Assembly (NCBI GenBank): GCA_943358385.1
Contig: CALRGX010000007.1
Location: 1 to 53,025 of the forward strand
Source: Parcubacteria group bacterium
GTDB taxonomy: Bacteria; Patescibacteriota; Minisyncoccia; Phycocordibacterales; UBA2100
DNA: 53,025 nucleotides
Direction: 5' to 3'
Shown here: positions 1 to 53,025 of the stretch, piece after piece
Layout: each line of letters opens with the position of its first letter
How positions within the stretch are numbered: the first letter of the stretch is position 1
Program-made: the position numbers and the translations under genes
Notes under the pieces: model-generated
Databases searched by the model: none
The model's input: the letters and a program-made list of their open reading frames with translations, nothing else
Told to the model about the DNA's origin: nothing

Positions 1-224
1 GCGAGTCCGCGAGCGTGTCCAAGGCGCATTGTATCGCTTCACCACGCAATCGGAGCGTACGAGGCAGTTTCAAGCCACCACGCGCTCCGCGCGTGCGAAG
101 TCAGGGGTTCTGCTCGAAATGGGTTCTAACTTTTTCAAACAAACACCACTGCTTCGCCAAGGCTTCGCAGTGCAAGCACTTGCACGCGAAGGTTGTTCAC
201 ATTGACTGCGCGCCTGCAAGCACA

Positions 225-253
225 TTGACATACAGTGTTGTGCAGTGTATAAT
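225..253 (+). promoter_or_regulatory. sigma70-type promoter, perfect consensus
   Basis: TTGACA (225-230), 17-nt spacer, TATAAT (248-253), upstream of the ATG at 290. Confidence 0.85.
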
Positions 254-289
254 ATACTTAGGTATCTCAAACAGAAGGAACTAAACGTA

Positions 290-574
290 ATGTCTCACGA
301 ATCACTCGAGGCGGGCATCGCCAGAATCGACGCAATCAAGAAGAAAGAAGGGTGCTTTCTGAACAGGTACGCCGGCTGCATTTTCGCTGGTTGCCTGACT
401 CTTTCTGTAGCGGCCGGTCTGGTGCCTCAGTTTTTTGTATCCAACTGGGAGCTGGGCGGGGCTGTAGGGGTCGCGGTCTTTGGTGTGACCTTCCTCCTTG
501 CAGCACTCATCCTGCACATCGAGCGCTGGTGGCATGGAGTGGGCCCGTTCTTCTCGAAACACCCATTGACGTAA
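290..574 (+). CDS. small hypothetical membrane protein (2 predicted TM helices)
   Basis: ORF MSHESLEAG...; AAGGA SD-like site upstream; two hydrophobic stretches; bracketed by a promoter and a terminator hairpin. Confidence 0.7.
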   Translation: MSHESLEAGIARIDAIKKKEGCFLNRYAGCIFAGCLTLSVAAGLVPQFFVSNWELGGAVGVAVFGVTFLLAALILHIERWWHGVGPFFSKHPLT

Positions 575-596
575 GGCGCCAACCTGGCGCCACTAA

Positions 597-621
597 AAGC
601 CCTGCACGCTGTGCAGGGCTT
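597..621 (+). terminator. intrinsic terminator-like hairpin
   Basis: AAGCCCTGCAC-gct-GTGCAGGGCTT 11-bp stem just after the stop at 574. Confidence 0.65.
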
Positions 622-705
622 ACTCTATTCTCTATACTGCATTACTCCTTTTTTTCAAGCGCACGTACAGTACCCAGGTTCAAAAAGGCCCTATATACTC
701 TGCCC

Positions 706-1395
706 ATGCCACATACCCGCCTGGTTCTGATTGCCCTATTCATTCTCCTTATATCTGTTGCCGTTCAGGTGCGAGCACATCAAAGTGCAGGGACCGCACG
801 CATTCATGCCACCCATTTTGCCGCTCGATTTGGCTTGGTGCGCATGCAGTGGATTACCCGTGGTGCAGAGATATCAGGCGAGCTATTTACGCCTACCGAA
901 GCAAGCGATCCGTACCCTGCCGGTGGCTCGCTTCTACTGGTGGAACCACTCGATGGCCCTACATGGGTATGTGCCAGCGTTGTTGCGGCATCCACCAGTT
1001 CATCTACGATGACGAGCTCAAAGACTGCACTCGCATTGTGGCCTGACACTGATACCACCATCGGCACCCCTGGTGACAACGTCTGGCAAGGTAGTGCACT
1101 CGAGCCACTTTACCTCGCGACCGACGACACGGCGGCACTGCGCCAACCCTCCGCGTTTGCACTTGCAGATGGATTGGAGCACGAGCCTCTTGCTGTTGAT
1201 AGTCAGTTATATGTTGCCTCGCGTTGGTGTGCAGGTAGTCTAAAAATTTCAGACACCAGCATGAGCTGCACCCCACACACACGAGCAACTGGCGAGCATG
1301 CTACTCCAACTGGCGCACTTATCACCCTGCATGGCACCTTTGCACAAAAGGGCATCGATTTTCGATGCCCTTCGTCTGCGCCCACTGTTCAATAA
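706..1395 (+). CDS. hypothetical exported protein
   Basis: Start reassigned to MPHTRLVLIALF (signal-peptide/TM-like N-terminus); TATACT 6 nt upstream of the ATG; no family recognised. Confidence 0.6.
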   Translation: MPHTRLVLIALFILLISVAVQVRAHQSAGTARIHATHFAARFGLVRMQWITRGAEISGELFTPTEASDPYPAGGSLLLVEPLDGPTWVCASVVAASTSSSTMTSSKTALALWPDTDTTIGTPGDNVWQGSALEPLYLATDDTAALRQPSAFALADGLEHEPLAVDSQLYVASRWCAGSLKISDTSMSCTPHTRATGEHATPTGALITLHGTFAQKGIDFRCPSSAPTVQ

Positions 1396-1399
1396 CGAC

Positions 1400-1915
1400 C
1401 TAGTCGTTTGCGACGAGTGGTAGTGACCCGAGGAAATCCGCTTTACCAATGGGCACACCGGCGTTACGCAAAATAGCGTACGCAATTGCTACGTGGAAGA
1501 AAAAGTTAGGCACTAAATATTCTTGCGTGTAGTTGGCACCGGTCATGTGTTGCCCAGGATAGTACTTCAATTCAATTTTTCGATCTGCCGCGCCGTCAAA
1601 ATCGGCTGCAGCAAGAGGGGAGAGCAGCTCGATTGTTTTGGTGATGCGCTCGTGCAATTCGGCAAAACTTGCTTCGTTATCTGCAAACGATGGCATTTCC
1701 TTTCCCGTCAGTCGCGCCACACCCAGTCGTGCATTGTCTGTGGCAATCTGAACCTGCTTAGCAAATGGGAACATGTCCGGCGCAAGGCGCGCCGTTTGAG
1801 GAAATGGTGCATGCATTTCCGCCGCTACATGTGCCTCTGCTTTTGAAATCTGACTATCTAAATTCTTTAATGCTTTGATAAAAACGGGAACGGTCTGGTC
1901 GAATAGATGTTGCAT
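1400..1915 (-). CDS. DUF1993 family protein
   Basis: Motifs ARLAPDMFPFAKQVQIATD and YLVPNFFFHVAIAYAILRNAGVPIGKADFLG are typical of DUF1993. Confidence 0.85.
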   Translation of the reverse strand: MQHLFDQTVPVFIKALKNLDSQISKAEAHVAAEMHAPFPQTARLAPDMFPFAKQVQIATDNARLGVARLTGKEMPSFADNEASFAELHERITKTIELLSPLAAADFDGAADRKIELKYYPGQHMTGANYTQEYLVPNFFFHVAIAYAILRNAGVPIGKADFLGSLPLVAND

Positions 1916-1998
1916 ACGTCTGTGCTAGTTATTATCTCTGTAGCATACGGACGTGGAGAAAGAACACCAGAGGAAAACTTCCTTGCTACAATTCTTGC

Positions 1999-3225
1999 AT
2001 GTCTGCAAATGACGCATCTGCGTTGCGCTATCCTGCCCGAGAGCTCATGGCACTCTATCTCCATCGCACTATTGTGCGTCTAGGGCTGGGTGTCACCGGC
2101 ACCTTCACCGTCGTGTTCTTCTACCAATTTTTCGGCGAATCGGTTTTAGGCGCGCTTCTTTCTTACATTGCCATCTTTACTGGTACCGCTCTCTTAACTC
2201 CTTGGGGCGCGTCTTTCCTAAATCATGTAGGCATTCGCGGCACCATGCTTCGTGCAATTCCCCTTTTGGCACTCGCCGCGTGCACGCTTGCTCTCGCATC
2301 GGTGTACGATCCTGCCAATCCCCAGGCATTCCTCATTGTCTTAATATCTATCGTTGGTACGTTCTTGTATCGCGCGCTCTACTGGGTGCCCTATAGCGTG
2401 GGAATTTCTGAAACCCTCACCCCAGGAAGTGAAGGCAGACAGGTGGCGACGCTTACCAACCTGGCCGACATTCTGGTCGCTGCCATGCCATTGATTGGCG
2501 GACTCGTTCTATCGACCGAAAGTTTTCAAATGCTTTTCCTCATCGGTGGGGCACTCTTTGCTCTTAGCGCCGTGCCGCTCTTCTTTATCCCAAATCGATA
2601 CGAATGCTTTAGTTGGGACACCAGGGAAACATTTCGTCAGCTTCTGAATCCAGACATGCGCCCCATGGTGTATGCGACCGTGGGTGACGGTATTCAATTT
2701 GGCGTATTGGCCGTAGTGTGGCCGCTCCTTATTTTTCTTCTACTTGGTGGCGACTATGAGACCGTCGGTGCGGTGACGACGCTCACCCTCATTGCTACGT
2801 TACTTTTGCGCTCACTTGTCGGGAGATACATGGACCGTCTGCGTGGCAGCCCGGCCATCCTGTACTGGGGCGTCTTTTTTAGTGCCACGGGCTGGCTCTT
2901 TAAAGCTTTCGTGGTCACTCCATTTCAGGTAATAGTTGTTGACACCTATCATGGGCTAGGCCAGGCGGTCTACCGCACCTCGGTGGACGTATTCACCTAC
3001 GAACAAGCGGCAGATAACGGTTCCTACATCGACGAATACACCGCACTCAAGGAAGTGGCGCTCAATGTGGGTCGTGCAGCCGGCCTTTTGGTGGTCGCAT
3101 TATGTGTCGCTCTGTTTGGAGTCGCTGCGGGCTTCACCGTCGGCATACTCTTTGCGGCAACGGCGACCATCGCAGCCACACTTCTTTCGCAACAGCAACT
3201 CTTGGCGAAGGCAAGTAAGCGATAA
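1999..3225 (+). CDS. MFS-type transporter
   Basis: 408 aa, about 12 hydrophobic segments, GRYMDRL loop resembling the MFS motif A repeat. Confidence 0.75.
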   Translation: MSANDASALRYPARELMALYLHRTIVRLGLGVTGTFTVVFFYQFFGESVLGALLSYIAIFTGTALLTPWGASFLNHVGIRGTMLRAIPLLALAACTLALASVYDPANPQAFLIVLISIVGTFLYRALYWVPYSVGISETLTPGSEGRQVATLTNLADILVAAMPLIGGLVLSTESFQMLFLIGGALFALSAVPLFFIPNRYECFSWDTRETFRQLLNPDMRPMVYATVGDGIQFGVLAVVWPLLIFLLLGGDYETVGAVTTLTLIATLLLRSLVGRYMDRLRGSPAILYWGVFFSATGWLFKAFVVTPFQVIVVDTYHGLGQAVYRTSVDVFTYEQAADNGSYIDEYTALKEVALNVGRAAGLLVVALCVALFGVAAGFTVGILFAATATIAATLLSQQQLLAKASKR

Positions 3226-3396
3226 TTTTGATAGAACGGTCCAGGAACATCATTCTTTCCAGAGTACGGGATTCGCTAGCACCTATGACGCAGTAATTGA
3301 CAATACCATTAATAATGTTATTTTGTAAAAAGGTTTAGTTCGATTCCATGCGTTGTGCACTAACATGCACGATTCAAGCAACAGGAGCAGGAAAGA

Positions 3397-3702
3397 ATGA
3401 AAGACTCAAATCAGGATGGGGCCGAGTATCTCAGCCAGTTTTCTGAGGACGGGCAAGAGATCATCACAAACCTATGGCACATTCAAACGGGAGAGACGGT
3501 GATCTACCATGTGGGGAAACTGACCCCTGAGGGTGAGGCTTTCGCGGACGCCAGTCGCTACCGTCTCCAAAGCGGTGGGTCAGACCATGAGCTCAAGGAA
3601 ATCAAACGGCACGCCTTAGAGGCGGTCGATGATGGTCGCTGCAAACTTTTTCAAATTATGATTTCGGAAAATCAGTCAGTCTACGCGGCCATTGGAATCT
3701 AG
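3397..3702 (+). CDS. hypothetical protein (101 aa)
   Basis: Clean ORF with AGGAG SD, TTGACA at 3297 upstream and a terminator hairpin downstream. Confidence 0.7.
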   Translation: MKDSNQDGAEYLSQFSEDGQEIITNLWHIQTGETVIYHVGKLTPEGEAFADASRYRLQSGGSDHELKEIKRHALEAVDDGRCKLFQIMISENQSVYAAIGI

Positions 3703-3721
3703 GCCGACGATTGACACTCTT

Positions 3722-3745
3722 AAGGCGGCACCATGTGCCGCCTTT
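3722..3745 (+). terminator. intrinsic terminator hairpin
   Basis: AAGGCGGCAC-cat-GTGCCGCCTT followed by T. Confidence 0.65.
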
Positions 3746-3832
3746 AACAATACCTTGTGGCAAAACCAGAAATTCTACGTTTGCAGATGATTTGGGGCGT
3801 TGTCCTACAAAGGACAGCTCGAACCCTAGCCA

Positions 3833-4285
3833 CTATTTCAACAATTCCGAAATCACTTCCTTCACTACTGCACCATCAGCGTTGCCACCAAGTACCTTCA
3901 TCGTTTGCCCGATGAGGATGCCCATTTTTGATGCGTCTTTGCCTTGCGCTTCCACTACCTGCTTGGCCGCAGCTTCCACTTGCTCGCGTGATGCCATTTG
4001 TGGCAAGTAGCTCTCGATGATGACAAGCTCGGCGAGCTCTTTCTGTGCGAGCTCGGGGCGGCCACCTTTTTCGAATTGTTCGGCTGAGTCTTTGCGCTGC
4101 TTTGCCAGACGCTTGAGCACTGCGAGCGCGAGAGCATCGTCAGCAGGGTCGGTAGGCTTTTTCCCAGTGGCGATCAGCTCGTTCGTAATACTGGTCATAG
4201 CCCCACGCAGCGTGTCTCGCTTCAGCTCATCCTTTGCGCGCATTGCATCGCGCATGTCGTTCTTAATTTGTTCTTGGAGTTGCAT
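3833..4285 (-). CDS. GatB/YqeY domain protein
   Basis: MQLQEQIKNDMRDAMRAKDELK...KQRKDSAEQFEKGGRPELAQKELAELVIIESYLP is the YqeY signature; start reassigned to 4285. Confidence 0.9.
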   Translation of the reverse strand: MQLQEQIKNDMRDAMRAKDELKRDTLRGAMTSITNELIATGKKPTDPADDALALAVLKRLAKQRKDSAEQFEKGGRPELAQKELAELVIIESYLPQMASREQVEAAAKQVVEAQGKDASKMGILIGQTMKVLGGNADGAVVKEVISELLK

Positions 4286-4367
4286 ATACCCACATGGTAT
4301 CAGCAGGAATCCACGCAGGGAAGTAACTGCGCAGTATACGCGCCGTTCGGGACTGTATACTGACGCC

Positions 4368-7019
4368 ATGCAACAACATCCCTGGCACAGCATGGGGGCG
4401 CTTGACGTGGTGCACGCCCTCGACACTACCACTGAAGGTCTTCCCGTGGCGGAAGCAAAAGCACGCTTACTACGTGATGGACGCAACGAAATTCCTAAGC
4501 CGCATTCGTTTCGTCTAGGCAAGCTCATCTGGAATCAAGTAAAGAGCCCACTTGCCATCGTCCTTCTATTGGCAGGATTTGCGACCTTGCTTTTGGGTGA
4601 ATGGGTTGATGCCGGCGTCATTGCTACTGCGCTCATACTCAACGCGCTTTTGGGCATCTACCAGGAAGGCCGTGCGTCACGTGTTTTTGACGAGCTTACG
4701 CGCTCACTCATTCATGATGCAACGGTGTTTAGAAACGGCGAGCAGATGCTCGTCCCATCGTACGAGCTGGTGGTGGGCGACATCGTATCTCTGATGGGTG
4801 GAAAGATTGTGCCTGCAGACATGCGCCTAACGGAAGTCTTTGATCTGCAGATTAATGAATCTGCATTCACAGGAGAATGGAAAGCGGTAAAGAAGCACAT
4901 TGACCCTGTAGCTGAAACCGCCCGTGACCCAGAAAAGCTTTGCATCGCCTGGGGCGGCACTATCGTTGCTCAAGGCGCCGGAAAAGGAGTGGTGGTGTCC
5001 ACTGGTGCACAATCGGCATTCGGCAGGCTCGCGCGCGCGACCATGGCAGTAGATGATTCAGAGACACCTCTTTTACAAAGCGTGAAGCGCTTGGCTCGCG
5101 CGATGATGGTCTTGATTGGTGCGGTATTAATTCTGGTCGTCGTCACGGGCCTTGTGCGTGGAGAGACGCTCGGCACGATGCTTTTGATTGCGATCGCTGT
5201 TGCCGTAGCTGCTATGCCTGAAGGATTACCTGCCGCAGTCACAGTGGTGTTGGCAGTGGCGATGGAAGCTGTATTGAAAAAGGGTGGGTTGGTGAAGAGC
5301 TTGCTCGCCGCAGAGACACTTGGGTCTACCACCGTCATCCTCACTGACAAAACAGGCACTCTCACTGAAGGAAATATGTCTGCCGTTGGTTTCTATAGCG
5401 CACGCGGCATATCTCAGAACGACGCGACACCGCAATTCGCTGACAACATACACATTGTTCGTGGGGCTGTATTTGCATCAGACGCATTTATCGAGCAAGT
5501 GGATGGCGTTGCTGTGGTTCGCGGCCGGCCAGTTGAAAAAGCTATGGTAGAAGCAGGGCAGCGCATTGGTTGCACCAAAGAGGGAGAATCTGGTATTTCG
5601 TTCAACCGCATCGACTTCATGCAATTTGAGTCTGCGCGTCGCTATGCGGGTTCGCTAAACAAAGAAGCAGACGGCACACATCGAGTATATTTGTCCGGCG
5701 CACCAGAGAAACTTCTGGAAGTTGCAACACACGTGGCTGTTGCAAACGGCGAGCGACAGATTGATGAGGCACAGCGCACTCAATTTACCACCGTCACCTC
5801 TACAGGAGCGCAGTTGGGTAGAAAATTTATTGGAGTCGCGTATGCACACGTGGATCACGCATCTATTCCCGAAGATATTCGCTCAGGCAAGCCAAAGAAA
5901 CTGGTTTTTCTCGGCCTCGTGGCACTGGCTGATGCCGTGCGTGCAGATGTACCTGCAGAAATAGAACGCGCACGCCAATCGGGGGCACGCGTCATTATGG
6001 TAACGGGTGACTATCCCGAAACGGCACGCGCAGTGGCACACGAGGCGGGCATCTCCAAAGAAGGTGCCGAGCTCATCACGGGGAGCGAAATTGAGCACAT
6101 GGATGATGAGGCGCTGTATGCAGCACTGATGAAAGTACATATCGTGGCTCGTGTGTTGCCCGAACAAAAACTGCGCATCGTTACTCTGTTGCGCAAGCAC
6201 GGCGAAGTAGTAGCAATGACCGGTGATGGGGTCAACGATGCGCCCGCACTCATGGCCGCGGATATTGGCGTTGCAGTTGGAAGTGGTACCGATGTGGCAA
6301 AAGCTGCGAGCGACGTGGTGCTTTTAAACAATACGTTCTCCACTATTACCGCCGCCATCCTCGAGGGGCGCCGCGCCGTCGACAACTTACGCAAGGCAGT
6401 GCTGTACCTACTGTCGACCAGTGTGAGTGAAATTGTGATTATTGCTGGATCGGTCGCGGCAGGTTTGCCTCTGCCATTGTTACCAACACAGCTTTTGTGG
6501 ACCAACATTATCCAAGAAGGATTCATGAGCGCGCCGTATGCGTTTGAGCCTGCAGAACCTGACGCTATGACTCGCCGCCCGCATGGTATCCACGAAGCAA
6601 TCCTTACTGCGCACCTACGTACACTCATTATAGTCATTAGTACCGTGGGCGGCAGTTTGTTGTTCGCGTTCTACATTTTTGCGTACTCTTCTTTAGACTT
6701 GCCGATTGAAAAAGTGCGCACCCTGGTGTTCGCCGCACTTTCCATTACTGCGCTGAGCTACGCACTGTCACTCAAAGATATTCATCGCCCACTTTGGCGG
6801 ATCCAGCTCTTCAACAACCCCGCACTCATCTACGGACTATTGGCGAGTCTGGGTATTCTCGTACTCTCACTCACGATTCCTCCTTTGCGTGCACTGCTGT
6901 CGCTGACTCCCCTCAATTCGAATGACGTGATTCTGTTGGTGACCTTTGCGGTCGTTAGTGTGACCGCAATCGAGATATCTAAGGTTGTCGCACGCCAATT
7001 TGCTGTTGCTCATCGATAA
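4368..7019 (+). CDS. P-type cation-transporting ATPase (type II-like)
   Basis: DKTGTLT phosphorylation motif, PEGL, TGDY, GDGVNDAPAL; start reassigned to MQQHPW with TATACT 6 nt upstream. Confidence 0.92.
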   Translation: MQQHPWHSMGALDVVHALDTTTEGLPVAEAKARLLRDGRNEIPKPHSFRLGKLIWNQVKSPLAIVLLLAGFATLLLGEWVDAGVIATALILNALLGIYQEGRASRVFDELTRSLIHDATVFRNGEQMLVPSYELVVGDIVSLMGGKIVPADMRLTEVFDLQINESAFTGEWKAVKKHIDPVAETARDPEKLCIAWGGTIVAQGAGKGVVVSTGAQSAFGRLARATMAVDDSETPLLQSVKRLARAMMVLIGAVLILVVVTGLVRGETLGTMLLIAIAVAVAAMPEGLPAAVTVVLAVAMEAVLKKGGLVKSLLAAETLGSTTVILTDKTGTLTEGNMSAVGFYSARGISQNDATPQFADNIHIVRGAVFASDAFIEQVDGVAVVRGRPVEKAMVEAGQRIGCTKEGESGISFNRIDFMQFESARRYAGSLNKEADGTHRVYLSGAPEKLLEVATHVAVANGERQIDEAQRTQFTTVTSTGAQLGRKFIGVAYAHVDHASIPEDIRSGKPKKLVFLGLVALADAVRADVPAEIERARQSGARVIMVTGDYPETARAVAHEAGISKEGAELITGSEIEHMDDEALYAALMKVHIVARVLPEQKLRIVTLLRKHGEVVAMTGDGVNDAPALMAADIGVAVGSGTDVAKAASDVVLLNNTFSTITAAILEGRRAVDNLRKAVLYLLSTSVSEIVIIAGSVAAGLPLPLLPTQLLWTNIIQEGFMSAPYAFEPAEPDAMTRRPHGIHEAILTAHLRTLIIVISTVGGSLLFAFYIFAYSSLDLPIEKVRTLVFAALSITALSYALSLKDIHRPLWRIQLFNNPALIYGLLASLGILVLSLTIPPLRALLSLTPLNSNDVILLVTFAVVSVTAIEISKVVARQFAVAHR

Positions 7020-7043
7020 TAGTGCGCGTGATAGAATACCGCC

Positions 7044-8084
7044 ATGGAAATTGGCCTCATCATTGTTGGCGTACTCATTCTAGTGGCACTTGGTGTCGCC
7101 GCGTATTTTCTCGCCCAGCTAACCAAAAAAGGTGAGGATGGCGCCGGCATGCAGCTGATGCAGCAGGAATTACAGGACATTCGACGCACATTGGATGCAA
7201 AAATAGGGGAAAGTGCACGTGATATGCGTGAGTCGCTAAAAACCCAACTCGGTGAATCAACCCGTATTGTGCGTGAAGTGACGGAAGGACTCACCAAATT
7301 GGGAGAAACAAACCGCCAAGTGGTTTCTTTCGCAGAAGAATTACGCAATCTTCAGGATGTGCTCCAGAACCCGAAGCAGCGCGGTATTTTAGGCGAGTAC
7401 TATCTCGAAACGGTGCTCCAAAATGTCTTGCCACCAAAAAGCTACGCGATGCAGTATGCCTTTTCTAATGGGGAGATTGTGGACGCAGTCGTGTTTGTCA
7501 AAGACCGCGTCATTCCAATCGATTCAAAATTTTCACTGGAAAACTACAATCGCCTGCTGGAAACCCGCGACCCCGCAGAGCGTGTGCGCATTGAAAAGCT
7601 GTTTAAGCAAGATTTGAAGAATCGCATCGATGAGACCAGCAAGTACGTGCGTCCGTCGGAAAATACGATGGAATTTGCTTTCATGTTCATTCCCTCAGAA
7701 GGGGTCTACTACGACCTTTTGGTTGGTGTCGTCGGAACCGGCGTCTCGGCACGCGACTTGGTGGAGTATGCCTTTTCGAAGAAAGTGATTATAGTGTCGC
7801 CCACTTCTTTCTTGGCATACTTGCAGACCGTCATGCAAGGCTTGAAAGCATTGCAGATAGAAGAATCCGCGAAAGAGATTCGCAAACAGGTGGAAGACCT
7901 AGGGCGTCACATCATCAAATTTGAAGACTACTATCAAAAGATAGGAAATACGCTCTCAACCACCGTAAATCACTACAATGCTGGCTATAAAGAGCTCGGT
8001 AAAATGGACAAAGACGTTCTGAAGATGACGGGAGAGCGTCCGGGGGTAGAGCCGGAGTTACTCGCGCTTCCAGATCGAGAGTAA
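7044..8084 (+). CDS. rmuC: DNA recombination protein RmuC
   Basis: N-terminal TM plus coiled coil, RGILGEYYLE, IPIDSKFSLENY, FAFMFIPSE, SPTSFLAYL. Confidence 0.9.
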   Translation: MEIGLIIVGVLILVALGVAAYFLAQLTKKGEDGAGMQLMQQELQDIRRTLDAKIGESARDMRESLKTQLGESTRIVREVTEGLTKLGETNRQVVSFAEELRNLQDVLQNPKQRGILGEYYLETVLQNVLPPKSYAMQYAFSNGEIVDAVVFVKDRVIPIDSKFSLENYNRLLETRDPAERVRIEKLFKQDLKNRIDETSKYVRPSENTMEFAFMFIPSEGVYYDLLVGVVGTGVSARDLVEYAFSKKVIIVSPTSFLAYLQTVMQGLKALQIEESAKEIRKQVEDLGRHIIKFEDYYQKIGNTLSTTVNHYNAGYKELGKMDKDVLKMTGERPGVEPELLALPDRE

Positions 8085-8096
8085 GCAATTATAATC

Positions 8097-8121
8097 AAAG
8101 TCCGCCATTACGACGGACTTT
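8097..8121. terminator. bidirectional terminator-like hairpin between convergent genes
   Basis: AAAGTCCG...CGGACTTT stem between rmuC and the PadR-like gene. Confidence 0.55.
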
Positions 8122-8148
8122 CGTGATCGATAGTAGCCGCATGAGCCA

Positions 8149-8508
8149 TCAGAACTTGGGTCCAGCTTTTGCCAGCATTTCGTAGTAGGAAACAGCTTCC
8201 TTGAGTCTTGCGAGCCCATCGGGCGTGATAGTGTACAGTTTCACCTTGTAGTTCGTACCGCCAATAGCGGTCGCATCCGCAGACTTTAAGAAACCTCGTT
8301 TTTCAAGGCGGATAAGTGTGACATGCACTTGAGGGAGATCAATCGGTTGATCGAAGTAATACTCGTTCACATCCTTCTCAAGTAGGGCGGCGTAGCATTC
8401 ATCTACTGGCAAACGATAAATGATGCACATGACCAAATAGCTAAATGTCCCAAGCACACGTGTTCGCTGCGGCTTATGACGAGATGGTCTGGTGACAGGT
8501 GGGTTCAT
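8149..8508 (-). CDS. PadR-like winged-helix transcriptional regulator
   Basis: VHVTLIRLEKRGFLKS...KVKLYTITPDGLARL resembles the PadR recognition helix and wing; GGAG SD 7 nt before the ATG at 8508. Confidence 0.7.
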   Translation of the reverse strand: MNPPVTRPSRHKPQRTRVLGTFSYLVMCIIYRLPVDECYAALLEKDVNEYYFDQPIDLPQVHVTLIRLEKRGFLKSADATAIGGTNYKVKLYTITPDGLARLKEAVSYYEMLAKAGPKF

Positions 8509-8546
8509 CAAGAGTCTCCATGGAAAGCTTTTTAAACACCGCCCGC

Positions 8547-8576
8547 ACTCTAGTTCGAGATACAGGGGCCTGTCAA
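8547..8576 (-). promoter_or_regulatory. sigma70-type promoter for the PadR-like gene
   Basis: Minus strand TTGACA (8576-8571), 18 nt, TAGAGT (8552-8547). Confidence 0.5.
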
Positions 8577-8634
8577 CATGCGGCACCCTAAGCAATTTGC
8601 AAAAAAGTACCAGAAAGGCTATACTCCCAGCGTT

Positions 8635-8943
8635 ATGTCAAAAACAGCAGTCATCAAGACCGGAGGCAAGCAGTACGTCGTCAAGGAAGGCGATGTGTTG
8701 AATGTTGAGAAACTTATCGTAGACAAGACCGTCACTTTTGACGAGGTATTGCTCGTTGACGACGCTGGAAAGACTACCCTCGGCACTCCAATGGTAAAAG
8801 GGACAAAAGTTACCGCTGATGTCCTGGAACAGGGCCGCGCAGCAAAAGTAATCGTCATCAAATACCGAGCCAAAAGCCGTTACTTCAAGAAGAATGGCCA
8901 CCGCCAGCCTTTCACGAAAGTAAAAATCACCAAGATTGGTTAG
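8635..8943 (+). CDS. rplU: 50S ribosomal protein L21
   Basis: [15 protein letters not shown]...[11 protein letters not shown]; start reassigned to 8635. Confidence 0.97.
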
Positions 8944-8961
8944 TGTCTTCAATCATGCAGT

Positions 8962-8987
8962 AAAAAGAACCCATAGGGGTTCTTTTT
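8962..8987. terminator. bidirectional intrinsic terminator
   Basis: AAAAAGAACCC-atag-GGGTTCTTTTT after rplU. Confidence 0.8.
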
Positions 8988-9010
8988 CGTTATTAATGAA
9001 GCACAGTGAA

Positions 9011-9031
9011 GGCCGGCGCACTGCGCCGGCC
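9011..9031 (-). terminator. GC-rich hairpin after the HIT gene
   Basis: GGCCGGCGC-act-GCGCCGGCC immediately downstream of the stop at 9040. Confidence 0.5.
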
Positions 9032-9039
9032 TCGAATCT

Positions 9040-9489
9040 TCACGCACCCAACTCTTCCATTGCCTCACGGAGATCATTGCGCAGCAGTACTAGAAACTCC
9101 CGTTCAACCACACTCGACTTGTACGGCGCATAGTTGCCCAATGGATTTGCGTCCGTAAAGAACTTTCCGCGCCAGCGACGCGCTTCGCTATAACGCGGAA
9201 TGAGGTGCCAATGCCCATGCCCACCATGTTCGTGCGTCACGTTGCACAACCACGCGTGGTTGAATCGCGTCGGTTGCCAGAGTGAGGTGACGGCCTTTTC
9301 CCACAGGGCGGCAATCAGTATCGACTCATCGCGTTCTTCTACTGAAAGCACGGTTGGACTGACGGCATTGCCGCGTTTGCGTCGCCACAAGACCGACCTA
9401 CCTAAGTAGGCCTGGTCTAAATGGATTCGCAAATGCCAATGCGGATAGCTGAGAATGTTGGTGATGCGGTAGTCTGCACGCTTCTTCAT
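9040..9489 (-). CDS. HIT family nucleotide hydrolase
   Basis: HGHWHLIPRY histidine-triad motif; AGGAG SD; TTGCCA-17-CATAGT promoter at 9544-9516. Confidence 0.8.
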   Translation of the reverse strand: MKKRADYRITNILSYPHWHLRIHLDQAYLGRSVLWRRKRGNAVSPTVLSVEERDESILIAALWEKAVTSLWQPTRFNHAWLCNVTHEHGGHGHWHLIPRYSEARRWRGKFFTDANPLGNYAPYKSSVVEREFLVLLRNDLREAMEELGA

Positions 9490-9565
9490 CTGTCTCTCCT
9501 TTGAAGACTGTGCGCACTATGCCCGTATGCAAGTCCGCTGGCAAGAACCTTGTATGTAAATGCGT

Positions 9566-10159
9566 CTACGCTCGGTTTTCCAGCGCGTAGCGCAATGTTT
9601 CAGCGTCTGCATACTCCAGCTCCGAGCCCGTGGAAAGCCCACGGCCAAGCATATGAATCGGTAGGGTCGGATACACTTCTTCGATAACGCCTCGCGCATG
9701 TGCAGCAGTGGCATCTCCTTCAGGATTTGCAGGGAAAGCAAGAATGACTTCTTCGGTCTCGCCCGCTCTGTGTTTCAGCAGTGCGAGTAGTTCTCGATCA
9801 CGCAGATGTGGTTGGTCTTGGGCGCCCAAGGTCACTGTGCCGCCTAAGATAAAGTAGGTCCCCGAGTAGGTGCGGGATCGTTCCATTGCATCTGCATCGG
9901 CGTCACTTGCAACGACCATCACTAAGGTACGGTCGCGCGTGGTGGCGCAGCGTTTGCATGCGCCCTTTTCGCCCTCATGAAATCGCTGGCAATCGCTGCA
10001 TTGAGAAACCGCTCGCGAGAGTTGCTGAATAGCCTCCGCGAGCTCGCGGCGTATGGCAGGGGATGTTTTCAAGAGATGCTGCACAAAACGCCCGGCCTGT
10101 CTCGGCCCAATGCCAGGGAATCGTTCGAAAATCGAGGCGAGTTTTTGCAGCGTATCCAC
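9566..10159 (-). CDS. recR: recombination mediator RecR
   Basis: FPGIGPRQA HhH, C4 zinc finger (CSDC...CKRC), Toprim with NPEGDATA and GSELEYAD; GTG start. Confidence 0.93.
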   Translation of the reverse strand: MDTLQKLASIFERFPGIGPRQAGRFVQHLLKTSPAIRRELAEAIQQLSRAVSQCSDCQRFHEGEKGACKRCATTRDRTLVMVVASDADADAMERSRTYSGTYFILGGTVTLGAQDQPHLRDRELLALLKHRAGETEEVILAFPANPEGDATAAHARGVIEEVYPTLPIHMLGRGLSTGSELEYADAETLRYALENRA

Positions 10160-10202
10160 AAGGAAGATTGTAGCGTAGATACGAGAGCTCGCCAGAGCGT
10201 GG

Positions 10203-11615
10203 TTAGAAAGTTTCCACGACCGCTTCGTCCTGACTCATGCCACCAAAATCGTCGCGCGCAACAGTCTCGAATCGTGTCTGACCCTCCTTAAAGGCAAGTT
10301 TTACGGTACCCACTGGGCCATTACGGTGCTTGGCGATAATCAACTCAATATCAATGAGCTCTTTCTTGAAATCGCCGTGCCCGTTGTCGAAATTGGAATC
10401 CTCCTGGTAGCGCTTGTCCTTGTCTTCGCGGTGAATGAACATCACCACGTCGGCATCCTGCTCAATAGCCCCAGATTCACGGAGGTCGGATAGGCGTGGG
10501 CGTCCGCCGCGTTGTTCCACTGCACGGGAAAGCTGTGAGAGGGCCACCACGGGCACATCGAGCTCGCGAGCCATTCCTTTCAATGAGCGCGAGATTTCAC
10601 TCACCTGGTTCGTTACAGAGTCATTGGGACGGTTTGATGAAGGAGTGATGAGTTGCAAATAGTCGATAATGACGAGCCCGAGCCCTTTCTCCACTTTAAG
10701 GCGCCTTGCCACTGAACGCATCGAAAGCACGGTGTTGGTGGACTTATCGTCAATGTAAATAGGTGCCTCATCCAAAACGCCGATCGCATTCTGTAGGTTT
10801 TCGTAATCGGTCTGCGTGAGTCCTTTACCAGTACGCAGTTTCCATGCATCCACATAGGCTGTTGCCGCAAGCATGCGCTCGGTCAATTGCTGTGCGCTCA
10901 TTTCTAAGCTAAAGACCCCAACTGGCACTTTTTGTTCAACGGCAACACGTCTAGCAATGTCCAGCGCCAAAGAAGTTTTACCCATGGAAGGGCGCGCCGC
11001 CAGAATGATGAGGTCAGATTTTTGAAACCCCGCCAGCTTGTTGTCGAGTGCAGGCAAACCGGTAGGCACACCGCGCATTTCACCGGGGTTCTGGCTTAAT
11101 CTCTCCATACGCTCCATGACTTCCTTCAATTCGCCGCTGATATCGGTAAATTTTTGCAAAGACGCCACATTAGCAATGCGGAAGACACGTGCCTGCGCTT
11201 CGTCTATTAGCTCGGCGATATCTCGCTCTTCAGCGTAGCCTAATTCTCCGATTTCTTGTGCCACAGCAATCAGCCCGCGGAGCGTTCCTTTTGCCTGGAC
11301 TACTTGTGCATAATGCGCGGCGCTACCAGGACTTGCGGTGACTGCAATTAACTCCGAAAGGTAGGTGCTCCCGCCAACTTTATCCAGCTGTTTGCGTTCG
11401 CGCATTTTTGCAGAAAGAGTTACCAAATCGATTGGCTCACCACGCTGGTGGAGTGCGAGCATGCCGTCAAAGATGGTCCCGTGCTTGCTGGCATAGAATG
11501 CCTCAGGGGAGATGATATCTGCCACTTCGTACATGGCATTCGGGTTCAACATGATGGCGCCCAAAAGGGCCTTCTCAGTTTCTAGATCTTGCGGAGGGAC
11601 ACGCGTCTGAGCCAT
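10203..11615 (-). CDS. dnaB: replicative DNA helicase DnaB
   Basis: PPQDLETEKALLG N-terminus, AARPSMGKT Walker A, IIDYLQL, SQLSRAVEQR, LRESGAIEQDAD; no intein-sized insertion. Confidence 0.98.
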   Translation of the reverse strand: MAQTRVPPQDLETEKALLGAIMLNPNAMYEVADIISPEAFYASKHGTIFDGMLALHQRGEPIDLVTLSAKMRERKQLDKVGGSTYLSELIAVTASPGSAAHYAQVVQAKGTLRGLIAVAQEIGELGYAEERDIAELIDEAQARVFRIANVASLQKFTDISGELKEVMERMERLSQNPGEMRGVPTGLPALDNKLAGFQKSDLIILAARPSMGKTSLALDIARRVAVEQKVPVGVFSLEMSAQQLTERMLAATAYVDAWKLRTGKGLTQTDYENLQNAIGVLDEAPIYIDDKSTNTVLSMRSVARRLKVEKGLGLVIIDYLQLITPSSNRPNDSVTNQVSEISRSLKGMARELDVPVVALSQLSRAVEQRGGRPRLSDLRESGAIEQDADVVMFIHREDKDKRYQEDSNFDNGHGDFKKELIDIELIIAKHRNGPVGTVKLAFKEGQTRFETVARDDFGGMSQDEAVVETF

Positions 11616-11857
11616 GCACGCATTGTACCCGCTCAAAATGCTGACGTATCAGGACCACCAGTGCGAACATGTTGTTTACCTGTGGATAGGAAATTGGCGG
11701 GTCATATTTCTCATTGCGCGGAGGGGACCATGAGCAAAAGTCACACCGCTGGACGGCTACTTCTCCACACCACACCTAGGGGCATTTGACAAACTGTGTC
11801 ATACCTGATAGAAATTAGGCCATACATTAGACATTAAGCAATCGACCCCAACCCACT

Positions 11858-12886
11858 ATGATCTCGTTTTCCCCACGTGCCGTGACGAAAGAGCTTCTTG
11901 CAACGCTCCCCGAGCGTTCCCGCGCCGTGCTGGTAGGACGTTTCGGATTGGACAAAGTAGGGGAATCTAAGACCCTTGAAGCGATTGGCGCACAGTACGG
12001 CATCACCCGCGAGCGCGTACGCCAGATTGAAAACCACGGCATCGCCGCTATCCGTGGATCCGACGCCTACCGTGCCTATGAAGCAGCACTTGAAGAGCTC
12101 CGTAAAGCTTTTGAAAAATTGGGCAGCATCATTACAGAAGACCAGGCACTTACAGAAATTCCAAAAGGGAAGGCAGATAAAAACTTTGTGCAATTTTTGA
12201 TGGTGGTAGGTGACCCATTCACCGTACTGCGCGAAGACGACTCGTTTAACCGCCGCTGGCACACCGACGACGACCTTTCAGGCAAAGTGCACGAAGCGCT
12301 TGAGGCACTCCACGATGCAGTTGACCCAGAACACTTGGTACCAGAGGAAGAATTCTTCAACCGTTTTAATTCATGTCTCGTTCAGTCTGGCGTGAAGAAA
12401 CCTCAAAACAAGGATGCCATGACTCGCTGGCTTGCGCTTTCTAAGAAGGTAGCACGCAACCCACTCGGAGAATGGGGCAAGGCTGACTCACCTCATGTTC
12501 GTGTAAAATCAATGCGCGATTACGCATACCTGACCCTCAAGCGCCACGGTTCACCGATGCACTTCACCGAGGTAGCACAGGGTATTGAAAAGCTTTTCAA
12601 AAAGAAGGCACATCCTGCAACCACGCACAACGAACTCATCAAAGACAAGCGCTTTGTCCTCGTCGGTCGCGGTCTCTACGCTCTAAAAGAGTGGGGCTAC
12701 GAAGTAGGTGTTGTACGTGATGTTATTGAAAACATCTTGCAGCGTGAAGGAAAGCCACTGACCCGCGAAGAAATCATCGAGCGCGTAAAGCGCGAGCGAT
12801 ACGTCAAAGATGCAACTATCATTGTGAATCTGCAAGACGGAGCTTTCAAACGAACACCAGACGGCAAGTACGCTCTCTCAAAATAA
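11858..12886 (+). CDS. sigma70 region-4 HTH fused to HARE-HTH/RNAP-delta-like winged helices
   Basis: TLEAIGAQYGITRERVRQIE (sigma r4.2) at the N-terminus; AYLTLKRHGSPMHFTEVA...FVLVGRGLYALKEW (HARE-HTH-like) plus a second wHTH at the C-terminus; no sigma region 2. Confidence 0.8.
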   Translation: MISFSPRAVTKELLATLPERSRAVLVGRFGLDKVGESKTLEAIGAQYGITRERVRQIENHGIAAIRGSDAYRAYEAALEELRKAFEKLGSIITEDQALTEIPKGKADKNFVQFLMVVGDPFTVLREDDSFNRRWHTDDDLSGKVHEALEALHDAVDPEHLVPEEEFFNRFNSCLVQSGVKKPQNKDAMTRWLALSKKVARNPLGEWGKADSPHVRVKSMRDYAYLTLKRHGSPMHFTEVAQGIEKLFKKKAHPATTHNELIKDKRFVLVGRGLYALKEWGYEVGVVRDVIENILQREGKPLTREEIIERVKRERYVKDATIIVNLQDGAFKRTPDGKYALSK

Positions 12887-12905
12887 TCCAACAGTGCACA
12901 GTACG

Positions 12906-12933
12906 ACAACCTCTTCCACACGGAAGAGGTTGT
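12906..12933 (+). terminator. intrinsic terminator hairpin
   Basis: ACAACCTCTTCC-acac-GGAAGAGGTTGT, 12-bp perfect stem followed by TT. Confidence 0.75.
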
Positions 12934-12954
12934 TTGCAATGATATGATGAGTGC

Positions 12955-14271
12955 GTGAATTGGCTGACGGAAACCCTCGAAGGATTCGGCATACCTGAAA
13001 GCCTGACACTTTCAGTACTCTTGGTATTGATACTGATGGGTGTCGCTACGTACGCGCCTGCCGTGCTGGTTCAGATGATTCTGGGAGTTTTTGCGCTGGC
13101 GCCACTGTGGCTGCCACCACTTCTTGCCTACGGGCTCTGGTACCTGTGGATTAAATATGTGCAGACGCGCTTTCTGGCAAAAACCGAAACTGTGCTCCTT
13201 GAAATAAAGGTCCCGCGTGACATTGAGAAATCGCCGCGAGCGATGGAGCTTTTCTTTGCGGGCATTCACAACGTCTCTTCCGGCGACGGCACGTTCATTG
13301 CTCGTTGGATAGATGGAAAAGTGCGCCCGTGGTGGTCTTTTGAGTTGGTGTCTGATGAAGGGCGTATTCGATTTTTTGTGTGGCTCCGCAAGAGCTTGCG
13401 TATCTATACCGAGTCACAGCTTTACGCGCAGTACCCCGGTATAGAAATCTACGAGGTGCCGGATTATGCCTTGAACTACGGATTTGATTTGGCGAAGCAC
13501 AATATTTGGGGCTGCAACTTTCATTTAGGAAAAGCCGACGTATACCCTATAAAGTCATATATCGATTATGGTTTAGACAAGGATCCAAAAGAAGAGTACA
13601 AAGTTGACCCGATAGCACATCTTTTTGAATTCCTGAGCACTCTGAAAGCAGGCGAGCAGGCGTGGTTGCAAATTATGGTGCGCTCAAACAAAGATCAGCG
13701 CCCTAAAGAAGGAACGTGGTTTGGGAAAGAGAACCGCTGGCAGAACGAAGCGAAGGACGAAATTAAAAAAATAAAGAAAGATGCGACGCCGATTATGGAA
13801 GGTCCGGACGGCACTAAACGACCAGGTTTCATGTCGCTCTCTCCCGCAGATGAACAAAAAATTGACTCACTGAGCAGAAGCCTCGAGAAGAGTGCCTTTG
13901 ATACGGGGATTCGTGGTATCTATGTGGCCAAAAAAGACAGCTTTAATGGCGCGCGTATAGCAGGGCTCACGGGTGTATTCAAACAATTCAGCTCGGGCCA
14001 TCTTAATACCATCGTTCCTTCTGGGTACCACGCAATTTTTGATTATCCTTGGCAAGAATGGTTTGACGCCTACAACCGAATGAGTAAAAAAATCATGGAC
14101 GCGTACATGCGACGCTCGTGGTTTTACCCACCCCACAAGACGCACTGGTTTGTTATGACCAGTGAAGAGTTGGCGACCGTCTATCATTTCCCGAGCCGTG
14201 GTATCTTGGCGCCTGGGCTCGACCGTATTCCTGCGCGTAAAGCCGAGCCACCACCAAATCTTCCGATTTAA
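12955..14271 (+). CDS. conserved hypothetical membrane-anchored protein resembling the N-terminal module of VirD4/TraG-like proteins (DUF8128-like)
   Basis: N-terminal TMs, LLEIKVPRDIEKSPRAME, WSFELVS, SQLYAQYP, MTSEELATVYHFP; no Walker A; family recalled, not searched. Confidence 0.55.
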   Translation: MNWLTETLEGFGIPESLTLSVLLVLILMGVATYAPAVLVQMILGVFALAPLWLPPLLAYGLWYLWIKYVQTRFLAKTETVLLEIKVPRDIEKSPRAMELFFAGIHNVSSGDGTFIARWIDGKVRPWWSFELVSDEGRIRFFVWLRKSLRIYTESQLYAQYPGIEIYEVPDYALNYGFDLAKHNIWGCNFHLGKADVYPIKSYIDYGLDKDPKEEYKVDPIAHLFEFLSTLKAGEQAWLQIMVRSNKDQRPKEGTWFGKENRWQNEAKDEIKKIKKDATPIMEGPDGTKRPGFMSLSPADEQKIDSLSRSLEKSAFDTGIRGIYVAKKDSFNGARIAGLTGVFKQFSSGHLNTIVPSGYHAIFDYPWQEWFDAYNRMSKKIMDAYMRRSWFYPPHKTHWFVMTSEELATVYHFPSRGILAPGLDRIPARKAEPPPNLPI

Positions 14272-14282
14272 ATGAACGCATC

Positions 14283-15311
14283 ATGAACGAGACACCAATA
14301 CACACTGCGTGGGACACTTTCCGTGAATATCGCGATGCGTTTTACCAACACTGGAATAGCGGCATCAATCGTAAAACAACTGCGCTGATTATTGCCATCA
14401 TTGCGCCCGTTTTGATTGCATACGTCACTCTGATTAGCGCCCCGAGCGATTTTCCTATTGATGGCATCGTGTCTATCTCGCCTGAGAGTACGCTTGCAGA
14501 GTCAGCACTGGAGCTAGAAGCACAAAAAGTAGTGCGCTCTGCTGGTGCACTGGAAGCGGTGGTTCGCCTCATGGGTGGCGCGCGTTCGGTGCATGCGGGC
14601 GACTACCAATTCCATCAAGCGCAAAATACTATTTCCGTGGCTCGCGCTATCATCTACGGCTACTACGGGCTGGAGCCGTTGCGCATACGCATTCCCGAAG
14701 GTTCCACAGTAGAAATGATGGCACCACTCCTTGCAAAGAAACTGCCACGATTTGATGCAGCCGCATTTATTGCAGCCGCAAAACCTATGGAAGGGTATTA
14801 TTATCCGGATACGTACTTCTTCCTTCCCAATGCTGACACAGAAACAGTACTCAAAACACTGCGCGATACCTTTGACGAGCGCATTGCTCCATTGGTGCCG
14901 CAAATAGAAGCGTCCGGCCACACACTGCATGAAATTGTAACGATGGCATCACTACTGGAACTCGAGGCGCACATCTACAACGACAAGCGTATGATTGCCG
15001 GGTTGTTGTGGCACCGACTCGACATCAATATGCCGCTCCAAGTAGATGCCGCATTTTTATACTTCTTGGGAAAGAGTACTTTCTCGCTTACGCTCAAGGA
15101 TCTGCAGTACGATTCCCCGTACAACACGTACAAGTACAAAGGTCTCCCACCAGGCCCTATTACCAATCCGGGCATTCGCTCGCTCCAAGCTGCCGTCGAC
15201 CCCATTGAAAACAACTACATCTTTTACCTTGCAGACAACAACGGCGTTACGTACTACAGCAAAACCTACGAAGAGCACTTGCGAAAGAAGCGACTGTACT
15301 TGGGAACGTAG
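14283..15311 (+). CDS. mltG: endolytic transglycosylase MltG
   Basis: Single TM, RIPEG, MEGYYYPDTY, MASLLELEA (catalytic Glu region), PLQVDA, SPYNTYKYKGLPPGPITNPG. Confidence 0.93.
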   Translation: MNETPIHTAWDTFREYRDAFYQHWNSGINRKTTALIIAIIAPVLIAYVTLISAPSDFPIDGIVSISPESTLAESALELEAQKVVRSAGALEAVVRLMGGARSVHAGDYQFHQAQNTISVARAIIYGYYGLEPLRIRIPEGSTVEMMAPLLAKKLPRFDAAAFIAAAKPMEGYYYPDTYFFLPNADTETVLKTLRDTFDERIAPLVPQIEASGHTLHEIVTMASLLELEAHIYNDKRMIAGLLWHRLDINMPLQVDAAFLYFLGKSTFSLTLKDLQYDSPYNTYKYKGLPPGPITNPGIRSLQAAVDPIENNYIFYLADNNGVTYYSKTYEEHLRKKRLYLGT

Positions 15312-15347
15312 ATTTGATTTGTGCAGCGCCTAGCGTAGAGTCTCGGT

Positions 15348-16403
15348 ATGCATGTATTTGTAGGACTTTCCGGAGGTGTTGATTCGGCTGTTGCGGCACA
15401 CCTGCTCATCAAAGCGAGACACCAAGTAGAGGGAATATTTGTGCGCATCTGGCAGCCAGAATTTACTCATTGCACGATGGAGGCGGATCGCCTCAGTGCC
15501 AAACGGGTCGCCGCGCATCTAGGGATCCCATTTCACGAACTCGATCTGTCGGATGCATATCGCGCCACAGTGATCCAAGACCTTCTGGATGGTTACCAAA
15601 AAGGGGAAACACCTAACCCAGATATTCTTTGCAACCAACACATAAAATTTGGTGCGCTGTTGAACCATGTACGCGAGTTAGGGGGTGAGTACTTGGCAAC
15701 AGGGCATTACGCACGTGTGCATCACCATGAGAATGGGTCATCCTTACAGCGTGGTATCGATAGCACCAAAGACCAAACATATTTTCTGGCCCGTATGTCG
15801 CAAAATATGCTGCAGCATGCACAATTTCCCCTCGGTGCAATGAAAAAAAAAGAAGTGCGTGCAATCGCGCAAAATATCAATCTTCCCAATGCACATCGAC
15901 CCGACAGCCAAGGACTTTGTTTTGTGGGGCCTGTCACTATGGAAGAGTTCCTGAAGCAATACATCACCGTTGCACCAGGAAACGTAGTCGACCAGGAGGG
16001 AAATACTATTGGCGCTCATCATGGTGCAGCGCTCTACACCATCGGCCAACGACATGGTTTTGTGGTACAGGCTACGCAGCCTGATGGCGCTCCACAGTAT
16101 ATTATCGCCACGGATGTGATAAAAAACACTGTCACCGTGGCACCTACAATAACTGCAGCTGAACGACCCATACTTCCACTCAGAAATGTGTCATGGCTTG
16201 AGACACCACTGGAAAACGAAGAAATCACTTTTCAGGTCCGCTACCGACAATCGCCGCAAAAAGGCACGATCGACCTTGCAAAAAATACACTGACTCCGCA
16301 CGAACGACAGATCGCCGCAACAGGACAAACCGTGGTGATGTACCGCGACGAGGTGTGCCTTGGAGCCGGAACTCTTGATGGGGCACAAAGCACGCACGAA
16401 TAG
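15348..16403 (+). CDS. mnmA: tRNA-specific 2-thiouridylase MnmA
   Basis: SGGVDS, TPNPDILCNQHIKFG, ATGHYA, KDQTYFL, DSQGLCF. Confidence 0.96.
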   Translation: MHVFVGLSGGVDSAVAAHLLIKARHQVEGIFVRIWQPEFTHCTMEADRLSAKRVAAHLGIPFHELDLSDAYRATVIQDLLDGYQKGETPNPDILCNQHIKFGALLNHVRELGGEYLATGHYARVHHHENGSSLQRGIDSTKDQTYFLARMSQNMLQHAQFPLGAMKKKEVRAIAQNINLPNAHRPDSQGLCFVGPVTMEEFLKQYITVAPGNVVDQEGNTIGAHHGAALYTIGQRHGFVVQATQPDGAPQYIIATDVIKNTVTVAPTITAAERPILPLRNVSWLETPLENEEITFQVRYRQSPQKGTIDLAKNTLTPHERQIAATGQTVVMYRDEVCLGAGTLDGAQSTHE

Positions 16404-16454
16404 TTCGTGTGAACAAAGCAGCGGGGCAATGTGCGTACATGCTACGATGCAGAC

Positions 16455-16844
16455 ATGTTTGCACGACTCGTCTGGTTTGCGCTCGCATCAGGCCTCGTCG
16501 CATTTGCCACACAAACCTTTTTCTCAAGTGTGGTAAATGCTCAAGTAACAGACGATGCGCGCACGATTCGTGCCCAGCATAGCTACAAGAGCGAAGTCCA
16601 CGATATCCAAGGTATGGCCATGGTGCCCAGTGATTGCTATGACCTTTCCGTACGCGTGCGTGATTTTGATGCAGCGACAACTATTTTAGTCTTCGAGACA
16701 TGGGAGCAACCGTATCGCCACTGCGAAAACCCACTGCCTGCAGCAAAGCATTTCAAGGTCGCTGTATTCGCACCAGAGAACATAAAATTCAAAGCAATGC
16801 TCGATCATGAATGGGCACCCTTAGAATTGAGCGACAAAAAATAG
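16455..16844 (+). CDS. hypothetical exported protein
   Basis: Signal-peptide-like N-terminus MFARLVWFALASGL; TACGAT 6 nt before the ATG; two Cys. Confidence 0.65.
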   Translation: MFARLVWFALASGLVAFATQTFFSSVVNAQVTDDARTIRAQHSYKSEVHDIQGMAMVPSDCYDLSVRVRDFDAATTILVFETWEQPYRHCENPLPAAKHFKVAVFAPENIKFKAMLDHEWAPLELSDKK

Positions 16845-16845
16845 T

Positions 16846-17724
16846 ATGCCGTCGATTCTTATAACTAAAGCTGACGGGGAGCAGGAGCCATTTGATCTGA
16901 ACAAACTTCGCGAATCTCTGCTGCGAGCGGGCGTACCTGAAGGACAAGAGGACCATGTCATGACGCACGTCTTGAAGGAAATCCGCGATGGTATGACGAC
17001 CAGTGCGATCTATCGACATGTGTTTGAATACCTGCACAAAAGCTTCGAAGCACCAATTGCTGCACGCTACTCGGTAAAGCGCGCAGTGTTTGACTTGGGT
17101 CCTTCTGGATACCCATTCGAACAATTCGTGGCTGCCATTCTACGTATGCAAGGATACAGTGCACGCACCGGACTTGCGCTCACGGGCAAGTGCGCACCCC
17201 ATGAAGTCGACGTACTTGCCGAAAAAGCAGGTCATAAAATCGGCATCGAGGTCAAATTCCACAACACGCCAGGGGTAAAAACTGATTTGAAGGACGCACT
17301 CTATGTGCACGCGCGATTCGAAGACTTAAAAGCAGCACCTGAAGAAACTTCGCGAGTCGATGAAGGATGGCTGGTGACGAATACACGTTTTACTCGCAAT
17401 GCCATTCGCTACGGGCGTTGTGCAGGCCTCACGATGGTTGGTTGGGACTACCCGCGTGGTCACGGCATCCTTTCCTTGATTGCAGAAATGGGCATTCATC
17501 CGGTGACCTGCCTCACGACACTCAGCCAAAATGAAAAACGCCATCTTCTTGATAAAAATATTGTACTGTGTAAGACGATTCGCGAGGACCATGCGCTTTT
17601 AGGCTCCATGGGTATTAGCGGACAGCACGCAAAAGACGTTCTGGGCGAAGCAAACCAGCTCTGCACCCCCGTAGGCACCCCGCTTGCTCCTTTTGACAGT
17701 CGAACAACTCTCGCGCATCATTAA
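16846..17724 (+). CDS. ATP-cone domain fused to an Mrr-like PD-(D/E)xK endonuclease domain
   Basis: ITKADGEQEPFDLNKL (ATP cone); FEQFVAAIL...HEVDVLA...IEVKFH (Mrr_cat-like). Confidence 0.8.
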   Translation: MPSILITKADGEQEPFDLNKLRESLLRAGVPEGQEDHVMTHVLKEIRDGMTTSAIYRHVFEYLHKSFEAPIAARYSVKRAVFDLGPSGYPFEQFVAAILRMQGYSARTGLALTGKCAPHEVDVLAEKAGHKIGIEVKFHNTPGVKTDLKDALYVHARFEDLKAAPEETSRVDEGWLVTNTRFTRNAIRYGRCAGLTMVGWDYPRGHGILSLIAEMGIHPVTCLTTLSQNEKRHLLDKNIVLCKTIREDHALLGSMGISGQHAKDVLGEANQLCTPVGTPLAPFDSRTTLAHH

Positions 17725-17727
17725 GCC

Positions 17728-18231
17728 ATGATTGAGTCGAAAAGCGCACGGGCTGTCTTCTTTGCTGTCGGCGGCTTTGTTGCAGGCGCAGCACTGATGG
17801 GCACAAGCAGTAATTTTTTAGCGCCTGAAAAAAAGCAGATCGTGGCAATTGTGCCAGCACGCAATCAAATTACAGCCAGCACTTCTGCGAATGCCATTGT
17901 TCCAGCATCGGCAGAAGCGGCTGTTCAGGTAAACACTCAAGCACCTACCTCCAGCGTCATGGTTTCCTCGGTAGCACTCGCTGTTTCGGGGTGGTTGGTA
18001 GTGCATGAACTCACGGATGGACACGTAGGCAACGCTCTGGGAGCCGCTAGGCGCGATGCGGGCACATATGCTGACGTTTCAATTGAGCTCCTGCGCCCCA
18101 CAGAAGCGAAGACGCCATACATGCTCGTCTTATACCGTGACAATGGCAACAAAGAATTCGATATCCGAGGTGATATCCCCATCGTTGACCAAAAGGGTGA
18201 CCCGGTGATGCAAAGATTTGAGACACTGTAA
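17728..18231 (+). CDS. membrane-anchored beta-rich hypothetical protein (DUF7282-like)
   Basis: N-terminal TM; VSSVALAVSGWLVVHE...LGAARRDAG...LVLYRDNG pattern recalled from DUF7282; not searched. Confidence 0.5.
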   Translation: MIESKSARAVFFAVGGFVAGAALMGTSSNFLAPEKKQIVAIVPARNQITASTSANAIVPASAEAAVQVNTQAPTSSVMVSSVALAVSGWLVVHELTDGHVGNALGAARRDAGTYADVSIELLRPTEAKTPYMLVLYRDNGNKEFDIRGDIPIVDQKGDPVMQRFETL

Positions 18232-18235
18232 GCAT

Positions 18236-18733
18236 ATGCTCACGCCTTCACTCCTCGTCTTTGGTCAGCTCATGCTTGCCACGGTGTTGGGTATGCTTAT
18301 TGGAACAGAGCGCGTAGCGGCAGGGAAGCGTGCCGGGACACGCACATTTGCACTCGTTGCCATGGGTGCATGCTTGTTTGTGATTACTGGGAAAGAAGTC
18401 AGCGACGCATACCTGGGTATTCTCAACTTCGATCCAATGCGCATTGCAGCCGCTGTAGTTCAGGGTGTTGGCTTTCTAGGCGCTGGTCTCATTTTCGTAC
18501 GCGACAATACCTTGAACGGGCTCACCACCGCAGCAGGTCTCTGGGTAGCTGCAGGAGTAGGTATTGCTGCCGGTTTTGAACTATATGCAATAGCCTGTTT
18601 TGCCACTTTCCTCACGCTGTTTGTCTTTACCGTCGTATGGCGTGTTGAAGATTTTTTGAAACACTTTTTTGATTCACACGAAGTGGCAACACATGGCCCA
18701 CATAGCCACCAGCGCGACCAGGGTATTGAGTAG
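18236..18733 (+). CDS. MgtC/SapB family membrane protein
   Basis: IGTER...AGTRTFALV, DPMRIAAAVVQGVGFLGAGLI, GLTTAAGLW. Confidence 0.93.
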   Translation: MLTPSLLVFGQLMLATVLGMLIGTERVAAGKRAGTRTFALVAMGACLFVITGKEVSDAYLGILNFDPMRIAAAVVQGVGFLGAGLIFVRDNTLNGLTTAAGLWVAAGVGIAAGFELYAIACFATFLTLFVFTVVWRVEDFLKHFFDSHEVATHGPHSHQRDQGIE

Positions 18734-18769
18734 CTCACTGCACGGCAGCGTCAGTGATACACTGCACCC

Positions 18770-19576
18770 ATGAGCCAATTCTACAAACCCGACCGCAACG
18801 CAAAATGGAACTATGGCGGCCCCAATTGGCGCCTCTCTCGCTCGAAAATCGACCTCTTTATTGAATGCCCACGCTGTTTCTATATCGACAATGTCCTCGG
18901 GACCGCGCGCCCACCTGGTTTTCCCTTCAACTTGAACAGTGCCGTGGACGCTCTTTTTAAAAAAGAATTTGATATTCATCGGCACGCAAAATCCTCACAT
19001 CCGATAATGAAGCAGTATGGCGTGGATGCGGTTCCATTCCAGCACGAACAGATGGATGTGTGGCGTGAAAATTTCAAGGGCATCCAATACAAACACGAAG
19101 GAACTGGTTTTACTATTTCTGGTGCTGTTGATGACGTGTGGGTCAACCCGCAAGGGGAATTACTCGTAGTTGACTACAAGTCAACCAGCAAAGACGAAAA
19201 GATTGAGGCGCTCGATCAAGACTGGCATGCGGGGTACAAACGCCAAATGGCTGTGTATCAGTGGCTGTTACGCCAAAACGGTTTTACCGTTTCGGATACA
19301 GGATACTTTGTGTATGCCAATGCAAGTAAAGATCGCGAGGCCTTTGATGGCGTCTTAGAATTTGAGGTCACCCTGATTGCACATAAAGGCAACACTGACT
19401 GGATAGAACCCGCCCTCCTTAACATCAAGGCATGTGTTGAGAGCGACCTCATCCCACCAACAGGAGAGACATGCGACTACTGTACCTACCGAGAGTTTGC
19501 GGGGCAAAAGCTTAAAAAACGCCATCTGGAACTGAAGGAAAAAGGGCTGCTTCCTCCCAAAAAAGATCTGGCCTAA
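18770..19576 (+). CDS. PD-(D/E)xK nuclease superfamily protein (RecB/AddB/Cas4-like)
   Basis: LSRSKIDLFIECPRCFY, GAVDD, VVDYKST, QMAVY, CDYC. Confidence 0.85.
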   Translation: MSQFYKPDRNAKWNYGGPNWRLSRSKIDLFIECPRCFYIDNVLGTARPPGFPFNLNSAVDALFKKEFDIHRHAKSSHPIMKQYGVDAVPFQHEQMDVWRENFKGIQYKHEGTGFTISGAVDDVWVNPQGELLVVDYKSTSKDEKIEALDQDWHAGYKRQMAVYQWLLRQNGFTVSDTGYFVYANASKDREAFDGVLEFEVTLIAHKGNTDWIEPALLNIKACVESDLIPPTGETCDYCTYREFAGQKLKKRHLELKEKGLLPPKKDLA

Positions 19577-19582
19577 TAGGTA

Positions 19583-19611
19583 TTGACATATAGACTAAAA
19601 TAGTGTATAGT
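19583..19611 (+). promoter_or_regulatory. sigma70-type promoter not followed by a CDS
   Basis: TTGACA (19583-19588), 17 nt, TATAGT (19606-19611). Confidence 0.8.
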
Positions 19612-19617
19612 TGCAAC

Positions 19618-19758
19618 AGCGATAGGGGTTGGTCTGCCTGTTGCTTACGGGCGAGCGCCCACGGTGATGCTGAAGGTTCGCCCTCAGTATCTGCCAGCTC
19701 TCCCGTATGGAGAGACCATGTTGCGCCGGGACACACGTGTTCCGGCGCACTTTCTTTA
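19618..19758 (+). ncRNA. candidate structured small RNA, family unknown
   Basis: Own promoter; nested stems 19630-35/19713-18, 19646-56/19697-707 and 19663-76/19681-95 capped by a UUCG loop; ends in a terminator. Confidence 0.55.
19722..19758 (+). terminator. intrinsic terminator closing the candidate RNA
   Basis: TGCGCCGGGA...TTCCGGCGCA followed by CTTTCTTTA. Confidence 0.75.
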
Positions 19759-19812
19759 TGCACGCCCATTTCGTGGGTGGCTTTTCAAACACGATGGTAT
19801 ACTTTTCCGAAT

Positions 19813-20400
19813 ATGCATTGGTCACCGCGCATCGAACAAGCTCTGTATCGCGCCGCAAAACTCCACGAAGGACTCTTTCGCAAGGGACCAGATCGATTAC
19901 CTGCCCTGGTGCACTTGGTTGGTGTTGCGTCTATCGTCAGTGAGCATACGGATGATGAGGATACGGTGGTGGCCGCGCTCCTGCATGATTCTATCGAGGA
20001 CACGTCATACACACCGGAAAATCTGCGGGAAGAGTTTGGTGAACGGGTGATGGGTTTTGTTCTTGGCGTTACCATTCCAGAAATGCACGAAGGGAAAGAA
20101 ACAGGGGTCTGGAGTCGCGATCGCCGCCGCTATTTCGAAAACTTAAGCCACGCACCCATGGAATCTGTCCTCGTGGCCGCAGCTGACAAAATCCACAACT
20201 TCACGACTATCATTCGCGACTACATGGACAACCCTGATGGCTTCAAGCGCGACTTCACCGGCACCAAAGAGGACCGTTTGAAGGTGTACGGATCTATTGC
20301 GGAATTAATCTGCGATCGTTTGGGGCCAGAACACCCACTTTCCGATGAGCTCTCGGAGGTCTGGAAAAAGTACGAGGCATTTGTCATTATGGCGCTATGA
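19813..20400 (+). CDS. stand-alone RelA/SpoT-type HD hydrolase (Mesh1/SAH-like)
   Basis: AAKLHEGLFRKG, H-x-x-GVA, AALLHDSIEDT, EEFGERV, AADKIHN; start reassigned to 19813 (TATACT 9 nt upstream). Confidence 0.82.
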   Translation: MHWSPRIEQALYRAAKLHEGLFRKGPDRLPALVHLVGVASIVSEHTDDEDTVVAALLHDSIEDTSYTPENLREEFGERVMGFVLGVTIPEMHEGKETGVWSRDRRRYFENLSHAPMESVLVAAADKIHNFTTIIRDYMDNPDGFKRDFTGTKEDRLKVYGSIAELICDRLGPEHPLSDELSEVWKKYEAFVIMAL

Positions 20401-22181
20401 CGCCACCCAACTCACTTCTCGATTACAAAACTGTATGGGATCTAGCACTCCTGTATACAAGCCCCGAAGACCCACAGATTGAAAAGGATGTGCGTGACCT
20501 TGAGCGCCGCTACGCAGGATTTGAAAAGAAGTTCCGTACAGCCGCGTTCACGAAGAGCGCGGGAGCACTTCTGAAAGCTCTGCAAGACTACGAAAAGCTT
20601 GCTGATATTGCGGGTGGAGGCAAACCCTTGCGCTACTTTTGGTATCGCAAAGAGCTCAACGGAAAAGACGACACCGCAGAAGCACGTATCCGCCTGATTT
20701 CTGAGCGCTTCACCAAGGCGGGCAATCGCATTACCTTTTTTGACCTTGCGATTGGAAAAATTCCTACGACCCAACAAAAAAAGTACCTGAAAGACAAACG
20801 ACTCGCCCCATACCGATACTTCCTCACGCGTATATTTAAAACTGCCAAGCACGACCTCTCTGAACCCGAGGAAAAGCTACTCGCCCTAACATCTGCACCA
20901 TCCGGTGGTATGTGGGTTTCAGGTGTAGACAAAGCAATCGCTGCACGCACGATTACCTGGGAAGGGAAGGAGATGCCGCTAAATGAGGCACTGAGTGCAG
21001 CGTCGCACAAGGAGACACAAAGCGACCGCGCTGAGATGTGGAAGCTCATCCTTGAAAAGATTGCGGAAGTCGCGGAATTTTCGGAGAGCGAAATCAACGC
21101 ACTCTATACCAAAAAGAAAATTACAGACGAACTACGTAAGCTGCCCGAGCCATACAGTGCCACCATTCTCGGCTACGAAAACGACGAAAAGAGCGTGCGC
21201 ACCCTCATCGATACGGTCACTGCCGCATTCCCAGTGGCCCACCGCTTTCATGCGCTAAAGAAGCGCTTGCTGAACCTCGATTATCTCACCTATGCAGACC
21301 GCGCAGCTCCGCTCATGCTGCCAGAGGTAAAGACAGAACCGTTTCCGTTTGATCGCTCATACCGACTGGTACGAGAAGCATTCGCCGATGCGGGTGAGCA
21401 CTATGCAGCCATTTTAGACAACTTCCTGGTACGCGGGCAAATTGATGTAAGACCAAAAGCCGGAAAGAGTGGAGGAGCCTTTTGTGCGAGCGCACATCGT
21501 CTACCCACCTACGTACTCCTCAATCATACTGATGACTTCAACTCCACCATGACCTTGGCGCACGAAATGGGCCACGCGATTCATAGCGAAATGTGCGCCA
21601 AGCAACCGGTGTTCTACGACGATTATTCAACTGCAGTTGCGGAAACAGCGAGTACTTTTTTTGAAGGCTGGGCATTCGAGCATATCGCACGCACCCTACC
21701 AAAAGAACACCGCATTAAACTGCTGCATGACCGCTTACAGGACCATGTCGCCACGGTATTTAGGCAAATCGCCTGCTTCAACTTCGAGCTAGAACTGCAC
21801 CGCACTGTGCGTAAAGAGGGCTGGGTACCGAAAGAAAAGATTGCGGCACTAATGCAAAAGCACATGCAGGCATATTTGGGCCCCAGCGTTACGGTTACCC
21901 CCGAAGACGGCTTCACTTTTGTAAATTGGTCGCACATTCGCAACCCGTTCTACGTGTACTCTTATGCTTACGGGCAACTGATTAGCAGTGCCTTACTGCA
22001 ACTAGCGCACACAGATCGCAAGCACGTAGCTAAAGCTGCTGCCTTCATGGAGGCTGGCTCCACGGATACACCTGAAAATATTTTCAAGAAAGTAGGTATC
22101 GACGTGACGAAACCAGCATTCTGGAAAGCAGGCATTAAAAGCATCGAGCGAGATATCAACGAGCTCGAATCCCTTATCTAA
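20397..22181 (+). CDS. M3B family oligoendopeptidase F-like peptidase
   Basis: WDLALLY N-terminus, GKSGGAFC, TLAHEMGHAIH (HExxH), AETAS, FYVYSYAYG; ATGA overlap with the HD gene. Confidence 0.9.
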   Translation: MTPPNSLLDYKTVWDLALLYTSPEDPQIEKDVRDLERRYAGFEKKFRTAAFTKSAGALLKALQDYEKLADIAGGGKPLRYFWYRKELNGKDDTAEARIRLISERFTKAGNRITFFDLAIGKIPTTQQKKYLKDKRLAPYRYFLTRIFKTAKHDLSEPEEKLLALTSAPSGGMWVSGVDKAIAARTITWEGKEMPLNEALSAASHKETQSDRAEMWKLILEKIAEVAEFSESEINALYTKKKITDELRKLPEPYSATILGYENDEKSVRTLIDTVTAAFPVAHRFHALKKRLLNLDYLTYADRAAPLMLPEVKTEPFPFDRSYRLVREAFADAGEHYAAILDNFLVRGQIDVRPKAGKSGGAFCASAHRLPTYVLLNHTDDFNSTMTLAHEMGHAIHSEMCAKQPVFYDDYSTAVAETASTFFEGWAFEHIARTLPKEHRIKLLHDRLQDHVATVFRQIACFNFELELHRTVRKEGWVPKEKIAALMQKHMQAYLGPSVTVTPEDGFTFVNWSHIRNPFYVYSYAYGQLISSALLQLAHTDRKHVAKAAAFMEAGSTDTPENIFKKVGIDVTKPAFWKAGIKSIERDINELESLI

Positions 22182-22225
22182 TTATAAAGGACCGACCTTT
22201 ATATAAAGGTCGGTCCTTTATAATT
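22180..22225. repeat. 46-bp perfect palindrome with no spacer
   Basis: AATTATAAAGGACCGACCTTTAT|ATAAAGGTCGGTCCTTTATAATT. Confidence 0.95.
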
Positions 22226-22272
22226 TTGGCATGGTCTAGGCAAGCGCAAGGTGATGCGCTAGAGTATTCTCC

Positions 22273-24213
22273 ATGGTCTCCTATAACGACATACGCACCA
22301 AGTATCTTGCATTTTATCGCGCCCGTGGTCACGCGGTAATCCCCTCGGCCCCCATCGTCCCACAGAATGATCCCACCACGCTATTTACCGGTTCGGGCAT
22401 GCAGCCGTTGGTGCCATACCTACTCGGCAAGCCACACCCAGAAGGTAAGCGCCTCACTGATAGTCAGAAAAGCTTCCGTGCTGCAGACATCGAAGAAGTA
22501 GGTGACAACCGTCACACCACCTTCTTCGAAATGCTGGGCAATTGGTCGTTGGGCGATTACTTTAAAAAAGAGCAGCTTCCGTGGTTTTACGAATTTCTTA
22601 TTCATGAAGTTGGGCTCGACCCACAGCGCCTCTACGCCACCGTATTTGACGGAGCACCTGAGATTGGCGTTCCGCGCGACGAAGAAGCGATCGCGCTCCT
22701 CAAGAGTATTTTTTCAGAGGCACACGTGTCGCACGGATTCCAGGCAATAGGGACAGAAGCGAATGGGTATGTCGCGGGGATGGAATCTGGTGCACGCATT
22801 TTCTCATATGAAGCAAAGAAAAACTGGTGGAGTCGCTCAGGTGTTCCTGCCAACATGCCCGAAGGTGAGCCCGGTGGCCCTGACTCCGAAGTTTTTTACG
22901 ATTTCGCACCAAACACCACTGCAAAAGGCGGACACCTCGACGATAGCGACACCGAAAAATGGGGCGCACGGTGCCATCCCAACTGCGATTGTGGACGATT
23001 CATGGAGATTGGTAACTCGGTGTTTATGGAATACATCCGCACTAATGGCGAATTTCAGAAGCTCGCACAGCAGAATGTAGATTTCGGTGGTGGACTGGAG
23101 CGCATTGTGGCAGCAAAAAATGAGGACTCTGACGTGTTCAAGAGCGGTGCCTTGGCACTCCTAATATCCGAACTTGAAAGAATGAGTCGTTCTTCGTATA
23201 GCGAAGCTTCAAAAATTCCGGGATTCCGCATCGTGGCGGACCACATTCGTGGTGCCGTATTTATGATTGCCGACGGCGTGCTGCCCTCAAATACGGAGCA
23301 AGGCTATTTCCTGCGTCGCCTCTTGCGCCGTTCGGTGCGCTATGCGGATCTTCTCGGTGTACCAGCAGGCAAGCTTGCCGAGCTCGCTGATGTCATTGAT
23401 AAGGAATACGGGCAACACTATACGGAAGTGAACAGCAACATTGCCAAGATTAAGGCCGAAATTCAGAACGAGGAAACAAAATTCCGCGAGACACTCACGC
23501 GAGGCATGAAGGAATTTGAAAAACTAGCAAAGGGAAGCGCCATTTCGGGAGCTGATGCATTCGTACTCTTTACGACCTTCGGTTTTCCCATTGAACTTAC
23601 TGAAGAAATTGCACGCGAACGCGGAGCGACCGTTGACCGCAGCATTTTTGACGCAGAAATGGTCAAGCATCGTGACGCATCTCGCGCAGGTGCCGAAAAG
23701 CGGTTCAAAGGCGGCCTTGCAGACACGTCAGAGGAAACGACTCGTCTGCACACAGCCCACCACCTACTGTTGAAGGCCCTCCAAACAGTCCTGGGTCCCC
23801 ATGTAAAACAGCGCGGATCCAACATCACGGGAGAGCGGCTACGCATCGACTTCTCGCACAGTGAAAAAATGACGGACGAGCAGAAGAAAGAGGTAGAACG
23901 CCTCGTGAACGAGCAAATTCAATCAGCTCTCCCAGTGGTGCGCTCAACTATCCCGAAAGCAGAAGCGGAAAAACTTGGCGCAGAAATGGAGTTCGGTGCA
24001 AAATATCCAGACATGGTTTCCGTCTACTCAGTCGGTCCATCCCAAGCCACCGCGGAGGCGCCCGACTTCGCGCACGCGTTCTCAATTGAATTCTGCGGTG
24101 GCCCTCACGTGGAAAACACCACCGAGCTCGCCCAGAGCGGAGTCTTTAAGATTCAAAAAGAAGAAGCATCGTCGTCAGGTGTGCGACGTATTAAAGCGGT
24201 TCTCACAAAGTAG
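22273..24213 (+). CDS. alaS: alanine--tRNA ligase (short form lacking C-Ala)
   Basis: DPTTLFTGSGMQP, RHTTFFEMLGNWS, editing motifs HTAHH and EFCGGPH, ends GVRRIKAV. Confidence 0.96.
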   Translation: MVSYNDIRTKYLAFYRARGHAVIPSAPIVPQNDPTTLFTGSGMQPLVPYLLGKPHPEGKRLTDSQKSFRAADIEEVGDNRHTTFFEMLGNWSLGDYFKKEQLPWFYEFLIHEVGLDPQRLYATVFDGAPEIGVPRDEEAIALLKSIFSEAHVSHGFQAIGTEANGYVAGMESGARIFSYEAKKNWWSRSGVPANMPEGEPGGPDSEVFYDFAPNTTAKGGHLDDSDTEKWGARCHPNCDCGRFMEIGNSVFMEYIRTNGEFQKLAQQNVDFGGGLERIVAAKNEDSDVFKSGALALLISELERMSRSSYSEASKIPGFRIVADHIRGAVFMIADGVLPSNTEQGYFLRRLLRRSVRYADLLGVPAGKLAELADVIDKEYGQHYTEVNSNIAKIKAEIQNEETKFRETLTRGMKEFEKLAKGSAISGADAFVLFTTFGFPIELTEEIARERGATVDRSIFDAEMVKHRDASRAGAEKRFKGGLADTSEETTRLHTAHHLLLKALQTVLGPHVKQRGSNITGERLRIDFSHSEKMTDEQKKEVERLVNEQIQSALPVVRSTIPKAEAEKLGAEMEFGAKYPDMVSVYSVGPSQATAEAPDFAHAFSIEFCGGPHVENTTELAQSGVFKIQKEEASSSGVRRIKAVLTK

Positions 24214-24266
24214 GGAGAAGGTACAAGGGCCAAGGTTTTAGGTCGTAGGTGCCAGGTGTTAGGGAA
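24211..24266 (+). repeat. degenerate 7-bp tandem array (8 x NAGGNNN)
   Basis: tagggag aaggtac aagggcc aaggttt taggtcg taggtgc caggtgt tagggaa. Confidence 0.75.
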
Positions 24267-24311
24267 AACAGGAATACAACCACAGCGTAGAACAGCGCAT
24301 TTAAAATCCCG

Positions 24312-24403
24312 TGTTCTGTCGTTTGAAAGCCTATCGCAGCGCGACGGCGCGAGATGAGCAAAATCGCAGCAGCGATTTATGCATGCTTTCAGACGGCAGA
24401 ACA
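24312..24403. other. intergenic structured inverted repeat (candidate RNA element or REP-like repeat)
   Basis: 19-bp stem 24312-30/24385-403 fully paired on the + strand with two G.U wobbles, enclosing the hairpins GCGC-gacg-GCGC and AAATCGC-agca-GCGATTT. Confidence 0.55.
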
Positions 24404-24511
24404 AAAACAACGCAGCAACCTTCGTTGCCAAAACGTCACACAGTAGCAAAACCACTTCTTTTTCTCCCCATCAAAAAAAGAGCCAGCGAGAAGTGGTCGT
24501 ATACTGCACAC

Positions 24512-25684
24512 ATGGCTCTGCCTATTTTCGCCAGTCGTTTTTCAGCACAGCCTGAAATGATTGTGGACATTGGGAGCGGTTCGGTTGCGGTTGCAATAGT
24601 TGAACTCTCTCCGGACGAACACACCCCGTCAAAAGTAGTCGTAGCAAAGCGAGTGGCACTTCCAAAATCGGACGAGGAACGACCTGATGGTGCAGCCTTC
24701 ACGGGCATTGTGGCACTTATCGAACCTACGGTGAAAAGTGTTTTAGAATTGCACGCAAGTCTCGCCCCACATGCACGTGTCGCAAAGGTGACCGGGGTAC
24801 TTCATGCTCCATGGATCACTGTTGCCACCTCGGAAGAAGCTCAATTGTATGAGAAGGACATCACCATCACCAAAGCTCATATCGATGACCTTGCACAAAA
24901 AGCAACTGCCAAAGTAGCCCCCACGACAGGGGAAGCATTTGAAAAGGTTGTCGTGCGCACCGAATTGAACGGGTATCCTACTGGTCATCCAATTGGCAAA
25001 GCGGCACATCGTGCTCACGTGGTCACGCTTACAGGGAGCACTGAAAAAACGGTCTTCGCGGCGATTCAAGACGCACTCACCAAATCCCTCCCTGGGAGAG
25101 CGCCCGTTCTACGATCTTCCCCTAACATCACAATTACCGTACTCAATCCACTGGCACGTCGTACACCACATTACTCGGCGCTCGATATTACCAGCGAAGC
25201 ATCTGGTATTCTCGTCGTTTCGAGTGGGAAAGTGCAGAGTTTTGTAACGATTCCCATCGGCTGGCGCTCTCTGATTCGTGAACTCGCTAAGAAATACGTC
25301 ACTACACCCGAAGAAGCGACGTCTCGTTTGCGCATGGCCATTGAAGAATCCTGCACCGGCACCGATTGCATGAGTGTGCTCTCATCCCTAAGCGACGTCG
25401 CACCTCAATACACTAAACTGTATGCGGAAAGCTTCGCCAAGATTGCCGAAAAGGAGCGCATGCCGTCTACCATGATCGTTACTGCCCCTCCAGACATCGC
25501 ACCATGGTTTGTTGAACTCCTCGCGCGTCTTGATTTCGCACCATTTACCGATACGGGGAATCCTTTTGTAGTGCAACGGGTACAGGAGCAACACATTACC
25601 GATTTCGCCATTTTCGCACCAGGAGTGCAGCCAGATGCTGGCATTGCGCTTGACGCGGCGTTTGTGCACATGCGCAGGGCATGA
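24512..25684 (+). CDS. divergent FtsA/PilM-like actin-fold protein
   Basis: IVDIGSGSVAVAIV (phosphate-1-like), ELNGYP, LDITSEAS, TIPIGWRSLIRELA; start reassigned to 24512 (TATACT 6 nt upstream). Confidence 0.6.
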   Translation: MALPIFASRFSAQPEMIVDIGSGSVAVAIVELSPDEHTPSKVVVAKRVALPKSDEERPDGAAFTGIVALIEPTVKSVLELHASLAPHARVAKVTGVLHAPWITVATSEEAQLYEKDITITKAHIDDLAQKATAKVAPTTGEAFEKVVVRTELNGYPTGHPIGKAAHRAHVVTLTGSTEKTVFAAIQDALTKSLPGRAPVLRSSPNITITVLNPLARRTPHYSALDITSEASGILVVSSGKVQSFVTIPIGWRSLIRELAKKYVTTPEEATSRLRMAIEESCTGTDCMSVLSSLSDVAPQYTKLYAESFAKIAEKERMPSTMIVTAPPDIAPWFVELLARLDFAPFTDTGNPFVVQRVQEQHITDFAIFAPGVQPDAGIALDAAFVHMRRA

Positions 25685-25712
25685 CGCGCATCGCGTGGTA
25701 TACTTTTTTGAT

Positions 25713-27041
25713 ATGGCACGAGACTATTTTAGTGAGGTCGAAACCCCTGCTGAAGAACCAGCGGCACATGGGGAAGAGGCAAGGAGCATTCGCAATATTC
25801 CCATTTCAGTGAGCCGCGACCGGGCCACCCCACGATCCGCAGTGCCACCCAGTCGTCCGACTGCGCAGCGGCGCCCAGCATCAGGTTCGCCTCGACGTGG
25901 TAGCCGCCATGTTATTTGGGGTGTAGTGGCCGTTGCCATACTGGCGCTTGTAGGGGTTGGAGCAGTTACCGTCTTTAGAAAATCGAGTATTGTGGTCACT
26001 CCTCGCATCCACACAGTGGTCTTTGACGAAGCTGCAGCATATCAAGCTCTTCCTGCGGCAGATGCTCAAGGTACCGCTGCGCTTGCGTACCGCATTGCAG
26101 AAGTTGCCCTCGAGGAGCGTACTACAGTGACCGCAAGCGGCACTGAGCGCGTGGAAGAATATGCGAAGGGCACTATTACTGTCTACAATGAGTTCAGCGA
26201 CAAGCCTGTTCGTCTCATCAAAAACACTCGCTTTGAAACTCCTGACGGCAAGACTTTCCGTGTGCGCACTTCCATTATGGTGCCTGCAAAAACAGCGACG
26301 GCACCTGGAAGCATGGAGACTACGGTGTATGCCGACCAGACGGGGCCTGAATTCAACGTTGGTCCAGTTGACCGATTCGCCCTCCCTGGCCTCAAGACGG
26401 GCGCCCCAGACATGTTTGAAAAGGTGTATGCTAAATCGGCAGCACCCATGACAGGAGGCTACAAAGGCGACCGACCGATTGTGGCAGATAGTGACATGAA
26501 CAAGGCAACAGAGGCACTGCGTTCGACACTCAAAACCAAAGCACTGGAAGCTGTGACCGCTGCAATACCTGCGGATTCATTCGCTTTCCCGCAACTCCTC
26601 TCAGTAGCCTTCGAAGCGCTCCCTCCCCAAGGTGAAGGTGCTGCAACGCAGGTAGGGGAGAAAGCGACCGTTCGGATGCCTTACCTAAGCCGCGCTGATT
26701 TTGCTAGATCTATTGCTAGCGCCACGAGTGCAGATGCTGGAGAGGGGGAAATTACCATTCCTGACACCTCAACGTTTACACTCACCCTCGCATCGACCTC
26801 ATCCACTACGATCACCGATGCCATCAGCTTCACGCTCTCAGGTACTGCAAAATTCGTCTGGAAAGTTGACCCTCAGAGCGTTGCAACGGACCTGGCAGGC
26901 AAGGATAAAAGCGCCTTCCAAACGATTGTCCAGAGTCACCCGGGGGTCGAATCTGCAGAGGCATTTCTGCGTCCTTTTTGGCGCAGCACCTTCCCAACGG
27001 ACCCTTCAAAGATTATTGTTACCATGAGTGAGGCGCAATAG
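25713..27041 (+). CDS. bitopic membrane protein with a 'baseplate J/gp47-like' extracellular region
   Basis: Disordered N-terminus, one TM, AKGTITVYNE, LIKNTRFETPDGKTFR, VYADQTGPEFNV, FWRSTFPTDPSKI; family recalled, not searched. Confidence 0.6.
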   Translation: MARDYFSEVETPAEEPAAHGEEARSIRNIPISVSRDRATPRSAVPPSRPTAQRRPASGSPRRGSRHVIWGVVAVAILALVGVGAVTVFRKSSIVVTPRIHTVVFDEAAAYQALPAADAQGTAALAYRIAEVALEERTTVTASGTERVEEYAKGTITVYNEFSDKPVRLIKNTRFETPDGKTFRVRTSIMVPAKTATAPGSMETTVYADQTGPEFNVGPVDRFALPGLKTGAPDMFEKVYAKSAAPMTGGYKGDRPIVADSDMNKATEALRSTLKTKALEAVTAAIPADSFAFPQLLSVAFEALPPQGEGAATQVGEKATVRMPYLSRADFARSIASATSADAGEGEITIPDTSTFTLTLASTSSTTITDAISFTLSGTAKFVWKVDPQSVATDLAGKDKSAFQTIVQSHPGVESAEAFLRPFWRSTFPTDPSKIIVTMSEAQ

Positions 27042-27044
27042 GGC

Positions 27045-27073
27045 TTGACCCTTTTGCTCTGTCTTGCTATTAT
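27045..27073 (+). promoter_or_regulatory. promoter of the infA-alpha operon
   Basis: TTGACC, 17 nt, TATTAT. Confidence 0.65.
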
Positions 27074-27091
27074 CTGCGCTCGAGTGCATCT

Positions 27092-27298
27092 ATGTCAGAA
27101 ATTCAAGCGGTAGAAGGAGTAGTTGAGGAAGCCCTCCCCAACACACTCTTCCGCGTGAAGCTCGAGGATGGATCGCTCGCCCTTGCGTACCTCGCAGGAA
27201 AGATGCGGTTGCACCGTATTAAAGTCCTCGTGGGTGACAAGGTTGCACTGCAGCTTGACCCTTACGGGGGAAGGGCTCGCATTATTCGTAGGGGCTAA
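27092..27298 (+). CDS. infA: translation initiation factor IF-1
   Basis: [18 protein letters not shown]...AYLAGKMR...IKVLVGDKV. Confidence 0.96.
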
Positions 27299-27309
27299 TT
27301 CAGACTTGC

Positions 27310-27423
27310 ATGCGCGTTAAAGCTTCCGTAAAACTTGCTTGTGTCAAATGTAAACACGTCCGTCGAAACGGCCGTCTGTATGTCATTTGCAGCAACCCGC
27401 GTCATAAGCAGCGACAAGGCTAA
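27310..27423 (+). CDS. rpmJ: 50S ribosomal protein L36 (not in the ORF track)
   Basis: Hand translation [37 protein letters not shown]. Confidence 0.96.
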
Positions 27424-27435
27424 TATATATTTTCT

Positions 27436-27819
27436 ATGCTTCGTATTGCTGGAGTCACCGTACCTGATAACAAACGCCTTGAAATTGCGCTCACCTCTAT
27501 TTTTGGTGTGGGCCGTCCTCGTGCACTCAGTGTGCTTGCCACTTTGAAGATTGACGCTGGTTTGACCACTGCGGAGCTTACCCCTGCTCAAGAAGCTTCC
27601 ATCCGAGAAGCCATTGAGCGATTCACTATAGAGGGTGATTTGCGCCGACAAGTTGGTGGCAATATAAAACGATTAAAGGATATCAACGCGCACCGCGGTA
27701 CCCGCCACGCAAAGAAATTGCCAGCTCGTGGACAACGCTCAAAGACCAACTCTCGAACGGTCCGTGGTAACGTTCGAAAAACTATGACATCAGGTCGCCG
27801 CAAACTAGAAAAGACGTAA
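27436..27819 (+). CDS. rpsM: 30S ribosomal protein S13
   Basis: MLRIAGVTVP...IFGVG, IEGDLRR, RGQRSKTNSRT. Confidence 0.97.
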   Translation: MLRIAGVTVPDNKRLEIALTSIFGVGRPRALSVLATLKIDAGLTTAELTPAQEASIREAIERFTIEGDLRRQVGGNIKRLKDINAHRGTRHAKKLPARGQRSKTNSRTVRGNVRKTMTSGRRKLEKT

Positions 27820-27827
27820 AAAATACT

Positions 27828-28262
27828 ATGGGAAAAAAACGAATCATTCGAAAAGCAGGTGGAAGTGTGGACCAAGGACTCAAGTCCCGTTCGCTGTCTC
27901 GTGGCGCGCGCCGTAAAGTGGAAAAGGCGGTGCTCTACGTACAGGCGACTTTCAACAACACACTCGTCCTTTTGGCCGACACCTCGGGAAACACCTTGGC
28001 ATGGTCATCTAGCGGCGCCTTGGGCTTCGCTGGCGCAAAGAAGGGCACTCCTTTTGCAGCTGCAAAGGTAGGCGAGCTCATTGCTGATAAAGCAATTCAG
28101 GCAGGTGTAAAAGAAGCGGAAGTGGTCATTCGAGGCGTCGGCGCTGGACGCGAGTCTGCCCTCCGTTCTTTTGCAGGAAAGGGAATCACTATTACTCGTA
28201 TTGCTGACGACACACCGGTTGCCCACAATGGCCCACGTGCACGTAAAGCTCGCCGCATCTAA
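27828..28262 (+). CDS. rpsK: 30S ribosomal protein S11
   Basis: ATFNNT, KKGTPFAA, GAGRESA, DDTPVAHNG. Confidence 0.97.
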   Translation: MGKKRIIRKAGGSVDQGLKSRSLSRGARRKVEKAVLYVQATFNNTLVLLADTSGNTLAWSSSGALGFAGAKKGTPFAAAKVGELIADKAIQAGVKEAEVVIRGVGAGRESALRSFAGKGITITRIADDTPVAHNGPRARKARRI

Positions 28263-28274
28263 TCATATTTTCGT

Positions 28275-28877
28275 ATGTTGCAGATCACTTCAAAATACCG
28301 TATTGCAAAGCGCTTGGGCGCTGCTATATTCGAAAAGACTCAGTCACAAAAGTTCTCTTTGGCTGAGGCGCGTGCGCTCAAAAATGGTAAGCGCCGCCGC
28401 CCACTTTCAGATTTCGGCAAACAGCTTTTGGAGAAGCAAAAGTCTCGCTTCACGTACGGACTTTTAGAGCACCAATTTGCACGGTATGTTGGAAAGGCAA
28501 TGGACGAAGGGCAGCCTGCAGCAGCACTCCACCGCATGCTTGAAACGCGCCTTGATTCAGTCGCATACCGACTCGGGCTCGCAAGCACTCGACGTGCGGC
28601 ACGCCAGATTACTACCCACGGACACCTCACGGTAAACGGCAAACGAATGAATGTTCCATCACACACACTGCGCATCGGTGACGTGGTGGGTGTCCGCGAA
28701 GGCAGCAAGACGAGTGCTCTTTTTGCTGGTATCGCAGAGAAAGAGCAGAACAACCCACCCTCATGGCTTACCTTTGATCCGGCAACACTGAAAGGTTCTG
28801 TAACCGCTCTTCCAACATACGTTCCTGGCGAAGGTGCTGCAGACTACGCGCAGGTGATTGAGTTCTACAGCCGTTAA
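28275..28877 (+). CDS. rpsD: 30S ribosomal protein S4
   Basis: SDFGKQLLEKQK, LETRLDSVAYRLG, ARQITTHGH. Confidence 0.96.
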   Translation: MLQITSKYRIAKRLGAAIFEKTQSQKFSLAEARALKNGKRRRPLSDFGKQLLEKQKSRFTYGLLEHQFARYVGKAMDEGQPAAALHRMLETRLDSVAYRLGLASTRRAARQITTHGHLTVNGKRMNVPSHTLRIGDVVGVREGSKTSALFAGIAEKEQNNPPSWLTFDPATLKGSVTALPTYVPGEGAADYAQVIEFYSR

Positions 28878-28913
28878 TGCTTTTTATCCATTATTTAATA
28901 AGAAATTTTTCGT

Positions 28914-29873
28914 ATGTCGGACTACCATGTCACACTTCCTTCGAAGCCCCGCATCGTCAAAGATGAGGGACCTTCAGGTACCTTTGAAATTGACGGGCTG
29001 CACCCAGGATATGGGCACACGCTGGGAAACTCTTTGCGTCGTATCATTCTCTCCTCACTCCCAGGTGCTGCTATCACGCACGTAAAAATCGATGGAGTTT
29101 CGCACGAATTTTCAACACTCGAGGGTGTTAAAGAAGATGTGGTCACCATCCTCCTGAACCTCAGAAAGGTTCGCCTTGCAGTGCTCAGTGACGAAACACA
29201 GACCATCACTATAAAAGCGAAAGGTCCGGCAATTGTAACTGCAAACGACATCGTTGTTCCTGGCCAGGTGGAAATTTTAAATCCAGAGCAGTACATCGCT
29301 GAAATCAGCGGCAAGAATGCACTCGAAATCGAAATGCAAGTTGAACGCGGCCTTGGTTACGTTCCAAAGGAAGTTGTACAAAAGGAACGTGTAGACATCG
29401 GCACCATTGCTCTTGATGCAATCTTCAGCCCTATCCGCCGGGTAAACTACGAAGTAGAAAACATGCGTGTGGGTGATCGCACCGACTACAACCGCCTGCG
29501 CATCTTCATCGAAACTGACGGTACACTCCCCGCACGTGAAGCACTCGAAAAATCAATCGAGATCATGATACACCAGTTGAAAGCCATTATCGGTTTCAAG
29601 GAAGAGGAGCATGTTACTGAAATTGTTGCAGAAATTGCGGAAGGAAAGCGCTCAGACGATGACAAAGATGCAGAGCTGTTGAAAACCCGCATCACCGAGC
29701 TCGCTCTTTCCCCCCGTGTTGAAAGCGCACTTGACGGTGCGAGCATACGTACTATTGGTGGTTTGGTGCGCAAGCGTGAAGACGACCTCTTGGCAATAGA
29801 AGGTTTGGGTCAGAAGGGTATGCAGGAAATCAAGCGCGCGCTTTCAAACTTTGGCCTTACCTTGCGTTCATAA
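28914..29873 (+). CDS. rpoA: RNA polymerase alpha subunit
   Basis: GYGHTLGNSLRRIILSSLPGAA, VSHEFST, DAIFSPIRRVNYEVE. Confidence 0.98.
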   Translation: MSDYHVTLPSKPRIVKDEGPSGTFEIDGLHPGYGHTLGNSLRRIILSSLPGAAITHVKIDGVSHEFSTLEGVKEDVVTILLNLRKVRLAVLSDETQTITIKAKGPAIVTANDIVVPGQVEILNPEQYIAEISGKNALEIEMQVERGLGYVPKEVVQKERVDIGTIALDAIFSPIRRVNYEVENMRVGDRTDYNRLRIFIETDGTLPAREALEKSIEIMIHQLKAIIGFKEEEHVTEIVAEIAEGKRSDDDKDAELLKTRITELALSPRVESALDGASIRTIGGLVRKREDDLLAIEGLGQKGMQEIKRALSNFGLTLRS

Positions 29874-29879
29874 CATTCT

Positions 29880-30233
29880 ATGAGACACCACAGCAACAAA
29901 AAAATTCTTGGACGAGAGCGCAAAGGTCGCCGAGCGCTCATGCTGTCTCTGACCCGTTCACTCATTCTGAACGGTAACGTAGTGACGACCCTGACCAAGG
30001 CGAAGGCAACCCGCCCGTACGTAGAACGCCTTATCACAGTCTCAAAAGAAGATTCGGTAGCCAATCGCCGCTCTACTGCAGCAAAGACCGGGAATGATGC
30101 CAAAGTAATTGCCAAGCTGTACAAAGAGCTCGGTCCGAAGTATAAGGAACGCAAGGGTGGCTATACGCGCATCGTGAAGCTCGGAAAAATCGGAGCAGCG
30201 AGCAATGAAAGTGCCCGCATTGAACTTGTCTAA
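29880..30233 (+). CDS. rplQ: 50S ribosomal protein L17
   Basis: MRHHSNKKILGR, TTLTKAK, ERKGGYTRIVK. Confidence 0.97.
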   Translation: MRHHSNKKILGRERKGRRALMLSLTRSLILNGNVVTTLTKAKATRPYVERLITVSKEDSVANRRSTAAKTGNDAKVIAKLYKELGPKYKERKGGYTRIVKLGKIGAASNESARIELV

Positions 30234-30242
30234 ACTATTACC

Positions 30243-30593
30243 ATGACCTACGAACACAAAATCAACGCTGCCGGAAAGAAACTTGGACGCATCTCGTCTG
30301 AGGCAGCAAAGGTACTCCTCGGCAAACACTCAGCTCAGTTTGAAAACAACAAAGTAGCTGACGTGAAGGTCATCATCGAAAATGCAGGGAAACTCGACTT
30401 TTCTGATCGCAAGAAGGTAGGCGAAGTGCGCAAGCGCTACTCGGGCTACCCAGGCGGACAAAAGGTTGAGAGCCTCGGCGCATTCCTCGGTCGCAAGGGT
30501 GGCAAGGGCGCGCTGCAGCTAGCGGTAAAGCGTATGCTCCCGAACAACCGTCTCTTGACCGGACGACTCAAGAATCTCATTATTTCTGAATAA
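30243..30593 (+). CDS. rplM: 50S ribosomal protein L13
   Basis: INAAGKKLGRISS, YSGYPGG, AVKRMLPNNRL. Confidence 0.95.
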   Translation: MTYEHKINAAGKKLGRISSEAAKVLLGKHSAQFENNKVADVKVIIENAGKLDFSDRKKVGEVRKRYSGYPGGQKVESLGAFLGRKGGKGALQLAVKRMLPNNRLLTGRLKNLIISE

Positions 30594-30600
30594 CCTGAAC

Positions 30601-30996
30601 ATGGCAAAAGCTGACACATACTTCGAAGCAGTGGGACGTCGAAAGACGGCAACCGCTCGTGTTCGTATCACACCCAACAAGAGCGAAAGCATAATCGTGA
30701 ATGAGAAGGCACTCGCAGACTACTTCCCAACAGCGGAAGCTCAAAACGTCGTTCGCTCTGCCTTCAAAACCATTGGAGAAAAGTTTGCCATGACGGCAAA
30801 GGTGATGGGTGGCGGCCCACAGGCACAAGCGGAGGCAATCCGCCATGGCCTCTCACGCGCCATCCTGAAGCACTCCCCAATTTTGCGCAAAGACTTGAAA
30901 GTACTTGGTTTTCTCAAGCGCGATCCACGCGCAAAGGAACGCAAGAAGTTCGGTCTCAAGGCAGCACGTCGTGCTCCGCAGTGGTCAAAACGCTAA
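30601..30996 (+). CDS. rpsI: 30S ribosomal protein S9
   Basis: GRRKTATARV, GGGPQAQAEA, ERKKFGLKAARRAPQWSKR. Confidence 0.98.
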   Translation: MAKADTYFEAVGRRKTATARVRITPNKSESIIVNEKALADYFPTAEAQNVVRSAFKTIGEKFAMTAKVMGGGPQAQAEAIRHGLSRAILKHSPILRKDLKVLGFLKRDPRAKERKKFGLKAARRAPQWSKR

Positions 30997-31002
30997 CCCA
31001 AG

Positions 31003-31029
31003 CAAAACTCCGCGAAACGCGGAGTTTTG
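31003..31029 (+). terminator. terminator of the ribosomal protein operon
   Basis: CAAAACTCCGC-gaaac-GCGGAGTTTTG. Confidence 0.8.
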
Positions 31030-31062
31030 TCTTTATAAGCGCTTTCGGTATATAGTGGTTGT

Positions 31063-31614
31063 ATGGACGACACAGACCTCGACATAGATTTCGAAGCAGA
31101 GGCCGAGACCAGTGGCACCCTTGCCGCAGCACAGGCAAAACTTCAAAAAATAAAAGCTGATCTACAAGCCTGCAAGAAGGAGCGCCAAGAGTATCTGGAC
31201 GGATGGCAGCGTCTGCGTGCCGAAATCGCCAACCAGAAACGCGACGATGTCGCACATACGACCCGTGTAAAAAATATGGTGCGCGAAGAAATACTTGAGG
31301 ACCTGCTCCCAGCACTCGATGCTTTCGATATGGCAATGCAAGGGGGCGGATGGAGCAAGGTAGATGCGGCATGGCGGTCAGGTGTCGAATACATTCACAC
31401 CCAACTGCTTGCAACATTGGAAAAACACGAGGTAATCGCTTTCGGGGTGCCTGGAGATAGGTATTCACCACATGAGCACGAAGCCATAGCCGAGGAGGCC
31501 GCTGAGGGGCCGTGGCGTGTACGTGATGTACGCCGACGAGGCTACCGCTTAGGCGACCGCATTCTGCGTCCTGCACAAGTAACGATTACTGGAACAGAAG
31601 AGGCGCAAGCTTGA
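31063..31614 (+). CDS. grpE: nucleotide exchange factor GrpE
   Basis: WQRLRAEIANQKR, LLPALDAF, YSPHEHEAI, RRGYRLGDRILRPAQV. Confidence 0.94.
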   Translation: MDDTDLDIDFEAEAETSGTLAAAQAKLQKIKADLQACKKERQEYLDGWQRLRAEIANQKRDDVAHTTRVKNMVREEILEDLLPALDAFDMAMQGGGWSKVDAAWRSGVEYIHTQLLATLEKHEVIAFGVPGDRYSPHEHEAIAEEAAEGPWRVRDVRRRGYRLGDRILRPAQVTITGTEEAQA

Positions 31615-31639
31615 CACGGGGTGAGTTCTTGCGCAAAAT
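31611..31639 (+). promoter_or_regulatory. putative dnaK promoter
   Basis: TTGACA, 17 nt, CAAAAT overlapping the grpE stop. Confidence 0.45.
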
Positions 31640-31672
31640 ACTGGCGACTATAAGACGTTAACGACAACATAT

Positions 31673-33538
31673 ATGGCAAAAATATTGGGCATTGACCTCG
31701 GTACAACTAATTCTGCGATGGCAATCGTGGAGACGGGCGACGCACGCATCATCGAGAATGCGGAAGGCGCGCGCACCACACCTTCCATCGTAGCAATTTC
31801 AAAAACAGGCGAGCGCCTCGTGGGCGTTACGGCCAAACGCCAGTCGGTAACAAACCCAAAAAACACCATCTACGGCATCAAGCGCTTCATGGGACACCGC
31901 TTCCAAGAAGACGCCGTACAGAAAGACAAAGTCATCGTGCCGTATGAAGTAAAAAGTGGCCCTGATGGCGGTGTCGAAGTTGCCCTGCAAGGCAAAAGCT
32001 ACCGTCCAGAAGAAGTGTCTGCCATGATTTTGGCGAAACTGAAAGCTGATGCTGAAGCAAAATTAGGGGAGAGCATTACCGAGGCAGTTATCACCGTGCC
32101 TGCGTACTTCAACGACGCACAGCGTCAAGCCACCAAAGATGCTGGCAAGATTGCAGGGCTGGATGTAAAACGCATCATCAACGAACCGACGGCAGCGGCT
32201 CTTGCCTACGGATTCAACAAGAATAAGAACGAAAAGATTGCAGTCTTCGACTTTGGAGGTGGAACTTTTGACATATCAATTCTGGAGGTGACTACGAGTG
32301 ATGGAGAAGGATCTATCGAAGTGAAGTCGACCGACGGCGACGCGCACATGGGCGGACGAGACATTGACCAAAAAATTATTCAATGGATGATTGCTGAATT
32401 CAAGCGCGAGGCCGGCATCGACATTGGGAAAGACGCACTTGCTCTTCAGCGCCTGGACGAAGCGGCAGAGAAGGCAAAAATAGAGCTTTCCACCACGACT
32501 GACAGCGAAATAAACATCCCATTCATCACCTCTGATCAGGATGGACCAAAGCACCTCCTCCTAAAACTTTCCCGCGCTAAGCTTGAAGAACTGGCGAGCG
32601 AATATGTCGAGCGATCCATCACGATTACCAAGCGCGCACTCGAAGCGTCACCATTCAAGGCAGGGGAGATCGACGAAATTGTGCTCGTGGGAGGACAAAC
32701 ACGCATGCCTATCATCATGGCGAAAGTGAAAGAATTGTTTGGAAAAGAGCCAAACAAATCCATCAATCCCGATGAAGTCGTGGCGCTCGGTGCTGCTATT
32801 CAAGGCGGTATCATGCAGGGAGATGTGAAGGACGTTCTTTTGTTGGACGTGATCCCACTTTCTCTCGGTATTGAAACGATGGGTGGAGTGGCGACCAAGC
32901 TGATTGAGCGTAACACCACTATTCCCACCAGTCGCTCGCAAGTTTTCTCAACCGCAGCAGATAATCAAACATCCGTCGAGATTCACGTAGTGCAGGGTGA
33001 ACGAAATATGGCAACCGATAACAAATCACTCGGCCGCTTTATCCTTGATGGTATCGCCCCCTCACAGCGTGGCTTGCCGCAGATCGAAGTGACCTTCGAC
33101 ATTGATGCAAATGGCATCCTACAGGTAAAAGCAAAAGATAAAGGCACCAACAAAGAGCAGACCATTCGCATCGAGGCGCGCTCAGGACTCACTGAGGACG
33201 ACATCAAAAAGATGCAAAAAGACGCCGAGCTACATGCCGACGAAGATCTTAAAAAGAAGGAGCTTGCGGAGGCCAAAAACCTTGCAGAACAGCTCATCTA
33301 CACAGCAGAAAAATCAGCTAAAGAACATGATGCAAAGCTCGATCAGGAACTCAAGGACCTCCTCCAGACAAACATTGCCTCATTGAAGGCAACACGTGAC
33401 ACCAATGACGCTGTTGCGATTAAAGCCGCGACTGAAACGCTCTCAACCAATCTCCAAAAAATTGGGGAGGCAGTCTCGAAATCTAACAGCACGCCACCTC
33501 CTACCGAAACACCCGATCAGCCTGCGGAAACGGCATAA
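31673..33538 (+). CDS. dnaK: chaperone DnaK
   Basis: [36 protein letters not shown]. Confidence 0.99.
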
Positions 33539-33540
33539 TC

Positions 33541-33577
33541 AAAGGAAAGAGGCGAGGAAATCTCACCTCTTTCCTTT
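33541..33577 (+). terminator. terminator-like hairpin after dnaK
   Basis: AAAGGAAAGAGG...CCTCTTTCCTTT, 12-bp stem. Confidence 0.65.
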
Positions 33578-33604
33578 TAAGACGAAAAAAACTATACTAC
33601 CCGC

Positions 33605-34657
33605 ATGAAGGATTACTACTCCATATTGGGCATCACCAAAAGCGCCACAGAGGACGACGTAAAAAAAGCATTCCGCAAACTCGCGCATAAGTATCACCCC
33701 GACAAGAAGGGTGGCGATGAAGCTAAGTTCAAAGAAATTAGTGAGGCTTACACCGTGCTTTCTGATAAAAAGAAACGCGCAGAATACGATGCTTACGGTC
33801 GCACGTTCCAGCAAGGCACAGGTCCGGGGCCTGGTGGATTTGACAACTCGGGGTTCGGCGGGTTTGAAGGCTTCCAAGACTTTGACTTTGGCGATATCTT
33901 CTCCGAGTTCTTTGGCAATCGTGGTGCCGCACCAAAGCGCGGGCGTGATATATCAATTGATCTAGAACTTACGTTCAAAGATTCCGTCTTTGGCGTTGAA
34001 CGTCGTGTACTACTCACCAAACTGGGAATTTGTGACGCGTGTACGGGCTCTGGCGCAAAGCCAGGCAGTTCGGTTGAGACCTGTGGCGGCTGCGGAGGGC
34101 AAGGGAGTGTCCGCGAAGCTCGCTCAACAGTCTTTGGTTCTTTCACTACCACGCGCGAATGTCCACAGTGCAAAGGGCGTGGAACGATTCCAAAAGAAAC
34201 GTGCCGCACCTGTGCAGGACGCGGCGTGGCTCGCCAGCAAGACGAAGTAAAAATCTCCGTACCTGCGGGAATCAACAACGGCGAAATGATTCGCATGCCC
34301 GGACGTGGCGAAGCAGTTGCCGCTGGTTCGCCAGGAGATTTGTACATAAAGATTCACGTGAAGACTGATCCACGTTTCAAGCGAGAGGGGAACCTTCTCT
34401 CAACCACTATCGCCATTAAACTGAGCGATGCACTCTTAGGCGCTACGTACGACGTTGAAACACTCGATGGCACGGTGCCTCTTTCGATTCCCGCTGGAGT
34501 GAGCCATGGCGAAACGCTGCGCATTAAAGGGAAAGGGGTACCGCTCCCTAAAAATGAGCGTGGTGATTTTATGGTGCGCCTCACCATTTCACTGCCATCA
34601 AAACTATCCAAGAAGGCACGAACACTCGTTGAGGATTTGCGCATCGAAGGGTTATAA
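33605..34657 (+). CDS. dnaJ: chaperone DnaJ
   Basis: J domain with HPD, G/F region, four CxxCxGxG repeats. Confidence 0.98.
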   Translation: MKDYYSILGITKSATEDDVKKAFRKLAHKYHPDKKGGDEAKFKEISEAYTVLSDKKKRAEYDAYGRTFQQGTGPGPGGFDNSGFGGFEGFQDFDFGDIFSEFFGNRGAAPKRGRDISIDLELTFKDSVFGVERRVLLTKLGICDACTGSGAKPGSSVETCGGCGGQGSVREARSTVFGSFTTTRECPQCKGRGTIPKETCRTCAGRGVARQQDEVKISVPAGINNGEMIRMPGRGEAVAAGSPGDLYIKIHVKTDPRFKREGNLLSTTIAIKLSDALLGATYDVETLDGTVPLSIPAGVSHGETLRIKGKGVPLPKNERGDFMVRLTISLPSKLSKKARTLVEDLRIEGL

Positions 34658-34664
34658 TTACCAC

Positions 34665-35150
34665 ATGAACCTCGATGCTATTTTTGCACTCGTGAGTGTT
34701 GATATCATCATCCTGCTCTGTGTCGCTGTCGTCTTAGCACTGGTTGCCTTGCGTCTCAATGTAGTCATTCCCGCAACACTGGTGCTGTCCCTATTTCTGG
34801 CAAACACTTTGCAGCCACTCCTCAACGGCACCGCTTTTATAGGGGGCATGTTTACTACATCTTCGCCGCTCATTGCTTTCTGCGTACTCTTCACGCTTTT
34901 GGCAATTCTTTTCTTTCGATTGCTCACGCGTCATATGCGCGAAGAGGCCACGCTTACGGGTGCACTACTCTCCGGAGCAGCGGGTACTGTCGGCATATTT
35001 GCAGCATGGGTACAAACACCGCTCTTGCACTCGCTGCATACCTTTAACGCACCCCTCACTGCCTGGTTTACCGCAGGAACGCTCTTGTTATGGATTTTTG
35101 GTAGTCTTATAGCGCTCGGTTTTGCGCAACGGCAATCGCGTTGGATATGA
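34665..35150 (+). CDS. hypothetical polytopic membrane protein
   Basis: Start reassigned to MNLDAIF (TATAAT 6 nt upstream); about 5 TM helices; ATGA overlap with the next gene. Confidence 0.7.
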   Translation: MNLDAIFALVSVDIIILLCVAVVLALVALRLNVVIPATLVLSLFLANTLQPLLNGTAFIGGMFTTSSPLIAFCVLFTLLAILFFRLLTRHMREEATLTGALLSGAAGTVGIFAAWVQTPLLHSLHTFNAPLTAWFTAGTLLLWIFGSLIALGFAQRQSRWI

Positions 35151-35884
35151 GTGACGCGATTGCCATAGCGAATCGGCCAAGTCCTGCCGTTTCCACTGGG
35201 AGTGCGTGGCTATGGCAAGTCATAAAAATGCTCCCCTATGTTTGGCAAAGTGGCACATGGCTCTTGGGCTATGTGCTGCTTCGTTTTTTCGGGCGCTTCA
35301 CCGTCTCGGGCATAGAAAACATTCCTTATTCACAGAAAGGAGGACTCATCTTGGCGGCAAATCACGACAGCGACCTTGATGGCGTTATGCTCTTGGCAGG
35401 ATTTGCGCCATTTTCAAGGCACTTCCCACTATATTACGTCGCAAAGTCGCGCGGCGACTACGCATGGGATGATTCATTAAGGAAGCTCATTTACCGCTCG
35501 TGGTTCTTCTGGTTGATTGGTGCATTTCCTGTGGTGACCAAAGCACGAGATTACGCACTTTCACTCGCACTGCATGAGCGGCTTTTACACGATGGACATA
35601 CGGTCGCCATTTTCCCTGAAGGGTCCTTCCACAAGAAAACCACCGAGCTCAAAGCCCGAGGTGGTGTGGTGTACTTGTCTGAGCAAACCAAGTGCCCCAT
35701 CATTCCCGTACGCATCACCGGCACCGATGACATCTCGATTGCATCATTCCTTTTGCGCAAACACACCCTGCATGTACACTATGATGTGCCCAAAACCAGC
35801 GCGCAACTTTTAGAAGGGGATCTCGGCCCTGACCGATACAAGCATGCAGCACTGGCGCTGATGAAGCATATCTATTCACTCTAG
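35147..35884 (+). CDS. PlsC-type (lysophospholipid) acyltransferase
   Basis: LILAANHDSDLD (HxxxxD), VAKS, IGAFPV, VAIFPEG, PIIPV. Confidence 0.9.
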   Translation: MSDAIAIANRPSPAVSTGSAWLWQVIKMLPYVWQSGTWLLGYVLLRFFGRFTVSGIENIPYSQKGGLILAANHDSDLDGVMLLAGFAPFSRHFPLYYVAKSRGDYAWDDSLRKLIYRSWFFWLIGAFPVVTKARDYALSLALHERLLHDGHTVAIFPEGSFHKKTTELKARGGVVYLSEQTKCPIIPVRITGTDDISIASFLLRKHTLHVHYDVPKTSAQLLEGDLGPDRYKHAALALMKHIYSL

Positions 35885-35888
35885 AGAT

Positions 35889-37058
35889 ATGCGTATCATG
35901 ACCGAGCTCCACAATATGGCAGCGCTTCTGCGTGATGCGTTGTATCTGGTCCTCCCGTACCGTCTCACGCGCAGTGCTGAGTATCGCTTTGCTTTTTTAG
36001 TGCACCCACGCAGTAGGCGAGACCTCTTCCGGAAAGTGCCGATTCTGAAGCACGTTCCCGCATCGGTCGTATCCTGGTTTGAGTATCATTGGCCTCCGGC
36101 AATTGTCTCTCCCATTACAGGGCTCACTGATGCAGATGGAAACAAAATTGTGGGGTATGTCATTGGTATCCCCATGTCACCCGAAGCAATGCTCCGAGAT
36201 CGTGAACACGCACTTATTCAAATTCGTCACGGCGTACAGCTAGCCAGAGCACACGGCGCACGCATCATCGGACTCGGCGCACTTACCTCATCGCTCTCAA
36301 AAGGCGGACTCGACTTGATAGATATTCCTGATATTGCGATAACAACAGGGCATGCCTTCACGGGTTACACCGTATCGCAAACACTTCTTACTCTGATGTC
36401 CCGTGCAGGCGTGTCACCACACGAAGCTCCTACTGCAGTGGTGGGTGCAGCTGGTTCGATCGGTACCATCAGCGCACATCTTCTTGCCCGCGCTGGCGTG
36501 CGCAACTTTCTTTTCATTGACATAGCTCGAAAGCGCACGAAAGTTGACGAATTGATGAATGAACTGCAACGCCAATACGCTGACTGCACCATGCGCTACA
36601 GTGAGAACATAGCTTCTTTGCGAGAGTGCACATTCATCGTAACTGCAACAAACACACCTGAAGCATTGGTAAAAGCGGAACATGTTTTACCAGGGACCGT
36701 TATTGTGGATGACGCACAACCATCCGACATCGAAGAGGCGCTGTGGAAAAGTGAGAAGGTCCTTGTGGCATCCGCAGGGGCAGTGTTCACGCCGGGCATT
36801 TCATCAAATTTCCCTATGGGTCTCGCAGGCCGTGAAGACAATTACTGTTGTCTCGCAGAAGTGTTAGCGCTCGCCCATGAGAAAAAGGACGAGCACTTTG
36901 TGCTGAATCGTCCTACACTCGACATGGTGGATACCGTAGCGACCATCGCACAGACGTTGCACTTTCGGGTTGCCGACATTCAGGGACCAAGTGGTTACAT
37001 ACCCACAGAGAAGATCGACACAATTCTCAAGGAGGCCAAAAAGCGCTGTACAGTATAG
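35889..37058 (+). CDS. acyl-ACP/CoA reductase-like NAD(P)-binding protein (cyanobacterial AAR / COG5322 family)
   Basis: Motif-by-motif similarity to cyanobacterial AAR: FAFLVH, PPAIVSPIT, GARIIGLGALTS, TTGHAFT, AVVGAAGSIG, VIVDDAQP, YCCLAE (catalytic Cys position). Confidence 0.78.
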   Translation: MRIMTELHNMAALLRDALYLVLPYRLTRSAEYRFAFLVHPRSRRDLFRKVPILKHVPASVVSWFEYHWPPAIVSPITGLTDADGNKIVGYVIGIPMSPEAMLRDREHALIQIRHGVQLARAHGARIIGLGALTSSLSKGGLDLIDIPDIAITTGHAFTGYTVSQTLLTLMSRAGVSPHEAPTAVVGAAGSIGTISAHLLARAGVRNFLFIDIARKRTKVDELMNELQRQYADCTMRYSENIASLRECTFIVTATNTPEALVKAEHVLPGTVIVDDAQPSDIEEALWKSEKVLVASAGAVFTPGISSNFPMGLAGREDNYCCLAEVLALAHEKKDEHFVLNRPTLDMVDTVATIAQTLHFRVADIQGPSGYIPTEKIDTILKEAKKRCTV

Positions 37059-37061
37059 GAG

Positions 37062-38717
37062 ATGGATGCCATAAACATCTTCGTCTTCTTTGCGTCAGCT
37101 CTCTCCCTGATTTTTGGGTTACTCGTCTACGCACGGAATAGGGAACATTCGACCAATAAAGCTTTTCTATGGTTTGCCATTACAGTGGGATCGTGGGCGC
37201 TCTCATTGGGGGTATTTAGAAGTGGTTTCGAAAATCTAGAACTGTACGCACGCCTCTTGTACGTTACCGCAGCGCTAATCGCATTTACGTTTGCCGTGTT
37301 CATGCGCCACTATGAAGCTGAGGATGACCCTTCGTGGTATTGGTACATTCTCGTAGGAATACCTACTGCATGCATTCTTTTCATTGCTGCAATCCCTGGA
37401 CTCTTAGTCATTGACGTTTTGCCGCGCCCCGGACAAGAATCATTCATTGTGCTCAATACGGTGCCTCACATCTTATACTTTGCATACATTGTCATTTCAG
37501 GGTTCGCAGGACTAGGCCTTCTCGCACAGCGCGCGTATCACAACACCCTCGGCGCGCGCAATAAGTACCTCTATATCATGGCAGCAACCGCGGTACCCAC
37601 CTCTGCTGGAGTAGTCTCGAACCTTCTTCTGCCGAGCATGGGGATTTTTGAATATAATTGGGTAGGCCAGGTATCCACCTTCGCCATGGTAACGATAATG
37701 GCGTATGGGATGTTCCGCCAGCAGATTTTCGACGCTCGCGTAATCGCGACTGAACTCCTTTTGTTCCTTCTCTGCAGCATTTCGCTTGGCCGTGTAGTAC
37801 TTTCGCAGTCATTGAATGAGATGTTCTTCAACATTGCTGCGTTCCTCGTCGTGGTAGGAGTGAGCGCGTTACTTTCTCGCAGTGTATATCGTGAAGTACT
37901 GGCCAAGGAGCAGATTGAAAAGCTTGCAAGCAGCTTAAGTGTGGCGAATGAGCATCTGCGCGAGCTCGATCGGCAGAAATCGGAATTTCTCTCTATTGCT
38001 TCACACCAGTTGCGTACTCCACTTGCAGCCATTCGCGGTTATGCGTCTCTCATGATCGAAGGGTCCTACGGCACAATCACCGAAGCCCTCCTCGTCCCCG
38101 CACGCACCATATTTGCCTCAAGCACACGCATGGCAGACACGGTGGAAGATTTCTTGAACGTGTCTCGCATTGAGCAAGGAAAGATGGACTACCGTTTCAA
38201 AACCGAAGATTTGAAGATACTCACCACGCAAGTTGTGACCGAATTGAACATTGCGGCGAAAAACAAGAAGCTGGACCTCACCTACGACGATGATGCCCGT
38301 GGTCCATACATGGTCACCATCGACTCATCAAAAGTACACCATGTAATATCCAACCTGGTAGATAACGCCATCAAATACACTCCGCGCGGCTCGGTGCATG
38401 TACGCATTGAACGCCACCAGAACGAGAGAGAGGTATGTGTACACATTTCAGATACCGGTGCTGGTATTTCCAAAGAAACCATTGGAACTTTGTTCGACAA
38501 ATTCGTCCGTGCACGAAACGCGCAGGACATCAACGTCACCGGAACCGGCCTCGGACTCTACGTTGCCCGCGAGATGCTCAAGGCTCACAAGGGGAGCGTT
38601 ATGGCACAATCCGATGGGGAAGGGAAAGGATCCACCTTTGTCATTTGCCTGCCGCTCTCTGCGCCACAGCCTGCCAAAATGGCCCCCATATCAAGCACTT
38701 CACCGCGCACCCTCTAA
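37062..38717 (+). CDS. sensor histidine kinase with an N-terminal 7TM-type membrane domain
   Basis: About 7-8 TM N-terminus; H-box ASHQLRTPL, N-box NLVDNAIKYT, DTGAGI, LFDKF, GTGLGL. Confidence 0.93.
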   Translation: MDAINIFVFFASALSLIFGLLVYARNREHSTNKAFLWFAITVGSWALSLGVFRSGFENLELYARLLYVTAALIAFTFAVFMRHYEAEDDPSWYWYILVGIPTACILFIAAIPGLLVIDVLPRPGQESFIVLNTVPHILYFAYIVISGFAGLGLLAQRAYHNTLGARNKYLYIMAATAVPTSAGVVSNLLLPSMGIFEYNWVGQVSTFAMVTIMAYGMFRQQIFDARVIATELLLFLLCSISLGRVVLSQSLNEMFFNIAAFLVVVGVSALLSRSVYREVLAKEQIEKLASSLSVANEHLRELDRQKSEFLSIASHQLRTPLAAIRGYASLMIEGSYGTITEALLVPARTIFASSTRMADTVEDFLNVSRIEQGKMDYRFKTEDLKILTTQVVTELNIAAKNKKLDLTYDDDARGPYMVTIDSSKVHHVISNLVDNAIKYTPRGSVHVRIERHQNEREVCVHISDTGAGISKETIGTLFDKFVRARNAQDINVTGTGLGLYVAREMLKAHKGSVMAQSDGEGKGSTFVICLPLSAPQPAKMAPISSTSPRTL

Positions 38718-38735
38718 GTGCTAGGATAATGACCT

Positions 38736-39671
38736 ATGAAGCGATTCTTGACTGGCTTACAGCCTTCCGGGGCATTACATATAGGCAACTATTTTGGAGC
38801 CCTGAAGCCTTTTGTTGACCAATACCGCTCCTATGAAAGCTTCCTGATGGTTGTCGACTACCACGCACTCACCTCGCTCAAAGACCCTGCGGCACTCCGC
38901 GAAAACATCCTGAGTGCCACCAAAGACTACTTGGCGGCGGGAGTCGACCCAGAACAGGTCACACTCTTCCAACAATCTCAGGTGCAAGAGCACACCGAGC
39001 TTGCTTGGATTCTGGAATGTTTGGTGACAGTACCGTTTTTGGAACTCTCACACGCCTACAAAGACAAGTTAGCAAAAGGACTGGAAGCGAACGCAGGACT
39101 CTTTAACTATCCGATGCTCATGGCCGCCGATATTCTTTTGTACGACACCGACATCGTGCCAGTAGGAGCCGACCAACGACAGCACGTCGAATACGCCCGC
39201 GAAGCTGCGGCAAAATTCAACAACACGTACGAACTGCTCTTTAAAGAACCACAGGGCCTGATCCAAGAAACAGTAGCAACGGTGCCAGGGACGGACGGGA
39301 AGAAAATGAGCAAAAGCTATAAGAATACGATTCCTCTCTTTGGTTCACGCGACGACATTGCACAAGCGGTCATGTCTATTGTGACCGACTCGAGCGGGGA
39401 GAGACCAGAGCACGTATACGCAATCCACTCACTTTTCAAAGACGCGCCTGCATTAGATGCACTCTATGAGGTGCATCGCGGTAAATACAAAGCGCTAAAA
39501 GAAGCGCTTATCGAAGATGTCGATGCGCTCGTGGCACCCATGCGCGAGAAGCGAGCCTCCATCAGTGATGCGGACGTCGTGCGCGTACTTGCCGAGGGAA
39601 GTGCCCGTGCAAAAGAAAAGGCTGGTGCAAAAATGCAGGCAGTGCGCAAAGCTATTGGCGTAGTACTATAA
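38736..39671 (+). CDS. trpS: tryptophan--tRNA ligase
   Basis: TGLQPSGALHIGNY, YPMLMAADIL, VPVGADQRQH, KMSKS. Confidence 0.97.
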   Translation: MKRFLTGLQPSGALHIGNYFGALKPFVDQYRSYESFLMVVDYHALTSLKDPAALRENILSATKDYLAAGVDPEQVTLFQQSQVQEHTELAWILECLVTVPFLELSHAYKDKLAKGLEANAGLFNYPMLMAADILLYDTDIVPVGADQRQHVEYAREAAAKFNNTYELLFKEPQGLIQETVATVPGTDGKKMSKSYKNTIPLFGSRDDIAQAVMSIVTDSSGERPEHVYAIHSLFKDAPALDALYEVHRGKYKALKEALIEDVDALVAPMREKRASISDADVVRVLAEGSARAKEKAGAKMQAVRKAIGVVL

Positions 39672-39676
39672 AATAT

Positions 39677-41020
39677 ATGGAAAGAATACTCATTGGTGAA
39701 TTGGGCGCGCACATCGGCAAGAAGGTAACCATTAAAGGTTGGGTGGACGCCCGACGCGACCATGGCAAATTGATTTTCATGGTAGTGCGCGATCGCAGCG
39801 GCATCGTACAAGCAGTCGTCCATGCATCCGCTCAGGAACCTTTTGCTGCGCTTGCTGATGCAAAGGGGGAATGGGTTATTGCATTATCAGGAACCGTCCA
39901 AGAGCGACCAGAAAAAATGCGCACCGCTGGCCAAAATGGCAACCTTGAGCTCTCGATCGAATCTGCACAGATTCTCTCCAGTGCACACCCTCTCCCATTC
40001 GAGCACGATGCAGAGCTCAACATCGACACGTACTTTGACCACCTACCGCTCACTCTGCGCCGTAAGCGTGCGCGCGACATCTTCACGATGGCAGCAACCG
40101 TGGTGCAGGAGTATCGTCATGCGCTTGTTCGCCGCGGATTCACTGAATTCCAAGCACCAGCTCTTGTGGGAGGAGATGCGGAAGGCGGTGCCGCAGTATT
40201 TAAGGTGGGCTACTATCACGATCAAACGGCGTATCTGGCCACATCGCCACAGCTCTACAAGCAGATTATGGTAGGTGCATTTGAGCGGGCATTTACTATT
40301 GCCAAAATATTTCGCGCTGAAAAAAGTGCGACCACACGCCACTTGGCTGAGCTCACTCAAATGGACTTTGAAATGGGATTTGTTGAAGATCACCGAGATG
40401 TTCTCGAAGTACTTGAGGGCGTGGTGCGCGACGTGGTCACCACTGCCTCACAGAAGCACGCAGATATGTTTGCCGCTTTTGGCAGCACCGCACCGCTTTT
40501 GCCTAAGGGGACGTTTCCAACGCTCACGCTTACAGAGGCGCAGGACATTCTAGAAGATGAGTGCGGCGTCAAAGCTCGCGGCGAGCCGGATATGGAGCCG
40601 GAACATGAGCGCAAGATATGCGAATGGGCCAAAGAAAAGCATGGTTCTGATTTTGTATTCATCACCGCATATCCAACCAGCAAGCGCGCTTTCTACACGT
40701 ATGAAGACCCTGTCGAAGCACCATTCTCGCGTGGCTTTGACCTGCTGTTTCGTGGTTTGGAAATCAACAGCGGAGCACAGCGCATTCACAACTACGACGA
40801 CCTGGTCGCGAAAATTAAGGCACGCGGCATGGACCCTGAAAAGTTTGCGTTTTATCTGGAAGCATTTAAGTACGGAATGCCGCCCCACGGAGGGTGTTCT
40901 ACTGGCCTCGAGCGTTTTGTGGCGCGGATGCTTGAGCTGCCAAACGTCAAGGAAGCAACTCCGTTCCCACGCGATATGACACGCATTGATACGCGCCTCT
41001 CTCACCACGAAGAGCAGTAA
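39677..41020 (+). CDS. aspS: aspartate--tRNA(Asp/Asn) ligase, archaeal-type non-discriminating form
   Basis: OB-fold N-terminus, AEGGAAVF, LATSPQLYKQ, FRAEKS, YGMPPHGG; 447 aa without a GAD insert. Confidence 0.88.
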   Translation: MERILIGELGAHIGKKVTIKGWVDARRDHGKLIFMVVRDRSGIVQAVVHASAQEPFAALADAKGEWVIALSGTVQERPEKMRTAGQNGNLELSIESAQILSSAHPLPFEHDAELNIDTYFDHLPLTLRRKRARDIFTMAATVVQEYRHALVRRGFTEFQAPALVGGDAEGGAAVFKVGYYHDQTAYLATSPQLYKQIMVGAFERAFTIAKIFRAEKSATTRHLAELTQMDFEMGFVEDHRDVLEVLEGVVRDVVTTASQKHADMFAAFGSTAPLLPKGTFPTLTLTEAQDILEDECGVKARGEPDMEPEHERKICEWAKEKHGSDFVFITAYPTSKRAFYTYEDPVEAPFSRGFDLLFRGLEINSGAQRIHNYDDLVAKIKARGMDPEKFAFYLEAFKYGMPPHGGCSTGLERFVARMLELPNVKEATPFPRDMTRIDTRLSHHEEQ

Positions 41021-41091
41021 CGCTCGTGCCGATTAAAACAAATTGGATACATACATTTGTCAATAGTCGGTCTGTAGGCGATACTGCCTAC

Positions 41092-41817
41092 ATGGGTGAA
41101 TACGCAATCAAACACAACGATTTTGAAGGGCCACTCGACCTACTGCTCACGCTCATCAACGAGCGAAAATTGTATATTAACGAAGTGTCTCTAGCCGAGG
41201 TCACCAACGGTTATATTACGTACGTCCAAAATCTAACCGCACACCCGCTGGCTGAAACAGCTCAGTTTGTGTTGGTGGCCTCAACCCTCCTTCTCATAAA
41301 ATCACGCTCGCTATTACCCAATATGCCCCTTACCGAAGAAGAGGAAGGTGGAATCGAAGAGTTAAAAAATCGCTTGGCGCACTATCAAACAATTCGCGAC
41401 GCAACTAAGCTGATGCGCGCGCAGTGGGGGACCCAGATCCTAACCTTCCCGCAGAAACAACCGTATCAGCGGCCCATTATCTTTAGCCCTGGCGAAGCGA
41501 CGGCGTTGCGTCTCCATGCAACACTTCTGAACATTATCCATGCTCTCCCTGTGCAGACTTTTCGCCCAGAGGCAGTCGTAGAGCGGATTATATCGTTGGA
41601 GGAAATGATCACCCAAGTCCGAGACCGTGTACTTCGCGCTGCACGCACACGATTTAGTGAGCTCGCAAAAGGCGCCTCAAAAGCCGAGGTGGTACTCCAG
41701 TTTCTAGCACTTCTGGAGCTGGTAAAAGGAGGGTTTGTACAGGCAGAGCAAGCAAGAACTTTCGATGATATACTCCTCGAATCTCACATAGTGGAGACAC
41801 CCCGCTACGGCGCATGA
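41092..41817 (+). CDS. scpA: segregation/condensation protein A
   Basis: FEGPLDLLLTLI, LLLIKSRSLLP, FLALLELVK; start reassigned to 41092. Confidence 0.93.
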   Translation: MGEYAIKHNDFEGPLDLLLTLINERKLYINEVSLAEVTNGYITYVQNLTAHPLAETAQFVLVASTLLLIKSRSLLPNMPLTEEEEGGIEELKNRLAHYQTIRDATKLMRAQWGTQILTFPQKQPYQRPIIFSPGEATALRLHATLLNIIHALPVQTFRPEAVVERIISLEEMITQVRDRVLRAARTRFSELAKGASKAEVVLQFLALLELVKGGFVQAEQARTFDDILLESHIVETPRYGA

Positions 41818-41821
41818 GGCT

Positions 41822-42370
41822 ATGGACACGACTAACACATTGGAGGCATTACTTTTTGCGGCGGGTGAACCTCTGGAAATCACGCGCATCTCGACCTTGT
41901 TGGAATGTACATCAATCCGTACTCAAGAGCTCTTGCATGAACTAGAAGCACGACTCGTGCACGGCACGAGATTACTAATTACCGACACTACGGCCGCACT
42001 CCTCACTGCTCCGGAAGCGGCACCTGTTTTAGAAAAACTTTTTTCGATTGAGGGTCGCGACATTGGACCCGCGGGACTTGAAGTACTCACACTTATTGCA
42101 TACGAAGGCCCTTTGACCAAAGTACACATCGACCATGTCCGCGGAGTGAATTCATCATCAACACTGCGAGCCTTGATGCAACGCGGTCTCATCGAACGGA
42201 CAAAATCCGGTAAAGAAAATGTCTATGGCCCGACCATCGAGCTCTTAGCGCATCTAGGTATCACGAGAGTAGACCAACTACCTGATTTTGAGAAGCTGAC
42301 ACACGAACTTTCACAGTACCGTGTACGCACGTCAGAGCCGGATGCTACGGTAAAAGAAGCAACGTTATGA
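41822..42370 (+). CDS. scpB: SMC-Scp complex subunit B
   Basis: LEALLFAAGEPL, LEVLTLIAYEGPLT, RGVNS, YGPTIELLAHLGI. Confidence 0.93.
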   Translation: MDTTNTLEALLFAAGEPLEITRISTLLECTSIRTQELLHELEARLVHGTRLLITDTTAALLTAPEAAPVLEKLFSIEGRDIGPAGLEVLTLIAYEGPLTKVHIDHVRGVNSSSTLRALMQRGLIERTKSGKENVYGPTIELLAHLGITRVDQLPDFEKLTHELSQYRVRTSEPDATVKEATL

Positions 42371-43281
42371 ACAACACCGCTTTTCGCGCTATTTTGGCAG
42401 CCGCCATGGGCCTAGGGACACTCTCCTTGGCGCTTGCGCTCCAGGTACCACCTGAAACACCGCGCATCCAAAGTGCAGCCGCAATCGCAGCCATAGCCGC
42501 ACCGTATGTAGAAGCAGATGCTGCCATTGTGTACGACGTGCGAGACCGAAAAATTCTTTTTCAAAAAAATGCCACGGCACAGATGCCTTTGGCTTCCATC
42601 ACGAAAGTGATGACAGTCATGGTGGCGAGCGAGGTACTTGATCCTAACGAAATCGTAACGATTCCAGAGGAAGCACTTTGGCGAGACGGGGAAAGTGGGC
42701 TCGTAGCCGGCGCATCGTGGCACGTGCGTGATCTGGTCGACCTAGTACTGATCATTTCATCAAACGATGGTGCCGAAGCGTTGAAGCTGCTCAGCGAAGA
42801 GCGTGTAGCATCTCGGTATGCACGCGCACCAAAAGGTGGCGCATTTATGTGGCGCATGAACGAGCGTGCACGTGAGCTCGGTCTTGAGCACACTTATTTC
42901 CTTGACGTCACTGGTCTTGATAAAAGCCCTACCATGGCGAGCTCGTATGGTACCGCTTTCGACATAGCAAAAATGATTGCCGCCGCAGGCCTCGAGCATG
43001 AGACGTGGTTTTCTGGAACCGCAAAGGACGGTCTCCTGATTGTGCCTGAAGACACTACCAGTATCACTGCAGAGAATACCAACGAAGCACTCGACAGTAT
43101 TTCTGGACTCATTGCAGGCAAAACTGGCTACACCGATTTGGCGCAAGGCAATCTCGCTATTGTATTTGACGCTGACTTGGCGCACCCGATTGCAGTAGTA
43201 GTCCTTCATTCAAGCAAGGCAGGTCGCTTCAGCGATGTCGAAACACTGGTATCGTTTGTTCGTAACGCTGCACATCAATAA
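42367..43281 (+). CDS. D-alanyl-D-alanine carboxypeptidase (S11 serine hydrolase)
   Basis: SxxK (ASITK), SxN (SSND), KTG (GKTGYT). Confidence 0.92.
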   Translation: MNNTAFRAILAAAMGLGTLSLALALQVPPETPRIQSAAAIAAIAAPYVEADAAIVYDVRDRKILFQKNATAQMPLASITKVMTVMVASEVLDPNEIVTIPEEALWRDGESGLVAGASWHVRDLVDLVLIISSNDGAEALKLLSEERVASRYARAPKGGAFMWRMNERARELGLEHTYFLDVTGLDKSPTMASSYGTAFDIAKMIAAAGLEHETWFSGTAKDGLLIVPEDTTSITAENTNEALDSISGLIAGKTGYTDLAQGNLAIVFDADLAHPIAVVVLHSSKAGRFSDVETLVSFVRNAAHQ

Positions 43282-43286
43282 TATTT

Positions 43287-44351
43287 ATGGCAGATTTATT
43301 TAAAGTTATCGCACCTGCTGTACTTACTTTTGCCGTCGGTATCGCTATTACGCCGCTTATTACGCACTATCTGTATCAATACCGCGTCTGGAAAAAACAA
43401 GGCGCACGCCAAGCACTTGATGGCACCGACGCATCAGAATTTAACCGTCTCCATGGCAACCTTGAAACTGAAGTACGCACACCACGTATGGGGGGTATCG
43501 TCATCTGGGGGAGCGTACTGTTGACTGTCTCAGGTATCACACTAGTCGCCAGTGTATGGCCCACTGCTGCCACCGTTAAATTCGACTTTCTTTCACGAGA
43601 TCAGACGTGGATACCTCTCATGACGCTCCTCATCGGTGCGTTGGTAGGATTCATCAATGACGTCCTCGATGTTGTTGAAGGTGGGAAAGGTTTAGCACTG
43701 CGGTATCGATTGCTGATTATTTTTCTGCTCTCTACCTTTATCGGGTGGTGGTTCTACGACAAGCTTGATGTGGTCACGCTCGGTATTCCATTCTTCACAC
43801 CAGTTCATCTAGGTATCTTCATCATTCCGCTGTTTATCGCCACGGCGATGACGCTATACGCGAGCGGAGTCATTGATGGCATCGACGGTCTCTCGGGCGG
43901 CGTGTTTGCTGCAATATTTGCGTCTTACACCATGATTGCCTTTACCCAGAATCAAATTAACCTTGCAGCGTTTGCCGCCTCCATTCTGGGCGGTATTCTG
44001 GCGTTTCTGTGGTTCAACATCCCACCAGCACGCTTCTACATGACCGAAACCGGCACCATGGCGCTCACACTCACTATTGCGGTCCTCGCCTTTACCACTG
44101 ACACACTGGGAAACGGCATCGGTGTCGCTGTGTTGCCTATCATTGGCTTTCTGCTGTTTATTACAGTGGCATCAAATGTTATCCAGGTAGCAGGGAAGAA
44201 ACTTTTCGGCGTAAAAGTTTTTAGAATCGCACCGCTGCATCACCACTTCGAAGCCATAGGCTGGCCAGGCTACAAAGTGGTGATGCGCTACTGGGTTCTA
44301 GCCGTGATCTGTGCGTTTATGGGCGTCCTCCTGGCACTTATCGGTGCATAA
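43287..44351 (+). CDS. mraY: phospho-N-acetylmuramoyl-pentapeptide transferase
   Basis: TPRMGG, GFINDVLD, DGIDGL, FYMTETG, APLHHHFE. Confidence 0.9.
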   Translation: MADLFKVIAPAVLTFAVGIAITPLITHYLYQYRVWKKQGARQALDGTDASEFNRLHGNLETEVRTPRMGGIVIWGSVLLTVSGITLVASVWPTAATVKFDFLSRDQTWIPLMTLLIGALVGFINDVLDVVEGGKGLALRYRLLIIFLLSTFIGWWFYDKLDVVTLGIPFFTPVHLGIFIIPLFIATAMTLYASGVIDGIDGLSGGVFAAIFASYTMIAFTQNQINLAAFAASILGGILAFLWFNIPPARFYMTETGTMALTLTIAVLAFTTDTLGNGIGVAVLPIIGFLLFITVASNVIQVAGKKLFGVKVFRIAPLHHHFEAIGWPGYKVVMRYWVLAVICAFMGVLLALIGA

Positions 44352-44360
44352 TAGTGGGGT

Positions 44361-45458
44361 ATGTCTGCCGCGCGTCGCATTATAGATAAGCCGTTGCTTT
44401 TTCTCACCGCACTCCTCGTTTTCGTGGGGGTATTTGTATTTAGCTCCGCATCATTGGGGCTCTTGGCTCGCGGATCGGCCGTCACTTCTATGGCACTCAA
44501 CCATCTTCTCTTGGGCCTAGGTGGCGGCACGCTAGCGCTTTTTATTCTTAGCCGTTTGAACTACCGATTACTCAAAACACTGGCGCCATACGCGTTTGGG
44601 TTCTCGCTGATCCTCACGGCGCTCGTTTTTGTACCTGGTATCGGCTATAGCGCAGGTGGCGCAGCGCGATGGATTGCATTTGCCGGATTTTCTATGCAGC
44701 CCAGCGAGCTTCTGAAACTCACCAGTGTGATGATGATGGCGTACCTTTTAGTGGAGTATCGCACGCGTGTCCAAGAATACTGGGGCCTCGCACTTTTGGG
44801 TGGCGTCCTCGTGCTTCCTGCAGCGCTCGTCTTGATGCAGCCCGATACCGGCACCTTTGGCGTGATTGCGTGCGGTACCTGCGCCGTCTATTTTGCCGCA
44901 GGCACGAGGTTGCGAGACATTGCCATCGTGGCAGCAGTGGGCATAGCGCTTTTAACCGTGCTCATATTTACTCGACCGTACGTGATGGAGCGGGTGCGCA
45001 CGTTTATGAATCCTGCGCATGACCAGCGTGGTAGCAGCTACCAAGTAAAGCAGTCGCTCATTGCAATCGGTTCTGGTGGATTTCTCGGCCGCGGGTATGG
45101 ACAGAGCATTCAAAAATTTGAATACTTGCCGGAGCCAGTGAACGATTCAATTTTTGCCGTCGCCAGTGAAGAATTCGGTTTTGTTGGGTCAACACTCATT
45201 ATTCTCATGTTTATCGCATTCGCTGCTCGCGGGTTCTGGCTTGCAACAAAGGTCCCCGATGCATTCGGATCGCTCTTGATTGTGGGCATTATTACGTACA
45301 TTTCGATTCAGGCATTCATCAACATCGCATCCATGCTCTCCTTAATGCCTCTCACGGGCATTCCACTGGTATTCATGAGCCAAGGAGGGACTGCGCTCTT
45401 AGTTGCCCTGAGTGCAGTTGGAGTGGTCCTGAGCGTCTCGCGCTCAGCGACCAGGTAG
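44361..45458 (+). CDS. ftsW: SEDS family peptidoglycan polymerase (FtsW)
   Basis: GAARWI, QPSELLK, QPDTGT, LPEPVNDSIFA, GIPLVFMSQGG; located between mraY and murG. Confidence 0.88.
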   Translation: MSAARRIIDKPLLFLTALLVFVGVFVFSSASLGLLARGSAVTSMALNHLLLGLGGGTLALFILSRLNYRLLKTLAPYAFGFSLILTALVFVPGIGYSAGGAARWIAFAGFSMQPSELLKLTSVMMMAYLLVEYRTRVQEYWGLALLGGVLVLPAALVLMQPDTGTFGVIACGTCAVYFAAGTRLRDIAIVAAVGIALLTVLIFTRPYVMERVRTFMNPAHDQRGSSYQVKQSLIAIGSGGFLGRGYGQSIQKFEYLPEPVNDSIFAVASEEFGFVGSTLIILMFIAFAARGFWLATKVPDAFGSLLIVGIITYISIQAFINIASMLSLMPLTGIPLVFMSQGGTALLVALSAVGVVLSVSRSATR

Positions 45459-45641
45459 GTAGTGCTCACATTCTCGCGCCTAGAAAAAATGCCGAAATTT
45501 CGAGCGAAAGACGAGGTGGAGGTTGAAGTGTATCGAGATACACTGAGGCTGAACCGAAGTCGTGCAGCCGAAATCCCGGTGTTTTGGCGGGCGAGCAATG
45601 GATTTCCTTTACTTTCGCGGCGAGAATGTGAACATTACCTA
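45456..45641. mobile_element. MITE-like element with ~20-bp terminal inverted repeats flanked by TA
   Basis: TA-GGTAGTGCTCACATTCTCGC (45458-77) versus GCGAGAATGTGAACATTACC-TA (45620-39): 18/20 complementary; non-coding interior with hairpins. Confidence 0.6.
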
Positions 45642-45682
45642 ACCATGACGTCAGGGCGTATGTCTTGTACAATGAGCACACT

Positions 45683-46822
45683 ATGAAAATTGCCTTTGTT
45701 GGTGGGGGAACAGGGGGCCATTTCTACCCCTTGATTGCAGTAGCTCAGCAGATGCACCACATTGCCGAAGAGCGCCGCCTCATCGAGCCAACACTGGTCT
45801 ACATAGGCCCTACACCATTTGAAGCCGCAACACTGGCCGAGCAGAACATGGAGTTTTATCAGAGTCCTGCAGCGAGTGTCACGAGCTATGCTTCACCTGC
45901 CAAGAATGCTACAGGCGGCATCAAAATTTTTTTTGGTGTCATTGCGTCACTCTTTCAGCTGTTTCGTATTTTCCCTGACGTCATTTTCTCTACCGGTGGC
46001 TACGCGGCATTTCCTACACTTTTTGCAGCGCGTATATTGGGTATACCCGTGGTTATTTACGACGCTGATGCAGTTCCTGGCAAAGTATCTTTGTGGTCGT
46101 CAAAATTTGCGCGCTGGATTGCGGTGGCCCACCCCGACGCGGCGATGAATTTCCCTGCGGCGGTACATAACAAAATTGTGCGAACGGGGCACCCTATTCG
46201 CGTTGAAATTGAGCATACGACTTCCGAAGGTGGGCACGAGTTCCTAAAGGTTGACCCCACCCGTCCCACCATTCTCATCCTAGGAGGATCCATGGGCGCC
46301 CAAGCTATTAACAACGTAGTGGTGAGCACACTACCCGAGTTGCTGAACCGTTTCAACATCATCCACCAAACCGGTCGTGCCAACCTCGATGAGGTGGCAG
46401 GGATGGCGCGCATCAGCGTGCCCACCATGGACGAACACTACCGACCCTTTGGCCTTTTGAATGCACTTGCACTACGTATGGCTGCCGGCATTTCATCGAT
46501 GGTTATTTCACGGGCAGGATCGGGCACCATATTTGAAATCGCTTCGTGGGGTCTGCCCGCTATCATCGTGCCGATTCCCGAAACGGTGTCGCATGACCAA
46601 ACGAAGAATGCATTCTCCTACGCCCGCTCTGGTGCGGCCATTGTGATGGAACAACAAAACCTCACGCCACATATTTTGATTGCTGAAATTGAACGAATTA
46701 TGCAGTCGCCAGAAACGCTCGCGCGAATGCGCGAGGCCGCGAAGACTTTCTCACAGCCTGATGCAGGAAAAAAAATCGCACGCGTATTGATTGACATTGC
46801 GCTCGAACACACTGATAAATAA
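45683..46822 (+). CDS. murG: undecaprenyl-PP-MurNAc-pentapeptide GlcNAc transferase
   Basis: GGGTGGHFYP, TGGYAAFP, ILGGSMGA, HQTG, ISRAGSGT, HDQTKNA. Confidence 0.96.
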   Translation: MKIAFVGGGTGGHFYPLIAVAQQMHHIAEERRLIEPTLVYIGPTPFEAATLAEQNMEFYQSPAASVTSYASPAKNATGGIKIFFGVIASLFQLFRIFPDVIFSTGGYAAFPTLFAARILGIPVVIYDADAVPGKVSLWSSKFARWIAVAHPDAAMNFPAAVHNKIVRTGHPIRVEIEHTTSEGGHEFLKVDPTRPTILILGGSMGAQAINNVVVSTLPELLNRFNIIHQTGRANLDEVAGMARISVPTMDEHYRPFGLLNALALRMAAGISSMVISRAGSGTIFEIASWGLPAIIVPIPETVSHDQTKNAFSYARSGAAIVMEQQNLTPHILIAEIERIMQSPETLARMREAAKTFSQPDAGKKIARVLIDIALEHTDK

Positions 46823-46826
46823 GCCT

Positions 46827-48146
46827 ATGAATGTCCGTACCAGAATTGCCCCTAGTCCCACCGGCCGCATGCACATTGGCACTGTGCGCACAGCACTCTT
46901 CAATTACCTTTACGCAAAGAAACATGACGGCACGTACATCGTGCGCATCGAAGACACCGACAAGGAACGCAGCAAGGCAGTGCACGAAGCAGAAATCTGG
47001 AGTGACTTTGAGTGGCTGGGGCTCGGGCCGGATGAAAAGTATCGACAATCAGAACATGCCCCACGTCATCGTGATTTGCTGCATGAGCTTGTATCTAAAG
47101 ACCGGGCCTATGTTTCCAACGAGCAGGCTAAGGATGGTTCGGGCAGGGAAGTCTCTGTGGTGCGCCTCAGAAACCCTGGACGCAAAGTAACCTTCCACGA
47201 CATCGTGCGTGGCGACATCACCTTTGACACCACCGAGCTAGGCGATTTTGTGATTGCGCGATCGATTGATGATCCGCTTTATCACTTTGCCGTAGTCGCC
47301 GACGATGGTGACGAGAAAATATCGCACGTGATTCGTGGCGAAGACCATATATCAAACACACCGCGTCAGATTTTGATTCAAGAGGCACTGGAGCTGCCAC
47401 GCCCCGTGTATGCGCACCTCCCACTCATCCTTGCACCTGATAGAAGCAAATTGTCGAAGCGTAAGCACAATGCATCAATTGAAGTGTACCGTGAAGCAGG
47501 GTTTCTCCCCGAGGCTATTCTGAACTTCTTGGCACTTTTGGGTTGGAACCCTGGCACTGAGCAGGAAATCTTCAGCGTCGCTGAACTTATTGATGCATTC
47601 ACTCTAGAAAACATCCAGAAGAGCGGTGCTACGTTTAATACGGATAAATTGCGCTGGTTTAATAAGGCACACTTAGCACGACTGGCTCCGGAAGTTTTTT
47701 TAGCCACCATTCGCACACGGCTTGAGTCTCAAACACCACGCACGTTAACAGAAACAGAAGCCGCACGCATCATTCCAATTTTGCGCGATCGCATAGAGGT
47801 ATTGAGTGACGTTGATGCCAGCGTGAAAGAAGGTGAATGGCAGTTCGCCTTTTCCAGACCTACCATGCCCCATGAAAAGCTCACCTGGAAAGACACCCCT
47901 ACCAACCTCACCAAGACCCACCTCACTCAGGCACGAACTGCTTTTGCGGAGGCTGATTTCAGCCCTGAAAGCCTCAAAATGGCCCTCTGGGGCTATGCAG
48001 AGGAGCATGGCCGGGGTTCAGTCCTGTGGCCCGTCCGATTTGCCCTTACCGGCATGGAGCGCTCTCCCGACCCATTTACGGTCGCTTCTATACTTGGAAA
48101 AGAAGAAACGTTGGCCCGCCTTGATGCGGCAATACAGGCAGTATAA
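46827..48146 (+). CDS. gltX: glutamate--tRNA ligase
   Basis: RIAPSPTGRMHIG, RIEDTD, IRGEDHISNT, KLSKR. Confidence 0.96.
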   Translation: MNVRTRIAPSPTGRMHIGTVRTALFNYLYAKKHDGTYIVRIEDTDKERSKAVHEAEIWSDFEWLGLGPDEKYRQSEHAPRHRDLLHELVSKDRAYVSNEQAKDGSGREVSVVRLRNPGRKVTFHDIVRGDITFDTTELGDFVIARSIDDPLYHFAVVADDGDEKISHVIRGEDHISNTPRQILIQEALELPRPVYAHLPLILAPDRSKLSKRKHNASIEVYREAGFLPEAILNFLALLGWNPGTEQEIFSVAELIDAFTLENIQKSGATFNTDKLRWFNKAHLARLAPEVFLATIRTRLESQTPRTLTETEAARIIPILRDRIEVLSDVDASVKEGEWQFAFSRPTMPHEKLTWKDTPTNLTKTHLTQARTAFAEADFSPESLKMALWGYAEEHGRGSVLWPVRFALTGMERSPDPFTVASILGKEETLARLDAAIQAV

Positions 48147-48153
48147 TGAAGCG

Positions 48154-49431
48154 ATGGAATGTCGCTATATATTTGCCAGTATCGCCCTAGCGGCAGTGCT
48201 TTTGGTACAGCAAGACGTCGTTTTTGCAGCAACCGCAGAGGAACTAAAGCAGCAAATAGGTGCCCAGAGCGTGCAAATAGACGCGCTCGAAAAGGAAATA
48301 GCAGCGTTTGAAAAAGAGCTCACCAAAGTGGGTGCAGAAAAAAAAACACTTCAAGGGGCTGTGAAAGAGCTCGATTTGTCGCGTCAAAAAGTAACTGCAA
48401 CAATAAGTGTGGAGCAGAAGAAAATCGCCACGAACGAAATAGAGATTCAGCAACTCGATTCGGAGATCGACGAGAAGGAAACCTCGCTTCAGAAATCTAA
48501 CCGCGCGATTCAAGAGTCCTTGCGTCGAATCAGTGTTATTGACGACCGTTCCATGGCTGAACTTTTTTTGCAGGAAGGGAGCCTGGGTGATTTCTGGCAA
48601 TCGCTTGATGGCGATTTCCAATTCCAAGCAGCACTCGGCGAGCACGTAGAGGCGGTGAGCCAGACCAAGGCGAGCCTTGAAACAGCCTTTGAAGCGTCCA
48701 CCAAAAAGCAGCAAGAACTGACCGCACGACGTCGGGCACTCGTGGCACAAAAGCAGGCACTAGAAGCAACCAAGAGCGCAAAAAATGAACTGCTTTCTAA
48801 TACGAAAGAGAAAGAATCCGAGTATCAAAAGTTACTGGAAAAAAAGCGGGCCGAAAAAATTGCTTTTGAAGCGGCGATGAACGAGCTCGAAGCAAAATTG
48901 TCGTACACACTGGACCCAGCAAAAATTCCACCAGCAGGGAAGGGGATCTTGCGCTGGCCGTTGGATAAAGTGCGGATTACCCAGAAATTCGGAAACACCG
49001 CATTCTCACAATCAGGTGCATACAACGGAAAAGGCCATAACGGCGTCGACTTTGGAGCATCAGTTGGAACGAGTGTCAAAGCATCACTTTCTGGATCGGT
49101 AGTCGCCTCTGGAAATACCGATGCGTACAAAGGCTGCTACTCCTACGGCAAGTGGGTACTGGTGCGGCACGGCAATGGCCTCTCGACGCTCTACGCGCAC
49201 CTTTCCAGTATTCTGGTGAACAATGGGCAGAACATTGAAACAGGCGAGGCAATCGGCTTATCAGGAAACACTGGCTACTCCACGGGGCCGCACCTCCACT
49301 TCACCGTCTTTGCGTCCGATGCGGTCCAAATAAAAAAGCTGGGCGAGCTCAAGAGCAAGACCAATTGCGCCCAAGCGTCCATTCCCGTATCAGCGTTTGA
49401 GGGATACTTGAATCCGTTGGAGTATCTTTAA
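48154..49431 (+). CDS. coiled-coil M23 family peptidase (EnvC/MepM-like)
   Basis: Signal peptide, long coiled coil, HNGVD and GYSTGPHLHF zinc motifs; start reassigned to 48154. Confidence 0.9.
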   Translation: MECRYIFASIALAAVLLVQQDVVFAATAEELKQQIGAQSVQIDALEKEIAAFEKELTKVGAEKKTLQGAVKELDLSRQKVTATISVEQKKIATNEIEIQQLDSEIDEKETSLQKSNRAIQESLRRISVIDDRSMAELFLQEGSLGDFWQSLDGDFQFQAALGEHVEAVSQTKASLETAFEASTKKQQELTARRRALVAQKQALEATKSAKNELLSNTKEKESEYQKLLEKKRAEKIAFEAAMNELEAKLSYTLDPAKIPPAGKGILRWPLDKVRITQKFGNTAFSQSGAYNGKGHNGVDFGASVGTSVKASLSGSVVASGNTDAYKGCYSYGKWVLVRHGNGLSTLYAHLSSILVNNGQNIETGEAIGLSGNTGYSTGPHLHFTVFASDAVQIKKLGELKSKTNCAQASIPVSAFEGYLNPLEYL

Positions 49432-49493
49432 AGCGTATATAACAATGGTATCTGCCTTCGCTTTCTCTTGAACCGAAAGGTCGCAATGCGAAA

Positions 49494-49515
49494 GGGAGCC
49501 AATGGTATGGCTCCC
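49494..49515 (-). terminator. terminator hairpin between convergent genes
   Basis: GGGAGCCA-atggta-TGGCTCCC; TTT follows on the minus strand. Confidence 0.55.
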
Positions 49516-49527
49516 TCGTGTGGCGAA

Positions 49528-49875
49528 TTAACGCCGATACTCCTCGCACATTTTAATCCCGCGCAACCACCGTGCGTGCCCAAGGAGAGCTTTCATGGTG
49601 GCATCACTCAGTGATTCCAGTGTCCGCTCCCGTCGCAGAAATTCTTGAAGCTGCCCTTCAGCTTCAACGAGAGTTGCAACCGCGTGAATGTAATTCTTCA
49701 CCGGGTTCAGGTGCTCGCTTAAGCATTGTGAGGATGCAGGGCTAACCGTCGCACGCATCATCGCGATCGACTCACCAATCGTGACGAAACGCTCGGCCTC
49801 GGTCGGCTGAGTTTGCGCGTCTGCAGGGGAAATGAATGAGGCAAGGCAAGCGACTACGGCAAGAAACTTCCGCAT
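49528..49875 (-). CDS. hypothetical exported protein (115 aa)
   Basis: Signal peptide MRKFLAVVACLASFISPADA; AAGGA SD; TTGACA-17-TACAAT promoter. Confidence 0.75.
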   Translation of the reverse strand: MRKFLAVVACLASFISPADAQTQPTEAERFVTIGESIAMMRATVSPASSQCLSEHLNPVKNYIHAVATLVEAEGQLQEFLRRERTLESLSDATMKALLGHARWLRGIKMCEEYRR

Positions 49876-49927
49876 GTCGATAATCCTTCTTAATGCTCAG
49901 AATCCCGTCGATCCTGACCTGATATAT

Positions 49928-49956
49928 ATTGTATAACTTTAATACAGTACTGTCAA
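49928..49956 (-). promoter_or_regulatory. sigma70-type promoter
   Basis: Minus strand TTGACA (49956-51), 17 nt, TACAAT (49933-28). Confidence 0.8.
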
Positions 49957-50109
49957 TTGCAACAAAGAGGTCCCATAGGCTCGAGAAAGTAAGCTGCACG
50001 AAAGCTGTCCGGCTATAGCGTCGCCGTGAAGGAATTCTTTGCAACTTGATTCTGTAATCCTCATGCGGTAGCTTGGCAAGAGAAGAGATTGTATTTCAAG
50101 GAGGATGAC

Positions 50110-50367
50110 ATGGAAAAGATAGACGAGACCAAAGCACGTAGCGCAACATTACTCGAAGAAGAGAGGAGCCTTCTTTTTGATTTCCCACAACTCGCAAGTG
50201 CCTCAGAAGACGTTCACACCCGTATACCGGCAGATTTTTCTACCATCCAGCTAACGAAAGAGGAGATAGCGTACCTCGACCTCGTCGAGCAAGACGCAAA
50301 AAGCGCAGTAGTGCATCATAGAGAGAAGCGGCAAAAATATCTGCGTGCAATTGGGAGACAGGAATGA
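50110..50367 (+). CDS. hypothetical protein (85 aa)
   Basis: AAGGAGG SD 5 nt before the ATG; ATGA overlap with the next ORF. Confidence 0.7.
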   Translation: MEKIDETKARSATLLEEERSLLFDFPQLASASEDVHTRIPADFSTIQLTKEEIAYLDLVEQDAKSAVVHHREKRQKYLRAIGRQE

Positions 50368-50729
50368 TACGGACAGTGGTACTAACCATCTATCTGCAGA
50401 TAAGCAGCATACATAGTGTGCAAGTGACACCTTTTATGCAGCCGCAAGCCCAGGCGATCGTAGTTGGTCTTGAGGAATGCCTGTACGTTGGCATCGACAT
50501 CGTACATAGTCTTGCGCTAGACGGTATGCAGGCAGAGGCGAGCTGCCGTATGCAAAAAGCCGAGCAACAATTCACGGACGAAGTGTTTGGACTTGAGCGC
50601 GGCTGGCTGAGCTTGAAAGACCACGATCAGCGCTACAGGCAGCAACAAGAGGATGTACAGCTCGGCGTAGGACCAACGCTTGCCAGTCTACGTGCGCAGG
50701 AACGCGCGCGGGCACGCAGAGCAAGGTAG
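50364..50729 (+). CDS. hypothetical protein (121 aa)
   Basis: ATGA-coupled to the previous ORF and followed by a strong hairpin. Confidence 0.6.
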   Translation: MIRTVVLTIYLQISSIHSVQVTPFMQPQAQAIVVGLEECLYVGIDIVHSLALDGMQAEASCRMQKAEQQFTDEVFGLERGWLSLKDHDQRYRQQQEDVQLGVGPTLASLRAQERARARRAR

Positions 50730-50752
50730 ACGGAGCAAAAAGAAGAATGCAA

Positions 50753-50779
50753 CAGCCGCCAGAAATTTTCTGGCGGCTG
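50753..50779. terminator. long perfect hairpin
   Basis: CAGCCGCCAGAAA-t-TTTCTGGCGGCTG, 13-bp arms. Confidence 0.65.
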
Positions 50780-51000
50780 AAATTTTGAAACAGAATCCAG
50801 AGGAGAATTGAGAGGAACATGTAGTTGGGCATCGACCCCACAGCAACCCGAAATTCTGAAACTTGCGTGGGGGAGACACAGCACCCAGAACAGCCCAGGC
50901 AGCCAGATGGTGCCCTTGATTCCCTAGGTATAAGGGTCGCAAAAGATATATTGTGCGACGTATACTGCATAGGCTTCTCTGGAGGGAGGCAACAACGAAG

Positions 51001-51026
51001 GGCCGCACCCCGAGTGGTGCGGCCCG
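51001..51026. terminator. GC-rich hairpin
   Basis: GGGCCGCACC-ccgagt-GGTGCGGCCC followed by a pyrimidine tract on the + strand. Confidence 0.55.
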
Positions 51027-51065
51027 CTTCTCTCTTCTCCCATACGCCTATTATTTTCTTACCTC

Positions 51066-51578
51066 TTACTTCTTCGTATCGAATACTTCGCGCATCAATT
51101 GCTCCGTACTTGCCAAATTTATTTCCGGCGTGAGTTCTGTGCCGGTCACATAGAACGTGGCGAAATCATGGACCACAAAAGAGTACGTGTGTGTCGTGCT
51201 TACCAATGACACCTCGGCCACCTCCCCCACTGCAGGTACCCGTCGGAAGAGTGTCGGATGCTGCACAAATTTTATTTGCCATGCGCACCAAAGCGGATGC
51301 ATGGCGGGCAGCAGTTTTCGATGCAACGTGTGTGCGGGATGCGATGCGCGCACCACTCCAGCACGACCTTGTTGCAGATGCATTGCCACATGCGCGCGGT
51401 GGATACCATGGCGGTCTGAACCGCGCAGCAAACTCCCTGCAACATACTGCGCACTCTCGGCAGTGTTGCAATAAATACCGGCGAGATGCCGAGGCATGTC
51501 ATCAGTGCGCGCCTCGCTGTCGCCATGCAACCCACAAACACTCGCCATGACGACGGCGAGGCGCACTCTCTTGTCCAT
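51066..51578 (-). CDS. hypothetical, possibly exported, protein
   Basis: MDKRVRLAVVMASVC start with GGAG 9 nt upstream; no family recognised. Confidence 0.45.
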   Translation of the reverse strand: MDKRVRLAVVMASVCGLHGDSEARTDDMPRHLAGIYCNTAESAQYVAGSLLRGSDRHGIHRAHVAMHLQQGRAGVVRASHPAHTLHRKLLPAMHPLWCAWQIKFVQHPTLFRRVPAVGEVAEVSLVSTTHTYSFVVHDFATFYVTGTELTPEINLASTEQLMREVFDTKK

Positions 51579-51636
51579 CGCGTATTTCTCCATCTTTGCA
51601 GTTTTCCTGCGTGCAGCGTACCATCATGCATCGCAA

Positions 51637-52143
51637 CTACCAACGCGTGTTCGTGCTGTTACGAATACCCGCCACATACTCTTCCACACGACGCCGATTT
51701 GCTGGCGAAATATTTTCCGGGAGCGCATTCATGGAAAAGAATCCTCGTTCCATCACTTCTATATTGGGTAATAACTGTAAGGAACCTTCGTAGGTCGTAA
51801 CGAATACAGCTGCCACTTGATCGTCGGGACGGCTGCCTTGGTAGATGCCTATTTTCCCGCCGATTCCGCGGGCAACATATCCCGTTTCCTCGTGCAGTTC
51901 GCGCAGCGCGGCTTCTTCGAGCGTCTCACCTTGGTTGATGCCGCCCCCCGGTAGTGTCCACACGCCTGGCGCATACCAATGCCGCAGCAACAACACCTCA
52001 CCATGCCCGTTGTCTACCAGCACTCGCACGCCATGCACAACGCGCGTGTCCCCGCTAATGCGGCGCAGCCAAAAGCGGCACCAGTGTGCAGCGTGCATGG
52101 CCGCCATCGAAAGCTTGTACAAGAGATGTTGTAGAAGCTTCAT
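51637..52143 (-). CDS. NUDIX hydrolase
   Basis: Nudix box GGINQGETLEEAALRELHEETGY. Confidence 0.9.
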   Translation of the reverse strand: MKLLQHLLYKLSMAAMHAAHWCRFWLRRISGDTRVVHGVRVLVDNGHGEVLLLRHWYAPGVWTLPGGGINQGETLEEAALRELHEETGYVARGIGGKIGIYQGSRPDDQVAAVFVTTYEGSLQLLPNIEVMERGFFSMNALPENISPANRRRVEEYVAGIRNSTNTRW

Positions 52144-52164
52144 GCGCAAATCAAACAAGGCACG

Positions 52165-52920
52165 TTATTTTTTAACCGCCTCTGCCAAACCTTCAAGTGC
52201 GCGCAAGACTTCGAGTGGGAGCGCAAAGACAACCGTGTTGGATTGATCAGACGAAATATCGTTGATCGACTGCAGTGTGCGCAAGTGAAGCGCCCCTGGT
52301 GCGGCGGCAAGTGTGCGCGCAGCCTTGGCCATATTTTCAGCAGAAATTACCTCGCCTTCTGCACGGATAATTACCGCACGCTTTTCACGTTCGGCTTCAG
52401 CCTGCTTGGCGATGGTGCGCTCCATGTCCGCTGGAAGGGCGATATCTTTCAATTCGACATTCGAGACCTTAATCCCCCACGGGTCCGAGGCTGCATCCAC
52501 GACCGCACTGATGCGTGTAGAAATCTGATCGCGTTTCGAGAGTAAATCGTCGAGCTCCACCTCACCCACCGCATTGCGCATCGTGGTCTGTGCCAGTTGG
52601 CTCATGGCATACAAGTAGTCCTCCACTTCCAAAATGGCCTTGTCTGCATGCGAGACTTTATAATAAATCACCGCGTTTACTCCCACGGAAATGTTGTCTT
52701 TCGTAATTGCCTTCTGCTCTGGCACATCTACCGCCTTCACACGCATGTCCACTTTCGTCATACTCTGAAAAACAGGAAGCACGATGCGCCAACCTGGCTC
52801 ACTGATTTCGGTAAAGCGTCCGATAGTAAATTTCACTCCGCGCTCGTACTGATTCACCTGCCTCAATGATGCAATTAAAACCAAAAGTATAATCCCGCCA
52901 AACGTAAAGAGTATTTCCAT
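52165..52920 (-). CDS. SPFH/band-7 (slipin/stomatin-like) protein
   Basis: N-terminal TM, QKAITKDNISVGVNAV, AQTTMRNAVG, WGIKV, AEAEREKRA, LRTLQ. Confidence 0.94.
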   Translation of the reverse strand: MEILFTFGGIILLVLIASLRQVNQYERGVKFTIGRFTEISEPGWRIVLPVFQSMTKVDMRVKAVDVPEQKAITKDNISVGVNAVIYYKVSHADKAILEVEDYLYAMSQLAQTTMRNAVGEVELDDLLSKRDQISTRISAVVDAASDPWGIKVSNVELKDIALPADMERTIAKQAEAEREKRAVIIRAEGEVISAENMAKAARTLAAAPGALHLRTLQSINDISSDQSNTVVFALPLEVLRALEGLAEAVKK

Positions 52921-52970
52921 ATACGGTAAGCGTACCGCAGGGTGGACTATTGTGCTACTGACACAAGAAT

Positions 52971-52999
52971 GGCCCGCTCTCATTAGATGAAAGCGGGCC
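52971..52999 (-). terminator. terminator-like hairpin
   Basis: GGCCCGCT-c-TCAT-tag-ATGA-a-AGCGGGCC with ATTCTT following on the minus strand. Confidence 0.5.
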
Positions 53000-53025
53000 C
53001 TGTTAAGGAAATGTCACAATCGTGG

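Follow-up and report, generated by a model that had tools for sequence, protein, structure and literature searches.

A predicted small RNA gene inserted beside an HD-domain gene in one genus-level clade of Paceibacterota

The data presented here suggest that a lineage-specific small RNA gene, kept by selection, lies between a PD-(D/E)XK nuclease gene and an HD_4 gene in a small Paceibacterota genome, and that it represents a new family within the ordinary class of bacterial small RNAs. The gene is part of an insertion, is present in single copy in its genome, has a structure that covaries between lineages, is under purifying selection and is independent of the promoter of the gene that follows it. 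Our favored reading, held with moderate confidence, is that it encodes an independent, functional, stand-alone small RNA that acts as a riboregulator in trans. Its transcription, its exact ends, its action in trans and any target or partner are predictions from the sequence. To our knowledge, the small RNAs of the CPR/Patescibacteria are almost unstudied, and the locus offers a concrete target for metatranscriptomics of the CPR communities of groundwater and wastewater. The reach of the finding is narrow, as it concerns one clade with an uncultivated host and answers no long-standing question alone.

The stretch of DNA that was analyzed, 53,025 nt and referred to here as the window, is contig 7 of a CPR/Patescibacteria (Paceibacterota) MAG of about 0.9 Mb (914 kb in 19 contigs, 51.7% GC). 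The gene order around the RNA is ATP-cone/Mrr-like nuclease, DUF7282 protein, MgtC, PD-(D/E)XK nuclease, RNA, HD_4 protein and M3 oligoendopeptidase, and in relatives the M3 peptidase gene is followed by the AlaRS gene. The PD-(D/E)XK nuclease gene is syntenic in all relatives, and in the window its stop codon is separated from the -35 box of the RNA by 6 nt. The coordinates of all features are given in Table 1.

Table 1. Features of the RNA locus and its neighbors, in window coordinates.
Feature	Position	Strand	Description
PD-(D/E)XK (Cas4-like) nuclease gene, upstream neighbor	18770-19576	+	268 aa; Pfam PDDEXK_1, E = 5e-16
Sigma-70-type promoter of the RNA, TTGACA-17-TATAGT	19583-19611	+	11/12 consensus positions
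Promoter hexamers	19583-19588; 19606-19611		-35 TTGACA; spacer 17 nt; -10 TATAGT
P1 hairpin (predicted)	19618-19645	+	stem 19618-19624 with 19639-19645; 14-nt loop GGGGTTGGTCTGCC
P2/P3 long irregular hairpin (predicted)	19647-19706	+	P2 97.5% and P3 100% of cells paired
P2 strands	19647-19651 and 19653-19656		paired with 19697-19700 and 19702-19706
P2/P3 internal loop	19657-19662		GCCCAC opposite A19696
P3	19663-19695		invariant U-G and G-U pairs; bulged U19692; variable apical loop
Purine-rich linker	19707-19721	+	ATGGAGAGACCATGT; AGACCA at 19713-19718 pairable with P1-loop TGGTCT at 19630-19635
Intrinsic terminator and U-tract	19722-19758	+	stem 19723-19734 with 19737-19748, 12 bp, GC-rich
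Variable spacer 3' of the terminator	19759-19794	+	GCTTTTCAAACACG at 19780-19793 homologous to L065 post-stop sequence
HD gene extended -10 promoter	19795-19803	+	TGGTATACT; ATG 19813-19815, 9 nt on; block 19795-19815
HD_4 (RelA/SpoT-hydrolase-like) gene, downstream neighbor	19813-20400	+	195 aa; Pfam HD_4, E = 8e-17
M3 oligoendopeptidase gene, 3' of the HD gene	20397-22181	+	Pfam Peptidase_M3, E = 1e-31

The promoter and the terminator that the original prediction had named were both present. A promoter scan found TTGACA-17-TATAGT to be the sole strong promoter-like site within 18500-20800, and a terminator scan returned a hairpin at 19722-19749 with 12 pairs (8 of them G-C) and a loop of 4, followed by CTTTCTTTAT. 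Judging from the promoter geometry, this strong sigma-70 promoter would start transcription near A19618, 7 nt past the -10 box. Termination would take place within the U-tract, and the terminator geometry places the 3' end near 19757, which would give a product of about 140 nt.

The region 19611-19760 had a predicted folding energy of -68.2 kcal/mol (z = -4.23), a value equalled by none of 200 dinucleotide-preserving shuffles. Two elements of the proposed rod were found in both the MFE and centroid structures: the helix described as 10 of 11 pairs, which is an 11-nt inverted repeat with 91% complementarity (TACGGGCGAGC/GCTCTCCCGTA), and the TTCG-capped apical hairpin GGTGATGCTGAAGG-TTCG-CCCTCAGTATCTGCC. 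Searches for homologues, described below, added four further lineages that carry the RNA with compensatory changes (G001, L073, L074 and L075). In a model-fitted alignment of the core, 97.9% of cells were standard pairs and seven pairs had changed on both sides; this number of double changes was reached by 1 of 500 shuffles, and a control in which partners were slid gave 38-53% of cells paired and 0-3 double-change pairs. When the terminator and a candidate pseudoknot were included, an independent MAFFT alignment gave 95.2% of cells paired and eight double-change pairs, though it should be noted that these are five sequences from one clade that are not independent of phylogeny, which makes such counts suggestive and statistically weak.

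This pattern is suggestive of three hairpins, namely P1, P2/P3 and the terminator. Both-sided changes were seen at four of the seven pairs of the P1 stem across the five lineages; the stem is kept in L074 with a 3-nt bulge, and the P1 loop (14-15 nt) is conserved in four of the five and differs in L074. Three double-change pairs were found in P2/P3 (CG to UA, GC to AU and UA to CG). In the terminator stem, where 98.3% of cells were paired, double changes occurred at two pairs, including a G-C to A-U change in L075. The apical loop of P3 varies among close relatives (UUCG, GACCUU and GGUCUCU), and the U-G and G-U pairs of P3 are invariant in all five lineages. Read from the other strand those pairs would give A-C mismatches, which assigns the structure to the plus strand, in agreement with the promoter and the terminator.

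Other pairings in the original prediction fared less evenly. TGGTCT and AGACCA are both where they were said to be, one in the P1 loop and one in the linker. The two sequences had been described as pairing in a way that excludes the 5' hairpin; this holds for a nested fold, but as a pseudoknot both can coexist. At one position of the candidate pseudoknot the pair is U-A in the window and C-G in L075; a GGCC core of 4-5 bp is retained in the remaining three lineages, and 83% of cells are paired overall. However, the duplex energies only marginally beat those of shuffled linkers (p about 0.03-0.3). Given one compensatory change and marginal energies, a pseudoknot that joins the P1 loop to the linker is tentatively regarded as possible. 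The alternative pairing CTCTCC/GGAGAG is available in the window and in L075, but G001 and L073 use another register and it is absent in L074. GCAACAG/CTGTTGC was not the conserved pairing; the conserved register is shifted by 5 nt (AGCGATA/TGTTGCT), and it alone can form in all five lineages.

Comparison of identities between lineages argues for purifying selection on the RNA, on its structure and on its promoter. Identity was 39-51% at third codon positions of the HD gene and 32-44% in the spacer that follows the terminator (most lineage pairs in both cases), whereas it was 66-97% in P2/P3 and 74-96% in the terminator. Additionally, the five lineages share TTGACA without a change and all retain a -10 box of the TATNNT type, while the sequence between the two boxes is only about 50-59% identical between lineages, with the exception of the G001-like pair. 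This conservation is not that of a protein, since no frame is conserved on either strand among the five lineages and stops and frame-breaking indels occur in every frame, which bears out the earlier statement that the region holds no credible ORF. Public gene calls on L076-L079, the loci identical to the window, include an 85-aa minus-strand ORF at 19512-19769. It had no Pfam hit and is interrupted in G001, L073, L074 and L075; it is therefore a spurious call over a structured RNA.

A recombination breakpoint lies inside the RNA gene of L073 (GCA_021733565.1, JAKFZD010015951.1, 1255-2088). There, the promoter, P2/P3 and linker are 93-97% identical to those of G001 and P1 is 79% identical, whereas the terminator is 96% identical to that of the window, as are 86% of HD third codon positions, and the HD protein is 99.5% identical.

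The RNA was found in five distinct lineages of one genus-level clade, namely the window (with L076-L079), G001, L073, L074 and L075. BLAST against 60 relatives found it only in G001, which belongs to the same genus, and a covariance model of the core (R1) matched only the host genome and G001 among 151 genomes of the family. A second model built from five sequences (R2) had no further matches in 400 genomes of the order (224 genera). The rest of the clade was reached through the HD protein, whose 90%-identity cluster held five distinct HD sequences, and the RNA was upstream of all five. When JGI metagenome contigs were scanned with 22-mers, the only three matches were due to chance and fell in one protein-coding gene; a pattern scan of GTDB genomes gave 56 matches, which, apart from G001 itself, were chance occurrences in GC-rich genomes. 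To call the RNA a new class, a reading that had been offered among several, is to overstate the case, given that it is confined to one genus-level clade.

Outside this clade the site is empty. The closest outgroup loci (L065, L066, L068 and L070, with HD proteins 86, 85, 73 and 72% identical) share the gene order seen in the window, yet only 39-53 nt lie between their PD-(D/E)XK and HD genes, as opposed to 236 nt in the window. Therefore the cassette of about 200 bp is an insertion specific to the clade. R2, run with filters off, had no match at these loci or at L080 and L081. In L065, which has no RNA, GCTTTTCMAMCACG lies directly 3' of the PD-(D/E)XK stop codon, and its homologue in the window is the GCTTTTCAAACACG segment downstream of the terminator. 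From this, the insertion ends on the right near 19779, and the inserted block would then span about 19577-19779 and consist of the promoter, the RNA, the terminator and a short variable tail. The insertion would have occurred in the ancestor of the clade. The empty site in sister lineages allows the birth of the RNA gene to be dated to one genus-level clade, which makes the locus useful for studying how RNA genes arise.

A 13-nt direct repeat (ATAGGGGTTGGTC and ATATGCATTGGTC, 189 nt apart), shared between the P1 loop and the start of the HD gene, prompted the idea that the cassette arose by tandem duplication of the promoter and 5' region of the HD gene. This was rejected, as the alignment score was under the shuffled background. 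At a further locus, L080 (JGI Ga0136272_101595, 1147-1500; HD protein 70% identical), the upstream genes are a PolyA_pol-like gene and a 140-aa ORF. Its spacer is 353 nt long and includes a strong terminator that is unrelated (ACCGCCGCGCTTAAAAGCGCGGCGGT); it has no RNA homologue.

Bacterial small RNAs that act in trans typically have a promoter, a Rho-independent terminator and a narrow distribution. At the level of sequence the RNA is non-coding and has a promoter and a terminator of its own. It resembles trans-acting small RNAs such as the Hfq-independent ones of Gram-positive bacteria in its sigma-70 promoter, its length of about 140 nt, its 5' hairpin with a conserved loop, its 3' terminator with a U-tract, the lack of an ORF and its genus-level distribution. 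However, the most conserved part here is a long irregular helix and not a single-stranded seed, and the host has no Hfq or CsrA; both were absent from the host genome and from G001. In the model favored here, the transcript would fold into P1 with its conserved loop, a sequence-constrained irregular P2/P3, the terminator hairpin and possibly the pseudoknot, and it would then work in trans without either protein.

If the RNA does act in trans, the P1 loop or the purine-rich linker may base-pair with a target, which we put forward tentatively; protein binding through the invariant P2/P3 helix is a more doubtful suggestion. No exact complement of the P1 loop was found in the host genome. The best complements had 1-2 mismatches and were inside the coding regions of naively called ORFs, and a search of all ORF starts for targets of the P1 loop, the P2/P3 internal loop and the linker gave no compelling site. 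Pairing of the RNA with the 5' end of the HD mRNA was not significant (z between -1.9 and +0.9). A sponge of the CsrB/RsmZ type was considered and rejected, as the RNA has one or two GGA motifs at most and no CsrA was above the cut-off in the host genome or G001. The RNA also recalls orphan small RNAs derived from riboswitches or 3' UTRs (SreA and SreB of Listeria, EutX of Enterococcus), as it would be a terminated, structured transcript with possible action in trans. Like those it could arise as a 3' UTR, since the stop codon of the nuclease gene lies immediately before it, but unlike them it has no recognizable aptamer class.

It could also be that P2/P3, an invariant irregular helix with conserved G-U pairs, a bulged U and a 6 x 1 internal loop, is held in a pseudoknot and serves to bind one particular protein or small ligand. 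We consider this unlikely. If it were true, the RNA would be a newly evolved ribonucleoprotein or sensor RNA that is unique to this clade of ultra-small bacteria and caught near its origin, and the sister lineages that have no RNA would serve as natural controls.

A different proposal is that the RNA is not a gene of its own but a cis-acting leader or attenuator, in which P1-P3 would sense a ligand or factor and transcripts would either stop at the terminator or read into an operon of HD, M3 peptidase (pepF) and alaS. The arrangement invites this comparison. The RNA is co-oriented with the HD gene, whose ATG follows 55 nt downstream, the order of promoter, structured domain, terminator and gene is typical of riboswitches, and the HD protein is of the (p)ppGpp-hydrolase type, so that nucleotide sensing is plausible and leaders such as those of the ykkC/ppGpp class come to mind. 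Also, the linker can pair with the 3' strand of P2 instead in four of the five lineages, though in differing registers and without touching the terminator. However, no antiterminator or alternative pairing conserved in all five lineages was found, including any pairing with the 5' strand of the terminator, which leaves the switch-like RNA of the original prediction without support. No riboswitch in Rfam, the ykkC/ppGpp class included, was matched at E values up to 10, and no known riboswitch has a distribution nearly as narrow.

The strongest evidence against a leader comes from the HD gene itself. A TAYACT box is found 7-9 nt before the HD ATG in the five lineages with the RNA and also in the four outgroup lineages without it (L065, L066, L068 and L070), and most lineages, though not L065, have a TGn extended -10 element before it. 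The block of promoter and start codon is 83-100% identical between lineage pairs and lies downstream of the RNA terminator. No Shine-Dalgarno sequence precedes the HD ATG in any relative examined, so a read-through mRNA would have none. This implies that the HD mRNA is normally leaderless or nearly so and made from its own promoter. Because that -10 box is just before the ATG, the RNA would not be the 5' UTR of the HD gene, and the comparison of lineages with and without the RNA thus gives good support to the separate transcript that had been proposed. Taken with the sequence searches, this makes an attenuator decidedly unlikely. Other genes of the host genome have classical TTGACA promoters and leaders that contain Shine-Dalgarno sequences.

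An insertion of about 200 bp that is specific to a clade, in a spacer that is otherwise conserved, could also be a relic of mobile or foreign DNA (a MITE, or a phage or plasmid fragment) with no function in the cell. This is very improbable, as the insert has no terminal inverted repeats or target-site duplication, the RNA is single-copy with no paralogue or source sequence elsewhere in the host genome (blastn-short), and it was not found in collections of viral contigs, phage records or plasmid records. Also, its structure and sequence have been held by purifying selection while synonymous sites came near saturation.

The RNA was also compared with known families. The window had no match in Rfam 15 at gathering thresholds, and with E values up to 10 the core of the five lineages gave only chance matches (mir-610, and veev_FSE on the terminator), so that the RNA is without a match to any known family. 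The original prediction had suggested a 6S-like RNA, one that would mimic an open promoter and sequester the sigma-70 holoenzyme. There is a likeness to 6S RNA in the order of size, the strong promoter and a fold that can be drawn as a nested rod, in which TGGTCT/AGACCA, P2 and P3 are separated by an 11 x 6-nt internal loop. The role also appears unfilled, as canonical 6S RNA was not detected in the host genome or in 12 relatives, including G001. However, RF00013 had no match at 19450-19900 with E values up to 10, and the covariation supports three hairpins in place of a rod and puts the 5' side of the supposed bubble into the P1 stem. Additionally, the rod is about 90 nt as opposed to 150-200 nt in 6S RNAs, the ends form no closing stem and the 3' end is a terminator hairpin. 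Finally, sister lineages share the same RNA polymerase but do not carry the RNA. A 6S-like function is therefore extremely improbable.

A divergent housekeeping RNA missed by Rfam is barely credible: the strong promoter and stable fold of the RNA, in a genome this small, would suit one, but its distribution effectively refutes the idea, since neither the nearest outgroups nor 550 related genomes have it, the host has a tmRNA elsewhere (C1:119548-119950), and the RNA is too small for RNase P RNA. As stated in the original prediction, no signatures of SRP RNA, tmRNA or RNase P RNA were seen, in this case by Rfam and by a tRNA/tmRNA scan of the whole window, which found neither tRNA nor tmRNA. 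For SRP RNA in particular, the RNA matched neither RF00169 nor RF01854, its apical loop is variable and not GNRA, and it is confined to a clade, whereas SRP RNA would be expected to be universally present alongside Ffh.

Indeed, the SRP pathway as a whole appears to be absent from the order of Paceibacterota to which the host belongs. SRP RNA (RF00169) was detected in none of 13 genomes of the order, and in the host genome not even with E values up to 10; RF01854 was not found there either. The Ffh M domain (PF02978) was missing from all 21 genomes searched (the host and 20 relatives of the order), the SRP54-type GTPase domain common to Ffh and FtsY (PF00448) was above the cut-off in none of the 21, and a six-frame motif scan of the host genome for an SRP-type GTPase found none. 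An SRP RNA would thus not be expected in this order. Among 14 control genomes, 12-14 were positive in the same searches. Completeness is 97-100% for many of the 21 genomes of the order. A literature search on SRP loss and on small RNAs of the CPR found nothing relevant.

Some further features of the host genome were observed. Promoters of the form TTGACA-N17-TAGTAT at C1:80697-80760 and C1:85634-85700, both on the plus strand, are each followed at once by a short GC hairpin and a U-tract, and may represent very short transcripts or attenuators. ARAGORN reported a tRNA with an undetermined two-base anticodon '(tt)' at C2:65285-65359, and, beside the standard tmRNA, a second, permuted 'tmRNA*' at C5:35896-36230. 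This permuted tmRNA* call is followed, 9 nt past its end, by a TTGACA promoter (C5:36239).

Follow-up and report, generated by a model that had tools for sequence, protein, structure and literature searches.

RpfF/RpfC/RpfG (DSF), CqsA/CqsS and PhcB/PhcS are lipid-type quorum-sensing systems, whose enzymes are a crotonase, an AONS and a methyltransferase. Like the cassette described here, they encode a fatty-acyl-thioester enzyme (here a putative one) beside a multi-pass membrane kinase; however, the enzyme families and the sensor domains are unrelated to ours, the window (the whole stretch of 53,025 nt analysed) holds no linked regulator, and the cassette has a core, housekeeping-like distribution whereas those systems are accessory. 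DesK/DesR-Des is the membrane-fluidity homeostat of Bacillus subtilis, in which DesK has five TM helices, a HisKA_3 DHp and an adjacent DNA-binding regulator. The cassette kinase (g4) resembles DesK in its purely transmembrane sensor and in its proposed functional link to a lipid-modifying enzyme, but its helices number nine (HisKA_7TM), its DHp is of the HisKA type and no regulator lies next to it. The Aas/PlsC lysophospholipid acyltransferases, and myxobacterial ElbD (a reductase and an AGPAT in one protein, for ether-lipid synthesis), pair or fuse an HX4D/FPEG acyltransferase with an acyl-activating or acyl-reducing enzyme, as here. The partner in Aas is an acyl-ACP synthetase, while the reductase of ElbD is of the SDR type and comes with ligase and ACP domains; here it is an AAR-type enzyme, and neither carrier nor ligase was seen.

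We label that partner AARl, meaning any g3-type enzyme of the AAR/PigE-N/TAD superfamily with a catalytic Cys. Cyanobacterial AAR (EC 1.2.1.80; TIGR04058; PDB 6JZQ/6JZU/6JZY) has the same two-domain fold as the AF2 model of AARl (pLDDT 88.8; TM-score to 6JZQ 0.70 on query, 0.80 on target); both have the Rossmann GxGxxG, AAR Cys294 aligns with AARl Cys321, and AAR has in ADO a dedicated partner to take over its hydrophobic product, which we count as a further likeness. On the other hand, identity is about 22%, AARl has an extra N-terminal helix, and its loci have no nearby ADO, the constant partners being a PlsC-type acyltransferase and a 7TM kinase in a host reportedly without fatty-acid synthesis. 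The top sequence match to AARl (128 bits, profile E 2.5e–31) is the N-terminal thioester-reductase domain of PigE, from the prodigiosin MAP pathway (PDB 4PPM; PMC8341465), which has the equivalent Cys and for which reduction of a thioester to the aldehyde has been demonstrated; in PigE this domain is joined to an aminotransferase and serves pigment biosynthesis, whereas the AARl locus has no aminotransferase or biosynthetic gene cluster. The top structural match (TM-score 0.73) is the TAD of the carmabin NRPS (PDB 9E4S-9E56; 10.1101/2024.10.28.620694), with an invariant Cys beside NAD. TADs terminate NRPS modules and probably amidate, whereas AARl lies beside a kinase, either as a free-standing protein or joined to PlsC or PilZ. 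The same study also records a cluster of homologues that stand alone, away from biosynthetic gene clusters (10.1101/2024.10.28.620694).

Gene layout and protein features

Four plus-strand genes are packed tightly at 34665–38717 in this ultra-small Patescibacteria bacterium, in the order small membrane protein (g1), PlsC-family acyltransferase (g2), AARl (g3) and HisKA_7TM histidine kinase (g4):

34629–34658, +, promoter-like TTGAGG-18-TATAAT (10/12 match), leaderless-type start for g1
34665–35150, +, g1, small membrane protein of 161 aa with 4–5 predicted TM helices, matching no known family
35147–35884, +, g2, PlsC/Aas-type acyltransferase of 245 aa (PF01553, 60 bits)
35363–35380, +, g2 HX4D motif (HDSDLD), codons checked
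35612–35623, +, g2 FPEG motif, codons checked
35889–37058, +, g3 (AARl), NAD(P)-dependent AAR/PigE-N/TAD-superfamily thioester enzyme of 389 aa
36444–36464, +, g3 Rossmann motif GAAGSIG, codons checked
36849–36851, +, g3 catalytic Cys321 codon, aligning with AAR Cys294
37062–38717, +, g4, orphan sensor histidine kinase of 551 aa (HisKA_7TM, HisKA and HATPase_c)
37062–37898, +, g4 membrane domain (HisKA_7TM), nine predicted helices
37974–38180, +, g4 HisKA
38004–38006, +, g4 phospho-acceptor His315, in SHQLRTPL
38322–38660, +, g4 HATPase_c

All four ORFs and the junctions given in a preliminary description of this DNA were confirmed, namely an ATGA stop/start overlap (g1 ends at 35150, g2 begins at 35147), a 4-nt gap between g2 and g3 ('agat') and a 3-nt gap between g3 and g4 ('gag'), and domain calls agree with its naming of an acyltransferase, a reductase-like enzyme and a 7TM kinase. 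The TATAAT that it placed at 34653 is indeed found before g1 (34653–34658), overlapping the dnaJ stop, with TTGAGG 18 nt on its 5' side and 6 nt between the hexamer end and the g1 ATG. Promoter scanning alone performed at chance level (8 sites vs. 9.2 expected). A TAnnnT hexamer lies at –12/–13 in 14 of the 50 gene starts of the window, vs. 0.9 expected (P about 1e–13); this genome therefore makes use of leaderless-type starts, and g1 has one. Such a hexamer is absent at g2 and g3, while g4 has TACAGT at –13, trpS TAGGAT at –14 and aspS TACTAT at –13. Terminator prediction gave none on either side of the four-gene block. The sequencing runs that contain this sequence are all of DNA, and none is of RNA.

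The first gene had been taken as part of the system, and here the preliminary description was not borne out. In at least 11 loci, TM proteins of 150–170 aa similar to g1 separate dnaJ from PlsC, connecting to the g1 of the window only weakly, through a single locus (L001); that is, g1 is a loose, fast-evolving positional neighbour of the cassette, seen in the dnaJ-PlsC context.

For g2, the top NCBIfam match is acyl-ACP--phospholipid O-acyltransferase (the Aas N-domain), its TIGR00530 score (47.6) is under the cut-off of 103, and the PlsC His and Asp are retained in 40/40 orthologues. Public gene calls start g3 at an ATG 9 nt downstream, giving 386 aa. Profiles matched by g3 are a Shikimate_DH-type Rossmann domain, the PigE N-domain (128 bits) and TIGR04058, the last scoring 54 bits where the cut-off is 450, which rules g3 out as an AAR equivalog; its earlier description as an acyl-reductase thus holds for superfamily and catalytic Cys but not for equivalog status. 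Cys321, GxGxxG and Glu324 are retained in 75/75 AARl sequences, and conservation is high in the active site and pocket, where no pherotype-like diversification was seen. Both fold and homology indicate a thioester enzyme, the relevant families being AAR, the PigE N-domain and TAD. Because that superfamily includes TADs, whose chemistry is undefined and possibly non-reductive (10.1101/2024.10.28.620694), we infer only conditionally that AARl forms an aldehyde; its fatty-acyl substrate is likewise putative.

The kinase has no PAS or HAMP between its membrane domain and DHp, and no response regulator lies within the 53-kb window. His, N, G1 and G2 boxes are retained in 57/57 orthologues. The residue next after the phospho-acceptor His is Gln in 49 of these 57, vs. 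the usual Glu/Asp, so that autokinase activity could be weak.

Recurrence, linkage and co-variation

The acyltransferase-reductase-kinase trio is found again in about a hundred related genomes. Of the 66 Patescibacteria (CPR) loci with downstream DNA present, 63–65 have an orthologous 7TM kinase directly 3' of AARl, at gaps of –50 to +119 nt, many of them 4–17 nt overlaps. Among 34 fully flanked loci, 12 are without both dnaKJ and the trpS/aspS context and still keep the pair. A reverse metagenome scan with the 7TM domain alone returned 23 loci, and AARl was directly upstream in 20 of the 21 having upstream DNA. PlsC is directly 5' of AARl in 39/63 loci, and natural PlsC-AARl fusion proteins are seen in four cluster representatives, of which one is present on 7 contigs that come from two sources; the gene after each fusion begins with a 7TM domain. 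The co-occurrence that the preliminary description proposed to look for is thus strong for reductase with kinase, in both directions, and for acyltransferase with reductase. The cassette is single-copy and near-universal across a class-level clade, among the housekeeping genes dnaKJ, trpS and aspS. Our literature search found no publication describing this composition, in keeping with the earlier remark to that effect, and the cassette appears so far undescribed.

This linkage bears on an unlikely reading in which PlsC and AARl would carry out basic re-acylation or activation of scavenged lipids, while the kinase senses something unrelated (e.g., envelope stress) and is linked for co-expression only; AARl might then be, e.g., an acylating or phosphorylating fatty-aldehyde dehydrogenase, or a Cys-thioester acyl carrier replacing the missing PlsX/ACP steps. 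PlsC-AARl without a kinase in non-CPR phyla (L054, L065) and the Aas-type top match of g2 suit such a role, as do the CPR retention of PlsY and PlsC without PlsX and ACP-dependent enzymes (PMC7242380) and the acyl-Cys intermediate with which AAR-superfamily chemistry opens, which other nucleophiles could resolve (10.1101/2024.10.28.620694). Nonetheless, near-obligate two-way AARl-kinase adjacency survives changed flanks, no supply of long-chain aldehydes is evident, and both the co-variation and the PilZ/HD-GYP loop described below are hard to account for without a functional link.

Pairwise divergence of AARl correlates with that of the kinase 7TM domain (Spearman 0.58–0.78, the highest among all gene pairs) and not with that of the kinase core (–0.09 to 0.24; bootstrap difference 0.45, 0.26–0.66), while the 7TM domain and its own core show a correlation of about 0. 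The signal is only suggestive, being a mirror-tree comparison of sequences in which distances are near saturation and adjacent DNA may share history; trpS too correlates moderately with the 7TM domain (0.45–0.56).

Variable genes within or flanking the cassettes are lipid-related: FadE-type acyl-CoA dehydrogenase (L032, L035, L043), GMC oxidoreductase (L070), alpha/beta-hydrolases (L024, L025, L108), an MMPL transporter (L026) and, on an Acidobacteriota contig, an LCAT/lipase-like giant protein after PlsC-AARl. These inserts, the lipase-type hydrolases included, speak against AARl acting on some other thioester or substrate (TAD-like amidation, or an amino-acid or polyketide-type intermediate) in a cassette with a non-lipid role, as do the constant, sometimes fused, glycerolipid-type acyltransferase and the absence of NRPS, PKS and carrier-protein genes among about 110 loci. 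We hold that reading to be very improbable, even though the nearest structure is a TAD of undefined chemistry, the family goes by 'predicted amino acid dehydrogenase' in several sources and the score lies far under the AAR cut-off.

At one locus, L112, the kinase adjoins a receiver-HD-GYP c-di-GMP phosphodiesterase, an output like RpfG, and AARl bears two PilZ domains. Plausibly this forms a loop from kinase to receiver-HD-GYP to c-di-GMP to PilZ on AARl, whereby the output feeds back on the enzyme. By analogy, the wiring could equally be that of a quorum-sensing autoinduction loop (RpfF/RpfC/RpfG), which keeps alive a make-and-sense reading: PlsC and AARl would produce a diffusible molecule derived from fatty acyl groups, be it an aldehyde, an alcohol or an acylated compound, that accumulates extracellularly and is detected by the 7TM kinase, serving cell-cell or host communication, with the logic of RpfF/RpfC/RpfG, CqsA/CqsS or PhcB/PhcS. 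The three-part layout of L112, receiver-HD-GYP included, matches RpfF-RpfC-RpfG, the enzyme gene adjoins a membrane kinase whose sole sensor is transmembrane, AARl co-varies with the sensor domain and not the kinase core, as expected of a synthase-receptor pair, and the FadE-type inserts could yield 2-enoyl species resembling DSF-family signals. Signalling cassettes, however, are usually patchy or polymorphic, whereas this one is single-copy and near-universal beside dnaKJ/trpS/aspS; a glycerolipid-type acyltransferase, often fused to AARl, suits membrane-lipid chemistry better than signal synthesis, and the conserved AARl pocket lacks pherotype-like diversification. We consider diffusible signalling rather unlikely, if worth keeping in view.

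A candidate lipid homeostat

Our preferred reading, to which we give about an even chance, is that this conserved Patescibacteria cassette couples two acyl-handling enzymes to a membrane-embedded kinase as a cell-autonomous lipid-supply or membrane homeostat. The PlsC/Aas-type acyltransferase would esterify a lyso- or glycerol-lipid acceptor, and AARl would load an acyl-thioester onto Cys321, most likely followed by NAD(P)H reduction to a fatty aldehyde, from which alcohol, ether or other modified lipids could then be made. Both enzymes would work jointly, as a single polypeptide in some lineages. Having no soluble sensor, the kinase, possibly docked to AARl, may read through its nine-helix domain either a hydrophobic molecule that AARl makes or consumes, or the bilayer state set by PlsC and AARl; it would signal through an unlinked (sometimes adjacent, single-domain) receiver, and lipid processing would be adjusted. 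The stimulus of the kinase and the direction in which control runs are points that we infer, and we favour the cell's own lipid state over a diffusible signal.

The preliminary interpretation thus keeps its gene identities and co-occurrence and loses g1 membership and AAR equivalog status; scavenged host acyl-thioesters as the source, and a diffusible signal as the product, are speculation. For a single-copy cassette found class-wide in a housekeeping neighbourhood, kinase-linked lipid remodelling or homeostasis fits at least as well. CPR are reported to retain PlsY and PlsC but to have neither fatty-acid synthesis nor PlsX nor ACP-using enzymes (PMC7242380). In cells unable to make fatty acids, the whole may act as a lipid-supply or membrane homeostat, and the trio, recurrent and apparently undescribed, is therefore a candidate route by which lipid-scavenging cells process and monitor their lipids.

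Layout and start signals of the locus

The window is a small-genome stretch of about 51% G+C, mostly co-directional and tightly packed, in which the four genes under study, g1 to g4, run directly on from dnaK and dnaJ and into trpS and aspS.

Genes at the locus in the window
31673-33538, + strand, dnaK
33605-34657, + strand, dnaJ
34665-35150, + strand, g1, small membrane protein
35147-35884, + strand, g2, PlsC-family acyltransferase
35889-37058, + strand, g3, the AAR-like enzyme AARl
37062-38717, + strand, g4, HisKA_7TM histidine kinase
38736-39671, + strand, trpS
39677-41020, + strand, aspS, followed by scpA and scpB

Elsewhere in the window, Pfam marks an ATP-cone plus Mrr_cat protein (16846-17724), a PD-(D/E)XK/Cas4-like protein (18770-19576) and a Sigma70_r4 plus HARE-HTH protein (11858-12886).

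The junctions given in the preliminary description (an ATGA overlap of g1 and g2, a gap of 4 nt before g3 and one of 3 nt before g4) are exact, and the gap from g4 to trpS is 18 nt. It had also described a single TATAAT start ahead of g1 and a restart at trpS. This TATAAT (34653-34658) spans the dnaJ stop codon, with TTGAGG 18 nt upstream of it. A promoter scan alone was dropped as evidence of an operon start, since it performed at chance level (8 sites found vs. 9.2 expected), and -10-like hexamers were tested instead for a fixed distance from start codons. Over the whole window, 14 of the 50 gene starts have a TAnnnT hexamer beginning at -12/-13, where 0.9 would be expected (P about 1e-13), marking leaderless-type starts as a feature of the source genome; Shine-Dalgarno-like sequences are few among the same 50 starts, and leaderless transcripts seem common. 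Examples of these hexamers are:

33593-33598, ahead of dnaJ
34653-34658, ahead of g1
39664-39669, ahead of aspS

Such a signal is of consensus type at g1, absent at g2 and g3, and present in weaker form at the kinase gene, trpS and aspS. The transcript boundaries of the g1-g4 block are inferred.

The enzymes, their fusions and their link to the kinase

AARl scores 128 bits on the PigE N-domain and 54.4 bits on the AAR equivalog TIGR04058, below the curated cut-off of 449.7; by these profiles it belongs to the AAR superfamily, outside the AAR equivalog family. A 12-sequence AARl profile matches PigE (4PPM), AAR (6JZQ) and the carmabin TAD in PDB, and the AlphaFold (AF2) model (pLDDT 88.8) has the two-domain fold of AAR, with Foldseek TM scores of 0.73 to TAD and of 0.70/0.80 to AAR 6JZQ/6JZY (E 1e-17). 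In the alignment Cys321 falls on the catalytic Cys294 of AAR, and Cys321, GxGxxG and Glu324 are intact in 75 of 75 orthologues. AAR transfers the acyl group to this Cys and then reduces it with NAD(P)H to the aldehyde. The Cys of PigE likewise accepts an acyl group from a thioester, for NAD(P)H reduction to an aldehyde (PMC8341465), whereas for TAD the chemistry following the acyl-Cys step is not established (10.1101/2024.10.28.620694); by analogy, reduction of the acyl substrate by AARl is thus likely but not certain. No aldehyde-deformylating oxygenase (ADO) neighbours AARl at about 100 loci, its neighbours being PlsC and the 7TM kinase instead.

The acyltransferase g2 matches PF01553 at 60 bits (gathering score 23), with both HX4D (HDSDLD) and FPEG. 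Its best NCBIfam match is an Aas-type lysophospholipid acyltransferase domain (52 bits), and on TIGR00530 (1-acyl-G3P acyltransferase) it reaches 47.6 bits, under the cut-off of 102.95 bits; judged by profile, it is a PF01553 acyltransferase, yet under the PlsC subfamily cut-off. The PlsC His and Asp are intact in 40 of 40 orthologues. For g1, with 4-5 predicted TM helices, there is no family match in Pfam or NCBIfam. At least 11 loci have small TM proteins resembling it between dnaJ and PlsC, but this family evolves fast and its tie to the g1 of the window is weak, via the single locus L001; g1, which had been counted as a cassette member, is better regarded as a loose neighbour than as part of the core.

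In a forward scan (one genome per species, ORFs called and labelled with profiles of the window's proteins) AARl homologues of 29-80% identity were found at 80 loci, 72 of them labelled as, or evidently from, Patescibacteria (CPR) lineages: Paceibacterota, Kaiser-, Nomura-, Zambryskii-, Taylor-, Terry-, Portnoy- and Doudnabacteria, and others. Where CPR loci had at least 300 nt of downstream DNA, a kinase gene followed AARl by a strict gap rule in 63 of 66, and in two more the pairing was evident in the gene order; the only true exception is a locus where an inserted GMC oxidoreductase gene separates them. Gaps between AARl and kinase range from -50 to +119 nt, with many overlaps of 4-17 nt. 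The kinases that follow share the membrane domain of the window's kinase (phmmer, residues 1-270 alone), and are thus orthologues rather than just any kinase. Twelve of 34 fully flanked loci have neither dnaKJ upstream nor trpS/aspS downstream and keep the AARl-kinase pair. The reverse scan, of metagenomes with the 7TM domain alone (7-sequence alignment), gave 23 loci, with AARl immediately upstream in 20 of the 21 having upstream DNA and a divergent 307-aa Rossmann protein in its position in the other; a word-indexed search with the kinase membrane region returned 5 close relatives only. In 39 of 63 loci the gene immediately ahead of AARl is PlsC, and several more have PlsC no more than a few kb away. 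The co-occurrence that the preliminary description had proposed to check thus recurs for AARl with the kinase and for PlsC with AARl, and the copy in the window is typical rather than exceptional. Outside CPR, AARl mostly occurs without the kinase, two of these phyla keeping PlsC-AARl, and the neighbourhoods in Bipolaricaulota, Trueperaceae and Anaerolineae held no informative partners.

A search that covered all of 1.84 billion cluster representatives yielded 219 with E<=1e-30 and 1278 with E<=1e-10, several having N-terminal extensions. Four are natural PlsC-AARl fusions (553-650 aa), one of them on 7 contigs from two independent sources, and two are PilZ-AARl fusions. Wherever PlsC-AARl is fused, the gene that follows begins with a 7TM domain and encodes a HisKA_7TM kinase; these fusions are strong evidence that acyltransferase and AARl work together.

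Fusions and variable partners at loci of other genomes and metagenomes
L107:96-1979, PlsC-AARl fusion
L108:5001-6836, PlsC-AARl fusion
L110:3753-5705, PlsC-AARl fusion
L111:117-1778, PlsC-AARl fusion
L032:757-3078, FadE-type acyl-CoA dehydrogenase (ACDH_C) in or beside the cassette
L035:4938-6983, the same
L043:830-2878, the same
L070:4402-5673, GMC oxidoreductase in or beside the cassette
L024:149-856, alpha/beta-hydrolase in or beside the cassette (also at L108)
L025:598-1338, alpha/beta-hydrolase in or beside the cassette
L026:1631-4048, MMPL/RND transporter in or beside the cassette
L065:5871-13593 (Acidobacteriota contig), PlsC-AARl without kinase, then a 1753-aa protein with LCAT/lipase-like and PKD domains

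Linkage, fusions, intact active sites and these lipid-related inserts together support the view of the cassette as a functional unit, coupled to a membrane sensor, that would act on activated fatty acyl groups. The same partners speak against a role of the cassette outside lipid metabolism, which we consider highly improbable.

The kinase, its output and its co-variation with AARl

The kinase g4 matches HisKA_7TM (PF16927, 46.3 bits against a gathering score of 28.6), HisKA (PF00512, 52.1/26.9) and HATPase_c (PF02518, 94.2/26.4). No PAS or HAMP domain precedes HisKA, and the sensor consists of TM helices only, joined directly to DHp; some kinases in other loci have a GAF domain between membrane domain and HisKA. 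In the AF2 model of residues 1-280 (pLDDT 87), nine helices form a bundle, with a single short beta-hairpin. The PDB matches of this model are GPCR-like bundles only; kinship to GPCRs was considered and rejected, as Foldseek TM scores of 0.45-0.5 at an rmsd of about 7 A reflect a generic helical bundle. In the literature HisKA_7TM appears only as a sensor domain, without a known ligand. The His, N, G1 and G2 boxes are intact in 57 of 57 orthologues. The residue that follows the phospho-acceptor His is normally Glu or Asp in HisKA kinases (HE/HD); in the H-box SHQLRTPL of g4 (His315-Gln316, window 38004-38009) it is Gln, as in 49 of the 57, while Thr/Asn at +4 varies. By its domains and motif g4 is thus a HisKA_7TM kinase with an unusual HQ box, and the Gln may point to an unusual kinase/phosphatase balance.

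A CheY-seeded receiver profile found no receiver domain in the 53-kb window, and Pfam scans of its ORFs agree. Receivers adjoin the cassette in 9 other loci, plus L112, most being single-domain, CheY-like proteins of 126-135 aa. Several loci have ORFs of 230 aa behind the kinase gene that resemble response regulators in size only, and are in fact methyltransferases or unknowns.

Receivers beside the cassette at other loci
L060:774-1163, divergent, upstream of PlsC
L061:5733-6140, divergent, upstream of PlsC
L063:5217-5606, divergent, upstream of PlsC
L064:4698-5087, divergent, upstream of PlsC
L052:3348-3755, directly after the kinase
L026:9788-10264, directly after the kinase
L100:2523-3732, directly after the kinase
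L069, receiver protein of 515 aa

At L112:380-6274 a PilZ-PilZ-AARl fusion is followed by a 7TM-GAF histidine kinase and then by a receiver-HD-GYP protein (HHEHYDGSGYP) of the c-di-GMP phosphodiesterase type. On paper this would close a loop from kinase through receiver-HD-GYP and c-di-GMP to PilZ on AARl, in a layout like that of RpfF/RpfC/RpfG.

Co-variation was measured at 50 loci by Spearman rank correlation of pairwise p-distances, since Kimura-corrected distances were saturated.

Spearman rank correlations of pairwise distances
AARl vs. kinase 7TM domain: 0.58-0.78 in every matched taxon set, highest among all pairs
AARl vs. kinase core: -0.09 to 0.24
7TM domain vs. its own kinase core: about 0
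AARl vs. trpS: 0.22-0.56
AARl vs. aspS: 0-0.27
AARl vs. dnaJ: about 0.2
AARl vs. PlsC: 0.15-0.36

By bootstrap, the AARl-7TM correlation exceeds that of AARl with the core by 0.45 (95% interval 0.26-0.66). AARl thus tracks the sensor domain of the kinase; with distances near saturation and trpS also following the 7TM domain moderately (0.45-0.56), this is suggestive, not decisive. Both the co-variation and the L112 layout would be expected if the operon made a lipid signal and sensed it, as the preliminary description proposed, a reading that we nonetheless rate as rather unlikely. Lipid salvage, with the kinase linked merely for co-expression, would address the reported situation of CPR, which have PlsY and PlsC without PlsX or ACP (PMC7242380), but leaves the specific link to the sensor domain unexplained, and we think it somewhat less probable still.

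Proposed lipid remodelling with feedback, and related systems

We favour, at about even chances, cell-autonomous lipid remodelling or processing with feedback through the kinase, because the cassette is class-wide, present as a single copy and surrounded by housekeeping genes, because its partner is a glycerolipid-type acyltransferase, and because the kinase output at L112 seems aimed at the enzyme itself. The enzymes would process or remodel scavenged lipids; the kinase, possibly docked to AARl as AAR docks to ADO, would read a hydrophobic product or substrate, or the resulting state of the bilayer, and would then adjust the lipid pathway.

Among known systems, the DesK homeostat and the lipid-type synthase-kinase pairs Rpf, Cqs and Phc come nearest, and their enzyme and sensor families all differ from those of the cassette. 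In RpfF/RpfC/RpfG, CqsA/CqsS and PhcB/PhcS a signal-making enzyme is encoded next to the membrane kinase that reads its product; in the cassette the enzyme gene adjoins that of a membrane kinase, which may read the product, and the enzyme co-varies with the sensor. Pfam and NCBIfam find no crotonase, AONS or PhcB-type enzyme and no CqsS/RpfC-type sensor in the cassette. The sensor of g4, as modelled, resembles that of DesK in being purely TM helices joined directly to DHp, whereas DesK has a HisKA_3 DHp and an adjacent DNA-binding regulator, and g4 has HisKA (PF00512) and no adjacent regulator. A full-text literature search gave no paper linking AAR-type enzymes to CPR and none on the cassette.

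A more specific proposal, which we rate as rather unlikely, is that in Patescibacteria and some other phyla AARl works with the HisKA_7TM kinase as a lipid-derived signalling unit that has so far gone unrecognised. AARl, either by itself or as a fusion with PlsC or PilZ, would convert a host acyl chain into a membrane-soluble ligand of aldehyde/alcohol type; the nine-helix domain would bind this ligand and so report host lipid supply or neighbouring cells, and in some lineages the output would return to AARl via receiver-HD-GYP, c-di-GMP and PilZ.

Patescibacteria account for much of bacterial diversity, are host-attached and have no fatty-acid synthesis of their own, which raises the question of how they obtain, rebuild and monitor their membrane lipids. 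The cassette is near-universal in one large class, and it ties a pair of enzymes for acyl groups to a sensor kinase, of which these small genomes keep few; as its parts are small and expressible, the question is directly testable. If the kinase does read a product or the membrane state, the HisKA_7TM sensor domain would gain its first class of ligand and a large, unstudied branch of the AAR superfamily would gain a function, and there would be a handle on host dependence and cultivation.

Follow-up and report, generated by a model that had tools for sequence, protein, structure and literature searches.

The window, by which we mean the whole 53,025-nucleotide stretch analysed here, carries at positions 35889-37058 an intact open reading frame that starts with ATG and, stop codon included, encodes a 389-residue protein predicted to be a Cys-dependent nicotinamide oxidoreductase of the AAR/PigE-N/TAD superfamily (hereafter the reductase; Met4 is an alternative start that gives a 386-residue form, P0001). 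The reductase is a stand-alone frame set among housekeeping genes and, like every feature located below, lies on the + strand. A 247-residue acyltransferase of the PlsC/AGPAT family (PF01553; 35141-35884), with its HX4D (H75-D80; 35363-35380) and FPEG (35612-35623) motifs intact, ends 4 nt before the reductase start. Meanwhile, 3 nt past the reductase stop begins a 551-residue HisKA_7TM sensor histidine kinase (37062-38717) with matches to Pfam PF16927, HisKA and HATPase_c, the membrane sensor occupying about 37062-37937. At the head of this cassette is a gene for a small multi-pass membrane protein of 161 residues (34665-35150), which has no Pfam or NCBIfam match. Its position is kept and its sequence is weakly conserved, as loci L001-L004 have at the same place a 150-170-residue frame that has no family assignment and is 18-23% identical to it; it is at most a candidate member of the functional unit. 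Just before it lies a promoter-like TTGAGG-18-TATAAT (34629-34658), a pattern match only. A promoter and terminator scan of the region returned a number of sites not above the shuffled expectation, so the operon boundaries are drawn solely from the 3-10-nt gene spacing.

The AlphaFold model of the reductase (pLDDT 95.8) has a macro-like N-domain and a Rossmann domain, with a cysteine at a helix N terminus beside Thr-Thr-Gly, as is found throughout the AAR/PigE-N/TAD superfamily. In Foldseek searches with this model, the best matches are the TAD structures of the NRPS CarI (E 1.8e-22, TM 0.73), followed by the acyl-ACP reductase AAR (E 1.2e-19, TM 0.71/0.80); GluTR is the next fold after these, at 7e-7 and TM 0.3. 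By sequence the order differs, with the family profile scoring PigE highest (1e-33, 120 bits), then AAR (1.7e-23, 86 bits) and then TAD (3.5e-20, 75 bits), so that the reductase is nearer to the PigE N-domain than to either of the others. A phmmer comparison with AAR gives 9e-12. On the evidence of sequence and modelling, the reductase is a member of a distinct clade of this superfamily.

An initial annotation of the locus had recognized homology to AAR, and HMMER alignments to the Synechococcus elongatus enzyme (PDB 6jzu/6jzq) bear this out together with the fold, far above chance. Five of the motif pairs that it quoted are seen in the alignments (PPAIVSPIT/PPQIVDEIT, GLGALTS/ALGGFTS, TTGHAFT/TTGNTHT, VVGAAGSIG/VVGATGDIG and YCCLAE/FACFAE). 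The sixth, FAFLVH/FGLIGH, lies outside the AAR alignment, although the FAFLVH segment does match 'fgFiaHp' of PigE. The catalytic cysteine, described there as intact, indeed falls on AAR Cys294.

This residue, Cys321 (codon 36849-36851), is the predicted acyl-accepting nucleophile and also aligns with Cys296 of PigE and Cys2238 of TAD. It is invariant in 79 family members and kept in 82 of 83 clade members across phyla. Invariance of the adjacent Cys320 (codon 36846-36848) is confined to the close Patescibacteria family, and the residue occurs in 50 of the 83. The motif T152-T153-G154-H155 (TTGH; 36342-36353) is invariant in the family alignment (A1); over the wider clade, G154 is present in all 83 members and H155 in 47. 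TAD has ITTGH like the reductase, whereas AAR has TTGN and PigE has TSGN, and the crystal structure of TAD shows TTG packed against the catalytic Cys (bioRxiv 10.1101/2024.10.28.620694). Homology and modelling show Cys321 to be placed beside the predicted nicotinamide site, an arrangement shared with enzymes whose first step is to bind the acyl group to Cys as a thioester. AAR and PigE-N both reduce thioesters through such a Cys-acyl intermediate (PMC7089970, PMC8341465).

The dinucleotide-binding loop GAAGSIG (36444-36464) aligns with 162-GATGDIG-168 of AAR, and its three glycines (G186/G189/G192) are all present in 83 of 83 clade members. Beyond this loop, the cofactor pocket departs further from that of AAR. 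At the end of β2 the reductase has a two-residue insertion, not found in AAR, that carries Asp211 (36519-36521; 75/83 clade members). Asp211 aligns with the β2 Asp of TAD, which excludes NADP and CoA (bioRxiv 10.1101/2024.10.28.620694). Another difference is in the DDAQP loop (D274-D275-A-Q-P278; 36708-36722), equivalent to the Asp-Asp-Ser-Gly-cisPro nicotinamide loop of TAD, in which D274 is kept in 81, D275 in 71 and P278 in 82 of the 83 clade members; AAR has Gly at the position of Asp275. The TAD counterpart of Asp275 stacks on the nicotinamide and was proposed to favour NAD+ (bioRxiv 10.1101/2024.10.28.620694). By alignment, then, the NAD-type pocket of TAD (β2 Asp, Asp-Asp-x-x-cisPro and TTG(H)) is present in the reductase, the cofactor preference being a prediction only. 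The signals are mixed, since Asp211 points to NAD, whereas the conserved R214/K215 resemble the phosphate-binding arginines of AAR. There, R189, R193 and R314 bind the 2'-phosphate of NADPH or the 3'-phosphate of CoA (PMC7089970). R214 matches AAR R189, the position of R193 is variable, and Asp211 is inserted as in TAD.

Although AAR (EC 1.2.1.80; TIGR04058; PDB 6JZQ/6JZU/6JZY) and the reductase have in common the two-lobe fold, the Cys at a helix N terminus, the GxxGxxG loop and TTG, they are only ~22% identical, and the reductase has an extra N-terminal helix (residues 2-27). AAR docks its partner, aldehyde-deformylating oxygenase (ADO), through the basic residues R73, R79 and K80 (PMC7089970), which in the alignment correspond to a gap, Gln110 and Ile111 of the reductase; the partners of the latter are the acyltransferase and the 7TM kinase. 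The TIGR04058 score is 54.4 bits against an equivalog cut-off of 449.7. With its closer relationship to the PigE N-domain, its lack of the ADO-docking residues and its TAD-like cofactor residues, the protein does not merit the name 'cyanobacterial-type acyl-ACP reductase' under which it was first described.

The closest relatives by sequence are the thioester-reductase domain at the N terminus of PigE (prodigiosin MAP pathway; NF053554; PDB 4PPM) and COG5322-aminotransferase fusions. PigE uses the same Cys and hands its product to a dedicated partner. Unlike the reductase, which stands alone with lipid-type partners and no biosynthetic cluster, PigE carries a fused class-III PLP aminotransferase, belongs to a pigment gene cluster and has the short 3-acetyloctanoyl thioester as its substrate. 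The NCBIfam model NF053554 matches reductase residues 76-365 at 5e-37, with 127.7 bits against a cut-off of 850 and over positions 50-339 of the model's 837; in this search the aminotransferase domain is absent from the reductase, which is not a full-length PigE-type protein. The TAD of CarI (PDB 9E4S-9E56) shares with the reductase ITTGH, the β2 Asp, the Asp-Asp-x-x-Pro loop and the invariant Cys (bioRxiv 10.1101/2024.10.28.620694), with sequence similarity confined to residues 88-299. TAD sits C-terminally in its NRPS module, after the PCP, and receives its substrate from the PCP phosphopantetheine arm; the reductase has no such location and comes from a genome in which neither carrier protein nor NRPS was found.

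The neighbourhood supplies the context that the initial annotation lacked, namely the PlsC-type acyltransferase upstream, sometimes fused, and the 7TM histidine kinase downstream. Among 72 species-level loci, the acyltransferase is the immediate upstream neighbour of the reductase in 41 and lies no more than 6 kb away in 53, and the HisKA_7TM kinase is directly downstream in 64, other phyla included. The cassette gene order is kept at 40-50% identity in relatives, and natural acyltransferase-reductase fusions occur in other Patescibacteria within the same dnaK-dnaJ synteny; one natural fusion is encoded at L006:3753-5705. The kinase neighbour is likewise kept where the reductase is fused to PilZ, to an N-domain of unknown type or to AT, and in loci from Nitrospiraceae, Omnitrophota and Clostridia. 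One homologue (locus L089) is fused to an SRPBCC lipid-binding domain, and an LCAT/lipase protein and a FAR-type reductase are found near homologues in Acidobacteriota and Planctomycetota. Comparative genomics shows that the reductase, the PlsC-type acyltransferase and the HisKA_7TM kinase act as one unit. The cassette occurs in ~1-4% of sampled Patescibacteria, a frequency too low for it to be their general lipid route. No description of it was found in the literature on Patescibacteria acyl-ACP reductase, HisKA_7TM, COG5322 or non-cyanobacterial AAR homologues.

The kinase is one of two sensor kinases in the genome. There is no response regulator beside it, and the only two single-domain receivers of the genome are both elsewhere. 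Mirror-tree analysis indicates that the reductase varies with the 7TM sensor (r = 0.73) more closely than with the kinase core (r = 0.34), a bootstrap difference of 0.39 [0.21, 0.60], while the sensor and its own kinase core correlate at only 0.25. This co-variation could also have arisen merely because adjacent DNA is inherited together and recombination has occurred within the kinase gene. The sensor is modelled with a pLDDT of 92, and a structure search of the PDB with this model gave nothing beyond generic GPCR-like helix bundles (E 2e-3 or weaker, TM 0.4-0.5) and no functional lead. We know of no ligand for HisKA_7TM. Arrangements of a similar kind include the gene pairs CqsA/CqsS of Vibrio and LqsA/LqsS of Legionella, each an autoinducer synthase with a multi-pass sensor kinase, and the membrane-fluidity kinase DesK. 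As in the cassette, the gene for an enzyme handling a hydrophobic molecule adjoins that of a kinase whose sensor is a helix bundle with almost no exposed loops, but neither the enzymes nor the sensor domains are related to those of the cassette by sequence.

The remainder of this Patescibacteria genome was surveyed in an assembly of 914 kb that is 92% complete, so the absences reported here are not absolute. The acyltransferase is the sole PF01553 gene in the whole assembly. Searches by HMM, tblastn and phmmer found no ACP/PP-binding gene, and no ADO (PF11266), AMP-binding acyl-CoA/ACP ligase, NRPS, PKS or carrier protein was found in the assembly, nor PlsY and FakB/DegV of the acyl-phosphate route. 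The earlier observation that the window contains neither ADO nor ACP was thus right and extends to the entire assembly. Of ten further Patescibacteria genomes with a homologue, nine likewise lack ACP. If the cell has no ACP, the reductase would have no acyl-ACP to work on, and the absence of ACP, AMP-binding ligase, PlsY and FakB makes the suggestion that the acyl chains come from outside the cell a plausible one. The single ALDH of the genome (C10:20196-21566) was considered as a consumer of aldehyde; it is a generic semialdehyde-type enzyme that falls below every equivalog cut-off and is uninformative.

Our preferred reading, tentative as it is, takes the reductase as a Cys-thioester, NAD(H)-linked acyl reductase that acts together with the acyltransferase on scavenged lipid acyl chains, its hydrophobic product, or the resulting state, being read by the 7TM kinase; both substrate and direction are those we infer. 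With no ACP and no acyl-CoA/ACP ligase, the acyl chain would be drawn from scavenged host or environmental acyl lipid and the acyltransferase would help to bring it to Cys321, although we know of no PlsC-family enzyme that loads a protein thiol. Transfer of a hydride, whose donor is more likely NADH than NADPH, would then free a long-chain aldehyde into the membrane, where it may be reduced further. The 7TM sensor might read this product, or else the enzyme itself when docked on the sensor, and either would link lipid supply or membrane state to signalling.

A more specific proposal, which we regard as possible but somewhat unlikely, would make the reductase and the 7TM sensor a direct enzyme-receptor pair that constitutes a lipid signalling device in multiple phyla. 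A scavenged acyl chain would be converted to a long-chain aldehyde or alcohol that is handed to the 7TM bundle, or the enzyme would be docked on it, and this would let lipid-auxotrophic episymbionts sense the host's lipid supply or contact with the host; in lineages other than these, fused PilZ domains would add gating by c-di-GMP. The handover would be modelled, by analogy, on those from AAR to ADO and from GluTR to GSAM.

Cys321 could instead serve as an acyl donor or shuttle, a reading that we consider unlikely. Here the acyl-S-Cys321 thioester would replace acyl-ACP or acyl-CoA as the donor of a PlsC-type enzyme, so that the acyltransferase re-acylates lysolipids while the kinase monitors the membrane state much as DesK does. 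Two ways of charging the cysteine are conceivable: a GAPDH-like oxidation of fatty aldehyde that depends on NAD+, and ester-to-thioester exchange from scavenged lipid, as in LRAT/PLAAT and GluTR. Such a role would suit the genome's only PlsC-family enzyme, for which none of the conventional donor routes (ACP, AMP-binding ligase, PlsY, FakB) was found, as well as the fusion of acyltransferase and reductase in some relatives. Asp275, if it favours NAD+ as proposed in TAD, would fit an oxidative or redox-neutral role, and Asp211, whose TAD counterpart excludes NADP and CoA, is in keeping with the shuttle reading. Enrichment of lysolipids has also been reported with CPR bacteria, Kaiserbacteria among them, and the origin of acyl donors in CPR is a recognized gap (PMC7242380). 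The characterized relatives, however, run reductively, a source of fatty aldehyde is not evident, and the acyltransferase-reductase pair is also found in Acidobacteriota and Planctomycetota loci. Members of these phyla ordinarily have ACP, and if these particular genomes do, replacement of ACP cannot be the general role of the pair. Moreover, we know of no case in which a protein-Cys thioester serves a PlsC-type enzyme.

Less probable still is a non-reductive or non-lipid chemistry of the TAD kind, in which a nucleophile other than hydride resolves the thioester, or the substrate is not a fatty acyl group, and NAD is bound transiently or has a structural role. TAD itself, for which in vitro assays gave no reductase activity, may use NAD in a non-reductive way (bioRxiv 10.1101/2024.10.28.620694), which weighs against our preferred reading. 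The CarI TAD structures are the best Foldseek matches, and TTGH, the β2 Asp and the DDxxP loop are common to the reductase and TAD and not to AAR. Yet the sequence is nearer to PigE-N and AAR, no NRPS, PKS or carrier protein was found in the genome, and the partners are of the lipid type (PF01553 acyltransferase, SRPBCC domain and lipase/LCAT neighbour).

That the protein is a true cyanobacterial-type acyl-ACP reductase supplying aldehydes for hydrocarbons is very improbable, since its collinear homology and conserved catalytic Cys are outweighed by the missed TIGR04058 cut-off, the missing ADO-docking residues and the lack of ADO and ACP, on which grounds AAR orthology was rejected; the reductase is not an alkane-pathway enzyme. 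Equally improbable is an amino-acid, shikimate-type or other small-molecule dehydrogenase, for which the Pfam Shikimate_DH match (PF01488; E 1.8e-7) extends over residues 181-292, the Rossmann part, and no further: Foldseek matches to leucine and glutamate dehydrogenases, malic enzyme and similar proteins reach just E ~1e-5 and TM 0.3-0.4, compared with 1e-19 to 1e-22 and 0.7-0.8 for AAR and TAD, with which the fold groups, and the invariant Cys/TTG site contradicts it as well. A grouping of the structure with such dehydrogenases, which the initial annotation had named as part of what would refute it, is not seen. The name used by JGI for homologues, 'predicted amino acid dehydrogenase' (COG5322), goes with this second reading. 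Labels such as 'fatty aldehyde-generating acyl-ACP reductase' and 'amino acid dehydrogenase' are misleading on such CPR genes.

One open question about CPR bacteria (Patescibacteria) is how, in the absence of fatty-acid synthesis, ACP and known acyl-activating enzymes, membranes are built and tuned (PMC7242380). The cassette unites the genome's only glycerolipid-type acyltransferase, a predicted thioester-holding NAD enzyme and one of its two sensor kinases, and thereby offers a testable entry to this question, with three clonable proteins and natural fusions at hand. It would also bring the AAR/PigE/TAD superfamily a third biological context, after those of alkanes and natural products, and would supply a first candidate stimulus for the HisKA_7TM sensors, an orphan family.

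The reductase is encoded by an intact open reading frame of 389 aa (window 35889-37058, + strand). Its nearest named relative belongs to a Candidatus Paceibacterota MAG (80% protein identity). Pfam matches it only over residues 181-292, to the Rossmann-type domain Shikimate_DH. As a single sequence searched against solved structures, it matches PigE (4PPM; 2e-19), the cyanobacterial acyl-ACP reductase AAR (6JZU/6JZQ; 9e-12) and the terminal amidation domain (TAD) of the NRPS CarI (9E4X; 4e-5); a profile built from 79 family members gives 1e-33, 1.7e-23 and 3.5e-20, respectively, with glutamyl-tRNA reductase (GluTR) next at 2e-5. AlphaFold, run on the alignment of the family, gave a model of very high confidence (pLDDT 95.8, pTM 0.93), which in Foldseek comparisons superimposes on TAD (E 1.8e-22, TM 0.73) and AAR (E 1.2e-19, TM 0.71/0.80), with GluTR as the next fold (E 7e-7, TM 0.3). 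The initial annotation had described an AAR homologue with an intact catalytic cysteine, and this observation is confirmed. By fold the protein groups with TAD and AAR and not with amino-acid or shikimate dehydrogenases, a grouping that would have spoken against the annotation; the motif pairs listed in support of AAR homology are present in the sequence alignments to the solved structures, and Cys321 aligns with AAR Cys294. The reductase has the fold and the Cys/TTG/Rossmann active site of these enzymes. Of 83 clade members drawn from several phyla, all keep Glu324 and the three glycines of the dinucleotide loop, 82 keep Cys321, 81 Asp274, 75 Asp211 and 71 Asp275; Cys320 and His155 are restricted to the Patescibacteria subfamily.

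In the window, the gene sits in a cassette that follows grpE-dnaK-dnaJ and precedes trpS-aspS-scpAB-dac-mraY-ftsW-murG, comprising a small membrane protein (34665-35150), an acyltransferase (35141-35884), the reductase and a HisKA_7TM kinase (37062-38717). This gene order is found again in relatives at 40-50% protein identity. The acyltransferase retains its HX4D (H75-D80) and FPEG motifs, its top NCBIfam matches are lysophospholipid/1-acylglycerol-3-phosphate acyltransferase models, and PlsC is its single solved-structure match. Downstream, a class-II Asp/Asn/Lys-type tRNA synthetase (AspRS-like; 39677-41020) is just 447 aa long and still follows trpS in conserved synteny. Full-text literature searches found no description of the acyltransferase-reductase-HisKA_7TM cassette, of AAR-like genes in Patescibacteria or of a ligand for HisKA_7TM.

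The reductase is coupled to the PlsC-type acyltransferase by adjacency and fusion, and also to the 7TM kinase. The all-database homologue search returned 2449 matches at E up to 1e-3, 219 of them at 1e-30 or better, and 80 species-level loci were fetched, of which 72 were assessable with HMMs made from the cassette. The kinase lies immediately 3′ of the reductase in 64 of the 72, and the acyltransferase immediately 5′ in 41 and within 6 kb in 53. Four proteins (P0127, P0134, P0142 and P0154) are natural acyltransferase-reductase fusions, encoded in the same dnaK-dnaJ synteny or with the kinase next. The kinase link extends to Nitrospiraceae, Omnitrophota and Clostridia, whereas Acidobacteriota and Planctomycetota loci keep the acyltransferase-reductase pair with no kinase; the neighbour of the pair is a secreted LCAT/lipase protein in the former and a FAR-type reductase in the latter. 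The Acidobacteriota protein, directly 3′ of the pair (L076:7332-12593), has 1753 aa with an LCAT/lipase alpha/beta-hydrolase and PKD domains.

Other fusions bring in further domains. In other bacteria, several reductases of the clade are fused to PilZ, a c-di-GMP receptor (including L008:380-2701, P0193, P0213, P0236, P0240 and P0249), with a HisKA_7TM-GAF kinase next; at L008 a receiver-HD-GYP-type protein also adjoins, which suggests c-di-GMP control of the fused enzyme. In an Omnitrophota SAG, a reductase paralogue carries an SRPBCC/START-like lipid-binding domain (L089:4359-5999); an acyltransferase gene precedes it, and another copy of the reductase and a HisKA_7TM kinase come after it. 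Proteins of 700-820 aa (L009/L010:2222-4678, P0203; P0243) join the reductase domain to an N-terminal region of ~440 aa without a Pfam match; the genes after them encode a HisKA_7TM-GAF kinase and a receiver, and a PP2C-like gene lies on the 5′ side.

When pairwise distances were compared across 56 non-identical loci, the reductase co-varied with the 7TM sensor of the kinase at r = 0.73 (Mantel p = 5e-4) and one half of the reductase with the other at r = 0.76, whereas r was 0.34 for the reductase against the kinase catalytic core and 0.25 for the sensor against its own core. The bootstrap difference between reductase-sensor and reductase-core r is 0.39 [0.21, 0.60]. This pattern fits either enzyme-sensor co-evolution or block inheritance of adjacent reductase-sensor DNA with recombination inside the kinase gene; under either cause, the conserved unit is reductase plus sensor. 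The sensor is confidently modeled as an eight-helix bundle with a single short external hairpin, with no significant relative among solved structures. The genome has only two histidine kinases, the 7TM kinase and a second of 427 aa, and two single-domain receivers with no output domain, both located away from the 7TM kinase. Signalling genes occur on C4, another contig of the genome (18224-19960 and 72500-72814, both - strand). Among other Patescibacteria, three HisKA_7TM kinases stand in tandem downstream of the reductase at L046:7125-12164, two stand-alone 7TM proteins lie upstream of it at L059:500-1886, and L024 and L030 have an additional 7TM gene in opposite orientation between acyltransferase and reductase.

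The absence of aldehyde-deformylating oxygenase (ADO) and ACP, first remarked for the window, holds for the whole assembly (914 kb, 92% complete), in which the window is contig 7 of 19. No ADO, AMP-binding ligase, PlsY or FakB/DegV was found in the assembly, nor did Pfam HMMs, or E. coli ACP as a tblastn and phmmer query, reveal any PP-binding/ACP gene. The acyltransferase next to the reductase is the genome's one PF01553 member. Nine of ten other homologue-bearing Patescibacteria genomes likewise lack ACP, and in the two with strong reductase orthologues the acyltransferase adjoins. Probst et al. point out that CPR genomes have yielded no ACP-producing or ACP-requiring enzymes, and they describe the acyl-donor problem as open. 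A membrane protein of 176 aa encoded on C4 (about 80966-81500, - strand) reaches 137 bits with the NCBIfam model for CDP-archaeol synthase (CarS, NF003114; cut-off 148) and matches bacterial CdsA (PF01148) only partially; by its sequence it is a homologue of an archaeal-type CDP-alcohol activating enzyme in a Paceibacterota genome.

In AAR and PigE-N, the acyl group is loaded on the cysteine, and the thioester is reduced to an aldehyde that passes to a dedicated partner. The reading we favor, tentatively and at slightly under an even chance, is that scavenged acyl chains would be loaded onto Cys321 with help from the acyltransferase and reduced to a long-chain aldehyde, with NADH as the probable reductant, and that this aldehyde, or the reductase itself, may be read by the 7TM sensor. 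Alternatively, the acyl-enzyme could be an ACP-independent donor for lysolipid re-acylation, which is attractive because the genome's lone acyltransferase has no conventional donor, but we consider it unlikely. Non-reductive, TAD-like chemistry is improbable. TAD binds NAD beside the cysteine, where the phosphopantetheine thiol reaches it, in a reaction whose chemistry is unsolved, and an Asp at the end of its β2 keeps out NADP and CoA. The cofactor surroundings of the reductase are nearer TAD than AAR: Asp211 ends β2 within a two-residue insertion relative to AAR, ITTGH replaces TTGN, and the D-D-x-x-P loop has Asp where AAR has Gly at the second position. Because R214, equivalent to the phosphate-binding R189 of AAR, is conserved all the same, we can only infer the cofactor preference. 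It is very hard to see a true AAR here, since the protein scores 54.4 bits against the AAR equivalog TIGR04058 (cut-off 449.7) and the basic residues R73, R79 and K80 that dock ADO (PMC7089970) align with a gap, Gln110 and Ile111; with its TAD-like cofactor surroundings, the label 'cyanobacterial-type' must be dropped. An amino-acid dehydrogenase is just as implausible (Foldseek E about 1e-5, TM 0.4 or less).

Four typical Patescibacteria-type cassettes (L026, L038, L059 and L061) lie on contigs labelled 'Methanosarcinales archaeon' or 'Gammaproteobacteria' in MAG records, which are probably mis-binned or mislabelled rather than true occurrences in those taxa. Among 301 evenly sampled Patescibacteria genomes, only 11 hold a reductase homologue of any kind, and the system is therefore lineage-restricted, not a general CPR solution. 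The reductase gene alone is an ordinary superfamily member; what is out of the ordinary is its partners and its ACP-less setting.
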